A stretch of 64,000 nt of DNA, from the NCBI RefSeq assembly GCF_009914755.1, contig NC_060947.1; one strand, written 5' to 3'. Position 1 is the first letter of the stretch. Each line of letters opens with the position of its first letter. Position numbers and translations under genes: made by a program. The notes below the pieces were generated by a model. The model saw nothing but the letters and a program-made list of their open reading frames with translations. It was not told the origin of the DNA and did no database searches. This document shows, one piece after another, positions 1-64,000 of this stretch. The stretch comes from the human T2T-CHM13v2.0 reference genome, Homo sapiens.

Positions 1-406
1 CACACTTCATTTCTGTCATTTTAAAAATAATAAATTCTGTTTTAATAAATCTTGTATGTGATTCGCATCAGTTACTGGGCTAAATACTCTATATTATTTT
101 GCAGACATGAATTTAGTAGAATTTTAGTAATGTGTTATGTATTTCAATAATAAAACACAGAAATATCTTTCAGCTAAAACTATAGATTAAGTTGTTTCAC
201 CTGGGAAATTTCCATTCAGCTCACAAAACTCTATTCAAACATAAGTGCTATCAAACCTTCTCTGAGCACTTTCTTAGAAATACTTGACCCAGGGTACCCA
301 CAATCCCCTGGAGATACTCTGCCCAATATTATTTAATTTATTTTAATTATTTGCTTACATATTTATCTTTTCAACTGACACTAAGCTTCTTAAAAGAAAG
401 ATTCAC

Positions 407-2073
<1,667 letters not shown>

Positions 2074-2354
2074 AAAAGAAAGATTCACTTTTTATTCAAT
2101 ATTGTAGTCTCTGTAATTGGCAAAGTACCTATTGTGTAGTATATAGTCAGTGAAATTTTGATAAAGGAATAAATGAATTACAAAGTAATACCCCGAAATA
2201 ATAATAGCTATTAATAGCTATTCAGGTTCTGCCTGATTTGGTAGCTCTCTGACATCTTTAGTCTTTCAAATCCACTTATCTAGGTTGTTCTGGAAGTGGA
2301 GTGAGATGGAAAACTTGGTCATTTATAAGCTTTTTTAAACATAACTTCAAGTAA

Positions 2355-2825
2355 AATATCTTACTTTGGGTTCTTCCAAAGAAAGATCCTGAGACCAGGA
2401 TGCAAACACAAGTAATTTATTTTGGTTAGGTTATACAGAAGCTCTAGTAAGAAAGTGAAGAAATGAGACAGACGTTGGAAAAAAGTCAATGAAGCATGCA
2501 CCTTGAAGCAAGTTACAACGATGGCAATTTAAGCTTAATAGCACGGGGGAATCCTGAGAGCCAGCTTAAAATTTCAGTTTCTCCACTCAAGTAACTTGGT
2601 CAGGTGGGGTTTTTATTCACCAACTCTCACCAGTAATTGGTTAAGGGCTACTCCTGGGGGCTGTTAACTCTCCAGAATGTCTGTCTTGCCCTACATATTC
2701 GCAAAGTGAACTCCAGAGACCAGAGAAACTTCTTAGCAAACAGTCACAATTCCTGGAAGTCTGGCTGGTGTGCACAGAGATGGTAAGTGCTAAGAATGAG
2801 GTATTGACAATGTTCACAGCACAGA
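2355..2825 (-). mobile_element. Old MaLR LTR (MLT1J/K-like)
   Basis: Degenerate similarity to recalled MLT1 end (TGGGTTCTTCCAAAGAAAGATCCTGAGAC...GTAATTTATT). Confidence 0.55.
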
Positions 2826-3162
2826 AATTTTTGAGGCTGCTTCTTTTGAACCAAAAATAATCACCCGTTAAGAAAACCTCTGTGATGCTTATGAGGATAT
2901 ACTTAATAGGTTTTGTTGAAATAATAGAATTGACATGTTTATTGAGCACATTCTATTCACTAAAATATATAGAAATCTGTGTCTGTAAGTAATATTTCTG
3001 CCTTCCACATTACTGTGGTAGTCTGTGAATTATCTGGTACTTTCTTTGTTGCTAATTTGCTCTTCTTTCTTCCTTATTCTTTTTTAAAATTTTCTACTTG
3101 AAGACTTAACAGAAAGGCATCATTTGCAATTCTTGTTAGATGGGCCATGGGATTGTTTTTCT

Positions 3163-3470
<308 letters not shown>

Positions 3471-3639
3471 CATGGGATTGTTTTTCTAAAGGCAGCAATT
3501 ATATACTAAGCAGTAATAAATGCCCCCCCCCTCAAAAAAAAATCCAAGCCACCATGGATTTACAGATAAGTGCATCGTTCCTGCTCTTAAGGAACATATA
3601 GTCTGCCATGGTCTTGAGTAGGTAAAACTTCTATATGTC

Positions 3640-4510
3640 TTCATTCATTTATATGTTCAACAAATATTTTCAAATACTGATTAGGTATCAGGAAATGCTA
3701 GGTGCAAAAAAATACAATGTTAAGTAAAACAGAGCTTTTGCCTTTATGGAATATGCATTCTACAAAAAATGTGGACATTAATCAAGGATTCATATAAACA
3801 TATAAAATTGCATATGTGATAGGTGCTATGCAGGGGAGGTACATGGTGCTATGAGATCCTTTTTTAGGTACTCAACCTAGTAGAGAAGGTCAGGGAAGAT
3901 TTACGACAGCCAGTGAGTTTTTTAAAGTTGAGTAGAAGTTTACTAATGAAAGGGGAAGGAAGTGTCTTCCAGGCAGATGGAATAGCATAGGTAAAGTCAA
4001 GAAGGAGAGAGGTAAGTAAGATAGCATGAAAGAAAGTCAGTATTAATGCAACTGTAAAAGGTGGGGGAAGGGTGAGACTGGAGAAATATCTAAGGACTAG
4101 ACCATGCAGGATTTTTTTTTTTCCATCCTAAGTGCAATGAAAATCCATTAACAATTTGATTTGTGTTTTAAATAGTCACATTGACAAAAGGGTCAAGAAT
4201 CAATGCAGCTAACTGTTGGACATTTTAAGATGTTATTGTGCTAGTCCAGGTAAGAAATAATAACTAAGAAAAATATAGTGGTCATGGAGTTGTAGAAAAG
4301 TAGATAGATATGAGACATGTTCATTTAGGTATAAATAATCTGACCTTGTGACGGACTGAATATGGGAGTGAGTAAAAGGAAGATATGAAGGATGACACCT
4401 AAATTAGAGCTTATGCAATAGGATGCTACTACAATTGACTGAAATAATTGACTGAACAAAGGAAAAAGGAAATATTTGGTGTGGGCAGATCATGAATTTG
4501 GTAGTGAGCA
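3640..4510 (-). mobile_element. L2 fragment
   Basis: Reverse complement of L2 3' end (TCATTCATTT...TCAACAAATATT) followed by typical purine-rich L2 body. Confidence 0.7.
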
Positions 4511-5019
4511 TCTTTTCATATGGCATTGACCAAAGCCTCCAGAGCAAGGCTGAATTAAAATGACAATAATATATATTCTTATCTTATGCCTCATCTAAAC
4601 AGAAAAAAGTTTCATCATTTTATTACTAGATGTGGTATTAATATATGTTATAGGTTCTTTGTAGATACCCATTAAGGGACTAAGAAAATCCTTTGTAATT
4701 GGATTTTACTAAGATATATTTACCATGAAGATATGTTCAATATTGTTAAACGCAATTTTCTGCATCTGTTAAGGTGATTGTATTTTTAAAATTTATAATA
4801 CATAAGAAAGAATATAATACCTCATTTTGTTTCCAATTGTCTACAAACTTCATCTTGTTTACCTCTGATAGGGTTATGACTATGATAAGATTATGTTTAT
4901 CTTATGATAGATGCTCTCTACGGTCTTGCATTCTCACAAAGAGACATGTCTTTGTATTTTATACCAATGAGAAGAAGATACATTTTTTCTGAAAAGCAAC
5001 AAATCTGATCCAGGCACGT

Positions 5020-5455
5020 TGCCCTTCTTCTTGGTCCTTCGACATGCCAGGTAATTTCTGGCCTTAAGGCTTTTTCACCCATTGTTCACTTTGTCAAGGA
5101 CTCTCTTTCTCTAGATCTCTGAATGGCTAACACCCTCATCTCCCTTGGGAATTTGGCTGAATGATTTCCTTCTCAATGAAGAATACTCAGTCTTTTAAAA
5201 ATTGTAACTTGACTCACATTTCCACCCTCAGCACTTAGTATTTCCCTTACCCTTCTGCATTACTTTTTCTTACTTTTTTGTTTTCGGCATTTATCATCTT
5301 AAAATATACTATGGAATTTACTCATTAATTTTGCTTGTTGTTATTGTATTTATTCTTTCAGTCCTGGAATCTAAGCTGCATGAGGACAGACACTTTGGTT
5401 GTTTAGCTAAATTATGTATTCCAAGTGATTAGAACAGTGCCTGACACAAAGTAAG
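5020..5455 (+). mobile_element. L2 3' fragment
   Basis: TAAGCTGCATGAGGACAGACAC...AGAACAGTGCCTGACACAAAGTA. Confidence 0.7.
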
Positions 5456-5841
5456 TTAAACTGCAAAAACAAACAAACAAATTACAACGACAAAAATCTC
5501 AAGTATTATATTAGAGATTACACAAACTATGATCCCTTTCCAGACTTCTAGTATCTCTTGGGAAAGAGTTGAGGCTAATTTGCTAATACCAAAGCAAATA
5601 TGTGAATGAGGGGGTACAAAATCTGAGGATCATGTATTTGATCTCTTTATTTCAGCTAAATATCCCATATTCTCAGAAGTCTCAAGCAACCCTTACTTGA
5701 ATTATTCTTCCAAGAAAGTTTTTTATGTTCATTTTCTCTCTTACACACATGTTGGTACTCACATTCATACACATCCACACACATAAACTTAAGGAAATAG
5801 ATTTCCATGTTCACATAATCGTTTCTCTCTCTCTCTCTCTC

Positions 5842-6135
5842 TTTTTTTTTTTTTTTGAGACGGAATCTCCCTCTGTTGCCAGGCTGGAGTGCAGTGGCAC
5901 GACCTCGGCTCACCGCAACCTCTGACTCCCTGGTTCAAGCAATTCTCCTGCCTCAGGCTCCCGAGTAGCTGGGATTACAGGCACGCGCCACCAAGCCCAG
6001 CTAATTTTTGTATTTTTAATAGAGACGAGGTTTCACCATGTTGGCCAGGATGGTCTCGATCTCCTGAACTCGTGATCAGCCTGCCTCGACCTCCCAAAGT
6101 GCTAGGATTAGAGGCATGAGCCACCGCACCCGGCC
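5842..6135 (-). mobile_element. AluSc-like with (CT)n at the tail
   Basis: Dimeric Alu; TSD TCGTTTCTCT at 5819-5828 and 6137-6146. Confidence 0.93.
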
Positions 6136-7822
6136 CTCGTTTCTCTTTTATAAGCCTACTTTTGAGTTGGCACTGCATTTTTACATATATACAAAAAGAT
6201 AACAATAGGATTAAAATATGATCATGTATAAAAACATCTATTTCCATGTATATTATTTGAAGAAAATAAAAATCCTCTTATACTGTGAAAACTATACTTC
6301 CTGAGTCACTTTGTATCTTTCACATGCACTTAATGAAGCCAATTGCCTTTAACAGATTTTCAGTTTCAGGACTAGACTCCTGAGAACTTTTATTGTTACT
6401 GTAATTTTTCAGCTTTTTCTTTGCTCTGATTAATAATTTTAATTTACCATAATAATTGTAGATATTTATGGGGTACAGTGTAATATTTAAGTACTTGTAT
6501 AAAACAGGTAATAATTAAATCAGGGCAATTAGCGTATCTCTCATCTAAACTATGTATCTTTTATTTGTGTTAGGAACATTCAAAATTTGCTGTCTAGCTA
6601 TTTGAAAATATGCAATAAAATGTTAATTACAGTCACCCTGTAGTTCTATAGAACACTAGAACTTATTACTTCTAACTAACTGTAATTTTGCCTTTGTTTA
6701 ACAACCTCTGGTTATCCTCCTTCCAACACACTTCCCAGCCTCTAGTAACCATTATTCTACTCTATTTCTGATATCAATACTTTTTAGATCCCACATGTGA
6801 GTGAGATCATGCAGTATTTGTTTTTGTGTGCCTGGATTATATCATTTAACATAATTTTTTCAGGTTCATTCATGTTGTCAGAAATGGCAGAATTTTATTC
6901 TTTTTGTAGCTGAATAGTATTCCATCGTGTATATATAAGACATTTTCTTGATGTATTCATCTTTTTATTGAGAGTTAGGTTGATTCCATATTTTGGCTAT
7001 TGAGAATAGTGCCATCATGAACATGGGAGTGTAGATAGATATCTCTTTGACATACTGATTTTGTTTCCTTTGGATATATATCCAGTAGTGGGATTGCTGG
7101 ATTGTATGGTAGTTCTATTTTTAGTTTATTGAGAAAGCTTTGTATTGTATTCCATAATTTATATTCCCATCAAGACTATATAAGAGTTCCCCTTTCTCCA
7201 CATCCTCACCAGCATTTGTTATTTTTGGTCTTTTTGATGATAGTCATTCTTACTGAGGTGGGATAATATTTCATTGTGGTTCTGATTTGCATTTTCCTGA
7301 GAATTAGTGATATTGAATTTTTTTCATATACCTGTTGGCTATTTGTATGTCATCTTTTGAGAAATGTCTATTCAGCTCATTTGCCCATTTTTAAATTAGG
7401 TTATTTGTTGTTGTGCTGTTATTTGAGACCTTAAATATTCTAAATATTAATTTTAGATTAAAAGTTTGCAAATATTTTTCCCATTCTGTTGGTTTTCTCT
7501 TCACTCTGTTGATTGTATTCTTTGCTGTGCATAAGTGTTTTAGTTTGATATTATTACATGTGTCTGTATTGTCTTTTATTGCTTGTACTTGTGAAGTTTT
7601 ATTTAAAAGATCTTTGCCAAGACCAATGTTGTGAAGCATTTCTTTCATGTTTTCACCAATTAGTAATACAGTTTTGCATTTAAGTTTTAGCAATTTTTAG
7701 TTGATTTTTGTAGACGATTAGAGATATGGGTGTAGTTTTATTCTTCTGCATATGGATATCTAGTTTTCTCAGCACAATTTATTGAAGAGGGTGTCCTTTC
7801 CCAAAGGAATGTTCTTGGTACC

Positions 7823-8608
<786 letters not shown>

Positions 8609-9067
8609 GGATTTTGTTGAAAGTCAGTAGACTATAAATATGTGGATTTATTTCTGGATTCTCTATGCTGCTCCATTAGCCTCTGTATCTGTTCTTATGT
8701 CAGTGTCATACTCTTGTGGTTATGATATCTTAATAGTATGTTTTGAAGTTAGGCAACGTAATACTTCCAACTTTATTCTCTTGCTCAGGATTGTTTTGGT
8801 TATTTAGGGTCTTTTGTGGTTCCACTGTCTATTTTAGAATTGTTTTTTCTATCTTTGAGAAGAATCTCATTGATATTTTGATAGGGATTGAATTGAATCT
8901 GTAGAATGCTTTTGGGAAGGGATTAATATTGTAAAGAATTAATACTTTTGAGTTTTAGTATATGGATATTCTGCCACTTATAATTAGCACTTTAATTAGT
9001 AACAATCTGGTCTAGATTAATGACAACTTAATTTCAATTATATAAAAACTTTCCCTCTATACAGCTC

Positions 9068-11347
9068 TGTGTTAGTACATTTTGTCTTTTATAACAAAAT
9101 ATCATACATTGAGTAGCTTATAAACAGTCAAAATTTATCTGTCACAGTTCTGGAGGCTGGGAAGTCAAATATCAAGACATCAGCAGATTTCAGTGTCTGG
9201 TGAAGTCCTGCTTTCTGTCTTATAGAGAGTGCCTCCTTGCTATGCCCTCACATACTAGAAGACACAGTGGAGTCTCTCTTAGGCCTCTATTATTAGGACC
9301 CTATTCCCATCCATGAGGCCTCCACCCTTGTGACCTAGTCACCTTTCCCAAACTCCAACTTCTAATAGTATATCCTAGGGGGTTAGAAATTCAACATATA
9401 AATTTTGGGGGAACAAAAACATTCAGAACATAGTATACCGCCACTGCCCCTCACAAAATACATGTCCTTCTTACACAAAAAATACATTTACTCCATCCAT
9501 GGAGCCCCAAAAGGTTTAACTAGTTCTGGCAGTAACTGAAAAGTATAGACTTCACAGTCTCATCTAAATATCATCCAAATCAAATATGTGTGAGACTGAA
9601 GGTACAATTGATTCTGCAACAAATTTTTCTCCAGCTGTGGAACTTTTTAACTTTTTTGAAATGAAAGAAACGTTATGTGCTTCTAAAATGTAATGGTGAG
9701 ACAGGCATAGGATATACATTCCCATTCCACAAGGCAGAAATGAGAAAGAAGAAGGAAGTAACAGGTCCCAAGTAAGCCTGAAACCCGAAGTCAGACAACA
9801 TTAAATCTTAAGTCTTGAGAACAAATTTCTTTGACTTGATGTTATGCCCTCCTGGACTACTGGGACTCTGGTTTCATCTTCCAAATCAACTAATGTGAGA
9901 GTCCTGCCTTCCAGACACACTGGGACAGTGGCCTTGCCTCTACTGCTTTGGACAACCTTGCCTCCAAGGCAACTTTCTGTCTAGGTCCTATTCTCTTAGC
10001 AGTTCTTTGCAGTGGCCCCCATCTTCATGACAGGTCTGTGCCTGATTCGCATGCTTGCTATTCTCTGAGGCTGGGATCACATGATAATGGCTTTATTAGT
10101 CTGGAGCTATGAGAACGTTCCCACTCCCACAACTCCTCTGGGTATTGCCCTAAAGGAAACTCTTTATATTGACCCCATACTTTTTAGGGCTTATGCACTG
10201 TGAGCCTGTGATGGGAGTGGCAGCCCTGATAATTTCTAAATTGTCTTTTGGGTCATTCTTCCTTTGTCTTTGAAAATAGGGCTTAGATTCTGTCTAGATG
10301 GGTGACTAATTTCCTTATCAAATAATCAATCATTCGACCACACCTTTGGTGTTTTTTCCTTAACATGCTTTCTCATTTTTGTTTTTTACAATAAAAACAG
10401 GTTGAGAATTTTCCAATTCTGTATACTCTGCTTCCCTTTTGATTAAAAAATTCATCTTTAAATTATTTTTCTCTTCTTAAATTTTCTAGTAGTAATCGAG
10501 ACAAGTAAAGCCACACCCTCAACACTTTACTTAGGACTGTCCTCAGCCGCCAAATATCTAATTTCATCACGCAAAAGTTTCTACCTTCCACAAAACACCT
10601 GGACGGAAACACAATTCAGTCGTGTTCTTTGCTTCTTTACAACAAAGATATACTTTTCTCCAATTGTCAGCAATATGTTAATCATTTCTGTCTAAAAACT
10701 CATCAGCATAGCCTTTAGTGTTCATATATCTGTTAACACTGTTTGTGATTATTTAAATATTCTCTAAGAAGTTTGAGATTTTTGCTCTAGCTCTTCTAGT
10801 TTCTTTCTAGGCTCTTAATAGAACATCCCTTAATGATCTATTCACAGCAATGTCGGATTTTTTTAGCATGTACCACATACTCTTCTAGCTTCTACCCCTT
10901 ATCCAGTTTCACAGCCATTTCCACATTTTTAGGTATTTGTTATACTAGCACCCTACTTTCAATACCAATTTTCTGTTTAGTCCATTCAGGCTGCTGTAAC
11001 ATAGTACCATAAAGTGGATGGCTTATAAACAAGAGAAATTTATTAATCACAGTTGTAGAAGCTCAAAAATTCAATATCAAGGTGCCAGCAAATACAGTGT
11101 CTGTTGAGGGCCAATTTTCACATTCATAGGTGGTGCCTTTTCACACTCTCCTCACATGGTGGAAGAGGCAAGACAGCTCTCTTGGGCCTTCTTTATACAG
11201 ATACTGATCCCATTCATGGATGCTATGCCCTCATAACCTAACCACCTTCTAAAGGCTTTTCCTTCTAACCCATCCTAATACCATCACTTTGGGGGTCACA
11301 ATTTTAACATATGAATTTGAGGGTACACAAACATTCAGATCATAGAA
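9068..11347 (-). mobile_element. MLT1A-type MaLR provirus: LTR 9068-9435, internal region, LTR 10974-11347
   Basis: Two homologous ~370-bp LTRs (TCACAGTT...GAAG..CAA.ATCAAG...ACATTCAGA.CATAG) flanking ~1.5 kb of internal sequence. Confidence 0.85.
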
Positions 11348-12212
11348 AATATCATTCTCTTTCCCCTCCTTTGTACTGCTATTAACATAAAAATTATCTT
11401 CTTATACATTGTCTGTATCTCAGAACAAATTCATAATTAGTAACTTATGCACTTGTCTTTTAAATTAGGAGTAGAAAAATGTTACAAATAAAAATGCATT
11501 TAAACTGCCTTTTATATTTATCTGTAGAGTTGCTCTTACTGGAACCTTTTATTTCTTTATGTGGGTTTTAATTACTGCCTAGTGTTCTTTCATTTAAATC
11601 TAAGGAAATCCCTTTAGTATTTTTTGGAGGGTAAGTTTTCTAGTGAAGGCTTCTCTCAGTTTTTGTTTATTTGGAAAATGTCATCAGTTCTTTTTTTTTT
11701 TCAAAGATAGTTTTCTGGATATATAATTGTTTATTGACTGTATTTTTTCTCTAGCATTTTGAATATGCACCATAGGTCTGTGATGTGTTCATTTTTCTTC
11801 ATTGTTTTTTCTTTTTATTCCTCAGAATGTATAATATGAATTGATCTATCATCAAATTCACTTGTCATTATTATTTCTTCTAGTTTCTTAAATATGTTGT
11901 TTAGCCTTTCTAGTAATTTTTAAGTTATTATAGGTATAAGCTCCAGAATTTCTATTTGAATATATTTTTGTATGTAATTTCTCGTTACTGACTTTCTCTA
12001 TTTGGTAAGATATTGTTCGCAAACATTCCTTTAGCTTTTAAACTTTTCTTTTTTCTTTTTGACTATTTTAAAAATAGTTCAATTAAGTCTTTTCTAGTTA
12101 GTCTGACCTATGGGCTTGCCTATTGACCTTAAATTTCTCTGTGTATGTGTCATGCCACATTATTTCTGTGCATGTCTCATAATTTTTGTTTGAAAACTGG
12201 ACATTTTAAATA

Positions 12213-13362
12213 GCTGGTGGAGTTGATGATGGATGTTGTGACAAAGTAGGCTCAGAGTGTGACTGCCTGCAGGGTTTTCAGCTGACCTACTCCCTAAGTG
12301 GAGGAACTACATCTCAGATGAGTACCCTTCTTGTCAACAATATCCAGGAGAAGTGCCCACATAGGATCATAAACCCATTCAGTGTGCTGCTCTTGTCCAA
12401 GGTGTTAGACATGGTTGTGGAACCCTATAATGCCACCCTTTCAGTCCATCAGCTCATAGAAAACACAGATGACACATGATGCCTTTATAATGAAGCTCTC
12501 TACAACATCTGCTTCAAAACCCTAAAGCTGCTCACATCCCCTTACAGTGATCTAAACCACCTGGTGTCTGCCACTATGACTAGAGTCACCATCTGCCTGC
12601 ACTTTCCTGGCCAGCTAAATGCTGACTGCAGAAACTGTCCATGAACATAGCCCCATTTTCCCACCTGCACTTCTTCTTACCTGGCTTTGCCTCACTGACC
12701 GGCTGGGGCAGCCAGCAATATTGAGCCTTGACACGGCTGAGCTCACCCAGCAGATGTTTGACACCAAGAACGTGATGGCTGCCTGCAACCCTCACCATGG
12801 CTGCTACCTAGTGGTGCTGCCATTTTCAGGGGCTGCATGGCCATGGAGGAAGCAGATGAGCAAATGCTTAGTGTCCAAAACAAGTACAGCAGCTACTTTG
12901 CTGATTGGATCCCCCACAGTGTGAAAATAGCCGTCTGTGACATCTTACCCCCAAGGCTAAAAATGCCCACCACCTTCACTGGCAATAACATTACTATCCA
13001 GGAGTTGTTCAGGTGTATTTCAGAGCAGTTCACAGCCATGTTTAGGTGCAAGGCCTTCCTGAACCCATATGTGAGTGAGGGCATGGATGAAATAGAGTTC
13101 ATTGAGGCTGAGAGCAACATGAACAACCTGGTATCTGAGTACCAATAGTACCAGATGCCATGGCTGAGGAGGGAGAATTTGAGAAGTGAGCTAAGGAGGA
13201 GGTGGCCGAGAGCCTTCTGTTGCTAGGTGAAGGACAAAAGCAGTATGAATTCTTTATTCACTCACAACGTATTCTGATAGCCATGTCTTACTGTGCATGC
13301 ACTTGCTGTTCTTCTTGCTACATGATCACTTCTATCAAAGCATTTTCATAGTAAAACAAAAA
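12213..13362 (+). pseudogene. 5'-truncated processed beta-tubulin pseudogene, TUBB8/TUBB4B lineage (about codon 112 to 3'UTR)
   Basis: [80 protein letters not shown]; many stops and frameshifts; 3'UTR ends AAAGCATTTTCATAGT, then short A-tail and possible TSD AAATA. Confidence 0.95.
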
Positions 13363-13812
13363 TATGGCAATTATGGAAATCGGATTGCCACTTTCCCCAG
13401 GTTTTTACAGTTTTTTGTTCATTTTTGTTATTAGTTTTTATTTAGTTACTCTTTAAAACTAATTTTATAATGCCTGTATTCTTTGTCATATGTGGTCACT
13501 GAAGTCTTATTTAATTAACTTAATAGTCATTTAATGATTGGGCAGAGATACATTAAATTCCCAGAACCAATTATTCTTCCAGTCTTTGTAAAGTGGCTCT
13601 GTTTATGTGTTCTCAGCAAGGATGTTTACATGTCTGACTTAGCCTTCACTCTCTGCTTGTGCAGAGTCTCAGTGTTAGCCAGAGGTAATAGCTTAAGACC
13701 TTTCCACATTTATCTTTAGTCTGTATGCAGTCCTGGTAATGTGCACAGCTGTAAACATGGGTATTGACTTTCAGAACCCTGGAATATATGAGATGTTTTA
13801 ATACCTCACTAT

Positions 13813-14140
13813 AGCCAGGCACGGTGGGTCATACCTGTAATCCCAGAACTTTGGGAGGCCGAGGTGGGTGGATCACTTGAGGTCAGGAGTTTGAAACCAA
13901 CCTGGACAACATAATAAAACACCATCTCTACTAAATATACCAAAATTAGCCTGGCGTTGTGCCACACACTTGTAGTCCCAGCTACTCAGGAGGCTGAGGC
14001 AGGAGGATTGCTTGAGCCCAGGAGGCAAAGGTTTTAGTGAGCCAAGATCATGCCATTACACTCTAGCCTGGGTGATGAGAGTGAAACCCTGTCTCAAAAA
14101 AAAAAAAAAAAAAACAAAACCCAAAAAACAAAAACAAAAA
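13813..14140 (+). mobile_element. Older Alu (AluJ/Sz-like)
   Basis: Dimeric Alu with A-tail; degenerate TSD CTCACT(A/G)TA. Confidence 0.92.
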
Positions 14141-15374
14141 CTCACTGTAAGCATTTCATGTGTTATCTGCTTTTTTAAAGCTTTTTGATTAGATTATTGT
14201 TTTCCCCAACTCTTACCTACTGCCTTAGGCAACCGTGATGTTTAACAATTGCCTCTGATTGTTCCTGAGAAAAATGTCAAGGAAAAAGTGCTTGTAATGG
14301 GTGAGCTCTGAATCATGTAGAATATAAGAGCCTTTTTGAGTAGAGTCTTCCAGGAAACTATCAGATGGATCAAATAATAATATATCTCTTGAAATGTGTT
14401 TTTGAAAGTGCTTCACTCCCTCTCTGTCTCTCCTGTTAGTTGTCAGGCTACTGTTTTTTATCGTAATGGCAGGTTGTTGATTTTCAAGGCCCTTGAAGAG
14501 CTGTTGGAATATAATGGTAATAATGCAAGTTAAATGCCACAAGGCTTGCTATTCTTACTGAGATTTAGCCATTTTTTTCTGGAATAAATGTTCCCCAGAT
14601 TGCTGCAAGTCATTGAATAATTTTCAGAGTTTTAAAAAAGTTAATTTTGTCAACTTTTGCTAGTGTTCTCATTAATTATATGGAGGAGAAAATTTGTGTA
14701 ACTTCCTACTTCACCGTTTTTTTTGTTGTTGTTGTCATTACCTTACTATTTCTTTTTGAGTCTGTTTTGGTATGATATATTTTTCTACAAATTGATGCAT
14801 TATATATAATACTTTAAAACTTAAAATTGTGCATAATTTACTCTAATATTTTTAATTTTCTCTGTATCTGCAAACTTGTAGCCTTTTCCTTTCATAATAT
14901 TGTTTATTTTCGCTGTCTGTCCTTTCTTGATCAGTGATTTGTTAATTTTATTAGTTTGTTTTTTAAATACACTTGTGACTATTTGGTCCTATCTACTCCA
15001 TTTTTTAATCTTCTAATTTATTAATTTCTGCTATCAATTTTTTTTTATTTCCTCTATTTCTTTAGATTTTGTTTCTTGGCTTGCCTTTAATAGTTTTCAT
15101 TGGATTCTTAGCATAAGTCTATTATATCTTATTTTTGATTATACATAAAATCTATACATTTTATTCCAAATACTGCTTTAATTTCACCCAATTAGTTTTG
15201 ACAGTTGATATTTTTATTTTATTTAAAATTATTTTAGATGACTTCTTCAACTCATGAGTTACATAAAAGTGTTAACAATTTTTTTCTGAATTATTCTTTG
15301 TGGTTTATTTCTCAGTAATTGTGTCATCGTCAGAAAATAACATTTTAGTCACTGAGTTCTTTGAAATTTCTGCT

Positions 15375-15540
15375 TTTTATAATTTCAAATTTTATTTTAG
15401 ATTTAGGGGATACCTCTGCAGATTTCTTATCTAGGCATATTGTGTGATGCTGAAATTTGGAGTTTATTCCATCACCCAGATACTGAGCATAGTACACAAC
15501 AGTTAGTTTTTCAACCCTTGTGTCCCTCCCTTACTGCTCT
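15375..15540 (-). mobile_element. L1PA (older) 3' end fragment
   Basis: CATCACCCAGATACTGAGCATAGTACACAACAGTTAGTTTTTCAACCC. Confidence 0.75.
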
Positions 15541-15542
15541 AC

Positions 15543-16282
15543 TGAGACTGTGTTTTTAAAATTATAACTGTAAGGAAAATCTGACATAGTTGGTTCCATC
15601 TTGCTTCTGACCTCCCAACTGTCCTTGATCATTCCTGGGCATAGGCCAACCTAACTGTGGAAAGAAGTTAGTTTATAGTTTAACATGAAAGGAAAGATGA
15701 TATTAGTTCTTCCCTAAAACTAACCCCCTTCTTGCCTGGGACTGAACACCATTTTTGTAAGATTAATGAAAGGCTATAACAATAGGATTATGGGAGAAAC
15801 CTGAACTCTGCTAAGGTACAGGTGTAGTTTTTATAATTCCTTACTCTTTAGGAGTCATGTGGCCAGAGGTCACAAGATTTGTGACTTCCACAATTGCTCT
15901 TATAGATAACATCACTATTGTAGAATCTAAGATTGTTTATTTGAAGATATATTTCAGGCTGATTCCACCCAGACTCACGACTCATTACTCAACTGATCCG
16001 GTGGTTCCACCCAGAGGCAGACTCAGCACACAAGAACCATTTTTCACACCCCTAGCATTTCATTCCCAACCAATCAGTACCATCCATTTGCTAGCCCCTG
16101 TTCACCAAACTGTCCATAAAACTTTAACCTCCAAACCTTCAGGAAGATTTACTTGAGTGATAAATCCAGTTCTCCAGCTTGGGCCAGCCTCATGTCAATT
16201 TAACTTTTTCTCTATCGCAATGCCACAGTATCAGTGAATATTTTTTTGAGGAAATGGCAGAAGTATCTGTTGGGTGATTACA
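15543..16282 (+). mobile_element. ERV1 solo LTR, LTR8-related
   Basis: TG...CA ends; homologous to 53711-54910 (TCCATCTTGCTTCT.ACCTCC, TTCCTGGGCATAGG, ATAACATCACTAT). Confidence 0.8.
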
Positions 16283-16528
16283 TCAGAAGTTTCCAGTGTT
16301 TATGACTGCCATCTTTAAATCCATGAGTACCCATTGTTTGATACTTATGTTATGGCCCCATATATACTTTATGTTGGAATCAGCTTTTGTGAAAATAATA
16401 TGTATCTTGCATCTATTGGGTAGAAACCTCTCTATATATTTATTAAATGTCTTGTTATTGTTTTTAAAATCTTACCATATTCGTACTGATTTTTTTCATC
16501 CTACTGGATAACATCTAACTGTTTAAAT

Positions 16529-16746
16529 CAGGGTTGGCATTTTTTTTTCTCTCCACAGGATCAAATTATAAATATTTTATACTTATGGTCTCTTTTATGA
16601 CTACTCATCTATGTCATCATAACATGAAAGAAGTCATAGATAATACTTAAATAAATGGATATGCCTGATTTCCAATAAATCTTTATTTACAAAAGGAGGC
16701 AACAAACAAAGTTTGGCCTGTGTGGCATAGTTCGCTGATACTTTGC
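16529..16746. mobile_element. MER58A-like hAT-Charlie MITE
   Basis: CAGGGTTGGCA... start, TTCCAATAAA.CTTTATTTACAAAA core, degenerate right TIR. Confidence 0.75.
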
Positions 16747-17154
16747 TTAAAGAAACATTATTATCACCTCCCATTATGATAGTGGATTTTTCGATTTATC
16801 CTGAAATTTTGTCTATTTTTACTTCCTATGTTTTATGCTATGCAGTAAGGTATGTAAGTTTAGAATTATCACTATTTTTTCTGTAAATTACATCTTACAT
16901 TTTAATAATTTGATGCTCTTTTATTTCCACTAATATATTTTAATTAATGTGTAGTTTGGCTAATATTAACATAGCTGTATTTATTTTTTTAGATTAATAT
17001 TTTCCTTGTGTAACTCTTTTCTCATCCATCTACTTTTAAACCTTCTGTATCCTTATGTTCTTTTACAGAAGCCCTTGTGTGTGGTTCTCTAAAAGAGCTC
17101 CATATGAACTGAATATTTTTTCTTTTAAGTAGAGTAGTTACACCTTTTACATTT

Positions 17155-17495
17155 ATAGTATGTCACTTAATAATAAGAATAAATTCTGAGAAATGTTATC
17201 TTTAGGCAATTTTACTGTATGAACATAAAAGATGGTACTTACATAAACCTAGATGTTATAGCTTGCTATACACCTAGGCTATATGGCATAGCCTACTGCT
17301 TCTAAGCTACAAACTTGTATAGCATGTTACTAAACTGGATACTGTAGTCAGTTGTCACATAATGGTAAGTATTCGTGCTTCTATACATATCTAAACACAG
17401 AAATACAGTAAAAATACAGTATTATAATTTTATAGGAACATTCTGGTATATGTATTTCATCATTGACTAAAATGTTGTTATGTGGTACATAACTG
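17155..17495 (-). mobile_element. Tigger3a (MER7A) MITE
   Basis: ACCTAGATGTTATAGC...CACCTAGGCTATATGGCATAGCCTA; ends ATAACTG. Confidence 0.85.
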
Positions 17496-18601
17496 CACAT
17501 TATTTACATATGAGTATATATCTACCATAAAATTTTATACTTTGTCTTCCTTTTACTGTTCATTTTCTCTCTTTTTAGATTTAGTAATTTTCATTACTTT
17601 TTTCTTACTAGCTTACATCCTATTTTCTTCTTCTATTCTTTAGTGGTTACCTTAGAATTTTTTAAATGTTTATTTAAATTATTAATATAAAAATTATATT
17701 TCTTTACCCTCCTGATCAGTAACAAGTCCTAAAAACTCCTTAGTTATGATAATGCCTAACATATATATTTTGATTTTATGTATTTTAATTATATTTCATT
17801 TGCTGATCCCCTTAGAAAAGACTTGAAAAATACCATTATTTTAATTTCAGTCAGTTTTATTTTCAATTTCATGTAGATTTACCCTCATAATATTTACTTG
17901 GGATTATTTCTCTTTTGTCTAAAACTGCATTCCTTAAAATTTCCTATAGAATCTTTTGTTTGCAAATTATCTATTTTGTGTCTACAACTATCTTTATTTC
18001 CCCTTGTTTCTGAGAGAGTTTCATTGAACATGCAAATTTAGCTTAGTTATTTCCTCACAGCACATGGAAAACATTATTCTAAAATCTTCTGGCTTTCATA
18101 TTTGCTGTTGAGAAGTTAGCTATGTCTTTTTTTTAATGATCTGTCTTTTTTTGACTGCTTTTAAGATGCTCTATTTTTTGTGAGGAAGGTGGGTGTTCTG
18201 CAGTTTCACTCTGCTGTCTAGTTTCTAGTTTTATATTTCCTTTAATAATTTTATTTATATTTTGATAAAGTAGAAATTACAGTTTAATTAATCCCCATAC
18301 ATACACCTCATCCCATTACAGTATGTATCTACTCACAGTTAATCTTGTTTTATCTATAATTATAGCCATCTCTACTCCTGAATCCTCAGATTATTTTGAA
18401 GTAAATTCCAGGTATTGTTTTTTCCAAGAAAAAATTAAGAAGTATCTCTAAGAGATAAAAACTCTTTTATAAAAACATAACCATGTTAGCATTTTCATAC
18501 CCCCAAATTTTAATAATAACTTCTTAATATGATTATATATACAATCATAGTAAGAGTTATTCAGATAGTCTTTGAAATGTGCATTTTTCTCTTTTAAACT
18601 A

Positions 18602-19019
18602 TGTGTTAGCCCATTCTTGCATTGCTATAAAGAAATATCTGAGTCTGGGTAATATATAAAGAAAAGAGTTTTAATTGGCTCACTGTTCTGTAGGCTGTAC
18701 AAGCATGGCTCCAGCATCTGCTTCTGGTGAGGGTCTCAGGAAGCTTACAATCATGGTGGAAGGCAAAGGAAGAGCAGGTGGTATCACATGGCAAAAGCAG
18801 GAGTGAGAGAGATGGGAGAAGGTGAAACATTTTTTTAAATAACCAGATCTCATATGAATTCATTGAGGAAGAACTCACTCATCACCAAGGGGATAGTGCT
18901 AAGCCATTCATAAGGGATCAGCCTCCATGATGCAACACCTCTCACTAGGCCCCACCTCCAATACTAGAGGTCACATTTCAACATCAGATTTGGAGGGGAC
19001 AAATATTCAAACCATATTA
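18602..19019 (-). mobile_element. MSTA/MSTB solo LTR
   Basis: CTTGCATTGCTATAAAGAAATATCTGAG...AGGCCCCACCTCCAA...AAACCATAT. Confidence 0.9.
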
Positions 19020-19946
19020 ACCTGTTTGTTTGAATCAGCATCAAATAACATTCATTATAATTGGTTAATATATTTTTAAGTCTCTTTTAAGTCTCTTCAT
19101 CTATATACTTTGCTTTTTCATACAATTTACATTTTTTTCTATAGACTGAATTCTGCAGATGCGTTGTATATTTTCTTTAATTACCATGCTTGGGACTCAT
19201 TAGAATATCTGAATCTGTAGAAGATTGTCTTTTATCAGTTTGGGGAAAATATCAGTAATTGTCTCTTTACATATTGCCTTTGCTTCATTCTCCCTTTCCT
19301 CTCCTTCTAAAATTCTGATATTTGTATACTAATATCCATCTTTCTTAACCTCTTATCCTTCCAAAAACTGTTTTGGGATTGATTCTTCCATGCATCTTGG
19401 AGCATTTCCAATTAGGAACAATTTTAATTAAACTCTAAACATGATGTTCTTTGGACCACTCCGGTAGTACAAAATGTAGGCTGCAAAGCCATATGAGGGC
19501 AACGTTATTGCTATAAATTATCAAGGGAAATGTAGTTTTTTTTCTTCTACTTAGCATGATTGTTCAAAACCAGCAAGTTCACTTTCTAGTCCCCTGAATG
19601 TATATGTTTACTTCTTGTTCACACTTAATACTAAGGGTAAAACACTTGTGAGCTCCAACTTTATTTGGTGAGGGAAGGCTTATTCTATTAGACTCTGAAT
19701 TGTGGGTGGTCTTTGGGATTTTTTTCCTGTACCACTTTACCTGTGAGTTGGTGAAAACTGAAGCACAAGGTTATCTGGTATGGAAAGTATCTTAAGAGCA
19801 GACCAATATTTTTCTGCTTTTAATTAAGTTTTAGAATTTTAATATTTTCACTTTCCTACCAGCTAATGGATGAATTTATAATGTTTTTAAAAAGCATATT
19901 TCATTCAGTATGTTTATTTATTTCCAGGACAAAATAGGTCAGAAGG

Positions 19947-19947
<1 letters not shown>

Positions 19948-19986
<39 letters not shown>
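19948..19986. repeat. (TG)n microsatellite
   Basis: About 19 perfect TG units. Confidence 0.98.
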
Positions 19987-19989
<3 letters not shown>

Positions 19990-22074
19990 TATACCTCTTT
20001 TTTTGGTGGCTTCTTTAATCACTCAGGTGCAAAATCTGCGGCTCCAGTTCTCTAGCATTTAATTCTCTGCTATATAAGAACAAACAAAATGAGATAAACT
20101 TATTTTACAGTTTTACCTTAATCTCTTTGTTATCATCCTTAGTGGCAGTTAGTTCATTTGTTCATCTATAATACATTTGTCAAGTTTATGTAATGAAATT
20201 TATACTTTTTAAAAAGATTTATATATTGCTTCATTAGATTTCTCACATTAACTGGTTATGAAATCTTAGATGAGTAACTCAACCTTTGTGAGCTTTTTCT
20301 TCTTGTGTAAAGTGGAAGTGTTAATCCTACCTGACAACCTAGTGAAGAACAAATGATAATGAGATAATATATGTGAACATGTTTTGAAATTCAATGTAAT
20401 GCTTGATAATGAAAGATGTTAATATTACTAAACAGAACACCTTTTTATCATAACTTGGGCACCCTATTTAACAGTGTTCACTTTTTGTATTAAATAGCTT
20501 GAACTGACATTTTAAAAATCAGTGATAGTTAACTTTTCTTTTGCCTCAATGCTCCTGTATTCTTGTCTATATAAATGTCTTTATAGTACCATTTCACATG
20601 AAATGATCAATAATTTTTATGAGAATTTTACAACTAAGTCTAAGCTGCTGTATTTGAATACATCTCACAAAGTAAAAAATGATAATTACCTTTTACAAGC
20701 ATATGAAGACCAAATACTTAACCTGTGTATTCTTTACTGTTTATACTATTATTTGCAAATTTTTAAATTCTAGGTTAGATTTCTGGATCTCTAATTCACC
20801 TATGACATACAATGAGTTTCCTTGGGGTGTATTAATGGATATATTCATATATCAATCTGAAAATATAATCTTATAAATTAAATTACCACATTGCATAGTG
20901 ATTCCAATACCCACATATGCTCATCTTGACAGATTACTTAAAGTGTTTTCTAAGAATATGGCAAATTCCTAATTAAGTACACAACTTTCTTTACAGAGCA
21001 AAACTGATAACTTGATGAAGCAAAAAGGAAGACTATGACAATTATAAGTGTGACCAAATTATATTATGTGCTGATTGTGCCATACATAACAAGCATTCAT
21101 AAAAATATCAGCTTAAACCAAAATAAAAATTCAAGGCTGGCTCTCTTCATTGTGTTTCTGCTCTCAAAATATTGTACCCACAAGATGATTTATCATTTCA
21201 AATAACTCTACTTCTGACCCTAAGTATTTGAAAAGGTAAATGCAATTATGAAGTCTACAAGTACAATTCTGAAGTCTACTAATACTAGAAAATTATCAGA
21301 TATCTAATGAATCAAATATATCTTTTAGAAGTGACAATATATCAATATTTACCATGATTCTTTACTGAGCTCAAATCATACATGTTAAGAAAAGCAGAAA
21401 CACAGTTGATTTATCTACATCATAGTAGTTAAACACATCAAATGAATGTTATAAATCTTTAAAAAGTAAGCATAGCTTCAAGATATAAGGTTAAAGAAAA
21501 TAAAAATGAAGAGAATTTCGTTGCATTTGAACATGATTTGAAAGGTGAGCACTTTTACTCAATCCTGTTTTTGATGATGGTTTGATCAATAAGGTCCTTA
21601 ATGCAGGTAAAAAAAAAGAGCTCCTGTTTTTAAAAATGTATGGCCTCAATTAATACAGTTTGATTCAATTTATTTCAATACATTTATTGAGACTTTACTA
21701 GGTCTAGTGGACCATTGTAGGAGTTAAGAGTTCTCCAAAGATGAACAAGAGGCAATTCTTATCCTCCAAGGGTTCTAAACTAGTATAGGAGTCAGACATG
21801 TATACACATAAATCTAATGAACATAATAGAGGAATAATATGCCATAGGAATACAGTAGAAGGATAAATTAGTTTTGATTGAAGTTGTCAGTTTTCATCTT
21901 GAAATCAGCAGTGACTAATATAACCTTATCTCTATGTGGTATAAAAGCAGTCAAGGCCAAATATTTTAAACTGGAAACACAACATTCCTGCAAAGTATTT
22001 TCTCATTTATAGTTATTGTGTATGTGTCATAAAGCATTATCTAAGATACCCTGCAATCTTTATACATCCCAGTA

Positions 22075-22355
22075 GGTAAAAAAATTATAGAATAAAGCTA
22101 GATGGAATAAGATCTAGTGTTGAGTAGCACAAATAGGACAACTATAATAAAGAAAAATTTATTTTGTATTTCAAAATAACCAGGAGAATGGAATTGAAAT
22201 GTTTCTAACACAAATAAATGGTAAATGCTTGAAGTGATGAATACCCCAATTACCCTGATTTGATCATTACACAATGTTTGCTTGTATCAAAATATCACAT
22301 GTACCTGACAAATATGTAAAACTATTGTATATCCATAATATTTTTTAAAAGAATA
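22075..22355 (+). mobile_element. L1MA 3' end fragment
   Basis: AATAAGATCTAGTGTT...TACCCTGATTTGATCATTACAC...ATCAAAATATCACATGTACC. Confidence 0.85.
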
Positions 22356-22464
22356 AAATATGAAAGAAAAGCACTAGTTCCCAGTTGTGGAATGCCAGAT
22401 GAGAGAGACGAATATCTTCATTATAGAAATTCAAGCATGTTGTCATTTAATTTGTATTTCTAGA

Positions 22465-22625
22465 AATTTAGACATAGAAGGAAACTTAAAGGTCCTGTAG
22501 TCAATCTCCTCATTCTATGAATGAGGAACTGAGACCCAGAGAGGTGAACTGGTTTGGTGAAAGTCAAACAGTGGGTTAGTGGAAGAGCTGGGTTGAGTAT
22601 TCTAAGTTTAGTGCTGCCCACCAAG
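22465..22625. mobile_element. MIR fragment (donor of the copy inside Tigger3b)
   Basis: ATGAGGAACTGAGACCCAGAGAGGTGAA core. Confidence 0.8.
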
Positions 22626-23305
22626 CTGTTTCAGAAGAGTAGGGTAAGTGTGTTAATGAAATAATTTAATAGATTTCACAATTAATTTTAAAGAAAAAAA
22701 TGACATACTGTTTAACATAAATGAATTATCAACATTTAACCCATATGTTAGAGTTTATGGAGCTGAAAAGTAAAATTCTGAGACAGTGTCAAAATATTAT
22801 CTGGGGGTTGTCATGGCAACTTTTTAGGAAGTGTTTTTGAAAAATCACTGTAGAGTTTTGTAATATGTACTGGCAAGTGCCTGATTAAACTGTCAGAATA
22901 AATTTAGTTGAAGAAAATCTATAGAACTTGAGTTTCTGAAAAACCTGTAAAGGAATCCACATTTTTAAATTTTGTTATCTTCATCTAACCCTACAATTAA
23001 ATAATATATATTTATTTAAATATTTAGACATTTATAGTTTCTGAATTAGAATGGCAAACACCTTGTAAAGCACAAGAAAATTATATGTTTAAATGTTAAA
23101 TTTGCAAAACAAGATGATTTTATGTCTAGATTACTCAGAAGCAGTTATCAAGGCAGACAAGAGGTCATCTCTCACGAAACTTACATCATAATGAAGAGAA
23201 ATAGGCAATAAGCAAACAAGCAAAAATATATAAGATAGTGATAAATTACTCAAAGAATTAAAATATGTTGCTAAAGATTGTGGATATTTTGCTTTGGAGG
23301 GATGG

Positions 23306-24394
23306 TCAGAAATAAGTTTCTTTAAGAAAAGTAGTATTTCCATTGAGATCTGAATGACAAAAAGAATGCAAATCTACAAAGATCAGAAGAAAGCAGCAAA
23401 GACAGAAGTGATTTTGCTGGGAACGCTATCATCTTGAAAGTGCTTCAGATAAATTAAAATGAGAAGGAAATAGTGTCACGTGCTTCATACCTGATGGTAT
23501 TTCTTTCTCATTTTAATTGATGATTTAGTCAATGACAGACCACACATAAGATGGTAGCCCTGTAAGATTATAATGGAGCTGAAAAATTCCTATTCCCTAG
23601 TGATCTAAAGAGGTCAATTGGCTTAGTGAAAGTCACACAGAGTGGCAGAGCTGGGTTTAGTATTCTGTTTGGTGATGGTGTAACTTTGTAGCACAATGCA
23701 TTGCTCACATGGTCGTGGTGATGCTAGTGTAAAAAAATCCATTGTGCTGTCACATAAAAGGATAGCATATACAATTATATCATATTACAATTATATGATA
23801 ATACAATTATATTATGATCAAGTATTATGTATTACATATATATTACAATTATCATTATATATTACAATTATATATTATATTATATATTACAATTATCATA
23901 TAATTGTAATATGATATAATTGTATATGCTATCCTTTTATGTGACAGCACAATGGATTTTTTTACACTAGCATCACCACGACCATGTGAGTAATGCATTG
24001 TGCTACAAAGTTACACCACCACCAAACAGAATACTAAACCCACCTCTGCCATTAATCCACTGTGTGACTTTCACTAAGCCAATTGACCTCTTTAGATCAC
24101 TAAGGAATAGGAATTTTTCAGCTCCATTATAATCTTACGGGGCTACCATCTCATGTGTGGTCTGTCATTGACTAAATCATCAATCAAAATGAGAAAGAAA
24201 TACAGTCAGGTATGAAGCATGTGACAGTATTTCTTTCTCATTTTAATTTATCTGAAGCACTTTCAAGATGATAGCGTTCCCAGCAAAATCACTTCTGTCT
24301 TTGCTGCTTTCTTCTAATCTTTGTAGAACTGCATTCTTCTTGTCATTCAGATCTCAACGGAAATACTACTTTTCTTAAAGAAACTTATTTCTGA
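23306..24394. repeat. Long inverted repeat: arms 23306-23802 and 23892-24394, 89-bp AT-rich spacer
   Basis: Hand alignment of left arm to reverse complement of right arm: about 18 substitutions and one 6-bp indel. Confidence 0.98.
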
Positions 24395-25499
24395 TCAAGT
24401 ACGTAATACTTGATCATAATAATAAATGACTATGTTAGTGGTTTATGTATTTACTATACTATACATTTTATTGTTATTTTAGAGTGTATTCCTTCTACTT
24501 ATAAAGAATAAAAGTTAACTGTAAAATGGCCTCAGGCATGTCCTTCAGGAGGTATTCCAGAAGAAGGCACTGTTATCATAGGAGATGACAGTTCTATGTG
24601 TGTTATTATTCCTGAAGACCTTCCAGTGGGACAAGGCATGACAGTGGAAGACAGTGAAACTGGTGATCATCACTCTGTAGGCCTAGGCTAATGTGTGTGT
24701 TGGTGTCTCAGTTTCTAAAACAAAAGTTTGAAAAATATTAATAGTAATATTTTTTAAATGGAAGAAAGCATATAGGATAAGGAAATAATAAAGAAATTAT
24801 TTGTGTACCGTTGTATAATGTGTGTGTTGACCCATTTTTGCCTGGTGTTCCATTATTGGAACGCTAAGCATGTAAAAGTTATTTATATCTTACTGCTCAA
24901 GGTCATTGCCAAGGTCTGATTGCAAAAATTCAAAAAATTGCAACCTCAGGCGTCAATGAGTTTTAAGCTATGTGTTATTATAAAAGAGTCAAAAATTTTT
25001 TTAAAAAAACTGTGTAAAGTAAAAGAGTTATAGTAAACTAAGGCTAATTTATTTTTTCAGAAAATTTAAAAAAATAAATTTAGTGTAGCCAAAGTGTATG
25101 GTATTTATAAAGTCTACAGTAGTATACTGTAATATCGTAGGCCTTGGCATTCACTCACCACTCACTCATTGGTTCACCTGGAGCAATTTCTTGCTAACTC
25201 TTTTCAGTGTAAGTGCCCTATAAAGGCATACCCCATTTATATCATATTCTTACTGTACCTTTTCTAGGTTTAGATATGTTTAGCTACACAAATACTTGCC
25301 ATTGTGTTATGGTTACCTACAGGATTCAGTACAGTAACATGCTGTATAGGTTTGTAACCTAAGAACAACAGGCTACACCATATGGCCTAATTATGTAGTA
25401 GGCTATACCATCTAGGTTTGTACCTTCTATGATGTTAGACAATGATGAAACCGCCTAAGGATTTATTTCTCAGAATGTATTGTCATCTTTATGTGACTG
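23473..25499 (+). mobile_element. Tigger3b (Golem/MER7) DNA transposon, rearranged
   Basis: AAGATTATAATGGAGCTGAAAAATTCCTA; resumes at ~24398 AGTACGTAATACTTGAT; GTCCTTCAGGAGGTATTCCAGAAGAAGGCA; ends ATGTGACTG. Confidence 0.9.
24831..24960 (+). mobile_element. MER85 piggyBac MITE (PGBD3-derived) nested in Tigger3b
   Basis: TIRs CCCATTTTTGCCT / AGGCGTCAATGAG, internal palindrome GTTCCATTATTGGAAC (24847-24862), degenerate TTAA sites. Confidence 0.93.
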
Positions 25500-26114
25500 C
25501 ATAAGCAGTGCAATATGGTTACAAATGTGCATATTTGAATACACACCATCTAAGAAAAAGCTCTCTTTCGTCAGAGTGTGTTAGAATTAGTTAGCTGTTG
25601 AATATCCACAAAGTGTCATCATTGGTCAATATGCCTTTAGAACTAAAAATTATAATATATAAACTAACATTTGATGACAAGAAGCCAGACTATTTTAAAC
25701 TGAGGCTTAATTTTCTCAGAAAACCAAAAGATATGGTTACTATATACATATTCCTATGAAGTACTTATTTTATTAATGAGCTGTAAGAAGTAGTTTTAGA
25801 AAGAAAATAAAATGTTCTAGTTGAGAATTTCTCAATATTGAATACATAGGATTTATATGCATACTAAAGATATTGAAACACTTATAGTTTAAAATAGTTT
25901 TTTTAATTTAAATGCAGGAATACTCAGTCTTTGTTAAATATAGTTGACCTTTTGAAACCTACAAATTTTCAGGTCTGACCCATCAAATTAACATCCTCCA
26001 AAACAGTGTTATATGGAATCTCAGATTAGCTGATACTCATATAGTCCAGCTATTTCACTTAGCAGAATGGTAAAGAAGATGCACAGAACTTAGCTCACTT
26101 CACCTCTTAGCAGC

Positions 26115-26708
26115 TGTATTAGTTTCCTATTGCTGCTTTAACAAATTAGAAACTTAAAGCAGTACCTATTCCTATTTATTTTCTCACCGTCTCTATAGGT
26201 CAGAAGCCCAGGTGGGATCAACGGAGTTATCTTGTTAGTGTCAAGACTGAAATATATATGTCAACAGTCTGGGCTCTTCTCTAAAGCCTAAGGAGAAAAA
26301 AATAAATATTTTCAAGTCCATTCAGTTTGTTGGCAGAATTCATTTCCTTTGTCTGTAGAATTGAGGTACTTGTGGCTACCAGCTGGGGTTGGCCATCTGC
26401 TCTTAGAAGCTGCACACATTCCTTCTAATGCGGTCTCCATCTTCAAGCAGCAGAGGCACATCAAGTTCTTTAATGCTTTGAGTCTTCCTAACCTCCTCTT
26501 CTGCCAGAGAAAGCTACCTGTGCTTAAGGGTTTGTGTCCACCATTTCATTGGACCATCTGGATAATCATGGATACTCTCCCTATCTCAAGGTCAGCTGTG
26601 CCATATAACATACATAATTACAGGAGTGATGTCTCATCATATCCAGATGTTTTAGAGATTAGAGTAAAACATCTTTAGGAGGACATTTTAGAAATCCTGC
26701 CTATCACA
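26115..26708 (-). mobile_element. MLT1D/E-type solo LTR
   Basis: TGTATTAGTTTCCTATTGCTGC...CTGCCTATCACA; TSD GCAGC/GAAGC. Confidence 0.8.
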
Positions 26709-27604
26709 GAAGCAGATCTGAAACAAGAATCAAAATCTTTTTACTGTAGATTCAGTATTTTCTCCTATCCTGTTTAAAATCAGTAACTGGGTTTCCATAA
26801 ATATTTAAGTCATTGAATTGATGTGGAAAACATAATTTATGTTATATTTAGTGTATTCTTAATATTTGTATATTTAATGTGAAGAAGAGTTATGATTGAC
26901 ATGTTTTCTCTCAAAGATCCTTGTTCTTTTATTATAAAGAGATTTCTAAACAGATTATCCATTTGTCATTTTCAATAATCACATTTCATTTTCCTTTTTT
27001 AATTAAAAGAAAATTAGATGGCATATTACTTGTATTACTGTAACAAAAGGCAAATCCAATAATAACAGCAATGCATTTTATTCCTTTGTAGGCATGAAAA
27101 TTTAAAGTAATTAGTTTCTTTATTTGAACCAATAGAATTGCTAATGGATTAATTATCATGGAATAAAAAGTAACACACTATAAGTGTTAATTAAACACCC
27201 AGATGATGTTCAGTGATTATTTTCCAGACCACATTAACTGTTATAATTCTCTTAATTAACAGTATTATTTTTGCATATAGTCTTGCAGTCATTGTGAATT
27301 ATTTCTTTGATTAAAAATAATAACAAAGTTTTTATTAGAGGTATGACAATTTTCTAAAGTGAAAAACATCTTCTACCAAGGAAGCTGAAGGATAATTTTA
27401 CTAATATACAAACATAATTCTCAGTCTCAAAGTAAAGTGTAGTGAACATCTCATCGTTTTTTTGGTCTAGAATTACTTTCACTTTTTTCTGATAAATTCA
27501 ACCTCATTCTTTTGAGGAGCTACCTCTTTTCCACTCTGTGGTTCTAATGGTGTTTACAAAATATAACCCAATCCCCTGGTCATAAGCATGACTACCTGTA
27601 CCAC

Positions 27605-29892
27605 TGATAGGGTTTGGCTCTGTGTCCCCACCCAAATCTCATCTTGAGTTTTACTCCTGTAATTCCCATGTGTTGCAGGAGGGACTTCGTGGGAGATAAT
27701 TTGAACCATGGTGGTGGTTTTCCCCATACTGTTCTCGTGGTATGGAATAAGTCTCACAAGATCTGATGGTTTTATCAGGGATCTCTGCTTTTGTATCTTC
27801 CACATTTTCTCTTGCTGCCACCATGTAGGAAGTGCCTTTCACCTCCCGCCATGATTCTGAGGCCTCTCTAGCCATTTGGAACTGTAGGTCCAATTAAACT
27901 GCTTTTTCTTCCCAATCTCAGGTATGTCTTTATCAGCAGCATGAAAACAAACTAATACAGTAAATTCATACCAGTAGAGTGGGGTGTTGCTAAAAAGATA
28001 CCCGAAAATGGAGAAGTGCCTTTGGAACTGGGTAACAGGCAGATATTGGAACAGTTTGAAGGGCTCAGAAGAAGACAGCAAAATGTGAAAAAGTTTGGAA
28101 CTTCCTAGAAACTTGATGAAGGGCTTTGCCTAAAATGCTGATAGCAATATGGACAATAAAATTCAGGTTGAGATGGTCTCAGATGGAGACGAGGAACCTG
28201 TTGGGAACTGGAGCAAAGGTGACTCTTGTTATGTTTAAACAAAGAGACTGGCAGCATTTAGCCCCTGCCCTAGAGGCTTGTGAAACTTTGAACTTGAAAA
28301 AGATGATTTAGGCTATCTGTTGGAAGAAATTTCTAGGGAGCAAAACATTCAAGAGGTGATTGGGTGTTGCTAAATGCATTAAGTTTTATACGGGAAGCAG
28401 AGCATAAAAGTTTGAAAATTTGCAGCTTGACTATGCTATAGAAAAAACAAACAAACATTTTTTGGGGAGTAATTCAAGCCAGCTGCAGAAGTTTGTATAA
28501 GTAGCAAGAAGCCTAATGTTAATCCCCAAGACCATGTGGAAAATGTCTCCAGTCCACATCAGAGAACTTCGTGGCAGCTACTCCCTTCACAGGCCTGGAG
28601 GCCCAGGAGGAAAAAGTGGTTTCCTGGGTCGGGCCCATGATTCCTGTGCTGTGTGCAACCTAAGGACTTGATGCCCTGTGTCCCAGCCCCTCCAGCCATG
28701 GCTTAAAGGGGCCAACATACAGCTGGGGCTGTGACTTCAGAGGGTGAAAGCCCCAAGCCCTGGCAGCTTCCATGTGGTGTTGAGCTTGTGCCTGCACAGA
28801 AGTCAAGAATTGAGGTTTGGGAACCTCTGCCTAGATTTCAGAAGATGTATGGAAATGCCAGGAAACGCCAGGGAAAAGTTTATTTCAGGGGTGGGGCCCT
28901 CATGGAGAACCTCTGCTAGGGCAATGTGGAAGGGAAATGTGGGGTCAGAGCCCCCACACAGAGTCCCTACTGGGGCACCACCTAGTGGAACTGTGCAAAG
29001 AGGGCCACTGTCCTCCAGACCCCAGAAAGGTAGATCCACCAACAGCTTTCACCGTGCACCTGGAAAAGCCACAGACACTCAACACCAGCCCATGAAAGCA
29101 GCCAGGAGGGAGCACCCCTGCAAAGCCACAGGGGTGGAGCTGCCCAAGATCATGGGAACCCACTTTTTGCATCAGCGTGGCCTGTATATGAGACCCGGAG
29201 TCAAAGGATATCATTTTGGAGCTTTGAAATTTGACTTCCCCGCTGGATTTCAGACTTGCCTGGGCCCTGTAACCCCTTTGTTTTGGCCAATTTCTCCCAT
29301 TTGGAATGGCTGTATTTACCTGATACCTGTACCCCCATTGTATTTAGGAAGTAACTAGCTTGCTTTTGATTTTACAGGCTCACAGGTGGAAGAGACTTGC
29401 CTTGTTTCAGATAAGACTTTGGACTGTGGACTTTTGGGTTAATGCTGAAATGAGTTAATACTTTGGGGGAATGTTGGGAAGGCATGATTGGTTTTGAAAT
29501 GTGAGGATATAAGATTTGGTGGGGTCAGGGACAGAATGATATGGTTTGACTCTGTTTCCTCACCCAAATCTCATCTTGAATTTTACTCCCATAACTCCCA
29601 CATGTTGTGGGAGGGACGCAGTGAGACATAATTTGAATCATGGGGGCAGTTTCCCTCATACTGTTCTTGTGGTAGTGAATAAGTTCTCATGAGATCTAAC
29701 GGTTTTATCAGGGGTTTCTGCTTTTGCATCTTCCTTATTTTCTCTTGCCGCCACCATTTAAGAAGTGCCTTTCACTTCCCGTCATGATTCTGAGGTCTCC
29801 CCAGCCATGTGGAAGTGTAAGTCCAACTAAATCTCTTTTTCTTCCCAGTCTTGGGTATGTCTTTATCAGCAGTGTGAAAACAAACTAATACA
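27605..29892 (+). mobile_element. Full-length THE1A-type MaLR provirus: LTRs 27605-27959 and 29538-29892
   Basis: TGATA.GGTTTG.CTCTGT...ACTAATACA twice around a THE1 internal region; TSD ACCAC/CCCAC; ORFs 28126-29358 are THE1-internal frames. Confidence 0.95.
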
Positions 29893-31191
29893 CCCACCCT
29901 GGCCTGACAATTTTTAATGCCCTAACTCCTTGGCCTCAATGATTCTCCTGAAGAAGGGTGTCAAAGACAACCAAAATCCTGTTCTTAAATTTCATATATG
30001 AACACAGGGAAAGATTTTCTTTTTTACTTCAGGGTTGCAGGCTAGAAAAATATAAAACTGATGCTATCTGCAGATATATCATCTCCCAACCCCCACTACC
30101 AAACTGAGAAAGCCTTTATTAAACAGGAAAGAGATGGGCCAAGAAAAACAGAAGTAGATATGAGATAAATATGAATCAATATGAAATAAGCAAGAGATAA
30201 ACTGAGAAACTACAGCATGGCTTTATTTCTGAAAAAAAATTTACTCTTGACATTTCAGTTGCATGAGACAATGAGTTACCTTTTTGTTGTTATTTTTACT
30301 AATTTATAACATGTAACCCAAAGATCATTGACTAGTACCTTTGGGTGCATTACTGTCGGTAAATTGAATTAGATGACCAGTGTGACTTTAAGCAGAGAAT
30401 GACAGTATCACTGCTGCTGCCTTTTTTTTTTTTGTCCAGTCTACCATCATTTCCCACATTGATTATTGCAGTAGCTTCCAAACTGGTCTCTTTGTTTTCA
30501 CCCTTGCTCCAAGAGACTATTTTTAACATGGAAGCCATAGGTTTGATTGTGTCATGCCTTTGCTCAAGCCTCTTTGATGAATGGTCATTTATATTGAAGA
30601 TTAAATACATTAAGGAGGTACACAGCAGTTCTTTAAACTTTAGGACATATCACAATCACAAGGGGATTTGCTGAAATGCAGATTACTGGCCCACACTAAG
30701 AAATTTCAAATCCAGAGACTTGGCCTTTTTTCTATATTCTACCCTTTTAGTAACATCAAGTGAGCGTTATAGAGGCTTAAAATTATTTTACTAACAAGAG
30801 TGTGGTGGCTCTTCACTAAAGCAATTACTAAGCTTTAGAAATAATAACCTGCCTTCTAATAATTCTAATAATTCTTCATAGCTCAATCTTTGATTTAAGG
30901 TCCAATGCAAAGGAATACAGTCAATTTTTAAATTTGAGTCTTGATATGTTATCCCACATATGCTACTATTCTTTAATCCTAAACTTCAGTCTTTCTCAGT
31001 TTAGCTCTGCTACATATCCTTTTAACTCATCCTTATTAAGTGAATCGTCTAAACCAACTGCATGCCAATTAATTTTTTTCACTTAACTCCATCACAACTT
31101 CATATGCTCAAGATTGAATTCAGTGAATGCTGATTGGCTTTTCTCCTGCATGGCTTTCTGTAATGTACTGATCTGCAAAATAAGGTCATAA

Positions 31192-31503
<312 letters not shown>

Positions 31504-33445
31504 CTCTGATCTGCATTTTCAAAGTCTCATTCACACTGCTTGCTTTGTAATTTAGTCACTTACTAGCCTAATCATCTTGATTTTTGATCCACTGCTGTAC
31601 CATCTGTATCTATAGTCTTCACTAATACTTATTTTATTCTCAATTTAAGATAAAAAGCAATGCTGGACAGTTAGGATCTTTGGCCGGCTTGAAAATCAAA
31701 TAAACTGCTTATTTGCATCTTTATTTTTGCTTTATTGTTCCCTGTAAATAATTATAAAACAGAAATCTTGCTTTTTATTGAATTTTACCTCATTTCTTGA
31801 AAGTTGACATTTGGGCAGCAGATTTGCTGGCTCTAACCACAATCCTTTTGTTAGTTTTAGAATGTAAATAGCACCCATAGTTTTATTTAAACAATTTTCT
31901 AATTATTATATTTCGACAATGTAAACTTTCACCCTCACATAATTTTTATGCAATTAAACCTTCAGCATTCAAATTACACTTATACTACTATACAAGCAAT
32001 AAATTATTGTTTTGATAAAAATTATTCAAAGCGACTCTGCTTCTAAATTATGTATTCATATCCCCCAAAATGCATTCTAATCATATCTGATGCAATAAGT
32101 TATACTAAAAGGTCCTCGAATATAAAAACTAAAAAATGGTCAATTTGGTATACACACCTGTAGTGCTGAGGAGAGAGTTTTTTCAAATACCTTTGTACCT
32201 GTGCATTGTATGAAATGTTGTTCAAGGTAAAGGAACATGGGAATAGGACTTCACTGAAAAGAAATCAAGAGACAATCTATGAGTAGACGTAAGTCTTGAG
32301 TCATTATACATCTATTATGGTCCCAGAAAACTCCCCAGAACATGAAAAACAAATCTGATCTAAGCCTGAAGATGTTGCTCTTCCAGGAATATATAGAAAA
32401 CTTATTCATAACCAAAGCATTGTTATGAGTAGAGTCATATTTATAATAAGAGCTAGTCTAAAATGAGTGTGTGTTTCATTATAAACACAAAAATAATACA
32501 GATGTTATAAGTCTTCACTGCTGAAAATCATTTGAAAGGACAGAAGCAAGGCAGAACTAATAGATTACAACATTGCACATTGTTGTGTCATAGACAAAAC
32601 TACAGGTCCACAGATTTGTGATGCTGTGAACAAGACTGCACTTGCTGTGCTTTCAAATTACAGATTTCCACTTGAAGCATAGATCCATTAAACTGTGGAA
32701 TCCTAATTTTGAGAAGTGGCAACAAATGACATTGGTAAATGATTTGCCAAGAAACATAGTACTGGTTGCATTAGCAACCATATGAGCCATAATAGTCTTG
32801 AAATGTTTGTATTCCTTACTTTTAAAATGGAAATTTTTTTTGTTGAGTATTATATTCAGTTTCCTCTTTGTGTTGTGTTAGTTACTGATGTTTGTGGAGA
32901 TGCTGGAACTGTTTTTGAGCTGCACCTTTCTATTTGTTATAAATATATTCCCATAGATTTAGGGAGCATTAACAAATGATTAGTGCTAAATGTGAGCCAA
33001 CTCTGATATTTGCCATTAATTCCTTAATTATTACTGTGTTGGAAAGTGGATCTTGTACAGATATGCACATTAGATTCTTGTACATTTTTATCAATTCCAA
33101 TATGTATTGCAAAGCTTGCAATCTCAGTTATAGCATTTAATAGATTTCAAAATCACTATATATATGGGAAAATAGTAAAAACATTTTAAAGAAAAGCTGT
33201 TTATGTAGAAAACTATTGTCTTTTTTCTAGATAAATGCTAACTAGATAATAATGTTAGGATAGACAAGTCAACTAATTAATGTTTGACGTGTTAAGGATA
33301 GTGTTTTGTTTGGGTTCCTTTCCCCTTTTTTAAAAAAAAAAAAATGTACAGCATATCCAGTAATTGTGTTTATTATACATGTTGCCAAGGAATCATTTTT
33401 GCTTCCTAGTTTTTCCTTTGTTGTAATCTTCTGCTGACCTTGTTA

Positions 33446-33515
33446 TAGGTTGGGACAAAAGTAATTGCCATTACTTTTAATGGCAAAAATCGCAATCTCT
33501 TTTGCACCAGTCTAA
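33446..33515. mobile_element. MADE1 (Hsmar1 MITE) with a 9-bp deletion in one arm
   Basis: TAGGTTGGGACAAAAGTAATTGC-CATTACTTTTAATGGCAAAAATCGCAAT...TTTTGCACCAGTCTAA flanked by TA. Confidence 0.92.
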
Positions 33516-34079
33516 TACAAGCATTTCTTATTTCAGAGCAATTAACTTCAGAATAATGCACAGTTACACCGCTTTGTCTATTATACTCATGTTACTAACT
33601 TTTGTATTTATAATAGGCAGTACACAAGTTGTATGATTCCTTGATGTTTCGCGTACTATTTTCTTCCTTTTAAAGTAAAGTTGTTCTCATCCTTCTCTTT
33701 GACATTATTTGATCCTACCCCCATGCATAGAATGTTTTAAAAATTCTGCTGCATTGAGACACCACAGTTTTTCTTCAAGTGATAGTCATTGTTTTTAGAA
33801 ATCACTTATATAACTAACATTAAATCAAAATTATATTATTCACTTATGAGTTAATTGATTCAGCAAATATTTTTGACGAATTGCTAGGTACTGTATTAAG
33901 CTAAGTACCTCTTATATATGGTAAGAGAAACAAAGTCCCTGCTCTCATAGACTTTACATTCCAGGGGTCACTCTACTGCCCCATTCATTAAACATATTTC
34001 CAAAAGCATCATGCCATGTGAAGTAAAGGCATACAATTTTTAGTTTATTTGATATGAAGACAAGCACTGGATTTATGCC

Positions 34080-34693
34080 TGTTCTCTCTCATCTCCCTCT
34101 AATTCTTTCTCTAGAAATAATCTAGAATAATCTTTATAGCATGTAAATCAGGTTGTGTCTCTTGTCCTCTTCAAACCCAACAATGTCATTTGATGCACTT
34201 ACAGTAAAGTCCTAGTGATTTATGGCAGCCCATGACGTTTAGCCACTGCTGCCTCTTCAATCTTACTTCATGCCACTCTCTTATTTTATTCTTATACCCC
34301 AGCCAGAGTGGCTTTTCCATTCCTTGAATATGCACCTGTTGGCCCTTCTGACTCCAATGTTGTTTCACAGGGTTTTCACAAAATTTTCTTTTTAAAATCA
34401 TCGCCTCCTTATAAGAAGTCTTTGTTGAGGCAGCCTAGGTTAGTAGATTCCCTGGCCTCCATTGTTATTATCTCTCTTGGCTCCTTTTATTTAAATAGCT
34501 CATAGCAACTTACATAATTCTACATTTATTTGTTTGTTTGCTTGTTTATTTTCTTCCTTTCTAACTAGACTCAACTCCCTGTGGGTAAAAGCAAGGTCTG
34601 TTTTATTCAGCATTTTATAATTAGTACTTAGCACAGCACTAGCACAGAACAAATTATTTAATACATAAATAGATGAATGGTTGAGTGAATGAA
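34080..34693 (+). mobile_element. L2 3' fragment
   Basis: Ends ATAAATAGATGAATGGTTGAGTGAATGAA. Confidence 0.75.
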
Positions 34694-34748
34694 AGTCCAT
34701 AATAGGGGATGCCGCCCTTCATTATGACATTTCCCCTAATTGCACAAT

Positions 34749-35354
34749 TGAGGCAGGAGAATAGGTTCTGGAGGCAGGGAACTTAAAGCTGTTTCACGCC
34801 GACTTCCTATAACTAAATTGAAAGGAAATCCCTAACTTTCCACGCCTAAGTAACAAAAGGACCAGAGGCTACTCCCTTTAACCTTTTCTATGAAGCAGAT
34901 GAGAAATTGGCTGTCTGCAAAAAATCAGACTGATTGCGGGCCGAGTCTTGGTTTGCATAGAAGTATAACTTTGTAACTTCACCCTAGCCTCTGATTGGTT
35001 GCTTTTTGCAACCAATCAGATGTTTGCATAGGAGTGTGACCTTTGTAACTTCACTTCAGCCTCTGGTTGGCTGTTCTCTGCAACCAATCAGACTGATTGT
35101 GGGCTACCACTTCATTTACATGAGGTGAGCATGAAGTGGCCAATGGGAAACTTCTAGGGGATATTTGGACCCAGGAATATTCTGTATCCGGCAGGCTCCC
35201 ACACTATGGAATGCACTTTCGTTTTCGATAAATGCCTGCTTTCGTTCTTTTGTTGCTTCATTCTTTCTTTGCTTTGCTGGGCCTTTTGTGCAATTGTTCG
35301 TTTAAAACTCCAAGAACCTGGAGAACTTGCAGTCACAACCGTCTACCAGTGACA
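34749..35354 (+). mobile_element. MER51A/B solo LTR (ERV1)
   Basis: TGAGGCAGGAGAATAGG.TCTGGAGGCAGGGAAC start, repeated CCAATCAG/CTGATTG boxes, ends GTGACA. Confidence 0.88.
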
Positions 35355-36505
35355 TATCCTTTCTAGATCCACATAGTTTTTATTTCAGTGCCTTTTTCAG
35401 GAACACGATTTACTCTAAGTTTAAGAAATATCCACTTCAAAGTATGCCCCATTTTGTAAGAGTTTTATGAGCCTGAATTCAAAATTTATTCTGATATGGT
35501 ACAAAAAATATTTTAGGCATATGGATATTATTCATTTATGCTGAAAATTGCTGAGTACGCTGTCTTCAACAAACAGATTAAAACAAATCAGTGATCTTAA
35601 AACTATTTTTATACATAAAATTATTATGGTACCTGCTAGGGTTTCAAAAATAAACTGTTGCATAACATTTAAATCTCTGTAGATTTGGTGAGCCATAAAG
35701 GCCTCCTGTGTGCAAACATTAACATTAAACAGTCACTAAAGGGAGTATCTAGCATGTTCCCACCTATATTTCTGAAGATACAACTAAGGTCTATAGTAAC
35801 TTTTTTCCACAGTTTCGGCCTTAAGACACGTCTTCTCCATGCTACTTTTCCTAACTAGTCATGCCTTCAATTATATGCCTCTTTTCATAAATTTATATGT
35901 GCTCTGTGCATAATTTAGCACATAATTATGAGCTAGTCTTATTTCTCTCTGTTAATACTTTTTGTATGATAGTGTGATCTTTGTAACTAGATTACAAGTT
36001 ATTTGAGGGTTGATAATTATCTTGTCATATTTCTTCTGTATACCCCAAATCTTCTCTCCTAATGTTGAATATAGAGAGAGTGCACAATAAGTACCTGATT
36101 ACTATATGTGGTGGTTGTGAATATAAATATTTTAATACAATTTTGTTGTATTAAACACTCTCTAATTCCTTAATAATGCCCTAAGACAAGAAAATTTCAT
36201 AAATAAGTCGTACTTTGCAATTTGTATCTACTATTAGAATTTTTCTGAGTTATATTTATATAGAACCCTCATAGATAGGTCTTATTGGGATATCGATCCT
36301 TGGCCTTAATAGGGAAAATATTTTTTCCTGTCTATGCTATAATTTATATGTTTTTGTTATGTCAGGAACCTTACCTGCGTTTCTGTAGGAGAAGGTCAGA
36401 GAAGTGAGGAGAAAAGCAAATTGAGGCTCCCTACAGTTTTTACCTTTTATTTATATTTTTAAGTCTTCTTGTTACTCCATAGAAGGGGATATAGTAAACA
36501 CTTAA

Positions 36506-36852
<347 letters not shown>

Positions 36853-38569
36853 GACTACATTTCTTTATGTGCTACTTTCAGAGTCAGAGTCAGGGTCTTT
36901 CAGCACCAAATACAATGCTATTCTTAACTGATGGACCCCCCCCCCCCCCACAACAGTGTAGTCAAAGTTTCTCTTGGAATATTACTATAAATATGAAGTT
37001 TCTTAACTCTTTTCACAGTTGCGATCTAATTCAGTCCTCACATAAGCTCTCTGTGACAGTCATTACTGTCTTTATTACATATAAAAAGGAAACTATAGCT
37101 CAGAGAGTTTGGTTAATTTTCCTCAGGTAGTGAAATTGTGTGAGAACCTAGATTTTTTTCACTGTAATTTTTGTGTTCCTTGTAATATTTTAATCCTCCT
37201 TCCAAAACACACACATAGAAAAGAAGATGTTAGAGGAAGAAGGCTGAAATTGGGTGTTGCAGGTAGAGGCAGACATAAAGTTGTCACCAAGAAGGAAGAA
37301 AAGAGGGGAGATAAATACTTTGGAAAAATCTGCTAATAAAACAATTTTATTGCATTTTTTAAATATAATCTACTTCCAGTTTTCACAGTGGTCAAAAATT
37401 GTTAGACTATGGCATTACATAATGAGAATTGTCCCAATGTTTTCCATAGTTGAGTTTACCTGCTGCTTAGCTCTATCAGAAAGCTGTTTTTCTGCCCGTA
37501 GCAAATTCGTTAAAGTGCCATGGGTGTACAGAGTTCAAAACTATTACTTTAATAGCCCAAGAGAACTAAAAATAACAAAAAAAAAAAGCTCAAAGTAATT
37601 CTAAAACATTAGTCACCTTTCAGTTCTGGTTGAAAGAAAAAATCCTCACTAAGGAGAATGTGCTACAAAGAGGAGTGCCAGGGTTACTTTGTTTCCCCCG
37701 CTACTTTTTTTTTTTAGACCTAAGTGGTACCTGGGGAGAAGAAACAGTTTATTAAGCTGCACCCAGCATCGCCAAGATGTGGAAGAGGTTAAAACACTGA
37801 TGAACAAACTTCTTCTAATCCTATACTAAACACACAAAAGCAGGCCACGAAGAGCTTTAGATAAAAATTTTAAGAATTACAAGGATCTTTAATACTGCTG
37901 TGCAATTAAAATTTCAGTATTAATGCCAACCTTGGGGAAGAAACTGGTTGGTTTAATAGTTTCCCAAGGTCACAAAAGTCATCTGCAATCCAGTAGTGAA
38001 CTCTAATGTGAACTCCCTGGAACAGAAAGGAAACAACATAATAGAGATCATTCGTTAATTGCTTTCTAACATAAAGCGATGGTAGAAACAAGCAAAATGT
38101 AGATAATTTCTGAACCTCTTGCAGCATAAATAGTCCTTTGGACTATTTCGGCTTATGGAGAACATGAGCTGTGTCAATTATAAAGATATTTAAGAACTCT
38201 GAATTAAGAAAATTGTGAATAGTCATTTTTCGTGTGCATTTATAAGTGCAAAACACATAATGTTAATCAGATTATTTCTAAGTATAATCAATTAAATGTT
38301 TGCTACGGCATTGACTTTAAAGTCCTTTCTAGTAAACCACAAAGAAAGTTAAATTCATCCCATCTCTAAATATAGATAAAGTCTTGACAAGTTACATAGT
38401 TTTCTGAACTTGAATCCTAGTTGTGTATTTCACCATCAGAAATTATCACAAACTTTCAATGCTGTGTTTAAACTTATATTAACCTGAAACCCCGTATCCT
38501 GGAGTCAAAGGGTGTGGAGAAATAGTGCCACATAGAATGACTTCTGCCAGCCCTCTCTTTTCCAATTAA

Positions 38570-38885
38570 TATGGCATAATGGTGAAGAGCTTAGGCTGTG
38601 GAGTCAAATTAGGGTTTTACTCCCACCTCCAATATTTAGTAGCCATATGCCAAACACTGTGTTGAGCAATTCACACATTATCTTATGCTGATCAGGTGGA
38701 TAGGTATTATTTTAATTCTCCCATTAAAATTATAAAATCAATTATATTAATTTCATTATTTTCAATGCAGAAATTGAGGTTTAGACAGATTGAAGGATGA
38801 CTCAACATCACACAGATGTTAACGAGTAAAGCCAGAATTCTAATTAAGATGTGTTTAAGTCCATTAATCACTCTATAATCTTTAA
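38570..38885. mobile_element. MIR fragments
   Basis: GGCTGTGGAGTCA...; GCAGAAATTGAGGTTTAGA...TCACACAG...AGCCAGAATT. Confidence 0.65.
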
Positions 38886-38979
38886 CACTTGTAGCAGATG
38901 CTGTCAGCACCCTATCCAAATCTCCTGAAAACAATTTCTGGACACATTAAGGACTTTCTGTGTCTTGCGGCTTGGGGGC

Positions 38980-39940
38980 TGTGATGGTTAATATTAGGTG
39001 TCAACTTGATTTGTGTATTAGTCCGTTTTCACACTGCTGATAAAGACATACCCAAGACTGGGTATTTATTTTTATAAATAAAAAGAGGTTTAATGGACTC
39101 ACAGTTCCACCTGGCTGGGGAGGCTTCACAATCATGCTGGAAGGCGAAAGACATGTCTTACAGGGTGGCAGGCAAGAGAGAGTGAGAGCTAAGTGAAAGA
39201 GGAAACCCCTTATAAAACCATCAGATCTCGTGAGACTTATTCACAACTACGGGAACAGTATGGGGGAAGCTGCCCCCATGATTCAATTATCTCCCACTGG
39301 GTCTCTCCCACAACATGTGGTGATTATGGGGACCAAAATTCAAGATGAAATTTGAGTAGTGACACAGCCAAACCATATCAATTGGATTAAAATATGCCTA
39401 GATAGCTGGTAATATGCTTAGATAGCTGGTAAAGTATTGTTTCTGGTTGTGTCTGTGAGGGTATTGCCAGAAGCAATTGGCATTTGAGTCAGTGGACTGG
39501 GAGGGAGAGAAAGACTCACACTCAGTGTGGGTGGGCACCATCCAATCAGCTGTCAGCATGGCTAGAACAAAGCAGGTGGGATAAGCTGGCTTGTTGAGTC
39601 TTCTGGCTTTTGTCTTTCTCCCATGCTGGATGCTGCCTTACGTTCCTCCTACCCTTGGACATCAGACTCTAGGTTCTTCAGCCTTGGGACTCTTGGACTT
39701 AACACCAGTTGTTTGCCTGGGACTCCCAGGCATTCAGCCACAAAATGAAAGCTGCACTGTGGACTTCCCTGCTTTTGAGGCTTTTGAACTTGGACTGAGC
39801 CATTACTTCCTTACCTTGCAGACAGCCTATCGTGGGACTTCACCTTGTGATCATGTGAGCCAATACTCCCTAATAAACTCCCTTTTATATGTACATATAT
39901 CCTATTAGTTCTGTCCCTCTAGAGAATCCTGACTAATAAA
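38980..39940 (+). mobile_element. MLT2A/B solo LTR (ERVL)
   Basis: TGTGATGGTTAATATT...GTCAACTTGA; CTATTAGTTCTGTCCCTCTAGAGAATCCTGACTAATA. Confidence 0.88.
39014..39380 (-). mobile_element. THE1B-type solo LTR nested in MLT2
   Basis: TGTATTAGTCCGTTTTCACACTGCTGATAAAGACATACCC...AAACCATATCA; TSD ATTTG/ATTGG. Confidence 0.92.
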
Positions 39941-40474
39941 AGGGTATTTTCTGGCCAAGGGGGCAAGCCAGGGAGTAGCACACAGATGGGCAGATTATTC
40001 AGATTAGGATATATGTGAAGAAATAAAAGATTATCCACTGTAAATGAGGTGGAGATGTCTGAACTGTTTAGACAGGGCATTGAAGAAAGGGTTAGAAGGC
40101 TAAGAAAGATGGGGCATTCTAGAGTGAATTAACTATGGGGACCATAAAATCATCATCTGACTATGATTCTCCTGAGGCCCATAGAGAAAATTCTTCACCA
40201 AAGTGAGAAGTAATAGTTTGGCAGATCACCAGAAGTCTTGAAAGGGCAACATTTTAACATTGAAGACAATGAAATTTGAGAAAGATGATTGTGGCTAAGA
40301 CAAATATGTGAATATTTGTCTCAGGTCAAGCCCTCCGGACAGCATTCACTATAGACAGGGCACTGAACAATTGGGTGGCTAGGAATGACTGTTTTAGTGG
40401 TTTGCATCTAGCCTACATTTTCTGCTATCCCATTGCTTACATGTTAATCATACATAAATATATTAATCATATTG

Positions 40475-40930
40475 AATAAGTTTTCCTGCCCTGCTTGAAC
40501 AAATTTCCACAAACTTGGTGGCTGGAAAGAACAGAATTTTATTTTTTTGCAGTTCTAGAGGCCAGAAGTTCAAAATCAAAGTGTCAGTAGCATTGTACTC
40601 CCTACAAAACTTCTTGGAAAGAATTCATTTCATGCCCCTCTCCTTGCTTCTGGCGGATGTTGGCAATCTTTGGCATTTTTTTTTCGTTTGTAGCTGTATC
40701 ACTCAAATTTCTGCCTCCATATCACACTGCCTCATGTTCTTCTGTCTGCCTCTCCTCTTTGTCTCTTACAAGCACATTTATTATTGGACTTAGAGCCCAT
40801 CCACATAAACCATGATATCCTCATCTTGAGTTCTTTACTTAATTACATCTGTAAAGATCCCTTTTCCAAATGAGATAACATTCACAGGTTCCAGGAATTT
40901 GATATGGACATACCATTTAGGGGCCATATG
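40475..40930 (-). mobile_element. MLT1B/C solo LTR
   Basis: CAGTTCTAGAGGCCAGAAGTTCAAAATCAA...TAATTACATCTG.AAAGA.CC. Confidence 0.75.
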
Positions 40931-41445
40931 CAACCCACTTTACATGGTAGCAAAATTGGCAATTATGCATAGGCTCAATAGCATAAGCACCTATCAACAA
41001 TGCTAGTGTACATACTGCTGCAGCTAAATAAATAAACAGCAATGACCAAGACTGAGCCCTTGATATAGTACCACTGTTCAAAGAGACCAGCCAGCTACTT
41101 GATTTCAAGTTGCTTACATCAAACTCTTTCCACACAGCAGGAAGCATTGGTTAGTTTTTACTGAAAATTATATCAATTATTGGTGTGGGTGTGCCTTCTC
41201 CACTCACACTGTTTCTGATAACACAACTGCTCAAAGACTCATAGAGTATCATAGTTATCCACACTGGATTCCACATAATATTACCTTGGAGCAAGGGAGC
41301 CACTTTTTGGTGAAGAAGTTGCCACACTTAGAATATGACCAAAGAATTCATTGCTTTTATCATATATTACCCAGAAGCTGCCAGTCTGATGGAACATTGA
41401 AACAATCTCCTAATGATGTAGCTAAGGCACTAGTTTGAAAATGGC

Positions 41446-41865
41446 TGCATTAGGCTGTTTTTGTGTGGCTATAAAGAAATACCTGAGACTGGGTAATTTA
41501 TGAAAAGAAGAGGTTTAATTGACTGACACTTCTGCAGGCTGTACAAGCATGGCACCAATATCCCCTTGGCTTCTGGTGAGGTCCTCAGGAACCTTACAAT
41601 GCTGGTAAAAGGTAAATGGGAAGGAGGCATGTCACATAGCAAGAGCAAGAGCATGGATTGGGGGAGGTGTCACACACTTCCATACAACTATAGCTCGTGG
41701 GAACTCAAATGAGAGCTTACTTATCACCAACGGGATGGCCCAAACCATTCATGAGGAATCTTCCACCATGATCCAAACACGTCTCACCAGGAAAGCCTCA
41801 ATCCAGCATTAGGGATTGCATTTCAACATGAGAATTGAGTGGGGACAAATATACAAACTATATCA
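41446..41865 (-). mobile_element. MSTA/MSTB solo LTR
   Basis: GCTATAAAGAAATACCTGAGACTGGG...AAACTATATCA; perfect TSD ATGGC (41441-41445, 41866-41870). Confidence 0.92.
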
Positions 41866-43084
41866 ATGGCAACCTCAGAAGTTGGGATGCTCTTCTTCAG
41901 GATCTTGTACATACCTTAAGCCAATGTTTATTTTATGGTTCTATTCTTCAGAAGGTAGAACACATGGGTCCAGGAACAAAGTAGTAAAAGTAGAAATGGC
42001 ACATTCCCTGTCACTCCCAGTGACCCACTTGAGGAATTTGTGATTCCTTCTCCAGCAACTTTAGATTCTATGGGTCCTGCTTCTCACAGGAGAAAATTTC
42101 CATTAGCAAACACAATAAAAGACCAATGAAATCTAAATCTATGGCTGAAATGGGTGTCTTCGAGTTCCTTCTATTAGTAGAAAAGCAGGCACATAAAATG
42201 TTACAATACTTGTTGTGGTAATTGAAACTAATTTCACAAAGAGCTAGGGTTGCTGATCCATAATGGGGCCATTCACTCGTATTTCTCTTTGTGCTTCTGT
42301 ATTGTGTACTAAAAGTAAAAGGGAAATTGTATCAATGATGGACTGACAAGGGCAAATTAAGCAGAAGCTTACAACTTTCTAAAATGAAGGTCTGTGTCAC
42401 TTAACTTGGCAAACAACTCAGACCAGTAGAAGAGCATGCTGAGGGTTAGGGAAGTATATAAACAGAAGATGCATATCAGGAAAATTGCAACATCGAGTAC
42501 TAAAGTGTGTCCATTAACAAAATTTTTGTCTTTTATTTTCTTCAAGGGATTCTAATTGGACACTACCATAACCGATTAGTGAGTGACGGGACAGGGTTGG
42601 CTTTAGATGGGGCATAAGTGGATATAAGTGGTGCAAGGGTTGGACTGTAGCAGATACTTCCTCTGCTCCTCCCATTCAACCTATTCTTTATACTGCTTGA
42701 AGACAACAGATTTCTTCCTTTGTTTCTCTACCTGAGGACATTCTCTGGCTTTGGGGAGTATGCTTTGCTCTGAAAGTGGGCAGGCCAGAAGTGTTAGAGA
42801 GTTTACATCCTTGGTGCAATAATCATTGAGTGTGGCATGGGACAATTCTGAAGGCATGTTTCATACCATCTATCAGAAGTTCCCCAATGGAATTGAGACC
42901 CAGTTCCCAGCAGTGGAAATCCATGCCCTAGCATAAGCTTTATTTTCTTTTTCCAAATTACACTCCCTCATAATGATTTATCTTAAAAACTCTAAAGAAT
43001 ACTACTTTCAATCCTTTCTGGGGATCTGGTTTTTTTAGGCCACTCTTCTTATTTACAAGAAATTCACTTCAAATTTAACAACCT

Positions 43085-46000
43085 GGGTAGTTTGAAAGAA
43101 AAATGGTGAAAAAAGGTATACAATGTAAGAATTTATTAAAATAAAGCAGGAATAGCTATGTTAAGACCAGATAAAGTGGACAGTGGACTCCAGAGCAAAG
43201 AAAATTATTGCAGACAAAGAGAAATCTTACATTATGAGAAAAGAATCAGTATACCAGGAAGACATAACAACCTGGGATATGTATGTATCAAATAATGTAG
43301 CCTCAAAATAAAGCAAAAACTGATAAACCTAAAAGGAGGAATAGACACATTCACAGTTATAGCTAGTGACTTCCAAAACCTCACAATCAGCAGTTAATAG
43401 AACTACTAGACATAAAGTCAGCAAAGATATAAAAGAACTAGGAAACACCATTAAACAACAGAATCTAATTGATTTTTATAGAATAGCCCCCTCAACAACA
43501 AGATAATACACATACCTTTTCCTAGCAGCCATTCACCAAATAGATCATATCCAGGGTCACTAAATAATCCCTCAAGATATAAAATAACTGAAGTCATGTG
43601 GAGTATATTCTTTTTCTATAATGGAATAAAACTAGAAATCATTAACAGAAAGACAAAAGAAAACTTTCCAAATACTTATAAACTACACACCAAAGTATTA
43701 TACAATACATAGGTGAAAGAATAAGGGTCAAGAATATTTTGTAAGATATATATATAGAACTGAATGAAAATAAAAATAGAAAATAGAAATGTATATGGGA
43801 AGCAGCTAAAGCAGTGCTGAGAGTATACGCTGTAGTACTGAATGCATTAGAAAAGAGGGGAGGCCTCAAATAAATAGACTACATTCTTACCTCAAGAATC
43901 TAGAGAAAAAAAGAGCAAAATTAACTCAAAACAACCAGAATGAAAGAAGCAATAAAGACAAATGCAGAAATCAATGAAACTGAAAACAGGAAAACAATAG
44001 AGAATATCAATGCAATGAAACTTTGTTATTTAAAAAACAGACAAAACTAACGAAGACAAATAGAGAAAAAAAACCCAAGGCACTAACATCAGGAATGAAA
44101 TAGAGGATATCACTATAAATTTTGCAGCCACAACGAGAATAACAAAGAAATACTACAAACAACATTACTTTTATAAATTCAATGACTGAATTCCGTGAAA
44201 TTCACAAACTAACCTATTTCCGCTAAGATCACATAGACGATGAAAATAGTCCTATAACCATTAATAAAATTAAATGTATAATTTATAAGCTTCCCAAAAA
44301 GATATCATCAGGTACAGATGGTTTCACTGGAGAATTCTACCAAATATTTACAAAACAATTATCATTCATTAATTATATACACTATCTTCCAGAAAATAAA
44401 AGAGGAAGGAATTTTTTATGAGCCTAGAATTTTATGAAGCTAATATTACCCTGATACCAAAACCAGACAAAGACAGTACAAAAAAGAAAACTATAGACTG
44501 ATATCTCAAGATTAATAACAGAATAACCTTTATAATCAGTCTGAAGACAATGACATACTTACTTTACAATATATATAGGACATATATGCTGAAAATTATA
44601 TAATGCTGGTGAAAATCAAAGAAGACCTAATTAAATGGAGAGACATACCATGTTCATATGTTAGAAGCCTCAACATTGTAACATATCAATTAACCGCATA
44701 TTAACCTAGGCAATTATATAATTTCTATTGAAACTCCAGAATGGTTTGGTTTTTTTTTTTGTAGTTGTAGACAAGCTTATTATAACATTTATATGAATGA
44801 CCACAGGTTCTAGAATTGCTAAAACTATCCTGGCAAAAAGGAAAAAGTGTACAGAAATACTGTGCTTAATTTTAAGGTTTATGATATAGCTACAATAATC
44901 ATGGCAGTATGGCATAGCAGAGGTATATATTCAAATATCAAAGGGACAAAACAGCGTAAGAGCAAAATGGTGTAAGAGAAGTTTAATGAAAAGTGTAATT
45001 TTTTCAAAAAAAAAAAAAAAAACGGAAGAAATTGGATATTCCTGAGAAAGAAAAAGTTGAACAGTGATTTAACCTCACATCTTATAACTCAAAAAATAAA
45101 ATGGATCATGAACTTAAGAAACGCAAAACTATAAATACATGATAAATTCTTCAGGATATAGGTATAGGCAAAAAGGTTTTTTGTTTGTTTTTTTTTTTTT
45201 AAATAATTGACACCAAAAGCACAATAGCTGCACAACACCAAAATTAAAAACTGACATTTCACCTTAGAGGATATACTTATGACAAATGAGCACATTAACT
45301 GTGATTAAACATCATTAGACCTTAGGAAAATGTAAATTAAATCCACAATGAAATATCACATGACACCTATCAGAATGGCCAAAGTTTTAGAAAGGTTTTA
45401 ATAAGTGGAAGAGAAGAGAAAAATCTGTGCAGAATTTCAAATATTTTATGTTGATAGTCTGTCCTCAAGAAGGTGTAACATAACTCTCCATTCCTTCCCA
45501 TTTCACAACGTGGAATGTACATAATGATTTTTTTCTAAAGTGTATTGTATTTAGAGAGGGAACAAAGAGTAATTTCAGAAAAGAGAAACCTGACAAACAT
45601 TAATTGAGCCAGGTGACCAAGGTCACATCAACAGTGACAAGTCACATTGACAGTGTATACCTGTGATATAATGTGATGAAAATGGCACTTTATCTCTATG
45701 GTCTTCCTTCCTGAAATCCCTAACTCCAGTCTAATCATTACAGCAACCTAGTTGAGGAACTTTCTGCAAAATACCTGACCAGCACTCCTCAAATCTCTCA
45801 AGGAAATCAAAAATAAAGAAAACATGAGAAACGATCACACCCAAAAATGGCCTAGGGAGAAATAGGAACTAAAGATAATGTTGTATCTTGGATGAGATTA
45901 TGGAATAAAAAAAAAAAGTAGGTAAAAAATAAGAAATTTTGAATAAAGTTAAAATTTAGCTTTAGTTAAAAACAATATATCAATATTAGTTTGTTAATTG

Positions 46001-46900
46001 TGACTAAAGCACTATACTAACAAAAAAATGCTAATAAAAGGAGAAATTGGAGACGTGGTATATTCTAAGTCTGTACTACCATCTGCATTTTTCTGTAAAT
46101 CTAAAACTGTTCTAGAAATAAAGTGTATTAAGCCAGAAAAACAATAAGAACAACACTAAATGCTATTAAGGGTGCAGAGAAACTGGATCACTTGTAAATT
46201 TCTGGTGAAATTTTAAAATGATTAAGACACCTCTGAAAGAGTTTTTTTTCATAATCTGGAATACTATAAACATGCAAATCCCATATACGGCCTAGTAATT
46301 GCACTTCTGGACATTTATTTCAGAGAAATAAAAGCATGTTCACAGAGAAATATGTACAAAAATATTTTTAGCAACTTTATTTGCATTAGTCAAAAACTGG
46401 GAACAATCCAGTTGTTCATAAATGCGTGATTAGATAAAGAAACTATTGTACATCCATATCGTGGAATACTACTCAGCAATAGAAGGGACAAGCTATTGAT
46501 ATGCATAACAATTTGGATGCATCTCCAGGGAACTATGCTGAGTAAAATTTGAAAAAGAAAACAACTCTCAAAGCTTACATGGCTTATGACTCCATTTATA
46601 TAACTTTATTGCATTTAACAAATGGAAGTCATGAACAGACTATTTGTTGGCAGAGGTTAGGGATAGGGAGTGTTGAGGAATGTTGGTGTGGCTGCATAGG
46701 ATAGTAAAGTCCTTGATTTGTTGGAATTATCCTTTATCTTGAATGTGTCAATGTCAATTTCCTGGTTGTGACATTATAGTACGGTTTTTCGAAATGTTAC
46801 CATTGGCAGAAACTGGGTAAAGGGTATGCGAGACTTTTGTATTATTTCTCACACCTTCGTGTGAATTTATAATTACTTTAAAATAAAATGTTTAATTAAA
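43085..46900 (+). mobile_element. Old L1M: ORF2 remnants plus 3' end, with a nested L1MC-type 3' end at ~45400-46130
   Basis: CAGATGGTTTCACTGGAGAATTCTACCAAA, ACCCTGATACCAAAACCAGACAAAGAC, GGAATACTACTCAGCAATA. Confidence 0.8.
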
Positions 46901-47230
46901 ATACACAGGATAATATTCATGAGAATTTTTCAGTATAACAGGTTCTCCAAGAGCAGTGCTAGGACAATCAAAAACACAAATTCTCTACACTGAGTTTTCC
47001 AAGGAGTAAACAACACCACCAAAAAATTCAAAACCAAAACCCAAAACAAAGAAGCATTCCCATTTAAAAAGGGACCTAACTTGACTCTGCTTCAGACCTA
47101 CTAAATCAGAATTTCTAGGTTGGGTTTCAAGAAAATGCATTTTTCTAAGTTCCACTGGTGATTTTTATGCACATGACTGCAAAGGAATCACAGAGAAGTA
47201 CTTACCAAATTGCAGTTAAAAACCCATTGA

Positions 47231-47638
<408 letters not shown>

Positions 47639-48629
47639 TTACAAAAATGAAATTGAATAAAATAGAAAACATCAGAGTACATTGTTTATAGTAAGCATCA
47701 GTATTGTCTGGTAAAATTTTTGTTTCTCGTGTGTGTGCGTGTGTGTATGTGTGTATGTGTGTGGTTTGAAACATAACATGCAGTTCTCACCAAGGATTTT
47801 GGCCAACTAAGTAGGAAAGTCACTTACTTCTCAAAGATGATCCTTCATCATAGGACAGATATAGGATCAAATGCTGAGTAGACACCAGTCTCTGAAATAA
47901 TATAAAACTTCCAAAAGAGTTGTCAAGTTAGCAGTTGATATCAGGGATTCTTATTTTAGTGCTGTTCATTGAAGGCATTGCCAAAAAATTGCTAATGAAT
48001 GCAAAAATCTCATCTGTAGTAATTTTCCACTTATCACACAAACTTGCTGATAACTGCATAGTTTTCCTTTTATTTCTAGATATATAAAAATAATTTTGTT
48101 AACAAACATTTGCTAAACACTCTTCATGATTACGCAGAATGATCTTAGTATCATATCTCAGGCATCTCCATTATTCTTCTCAAGATAAATGAGACTGCTT
48201 AGAAATAGAAGGTAATTATATATGTATGAAAATATTTAAATCAGATAAAAGCCTAGGAGCATGTTGTTTAATGCCTCTATGCTGGGGCATTAAATATCAA
48301 TTGCAATTAAGCCTGTGAGCCATGTATCTGATTTATGATCACACTCAGAAATGGAATTGAGCTCCTATATATCTCACACATCATGTTCCGTAGAACTAAA
48401 TAGTTAAAAATGTGAGTCATTTATGCTGGTCCCTGACAACATTTCAAATTCTTTAATGTGAAGCTAGAAAGCATCATAGGGAGCTTTTCTATTTTTTAGA
48501 GGAATAAGAGCAGTACTTCCAAGAATCCAATTATTCTCAATTAAATGAGTTCTGCAAAAGTAAAGGCCTGATTTCACTATTAAGAGGCAGAAGTTAGCAA
48601 CCAACAGAAGAGTAGAGTATGTATGTAGA

Positions 48630-49142
48630 CTTTTCCCATTTAGAAAAAAAAAGTGCAGCTCACTGACAGCACTCATTAAATTTTACGTAAACATGCTCTT
48701 CGAAGCTGAAGCAAATCTGACTAATTTTCAATGTGAAAATAAAATATAAAAAACTGTTTTTTGGAGCTATTTCTAAACAGAGCTAATATCAGAATTGTCT
48801 GAGTCATCAGAATCGTCTATTTCAGAAAAATTGGATTTATCAAATGAATCTACAACCAAAAATTGTTCGAGAACAATGTTAACATCACACACAGGAATCC
48901 TACATTTTCTAAGATTTGACATTTTCAGCGATTGAGAATTACTACATTTTATAAATGGAAATAGCACTACTAAAAACAGAATGCCATAAAGAGAATGATG
49001 CATTTTGTTTCTAAAGTCAATATACTAGAGTGGTGCAAACATAATAATAAAAGCGAGATATTTTGTGGCAAAGTTATCTTGGGGTAAACACTGCAGCCGC
49101 AAGTGTCACTGGTGCGTATTCTTGGGGCAAGCAGGAAAAGGG
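48630..49142 (-). mobile_element. MER75 piggyBac-derived non-autonomous element (PGBD4-related)
   Basis: TIRs CTTTTCCCATTT / GCAGGAAAAGGG then TTAA; minus-strand peptide MSNLRKCRIP...SFDKSNFSEIDDSDD. Confidence 0.92.
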
Positions 49143-49204
49143 TTAAAATGGAGATGTTTTTAGTGCAAAAGGGATGAACTAACTCAACTCTGGAGGAAAT
49201 AAAA

Positions 49205-50182
49205 TGAAAGTAAGACAAAAGATGATATACAGATGGCAAATAATCAAGATAAGATGCTCTACTTCATATGCCATTAAGGAAATGAAAATTAAAGCAACCG
49301 TGAGCTACACTACACACCTATTACAATGGTCAAAATCCAGAAAACTGACAACACCAAATTCTATTAAGGATATAGAGCAACAGTAACTCATATTCATTGC
49401 TGGGGGGAATACAAAATGGTGCCCACTTTGGAAGACAGGCAGTTTCTCACATAACTGAACATATTCTTGTATTCCAGCAGTGTGCTCCTTGATATTTACC
49501 CAAATGGTGTAAAAACTTATATCTGTACTAAAACCTGTACAAGGATGTTTACAGCAGCTTTATTGATAACTGCTAGAATCTGGAATCAACCAAAATGTCT
49601 TTCAGAGTGGATAGATTGTGGCATATCCAAACAATGGAGTATTATTTAGTGTAAAAAAAGAAAATGAGCTATCAAGCTAAGAAAACACATGGAGGAAACT
49701 TAGGTGTATATTACTAAGTGAAATAAGCCAATCTGAAAAGATACGAATCTGTAGGATTCAAACTATATAACAGTCTGCAAAAGGCAAAACTATGGAGACA
49801 GTAAAAATATCAGTGGTTGCCAGGGGCTGGTTGAGAGGGAGGAATGAATAGGTGAAACACAAATAATTTTAGGCTCATGAAACTATTCTGTATGGTACTA
49901 TAATGGTTGATACATGTCATTATACATTTGTCCAACCCCATAGAATGTACGACACGAAGATAAAACCTAGTATAAACTACGCACTTTGGGTGATAATTAT
50001 GTGTCAATGTAGATTAATCAATTGTCACAGATACACTACTCTGGTATGGGATGCTGGAGGAGAGATATTAGAGGAGAGAGAGAGAGAGAGAGTAATCAGG
50101 AGAATAGAGTAACTCTGTACTTTCTGCTCAAGTCTGCAGTGAAACTAAACCTACTGTAAAAGAAATAAAGTCTATTTAAAAG
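49205..50182 (+). mobile_element. L1MB/MC 3' end
   Basis: CTAAGTGAAATAAGCCAATCTGAAAAG, GCAAAACTATGGAGACAGTAAAA, CATTATACATTTGTCCAA. Confidence 0.85.
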
Positions 50183-50589
50183 GAAAATGGAAGAGAGATA
50201 TTACCATATGTTGCATACATAATAGCCTTGAGTGTATTGAATATCATCAAATATATATTTTATATATATCATTTGTATATATAATATCTATATTCCTGAT
50301 ACCTTTATTAGACTTAGGAGTCTAACAAAGGCATTATATGTAAAACAAAACAATGCAAAACACTTTTTACAGTCTGCAAGAAGATATAGAGGCCACAGGA
50401 TTCAATGGAGTAGATAACGGGTTCAGCAATGACTTGACAGAATTTTCTGGAGCACTGAAGGAAGTGCATTTTTAATAATTTGTAGTAGGGGCATTAATAA
50501 TAACTAAAAATAGAGTAAATTATAGAGGCAGCTTGTGAATTTCCATGAGACATTCTTAAGATCCTGGGAGATTAAAATATAGAACAAAT

Positions 50590-50920
50590 TGTCCTTTGTA
50601 GGGACATGGATGAAGCTGGAAACCATCATTCTCAGCAAACTATCGCAAGGACGAAAAACCAAACACGCATGTTCTCACTCATAGGTGGGAATTGAACAAT
50701 GAGAACACATGGACACAGGAAGGGGAACATCACACACTGGGGCCTGTTGTGGGGTCGGGGGAGGGGGGAGGGATAGCATTAGGAGATACACCTAATGCTA
50801 AATGATGAGTTGATGGGTGCAGCACACCAACATGGCACATGTATACATATGTAACAAACCTGCACGTTTTGCACATGTACCCTAAAACTTAAAGTATAAT
50901 AATAATAATAATAATAAAAA
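50590..50920 (+). mobile_element. L1PA 3' end, heavily 5'-truncated, (AAT)n tail
   Basis: Homologous to 1705-2020; short TSD AGAACA (50581-50586, 50921-50926). Confidence 0.95.
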
Positions 50921-51285
50921 AGAACAGGACATTGATATCCCTGTCTACAAAGCTATCACAGGTACTAACTGCTTAGTGAGGAATAAAAACTAAACTAGCA
51001 ATCAAAACTAAATTTACTCCTGTGCCGTACTTCTGTAATTTACTATCCAAGCTTAATTTAACTGCTTGCTTTGTTTTCAAATTGATCCACACTGTGATTA
51101 TGTTACACCCAAAAAAGTACCTGTATATTTTGTGGTAACTAAATAACACAATCAGGTCTTAGCAAAAATCAGCAATACCTGAATGTGGATGAATCCTATT
51201 AATCAGCTGATTACTAGACTGATGGAGGGATAGGCTGTCTACCTGTATCCTACCTTAATGACCAGGTAAAGACGTAGAGGCTATA

Positions 51286-51621
<336 letters not shown>

Positions 51622-53933
51622 CTATAGAACTAGTGCCCTGAATGTAAGCACTTAAATCTGTAGCACTCATTTCAACAGTGGTTTGATGACTTCCTTAGAA
51701 AACTTTAACATACCATGAGATAATGCCAAAGAAAAAAAATTTAGAAAAAATGCATTACTTTTATTTGAGAATAAATTATATCATTCAGTGGAATGTATAC
51801 AATGTTCTAAATGGTCTTTGTGAGACATTTTAGTTATTTTCAAACAAGAGATTGCAAGGAAAATAAGGTAGCCTTCATACTGCAACGCAACAACCTTAAT
51901 ATGTATCACTGGACTTCTCCAAATACATAACATTATATCAAATGTTTATTCAATTACCAAAACTATTAACAAGAAAGAGTAAATGCAATTATACCTAAGC
52001 TTAAATCTTATCAAATATTCTGGTTCCTAAATAGCATAATGCAAAATCCGGAGGAGAATACAAAAATGGATGAAACAGAGTCCCAGTATGTCATTAAAGA
52101 TATCATAATTTAGTGAAATTGTAAAATAATGCTTATTCTCTATGGCTCTAGGAGAGGCTCTTTTGTGTTCTTGTTTTGGAGAGCGGGATGTTGCTATACT
52201 TTATTGTATTGGCAAATAACTTCTAACTTATCATCCTGGAAACAATTCTTCAGCCTATTGAAACTATCTGGGGTCTATATAGAGTAAACTGATTTTAAAT
52301 TATAGCATGTATGTTAATGATGCCCACACTTTTGAAACCTGTGTTATTCTAATTTGTTGCAACGATTTCATGGTACGCCATTTCCCTTTTGCCCATTTAT
52401 TACTTCATTGTATCCAACACACAACCACTTTATAGCCAAAACCATTAAATTTTTACTTTACTCTTTACATTATCTGTTTGATAATTTCCACAAGCTGAGG
52501 TTTAAGAAAACATTTGGATGTACTAATGTAAAGTCACTATCAACTTTGACAAGAATATAACTCAGGAAAAGTAGAGCTTCTGAAACGGTGGATTTAAGAC
52601 CTAGACGGATCCTCTTCCTAGCAAATTTACAATTTAACTGGTGAAAGCAATAGAAAATAATCATTTACAATCTCTAGAACTTGCCCTAAGGGCATATAGA
52701 AACATTTATTCAAGAAAATCTACTAAATCTCTGTAAGAACAACATGAGTCTGTGACACTGGAGCCATGACCTGCTCCATTACCCACCACACCATGTCTAG
52801 CTGCTGGGTGTTTAGGTAGTCAATTAGGACAACAAGCCGAAGTAATAGAAATAATAAAGACTTTATTCACTTACCATGATAATTCAGGCAAGAGACCAAA
52901 AAAAAAAAAAAAAGGAGTGCTAGCTCTCCAATGTTCAATTTTTTTCCCAGGGAATGGCAAAAGGTAAGCACCAGTTATGACAGGTGATGCAGGCATGGGA
53001 ATTGTCTCAGTGCCAAGGAGCCCTGAATAAAGCAGTTCTACTATTTTATGAACCTTGAGAACCGAAGGTCAGGAGATCTTAGTGGAGGTGGCTGAAAAGT
53101 GCCATAGCAGAGGCCCACAGAAAAGGTGGCCTCTTAATGGAGACACCTCATTTCAGAATACAAATATGTTTATGAGCATTGCTGGCTCAGAGGGGGCCAG
53201 AGGCTTCTTTGACTGCAGCTCAGTCCAGACATTTAATGCACTGGCTATGACCCAAGTCTGGTGTGGGGAGTGCAGTTTTTACCCATGAGACTTTTCAGGC
53301 AAAGCCTTTGTAATTGCCTGTGGTTGGGTCTGAAAAACTACACACAGGATTTTGGCATGCAGCTGGACTTTGTGGCCCCAAGCTCCCTCCATGCATTTGA
53401 GCTATGATCCTACCCTGGACATGGGCAGCCAAAAAGATGGTGCTCCTTCTCCCCCACACTTCCAGTCTGCAGCCACATTTTAAAGCTGGGAGTATTACCA
53501 AACTCAGATCTGGGCCACTTGTCCCTTGAAAGCCAAAAACTCAAAAGACGAGCTTTAGTAAAATAGAAGTTAGCTTTATTCAAGAAGCCAATAACTTGGG
53601 GGTGGCAGTAAAATAGTATTCAAAGAACACCTCACCATGTTGTGTCTTAGATCAGGGGTTTTCATGGAAAACTAGGAAAAATAATCATCAAAACATTCTT
53701 ATAAAACACGTGAAGCTGTCGTTGCAAAATTATAATGGAGACAGTGAAAGAGATCTGATTTAACCAACTCCATCTTTCTTCTAACCTCCAAGCTGCCCTT
53801 GTTCATTCCTGGGCATAGGGTAAACTAACTTTGGGAGGAAGTTAGTTTATAATTTATAGTTTAAAACAAAGACTAATAACAGTCCTTTCCCCAAACATGC
53901 CCTTCTTGCCTGGGGACTAGACTGCCTTTGTAG

Positions 53934-54122
53934 TGATGCAGGATTTTTCTGCTCCTTAGCTCGGCTAGACCCAGGTTCTTGTCTCATGACTAGGAAAAAT
54001 TGGGCACATGGACACTTGGAGTGCATGGAGTTGAATTTATTAAGCAAAAAGGAAAGCTCTCAGCAAAAAGAGGGGTCCTGAAAGCAGGTTGCCTGTTGCT
54101 CCATTCTCTGTTTGATACGGTG

Positions 54123-54155
<33 letters not shown>

Positions 54156-54369
54156 GCTGATGAGGCTGGGTTCCTTATTTGTAAGAGACTCCACCCCATC
54201 CTCAGACTAAGGGGCCATTAGTCTGCTGGGGGCATGTTTGGGCAACCCTCCTGTGCAGATTCCTTTATCTGCACAAAACATCTAGTGTAAACACTTGTGG
54301 GGAAGGTTGGAGATTCTCCAGGACCCTTCCCTTACTGTCTACATAAAGCATGCTGGCCAACTCCTTTCA
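53934..54369 (-). mobile_element. ERV1-class solo LTR nested in LTR8 (family unresolved)
   Basis: TG...CA ends with perfect 4-bp TSD GTAG (53930-53933, 54370-54373). Confidence 0.8.
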
Positions 54370-54605
54370 GTAGGACTAACAAATTAGCTATAAGATTAGA
54401 AATTATGGTTTAGGAGTCATGCATCGAGAGGCTTCAAGATTCTAAACCTCCCAAATTGCGCCAGGGATAACATCACTATGGTAAAAGCTAAGATCGGTGC
54501 TTGAGATATTGTGCAGACGTTGCACTTGATGGATCAGCTGAAACCACCCAGATGGATAAACTGGCTCATCTGGTCTTGTGGCCGCCACCGAGAAACTGAC
54601 TCAGT

Positions 54606-54691
54606 CCAAGAGCACAGCTTTGACTTTCTATGATTTCGTCTCTGAGCCAAGAGCACAGCTTTGACTTTCTAAGATTTCGTCTCTGAGCCAA
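54606..54691. repeat. 41-bp tandem duplication within LTR8
   Basis: CCAAGAGCACAGCTTTGACTTTCTA(T/A)GATTTCGTCTCTGAG twice, then CCAA. Confidence 0.95.
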
Positions 54692-55955
54692 CCAATTAGC
54701 AGTGCAGACACTGCCCCACCCACGCACCAAATTATCCTTAAAATCTCTGATCCCCAAAGGCTCGAGGAGACTGAATTGAGTAATAGTAAAACTCCTGTCT
54801 CTTGCACAGCTAGCTCTGCAAGAATAACTCTTTCTCTGTTGAAATTCCACTGTCTTGATAAATCAGCTCTGTATAGGTAGCAGGTAAGGTAAACTCATTG
54901 GGCAGTTACTCATGACAGTCCCAGGTGGACAGTTAATCATTGATTTTGGTCAATGTTTTGTGGCCTTCTGCAGGCACATTAGCCTATTTCTATCAGGCCA
55001 GTCAGCCCATCCCCAGAGTTGTTGGTCTGCATATTTTCTCTTATCTCTTTTGAAGGTCCTGTCTTCCTAAGGCTGTTTTTAGTGAGTAATCTACAAATTT
55101 AAACAAATTAATAATTATATTTAAGCAGGGAAGCTTTTCTTGAACATGGAGTCAGTACTGTTAAAGGAGGGGCAAGCTGTTAGTATTTCTCATTTTTTCT
55201 CTCCCAGATCCGTATTGCAAAAACTCTATTTCAGCCAAGTGTGGAATGGAACTATATTTTCCTTCCCCTCCCAACCACTACTCATATGGCAAAAGCTTTA
55301 CTTCAGGTATGGTAGGCTGAGAGCACCATGAACCTCTGTCACAGATTACTTTTAGAAAGGAGGTTTCATGCCAGAAGTGGGCAAGCCAAGAAGATGAGGG
55401 GCTGCCATTTACCCCCTACCATGCCTACATGTAAAGTGGAGGTGGGGTCATTCCTGGAACAGTGGAATCCCAATCTCAGTTCCTGTGCAGTGGGACAAGA
55501 TTTCTGCCCAGGGGGATTGTGGACCATAAGAATAAAGACATCTAAAGCTCTGCCTAAGGGGACAAGTCTTCTTTGGAGCTCAGGGAACTCCCTGTCTAAG
55601 GGCATTGTTGAAAACCAGGGAGATTTTTACGGAAGGCCCTTATTACTCTGATGGGTTGTGACTTCATTATACAAACAAAATCACGGAGCAACCAGAGGTT
55701 GAGGTATAAGTATTTCATACACAGGTTTCTGTATTGTCTATTGTTGCATCTCAGTATAAAGTTAAGCATTACAGGTTTAATAGAGAAAAAGTGTGTAGAA
55801 TGGGAAACATCAAGACCTTAAATTGTCCTTAGCACAAGGTTAATGTACTCACATGGAAAATAGGGTCAGCCATAGGTATTAGGAGAATGATAAGTGATTA
55901 AAGATGATAGTTCTGCACAAAAGCAAATATTGAAATCCTTGGTGAGACTTGGTTC

Positions 55956-56385
55956 TGTTAACCTTAAATAACGAGATTCAGAAAATAAAATTAAGTAGTG
56001 AGTTTATTCCAGCTCAAAGCTTAAACATAGCTATCTGGGATTCAGGACATCCTGATTATACACTTGATTAGCAGAAGTTACAAGTGGGTTTATCAAGAAA
56101 AGAAATGAGGCAGTTTCTAATTTTGCCAACAATTTACATTAAATTAACATAATCTATTAGTCGACTATACATTGTTCTTTGTATCACAAATTCCAGGAAC
56201 ATAAAGATAATGGGTGAGATAGCAAGTTAGAAAAAAAATGCCTTTTAACAGTTGCCCCAGAGCATGGGTGGGTGAGGGTGGCCATGACTGAAGTCCCCCA
56301 TATTCATGTCTCTCTTGCCCTGATAAATTTTGAAAAGCTAACGGAGCTCAAACTGCTCTGAGCTATTTTTCTTTTCTTACTTCAG
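55956..56385 (-). mobile_element. Probable ERV1 solo LTR (unclassified)
   Basis: TGTTAACCTTAAATAACGAGATTCAGAAAA start, antisense polyA-like TTTATT. Confidence 0.5.
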
Positions 56386-57092
56386 AAAACTCAATAGTTG
56401 AAAGTCAGAACCTTTGGGCTCTAAATTAAGGCCCATGAAACCGAAACTTGTCAACAGTATCTGGCTAATGCATTTAAAATTCAATGTTATGCTAATAGCA
56501 AACAAAATTGTTCATGAAGATAACTGGCAGAGTTCTCTTAAAAATCTGATGACAATTTGTCATATATGATTTATTATTATTCCAGGCAATCCTAATCATA
56601 GACTAGATAGAATAATAAATAGTTGATTGATTAGTGGCCCTTCTAACTTGGCTTTAAAGAAAACCTCTAAAGATGTAAGAAGTCTTCATCAGTACAAATA
56701 TGACTACTTAGCTTTGAAACAGTTTAAACAGGATTCCAATTGCAGGAATGCAATTAATATGCACTGTGTTATATGCAATGTGTGTTAATAATGTTAATGT
56801 TATACATGAGTTCCCACAAGAGGGATTTAATATACACCATTTCCCATTTAATAAAACAATCTTTTGTTCATTTATTTCTTCCTCATGCATAGTAATAAAA
56901 TTTTCTATAAGTTACAACTAAAACTAAATCTTTTATTTATAATCCAAAATAGGCTAAACTGCTGCCAAATCTAATTTCAAGGAGCAATATACATGCACAA
57001 GAAATTATAAACTATATGAGATATGACTGTACTTGTCAATTTTACCTTGTACAAGTTATGCTTACTCTAATTTTCCAAGCATCACTTATCAA

Positions 57093-57320
57093 TTTTTTTT
57101 TTTTTTTTAAGACAAGGTCTTGCTCTGTCACTCAGGCTGGAGTGCAGTGGGACAATCATGGTTCACTGTAGTCTGGAACTCCTGGTCTCCAAGCAATCCT
57201 CATGTCTCAACCTTTTAAGTAGTTAGGACTACAAGTGTGAGCCTCCACCACCATTCCCAGCTATTTTTTTAATTTTTATTTTTATGTAGAGACGAGATGT
57301 CACTACATTGCCCAGGCTGG
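57093..57320 (-). mobile_element. Truncated AluJ
   Basis: GGTCTTGCTCTGTCACTCAGGCTGGAGTGCAGTGG.ACAATCATGG. Confidence 0.88.
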
Positions 57321-57364
57321 ACCAAGTATCACTTCTTACACACCTCTTACTCAATGAGTCATTA

Positions 57365-58778
57365 TGTAACAGAGTACCCCCATTTTTCTAGAGGTTGCTT
57401 AATTATTTTTTTCCTCTATTTTTTCTCACTTCCCTGGCTCCCTGTTCCGAGTTATCCCTGAGGGCTAAGCTCTGATTTTTTTTTTTTTTTTTTATCTTGC
57501 CCAAATTCTTATCTAAGTGGTCTGGGGATTCATGCCCTACAAACCATAAATTCTCATCAGATTAGTTTTATTTAACCCTCTATGTTGTGACTTACTTTCC
57601 AATCCGACTCTGGCATAACATTATGTGACAAAGAAGAAAGTCAAAATATTTTACCCCAATACATGTTTCTTGGCCGTATTTTGAAATGGCCCTGCAAAGC
57701 TGTCCTTGGTGTGGTGGGGGTGGGGGGAGGGAATTCGCATCTGTAAAGAATCTCCATTAAAATAGCTATATCTTTTTCTTCCGTGCCCTCCAATCCTGAA
57801 GAGATTAACTAAGAGCCTAGTGCCTTTTAAAGGTCTGAACAGGAAACATATATCATCTATTCTCTCTATGGGCAGTGACTACACGACTTCAAAAGAACCT
57901 TGATGGCCACAATCTTTTAGCTTAACCTGAACATTTCCTTTCTATGGATCCCAGGTCTTTTGACAAACTCATCCAATTGCCACCAGAAAATGTTTAAATT
58001 TACTTATAGCCTAGAATCCCCTGCTTTGAGTTGTGCTGCCTTTCTGGACCAAATCAATGTATTTCTTAAATGTATTTGATTGATGTCTCATGCCTCCTTA
58101 AAATGTATAAAACCAAGCTGCACCCCGACCACCTTAGGCGCATATGCCCAGGACCTCCTGAGGGCTGTGTCGCGGGCCACAGTCACTCATGTTTGGCTCA
58201 GAATAAATCTCTTCAAATATTTTACAGAGCTTGACTCTTTGTCGACAGCCCTTCAGAAATGCAAATATAACCTTTCACCTATCCCCTCACAGACATTCCC
58301 TACAGGTTAAGTTCTTCTGATTGTGTGCTCCAAGACAGATCTCTCTTCCAGAGTTGACAGTTGACTTGCAGACCAAAGCATACCTGACAAGGAACTTTCA
58401 CCTACAGGGAGTTGGCCCAGAACTTCCATTCTTCAGGAGCCACCTGGGAACTCACACCTACTAGGAGGATATATTGAAAGCATGCCTACTTGGCCACTTT
58501 TACAACTTACTTTTGCCCAGGAGGGTGCCAACTCAACTGTCCAGTAGATAACTGCCTGGTAGCAGGGGGACCTCTGCCCTTGCTCATTTTCTCCCCTTAC
58601 CTTATTAAAGTGTCTGCCTTCTGTGCCAAAGGGGAAGCAGCACATTTAAAGGTAGGACACATTCTGCTTCTTTCCCTAAGCTAGCCTTAGAATAAATTCA
58701 CTTTTCTTTTTTTGTATCAGATCACTCTTGTTAATTGGACTCTACATGCAGTGGGCACTAACCTGCTATTTAGTTACA
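57365..58778 (+). mobile_element. ERV1 solo LTR hosting a MER4 LTR
   Basis: TGTAAC...GTTACA inverted ends; TSD ATTA/ATTG. Confidence 0.7.
57459..58247 (+). mobile_element. MER4D/E-type solo LTR
   Basis: TGAGGGCTAAGCTCTGATTTT..., AAAATGTATAAAACCAAGCTG, AGAATAAATCTCTTCAAATATTTTACAGAG; TSD TCCC/GCCC. Confidence 0.88.
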
Positions 58779-58826
58779 ATTGCAGTAATGTTTTAAATAG
58801 CTGTGTTACTGTAGGATGCATAATAC

Positions 58827-59456
58827 TGTGAAAGAAAAATTAATCTCAGGGCCCCAGAATCACTAAGCCAAAGAAAAAGTCAAGCTTGGAACTATAACAT
58901 ACTAACCTGCCTGCCATTTTATTTTTAAATAAGAGACCTACAAAGATTTAAAAAAAAAAAAAGATAAAAAGATACATACCTTCCTTACAATTTGCCCACC
59001 AGGAAATTCCTTGTGGACAAAGGACAGACAGAATTCAAAGTCATCCCTCTGAGGTTCCCATGAGACAAATGCATATCTGATTACTTCCTTTGCCCTTTTG
59101 TTCTACCAAGCCAGACTAAGGCATAAGTGACTATTTTCTCTATTCTCCTTTCACACGCAAATTGTGTATTCAGTGAAAGGCTAATCAGAGACTCAAAAGA
59201 ATGCAACCATTTGTGTCTAATCTTCCTATGACCTGGAAGCCCCTCCACCACATCGAGTTATTCCACCTTTCCAACTGAACCAATGTATATCTTACAGATA
59301 TTGACCGATGTCTCATGTCTCCCTAAAATGTATAAAACCAACCTGTGTCTCGACCACCTTGGGCTTCCTGAGGCTGTTTCATGGGTAAATACTTACGTTT
59401 GGCAAAATAAACTTTCTAAATTGGTTGAGACCTGTCTCAGATATTTTGGGTTCACA
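58827..59456 (+). mobile_element. MER4A solo LTR
   Basis: TGTGAAAGAAAATTAATCT...ATCACTAAGC; ends TTTTGGGTTCACA. Confidence 0.88.
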
Positions 59457-59732
59457 AAGTATATTCATATATTGCATCAAGCTTTATAAATAGGTATTAG
59501 GCTTTGTGTCGAGGTCCATTTTTTGCTACCACACTCACTAATTAGAATAGTGCAAGTGGGCACTAGGTTATTTTGACAGATGGGGAGAACATAGTGACAA
59601 GAAATTTAGGAGAAGATCATGCTGAGAAATCCAGCTAGGTTAGCAGTTGAACTCAGAAAAGGTCATCAGTAGGTAGACTTGCCGATCTCTCCGATTTTAA
59701 ATTTGTTCCAAATCACTATTCAGGATGACTAT

Positions 59733-60343
59733 TATTATAGGACTTATTAAGAAATTATTTTAGGCAGACAGGGCAAGGAGTCCTCGGTAAGGCTTTTTGT
59801 TTTTTGTTTTTTTTTTTAATAAAGCAGCTCAGGAAACATTTGTTTTCTTTCTAACAAAAAGGAAACTTGAAGGGCAAGGCTGGCAAGCTTTGATATGCAA
59901 ATGCAAGCCATTAGAAACTGGGTCCATCCAAGATGGCGATTTCCACCCTCTTCTTGTACATGTGCCAAGCATCATGGCTGCCTCCAGATAACTCCACGTA
60001 TGCAGGACATCATGGTGACTTGCATTTGCATATTCAAAGGCTAGGACGTGGGGGCCAGTTTTTTGTGGGCTATGTGAATGACACACCTGGTCAAACCAAT
60101 CCCCTGAGCCCTATGCAAATCAGACACCTCCTCCTCCAGGCTCCTAATATAAAACCGCATCCAGAGTTTTTCTCTCTCTGCTCAGTGGCCCCCTCCCTCT
60201 GTCTCTGTACAGGGGAGCTTTTTCCTTCTTTTTGCCTATTAAACTCTCTGCTCCTTAAAACCACTCCACGTGTGTCCGTGTCGTCTATCTAATTGGCAGG
60301 AGACAAAGGCCCCTGTGTTCCTCCAGTCATAGGAGCCATATCA
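59733..60343 (+). mobile_element. LTR9-family solo LTR
   Basis: AAGAAATTATTTTAGGCAGA...GAGTCCTCGGTAAGG; ends GAGCCATATCA; TSD CTAT. Confidence 0.8.
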
Positions 60344-61597
60344 CTATGACTGCCTTGAGTCCTGAGTGCTGAGTTTCTTCCATAGAGCTGCTGGTGTAAC
60401 CTAATTGGCCACAGAAAGTATATACTCCCCTATGCTTTTAAACATTTCTTTTGTCCTTCATGTTTTCAGCCTCCCTAGTTAATGCTGACATCAAATAGCT
60501 GTATGAGGATAACTCAGTATCTTGCAATGTATATGTTGTTAGGAGTATTGACTCAATTTTGGTGGATTGGTTGAGATTTTTATTTTTATTTTTTGTTTGT
60601 TTGTTTTTTAAGCCTCTGACTCTAAGCCTCCTCTCTGGTGATCACATCCTATTTGCTAAGACTAAGGTGAGCTCAGCTATAATATTGATAAGATTGCTTG
60701 TGAAAGTCAGTGAGGCACATTTGCAAATCTATGGTTAAATAAGAAAGAAGTTAGAAAACAAAACTGATATCCATCTTTGTTAGTTCTGGGTGCTAATAAT
60801 ATAAAATTACAACCAACCACTCTCTTGTATGTACATTTTTAAAAGTGGAAGAAAAGGCTAAAACCCTGTAACTAAATGATTTAATTAGCATATAAGTTTC
60901 CCTAAAGGGCTGATCTACGCGGATTTATTCTTAAGTTCTCCTTGAAAATATAATAAAATCATTATTCTTTCCTCTGCATCCATTTATATGCATTTTTACT
61001 ATACTCGCATGCATTATCTACTCTGACTTTCACTCTAAATTGAACCATAAAAATCTGACTTCATAAATATGTTTATTCACTCCTACCATAGAAATTTGAA
61101 TGAAGAAAACCCCCATAAACTGTGATTTTTCATTGACTGGCGTGTCATTCCAAAAGCACAAGTTTAGAATATGCAGCCTCTTGATATGTATTGATAGATC
61201 TCTCAGAGTTTTATTGTTATATGAAGTTCACTTTCAGTATTAACATTAAATTATTTCAAATTATAATATGAAAATAAAATTGAAATATCTTTCAACTTAT
61301 GGGACATCTTTTAAGGCCATTTTTTGTTCTATATTGCCATTTAGTTTCCATTTGAAGTCTCCTAAAGACAAACTATATGACTAAAAGCATTAACTTGTTT
61401 GCAGTGATAATAATACTAATTTTAAGTAGCATTATACTTCTTGGTTTATAAGAAGTTGCTACTGTGTCCAATCCAATTATGCATTCAGATATCATAAAAA
61501 ACAATTATTAGGTAAAATGCTTTTTTCTAAGCAGTACCTTTCCTGGTTTCATATTTAACTCAACGATGCACAAATTGTTGGTTAAAAGGTTATGAAA

Positions 61598-64000
61598 TGA
61601 GGTGGAGAAGAATGGCAGAACACAAGGCTCCACCAATCATCCCCTCCACACAGTAACACCAAATTAACTATCTACACAGAAAATAACACCTTCCTAAGAA
61701 CCAAAAATCCAGTGAGCCCCCAAATTATCTAGTTTTAACTCCATATTGCTGAAAGAGGCACTGAAGAGATACAAAAAATATTCCTGAATTGTCAACACTC
61801 CCCACCCCCCGACACCCAGCAGTGTGGTAGTGTGGTGGAGAGGGCATCTCTGGGCTCTGGGGGAGGGAGAACACAGCAATTAGGAGGCAATGAACTCAGT
61901 GCTGACCTGTTAGATCAGAAAGGAAAACCGGACGAAACTCAGCTGATGCCAGACCACAAAGGGAGAATTCGACACAACTCTAGCCAGAGTCGAATAGCAA
62001 ATCCCAGCAGTCCCAAACCTTTTGCCCACGATGGTGAAGTTTGAGTTTCCACAAACCTCACCACCATGCGCTAAAAAGTTCTGTGCTCTTAATAAACTTG
62101 AAATGCAGTCTAGGCCATAAGGGCTGCAACTCATAAGTGAGTCCTAGTGTTGGATTGGGCCCAGAGACAGTTGACTGGGAAGGCACATGACCTATAAGAC
62201 ACCAGCTTGGGTAACCAAGGGAGTGTTGGCATCACCCTTCCTCCAGGCTGTAAAGCTGGTGGCTCCAAGAGAGACCCCTTTCTTCTGGGGAAGAGTGAGA
62301 AGGACTTTGTTTGGATACCAGCTCAGCCACAGCAGAATAGGTCACCAGCCAGAATCATGAGGCTCTTTTTCCAGGACCTACCTCCTGCATATTTCTAGAC
62401 ATACCTTGGACAAGAAGGAAACCTGCTGCCTTGTAAAGAAAAACCCAGTCCTGGCATCATTCATTACCTGCTAAGTGAAGAGCCCTTGAGCCCTGAGTAA
62501 CCAGCAGTGATACACAGTTATTATGTTGAAGGCCTTGAGTGAGCCTCTGAGAGGTGCTGGGTTCAGGTGAGACTCAGCGCATTACCACCTGTGGTGGCTA
62601 TGGGGCAAAACTCCTTCTGCTTGAGAAAAGCCGAGAGAAAAGTAAAGGGGATTTTGTCTTGCACCATAGGTACCAACGTGGCCACAGGGAAGTAGAACAG
62701 CAAGAGGGGTCTTGGTATCCCCAATTCCATGACTTGACTCTTAGATGGCATCTCTGGACCTGCCCTGGGCCGGAAGGGAGACCACTGCCCTGAAAGGTGA
62801 GTCCCAGGCCAGGCACCATTCACAACAAGGTGACTTAGGAGCCCTTGAACCTTAAGGGAACATCAGCAGTAGTCTGGTAGTACTTTCTGTTGCCTGTGGT
62901 GGCAGTGGCTATGGCTATGGGGTGAGGCTCCTCTGCCTTTGGAAGAAGGAGAGAAGAGTGGGAAGGAATGTGTTTTGTGGTTTGAGTGTCAGCTAAGCCA
63001 CAGTACAATAGAACATCAGGTAGACTCTTAAGGTTTTTGACTCTTGTCCCTGACTCACAGATAGCACCTCTGAACCTACCCAGGGCCTGAGGAAACTCAG
63101 TGCCCCAAAGGGAAAGTCACAGACCTGGCTGACTTTGCCACCTGCTGATTGAGGAGCCCCACGGTCTTGAGAAAACATAAACAGTAGCCAGGGAGTGGTT
63201 ACAGCAGGACTTGGTTGAGACTTACTGCTGTGCTGGCTTCAGGTCTGACATAGCAGTCATAGTGGTGGTGGCCACATGGGTGCTAGTGTCACTCCACCTC
63301 CAGTTTTAGGTGGCTCAGAACAGAGAAAGAAACTCCATTTGTTTGGGAGAAAATAAAGAAAGACAACAAGTGTCTCTGCCTGGTAATCCAGAGAATGCTC
63401 CCAGATTTTGTTGAAGACCATCACGGTGGTAACTTTATGAGTCTACACAAAGCACAACGTTACTGAATTTGGGGTTTCCCCTGAAGCAGATACAGATTAT
63501 ATCTCAATACCCAAGTCCATTCATATACCTGGAAATCCTTCCCAAGAAAGATGGATACAAACAAGTCCAGACTACAATAAATACCTAACTCTTCCATGCA
63601 AAGACACTGAAGACCATCTACTAACAGCAACATCATCCAGGAAAACATGACCTCACCAAATGAACCAAATAAGGCACTAGGGACCAAATCTGGAGAAACG
63701 GAGATATGTGACCTTTCAGAGAGAGAATTCAAAATAGCTGTGTTGAGGAAACTCAAAGAAATTTAAGATATCACAGAAAAGAAGTTCAGAATTCTATTAG
63801 ATAAATTGAACAAGAAGATGGAAATTTTTTTAAAAAAATTAAGCAGAAATTTTAGAGCTGAAAAATGCAACTGGCATACTGAAGAATGTGTCGGAGCCTT
63901 TTAATAGCAGAATTGTTCAAGCAAAAGAAAGAATTAGTGCACTTGAATACAGGCTATTTGGAAATAGACAGAGGAGATGAAAGAAAAAGAATAAAAACAA
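61598..64000 (+). mobile_element. L1 (L1PB/L1MA-age) 5'UTR and start of ORF1, continuing past the window
   Basis: AAGAATGGCAGAA..AAGGCTCCACC start; ORF1 from 63647 MTSPNEPNKALGTKSGETEICDLSEREFKIAVLRKLKEI with an in-frame stop. Confidence 0.88.

What the first reader, a model, noticed from the sequence alone, without database searches (positions are those of the whole stretch)
23306..24394. 1.09-kb near-perfect palindrome made by de novo inverted duplication
Seen: ~500-bp arms at ~96% identity with an 89-bp spacer. The duplicated unit crosses an element boundary (flanking DNA plus the Tigger3b left end), and Tigger sequence resumes at ~24398. It is therefore neither a TIR pair nor two independent insertions. 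Established: long, closely spaced inverted repeats can form hairpins or cruciforms and are rare and unstable. Inference: a replication template switch made it. If transcribed it would give ~500 bp of non-Alu dsRNA (ADAR/Dicer/MDA5 substrate), and the spacer could invert recurrently.
Basis: partly seen in the sequence, partly recalled or inferred. Interest (0 to 1): 0.8.

Follow-up and report, generated by a model that had tools for sequence, protein, structure and literature searches.

The report
Old 1.1-kb inverted duplication, human X
A 1.1-kb DNA palindrome in a gene-poor part of the human X chromosome is real and arose when about 500 bases of unique DNA plus the start of an old transposon were copied backwards next to themselves, probably tens of millions of years ago, with no sign so far that it does anything.

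Summary
The arms are 23303-23802 (+) and 24397-23892 (-). They differ by 19 substitutions and one 6-bp indel in 500 aligned bases (96.2%), and the spacer is 89 bp and AT-rich. Each arm has about 175-215 bp of DNA found nowhere else in the genome, followed by the first ~300 bp of a multi-copy Tigger3-like element. The element continues on the + strand from 24398-24404. The structure is therefore a local inverted duplication of about 595 bp inserted inside the element. It is not a terminal-repeat pair and not two separate insertions. None of 29 other copies of the element is palindromic. The spacer holds a 21-nt inverted copy (20/21) of the element sequence that lies just beyond the insertion point. 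That favours a replication template switch between strands over a simple fold-back. The breakpoints sit on a small quasi-palindrome seen in varying degree in other copies of the family. Arm divergence (K2P 0.039) is about 4 times the human-chimpanzee X divergence, so the event is old and the structure has persisted. Transcription, dsRNA, cruciform formation and spacer inversion were not testable. This is a known kind of event of modest interest.

The parts
23303..23802 (+). Left arm, taken as the original copy: unique flank plus the 5' part of the Tigger3-like element
   Evidence: It is contiguous with the upstream unique DNA, which matches only itself in the genome.
23303..23517 (+). Single-copy part of the arm. 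The exact element boundary lies somewhere in 23475-23517 and is not resolved.
   Evidence: query 23050-23480 has only 2 places in the genome, itself and the right arm (query 254-430). In one search, no other genomic hit covers query positions 1-210.
23449..23521 (+). Nested small hairpin (33-nt arms, 7-nt loop, 82% complementary) at the flank/element boundary. Its mirror copy is at 24179-24251.
   Evidence: I3, I4. One search shows that it occupies the place where other copies carry their first ~20 nt.
23518..23802 (+). 5' part of a multi-copy Tigger3-like DNA-transposon fossil (the name is recalled, not tested)
   Evidence: 38 other genomic matches at 83-91% among 40 scored of 1105 candidates; collinear with 8 other copies.
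23608..23686 (+). About 60-80 bp extra inside the element relative to other copies, present in both arms and so older than the duplication
   Evidence: Searches show a gap in homology to other copies; only 2 genomic places, the two arms.
23762..23812 (+). 16-nt tandem array (3.3 copies) at the inner end of the left arm. 2.5 copies are mirrored at 23894-23932.
   Evidence: TRF
23803..23891 (.). 89-bp asymmetric AT-rich spacer (11% G+C)
23811..23831 (-). Inverted copy (20/21 identical) of the element segment that on the + strand lies just after the insertion (24400-24420). A weaker extension reaches 23804.
   Evidence: alignment
23839..23891 (+). Three AT-rich units of 19-25 nt in + orientation between the inverted segment and the right arm. 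They are either extra switches or later remodelling.
   Evidence: (D2)
23892..24397 (-). Right arm, taken as the inserted inverted copy; includes a 6-bp indel at 24054-24059
   Evidence: Its outer end abuts element-internal sequence, a junction seen in none of 8 other copies.
24398..25487 (+). Continuation of the same Tigger3-like element in the original orientation
   Evidence: Example L004: subject 1372 aligns at 23789 and subject 1368 at 24404. Homology to other copies runs to about 25480-25487.

Best explanation
A single old mutational event, or a tight series of events, at this locus copied about 530 bp in reverse-complement orientation and inserted the copy next to its source. The source was ~175-215 bp of unique flank, the first ~300 bp of a resident Tigger3-like element, and ~25 bp of the element beyond the switch point. 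The result is a 1,095-bp quasi-palindrome. The most likely mechanism is a replication-based template switch between strands, of the FoSTeS/MMBIR or 'four-point' kind. Synthesis of the + strand stopped at a small quasi-palindrome carried by this element family. The 3' end re-annealed by a few bases of microhomology on the opposite template about 25-30 nt ahead and copied backwards for about 0.5 kb. It then returned to the original template at almost the point it had left. The AT-rich centre shows extra short switches or later remodelling. Since then the two arms have diverged by about 3.9%. The structure is probably an inert, tolerated by-product in a gene desert, stabilised by its 89-bp asymmetric spacer and by mismatches. 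Shown: the structure, the unique flank, the collinearity, the inverted segment in the spacer, and the divergence. Inferred: the mechanism, the age in years, and the inertness.
For: The flank is single-copy: one search found 2 places, both of the 2 candidates scored. The inner arm is a multi-copy element. The element is collinear across the insertion: 7 of 8 comparison copies continue on the same strand after the right arm, 5 of them restarting at 24399-24404. In L004 only 3 subject bases lie between window 23789 and 24404. The palindromic arrangement is not a family trait: 0 of 29 other loci have an inverted repeat over the element's 5' part, and the positive control was recovered. Segment 23811-23831 (-) equals 24400-24420 (+) at 20/21, so the copied tract began beyond the point where forward synthesis stopped. 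Walker et al. (PMC7954356, passages) state that when point 2 lies ahead of point 1 the nascent strand cannot have served as the template, which implies an inter-strand switch. The junctions show short microhomology, though the context is AT-rich: the left arm's inner end and the reverse complement of 24422-24428 match 6/7, and there are 0-3 nt at 24396-24398. Other copies carry a 9+9 quasi-palindrome exactly at the breakpoint, with 9/9 pairs in L009, 8/9 in L007, 7/9 in L005 and 6/9 in L003 (my reading of the output; L004 and L008 were not scored). The differences are 15 transitions to 4 transversions and are spread over both arms. At the two sites I polarised by eye, each arm carries one derived change.
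Against: No outgroup genome was available, so the pre-insertion allele, the order of events at the centre and the age are not observed directly. The centre needs at least 3-4 switches or later remodelling to explain the + oriented units at 23839-23891, so the simple two-switch model is incomplete. Microhomology in sequence that is about 89% A+T is expected by chance. Capture of a copied fragment at a double-strand break would give the same product. The innermost 99 bp of the arms are identical. The chance of this is P = 0.015 if that position is specified in advance and 0.27 for any position. This may mean gene conversion or re-symmetrisation, and either would make the divergence-based age a minimum.
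Confidence: 0.7

Rival explanations
1. Double-strand-break repair rather than a fork-level switch. A break inside the element was repaired by fold-back priming of a resected end, or by end-joining capture of a newly copied neighbouring fragment in inverted orientation.
For: The product (inverted copy next to its source, 0-7 nt microhomology) is the same as reported for break-associated palindromes. GAP-Seq junctions had 0-7 bp microhomology and were ascribed to NHEJ (PMC4057610 passages). Short templated inverted duplications at breaks arise by fold-back (PMC11724301, abstract start only).
Against: Simple fold-back of the left end cannot copy sequence lying to the right of the break, yet 23811-23831 is such a copy. 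Capture of a free fragment requires an extra copy of exactly the adjacent 0.5 kb. Neither point is decisive.
Confidence: 0.2
2. The palindrome is transposon-made: the two long terminal repeats of a MITE-like deletion derivative, or two independent head-to-head insertions of the same element.
For: About 285 bp of each arm is Tigger3-like.
Against: The outer ~175-215 bp of each arm is single-copy DNA duplicated only here. The element continues after the right arm in the orientation of the left arm. None of the breakpoints (23303, ~23803-23811, 24398) coincides with an element terminus. 0 of 29 other copies are palindromic. Both arms share copy-specific features: the extra 23608-23686 segment and the nested hairpin.
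Confidence: 0.01
3. Assembly or sequencing artefact, such as a fold-back chimeric read.
For: Palindromes are known to be hard to clone and sequence (PMC4057610 background passage).
Against: The arms differ at 19 sites and by a 6-bp indel, with a 15:4 transition bias, and the spacer is asymmetric. Chimeric fold-backs would give identical arms.
Confidence: 0.01
4. The structure is maintained because it is functional, for example as a hairpin-RNA or small-RNA source or as a structural element. This concerns its present role and is compatible with either origin above.
For: It meets the structural criteria used for long inverted repeats that can yield hairpin RNAs: arms >400 nt and >=80% matches (LIRBase, PMC8728187 passages). 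It has persisted for a long time. The innermost 99 bp are identical.
Against: The hub table gives no annotated gene or functional element within 100 kb. Rfam gives no match reaching a gathering score: 8 sub-threshold hits, the best 53.7 bits against a cut-off of 144, to a plant miRNA family. The arms accumulate ordinary transition-biased substitutions at roughly neutral level. No expression data were available here.
Confidence: 0.05

Closest known systems
Short-range template-switch mutations (four-point model; Walker et al. 2021, PMC7954356, passages read)
   Same: A reverse-complement copy of adjacent sequence is inserted in place and creates an inverted repeat. The event can be described by points 1-4. 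The context is AT-rich and secondary structure exists at point 1 beforehand. Point 2 lies ahead of point 1, which implies an inter-strand switch.
   Different: Those events are searched for within tens to hundreds of nucleotides. Here the reverse-copied tract is about 530-595 nt and the centre needs more than two switches.
FoSTeS/MMBIR complex rearrangements and DUP-TRP/INV-DUP (PMC2621351, PMC11293582; search listing and abstract starts only)
   Same: Replicative switches with microhomology, inverted segments and complex junctions with short templated pieces.
   Different: Those are kb-to-Mb events, usually with a triplicated segment and often pathogenic. Here about 0.6 kb is duplicated once, with no triplication apart from the ~21-nt segment being present twice, and the event is fixed and old.
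Fold-back inverted duplications (PMC3907307, PMC7467729; abstract starts only)
   Same: Head-to-head inverted duplication with a short spacer, seeded by a short inverted repeat.
   Different: Fold-back products are typically terminal, with adjacent deletion or dicentric intermediates. This one is interstitial, has no detectable loss beyond a few bases, and includes sequence from beyond the turn-around.
PATRRs, palindromic AT-rich repeats (review PMC7999016, passages)
   Same: A palindrome of several hundred bp with a very AT-rich centre, in non-coding DNA.
   Different: PATRRs are described as near-perfect, with more than 90% A+T. Here the arms are 65% A+T (35% G+C), 3.8% diverged and separated by an 89-bp asymmetric spacer. 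No translocation is known to me at this site (recall only).
Large primate X-chromosome palindromes P1-P26 (PMC8327919, passages)
   Same: An inverted repeat on the human X with a short spacer (their range starts at 77 bp) and a structurally variable centre.
   Different: Their criteria are arms >=8 kb and >=99% identity, maintained by gene conversion and carrying genes. Here the arms are 0.5 kb, 96% identical and gene-free.
Long inverted repeats / inverted duplicates catalogued genome-wide (LIRBase PMC8728187; Chen et al. 2017 PMC5398296)
   Same: It meets the IRF-type criteria: arms >400 nt, >=80% matches, spacer <=1 kb.
   Different: Those catalogues are structural only. Whether this locus is listed, or expressed, was not checked because no database access was available.

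Membership tests
Local inverted duplication by template switching (four-point model) | The inserted tract is the reverse complement of sequence within a few hundred bases on the same chromosome | tested here: met
   23892-24397 is the reverse complement of 23303-23802 (96.2%); 23811-23831 is the reverse complement of 24400-24420 (20/21).
Local inverted duplication by template switching (four-point model) | The flanking sequence is collinear with the ancestral state once the inserted tract is removed | tested here: met
   Other copies of the element served as proxy for the ancestral state; in L004, subject 1372 aligns at 23789 and subject 1368 at 24404. No orthologous outgroup was available.
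Local inverted duplication by template switching (four-point model) | A pre-event allele is seen in an outgroup species | not testable with these tools
   No primate genomes are held; only the window's own assembly could be searched.
Transposon terminal inverted repeats / MITE | The arms end at element termini and the whole unit recurs elsewhere with target-site duplications | tested here: not met
   the outer part of the arm is single-copy; 0 of 29 other copies are palindromic; no breakpoint lies at a terminus.
PATRR | Near-perfect palindrome without a substantial spacer and with >90% A+T (as described in PMC7999016) | tested here: not met
   arms 35% G+C, 19 substitutions plus an indel, 89-bp spacer.
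Primate X palindromes (Jackson et al. 2021) | Arms >=8 kb and arm-to-arm identity >=99% | tested here: not met
   arms of 500/506 bp at 96.2% identity. Criteria are from the passage.
Long inverted repeat (LIRBase definition) | Both arms >400 nt, >=80% matches, <=10% indels, loop <=100 kb | tested here: met
   Criteria are from the passage.
Hairpin-RNA / endo-siRNA locus | Transcription across both arms and small RNAs or A-to-I editing mapping to them | not testable with these tools
   No expression data are held. The hub table lists no gene within 100 kb. Rfam gave only sub-threshold hits.
Tigger3 (subfamily b) DNA transposon | Match to the curated family consensus | not testable with these tools
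No repeat library is held. What is shown is that 23518-23607 and 23687-23814 plus 24399-25487 match many dispersed genomic copies at 70-91%.

The most novel reading that the evidence does not exclude
The small 9+9 quasi-palindrome carried by this transposon family may be a recurrent seed for strand-switching. In that case this locus would be a fossil of a half-kilobase inter-strand template switch that is still structurally active in people, through centre deletions, spacer inversion or re-symmetrisation (the identical innermost 99 bp), or that yields a long non-Alu hairpin RNA in some tissue.
Probability: 0.07. Interest if true: 0.5.

Novelty: new member of a known kind. Interest (0 to 1): 0.3.

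Why it matters
The locus is a clean natural example of a half-kilobase inverted duplication whose junctions can still be read. The short inverted copy of downstream sequence in the spacer shows that the copy began ahead of the stopping point, which argues for a switch between strands rather than a fold-back. It also shows that a 1.1-kb quasi-palindrome with an 89-bp asymmetric centre can survive in the human germline for a time equal to several human-chimpanzee divergences. That helps calibrate how much asymmetry and mismatch make such structures tolerable. Beyond that it is an ordinary neutral rearrangement in a gene desert. No function is shown.

Tried and rejected
2. Rfam scan of 22000-27000 at E<=1 gave 8 hits, none reaching a gathering score. 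The best was plant MIR2630 at 53.7 vs 144 bits across the AT-rich centre; mir-3660 scored 36.4 vs 70 on the nested hairpin at 24179-24251. I read these as generic hairpin resemblance, not as family membership.
3. I tried to map the exact 5' terminus of the element. One of six other copies (L004) matches 13/15 at 23475-23489. The other five gave short, inconsistent matches. The boundary is therefore given only as 23475-23517.
4. I searched for another genomic source of the extra 23608-23686 segment and found none.
5. Literature searches listed no paper on this locus, and none of the 12 papers listed contains 'Tigger3'. These word searches cannot find a locus by coordinates, so this is weak evidence that it is undescribed.
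6. Warburton et al. 2004 (PMC524409) is not held, so I have no genome-wide count of inverted repeats of this arm and spacer class. The only background I measured is this 64-kb window.
7. The transposon-made, two-insertion and artefact readings were rejected for the reasons given under rival explanations.
8. A simple two-switch model was rejected as complete, because the + oriented units at 23839-23891 lie between two reverse-oriented tracts.

Full report
**Observation.** The inverted repeat is real. The repeat finder gives two blocks: 23303-23640/24060-24397 (338 nt, 96%) and 23643-23815/23879-24051 (173 nt, 95%). A gapped alignment joins them into one pair of arms, 23303-23802 (+) and 24397-23892 (-), with 6 extra bases at 24054-24059 in the right arm. 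Over 500 aligned columns there are 19 substitutions: 15 transitions and 4 transversions, 3 at CpG. This gives p = 0.038 and K2P = 0.039. Identity is 95.1% if the indel columns are counted. The spacer 23803-23891 is 89 bp at 11% G+C, and the arms are 35% G+C. As single-stranded DNA, the 995-nt core folds into one long hairpin of -497.8 kcal/mol. Twenty shuffles gave -92.7 +/- 5.0, so z = -80. In the whole 64-kb window it is the only inverted repeat of >=100 nt with arms within 3 kb.

**What the arms are made of.** The window's own assembly could be searched.
- A 431-nt query covering 23050-23480 has exactly two places in the genome: itself, and with query positions 254-430 the right arm at 95% (2 of 2 candidates scored).
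- The whole left arm as query gave 54 matches (40 of 1264 candidates scored). Apart from the two arms and a weak self-match of the nested hairpin, they cover only query 211-306 and 378-512, that is window 23513-23608 and 23680-23814.
- So the outer ~175-215 bp of each arm is single-copy DNA, and the inner part belongs to a dispersed repeat with hundreds or more copies (1105 first-look candidates).
No repeat library is held here, so the name is untested.

BLAST of 21000-29000 against eight other copies shows that the element does not stop at the palindrome.
- In 7 of 8 copies homology continues on the same strand after the right arm. The eighth, L006, matches only the first 83 nt.
- In 5 of 8 copies (L003, L004, L005, L007, L009) the alignment restarts at 24399-24404. 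It runs on to about 25480-25487 in the two longest (L007, L009).
- In L004 the subject goes from base 1372 (window 23789) to base 1368 (window 24404). About 595 bp of the window (23803-24397) is therefore an insertion relative to the family, and that insertion is the spacer plus the right arm.

**Not a property of the transposon family.** I fetched 3-kb loci around 29 other copies and searched each against its own reverse strand. None has an inverted repeat overlapping the element's 5' part, while the control locus L013 returned the 1,095-bp palindrome. An earlier run had a filter error and is not used. The inverted repeats seen elsewhere in L003, L006, L024, L030 and L031 do not involve the element's 5' part. 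Both arms also share copy-specific features: a 60-80-bp extra segment at 23608-23686 with no other genomic copy, and a nested 33-nt hairpin (I3 and I4). The right arm is therefore a copy of this very locus.

**Junction anatomy.**
- Reading other copies across the breakpoint, the family sequence runs ...ACAATTATGTAC-N-GTACATAATACTTGA... (letters as printed for L009, with the central base written N). This contains a 9+9 quasi-palindrome. By my count it has 9/9 pairs in L009, 8/9 in L007, 7/9 in L005 and 6/9 in L003. L004 and L008 were not scored.
- In the window, the left half of that motif ends the family-like part of the left arm (about 23771-23778). The right half begins right after the right arm (24400 onward).
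- Between the left half and the spacer, both arms carry 24 nt of a 16-nt tandem array (23762-23812, 3.3 copies; mirrored at 23894-23932, 2.5 copies). That array therefore predates the duplication.
- Inside the spacer, 23811-23831 on the minus strand equals 24400-24420 on the plus strand at 20 of 21 positions. A weaker extension (6/7 with one gap) reaches 23804/24428. The reverse-copied tract therefore began about 21-29 nt beyond the place where the forward copy stops.
- Between that segment and the right arm lie three AT-rich units of 19-25 nt in + orientation (23839-23891; D2, 8, 30).
- The outer junction at 24396-24398 allows 0-3 nt of microhomology. The inner junction has a 6/7 match. In DNA this AT-rich, such matches are weak evidence.

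**Mechanism (inference).** In four-point terms:
- Point 1 is at about 23802-23810.
- Point 2 is at the position now numbered about 24420-24428.
- Point 3 is at 23303.
- Point 4 is at about 24398-24400.

Point 2 lies ahead of point 1. [quoted passage not shown] The same holds if the event is read from the other direction. This favours an inter-strand template switch at a fork over a simple fold-back of a nascent or resected end. The same paper reports raised secondary-structure potential around point 1 in ancestral sequences and an AT-rich context, which fits the family quasi-palindrome at the breakpoint. The + oriented units in the spacer require either two further short switches, as in iterative-switch models (MMBIR; PMC2621351, abstract start only), or later slippage and remodelling of the centre. 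I cannot tell these apart. A break-repair route, by fold-back plus a second switch or by end-joining capture of a copied fragment, gives the same product and remains a real rival. I give the fork-level switch about 0.7 and break repair about 0.2.

**Age and stability.** Arm divergence of 0.039 (Poisson 95% range for 19 differences: 0.023-0.059) is 4.0 times (2.4-6.4 times) the human-chimpanzee X-chromosome divergence of 0.97% reported in PMC10705393 (passage; arithmetic). With a human-chimpanzee split of roughly 6-7 million years (recalled) and a steady clock, the event falls at roughly 25 million years, with a range of about 15-45. That is ape-wide and perhaps catarrhine-wide. Any arm-to-arm gene conversion would make this a minimum.

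The innermost 99 bp of the arms carry no difference. The probability is 0.015 if that position is named in advance and 0.27 for a run of that length anywhere. This is a hint of conversion or re-symmetrisation, not a demonstration.

Long persistence argues against marked instability. In yeast Alu inverted-repeat assays, widening the spacer from 12 to 100 bp cut recombination 300-fold, and single mismatches near the centre also reduced it (PMC10164571 passages). The review PMC7999016 states the same principles. An 89-bp asymmetric spacer and 3.8% mismatch would be expected to have similar effects here.

**Function.** Nothing here shows one. The hub's table lists no gene or functional element within 100 kb. 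Rfam gives no hit at a gathering score. The substitutions look neutral. Transcription, editing, small RNAs, cruciform extrusion and spacer inversion need data that these tools do not hold.

**Comparison with known kinds.**
- The locus works like a template-switch inverted duplication, at a size between the 'short-range' events (tens to hundreds of nt) and kb-Mb FoSTeS/MMBIR rearrangements (listings).
- It meets the structural definition of a long inverted repeat (arms >400 nt, >=80% matches; LIRBase).
- It fails the criteria for the primate X palindromes (>=8-kb arms, >=99% identity).
- It fails the description of PATRRs (>90% A+T, near-perfect).
- It fails the test for transposon terminal repeats.

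I found no paper on this locus. Word searches cannot query coordinates, and catalogues such as LIRBase may list it.

**Verdict.** The functional and instability claims are untested and, on the divergence evidence, unlikely to be strong. This is a new member of a known kind, with interest 0.3.

Noticed in passing
window 23449-23521 (mirror copy 24179-24251): A nested hairpin with 33-nt arms, a 7-nt loop and 82-90% complementarity sits exactly where other copies of the element carry their first ~20 nt. One arm lies in the unique flank, so it looks like an older, short inverted copy at the transposon's 5' end. It is present in both large arms and therefore predates the big duplication. There is a sub-threshold Rfam hit to mir-3660 (36.4 vs 70 bits).
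   Followed up: partly
window 23608-23686 (mirror ~24002-24100): About 60-80 bp inside the Tigger3-like element is absent from other copies, and no other genomic match was found in a whole-genome search. Its origin is unknown.
   Followed up: partly
window 23704-23802 / 23892-23990: The innermost 99 bp of the two arms are identical, while the outer 401 bp carry all 19 substitutions. The probability is 0.015 if the position is specified in advance and 0.27 otherwise. Possible causes are arm-to-arm conversion or re-symmetrisation near the centre.
   Followed up: partly
window 23719-23976: The AT-rich centre gives sub-threshold Rfam matches to plant miRNA precursor families (MIR2630 53.7 vs 144 bits; MIR4371). 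This is almost certainly generic long-hairpin resemblance.
   Followed up: no
window 24828-24956: About 130 bp inside the downstream part of the element has no match in the eight comparison copies. Alignments stop near 24827 and resume at 24957. This may be an insertion or a subfamily difference.
   Followed up: no
loci L003, L006, L030, L031 (other chromosomes): Flanks of some other copies of the element hold 110-315-nt inverted repeats at 75-89% identity, hundreds to thousands of bases apart and unrelated to the element's 5' part. They are probably pairs of common interspersed repeats.
   Followed up: no
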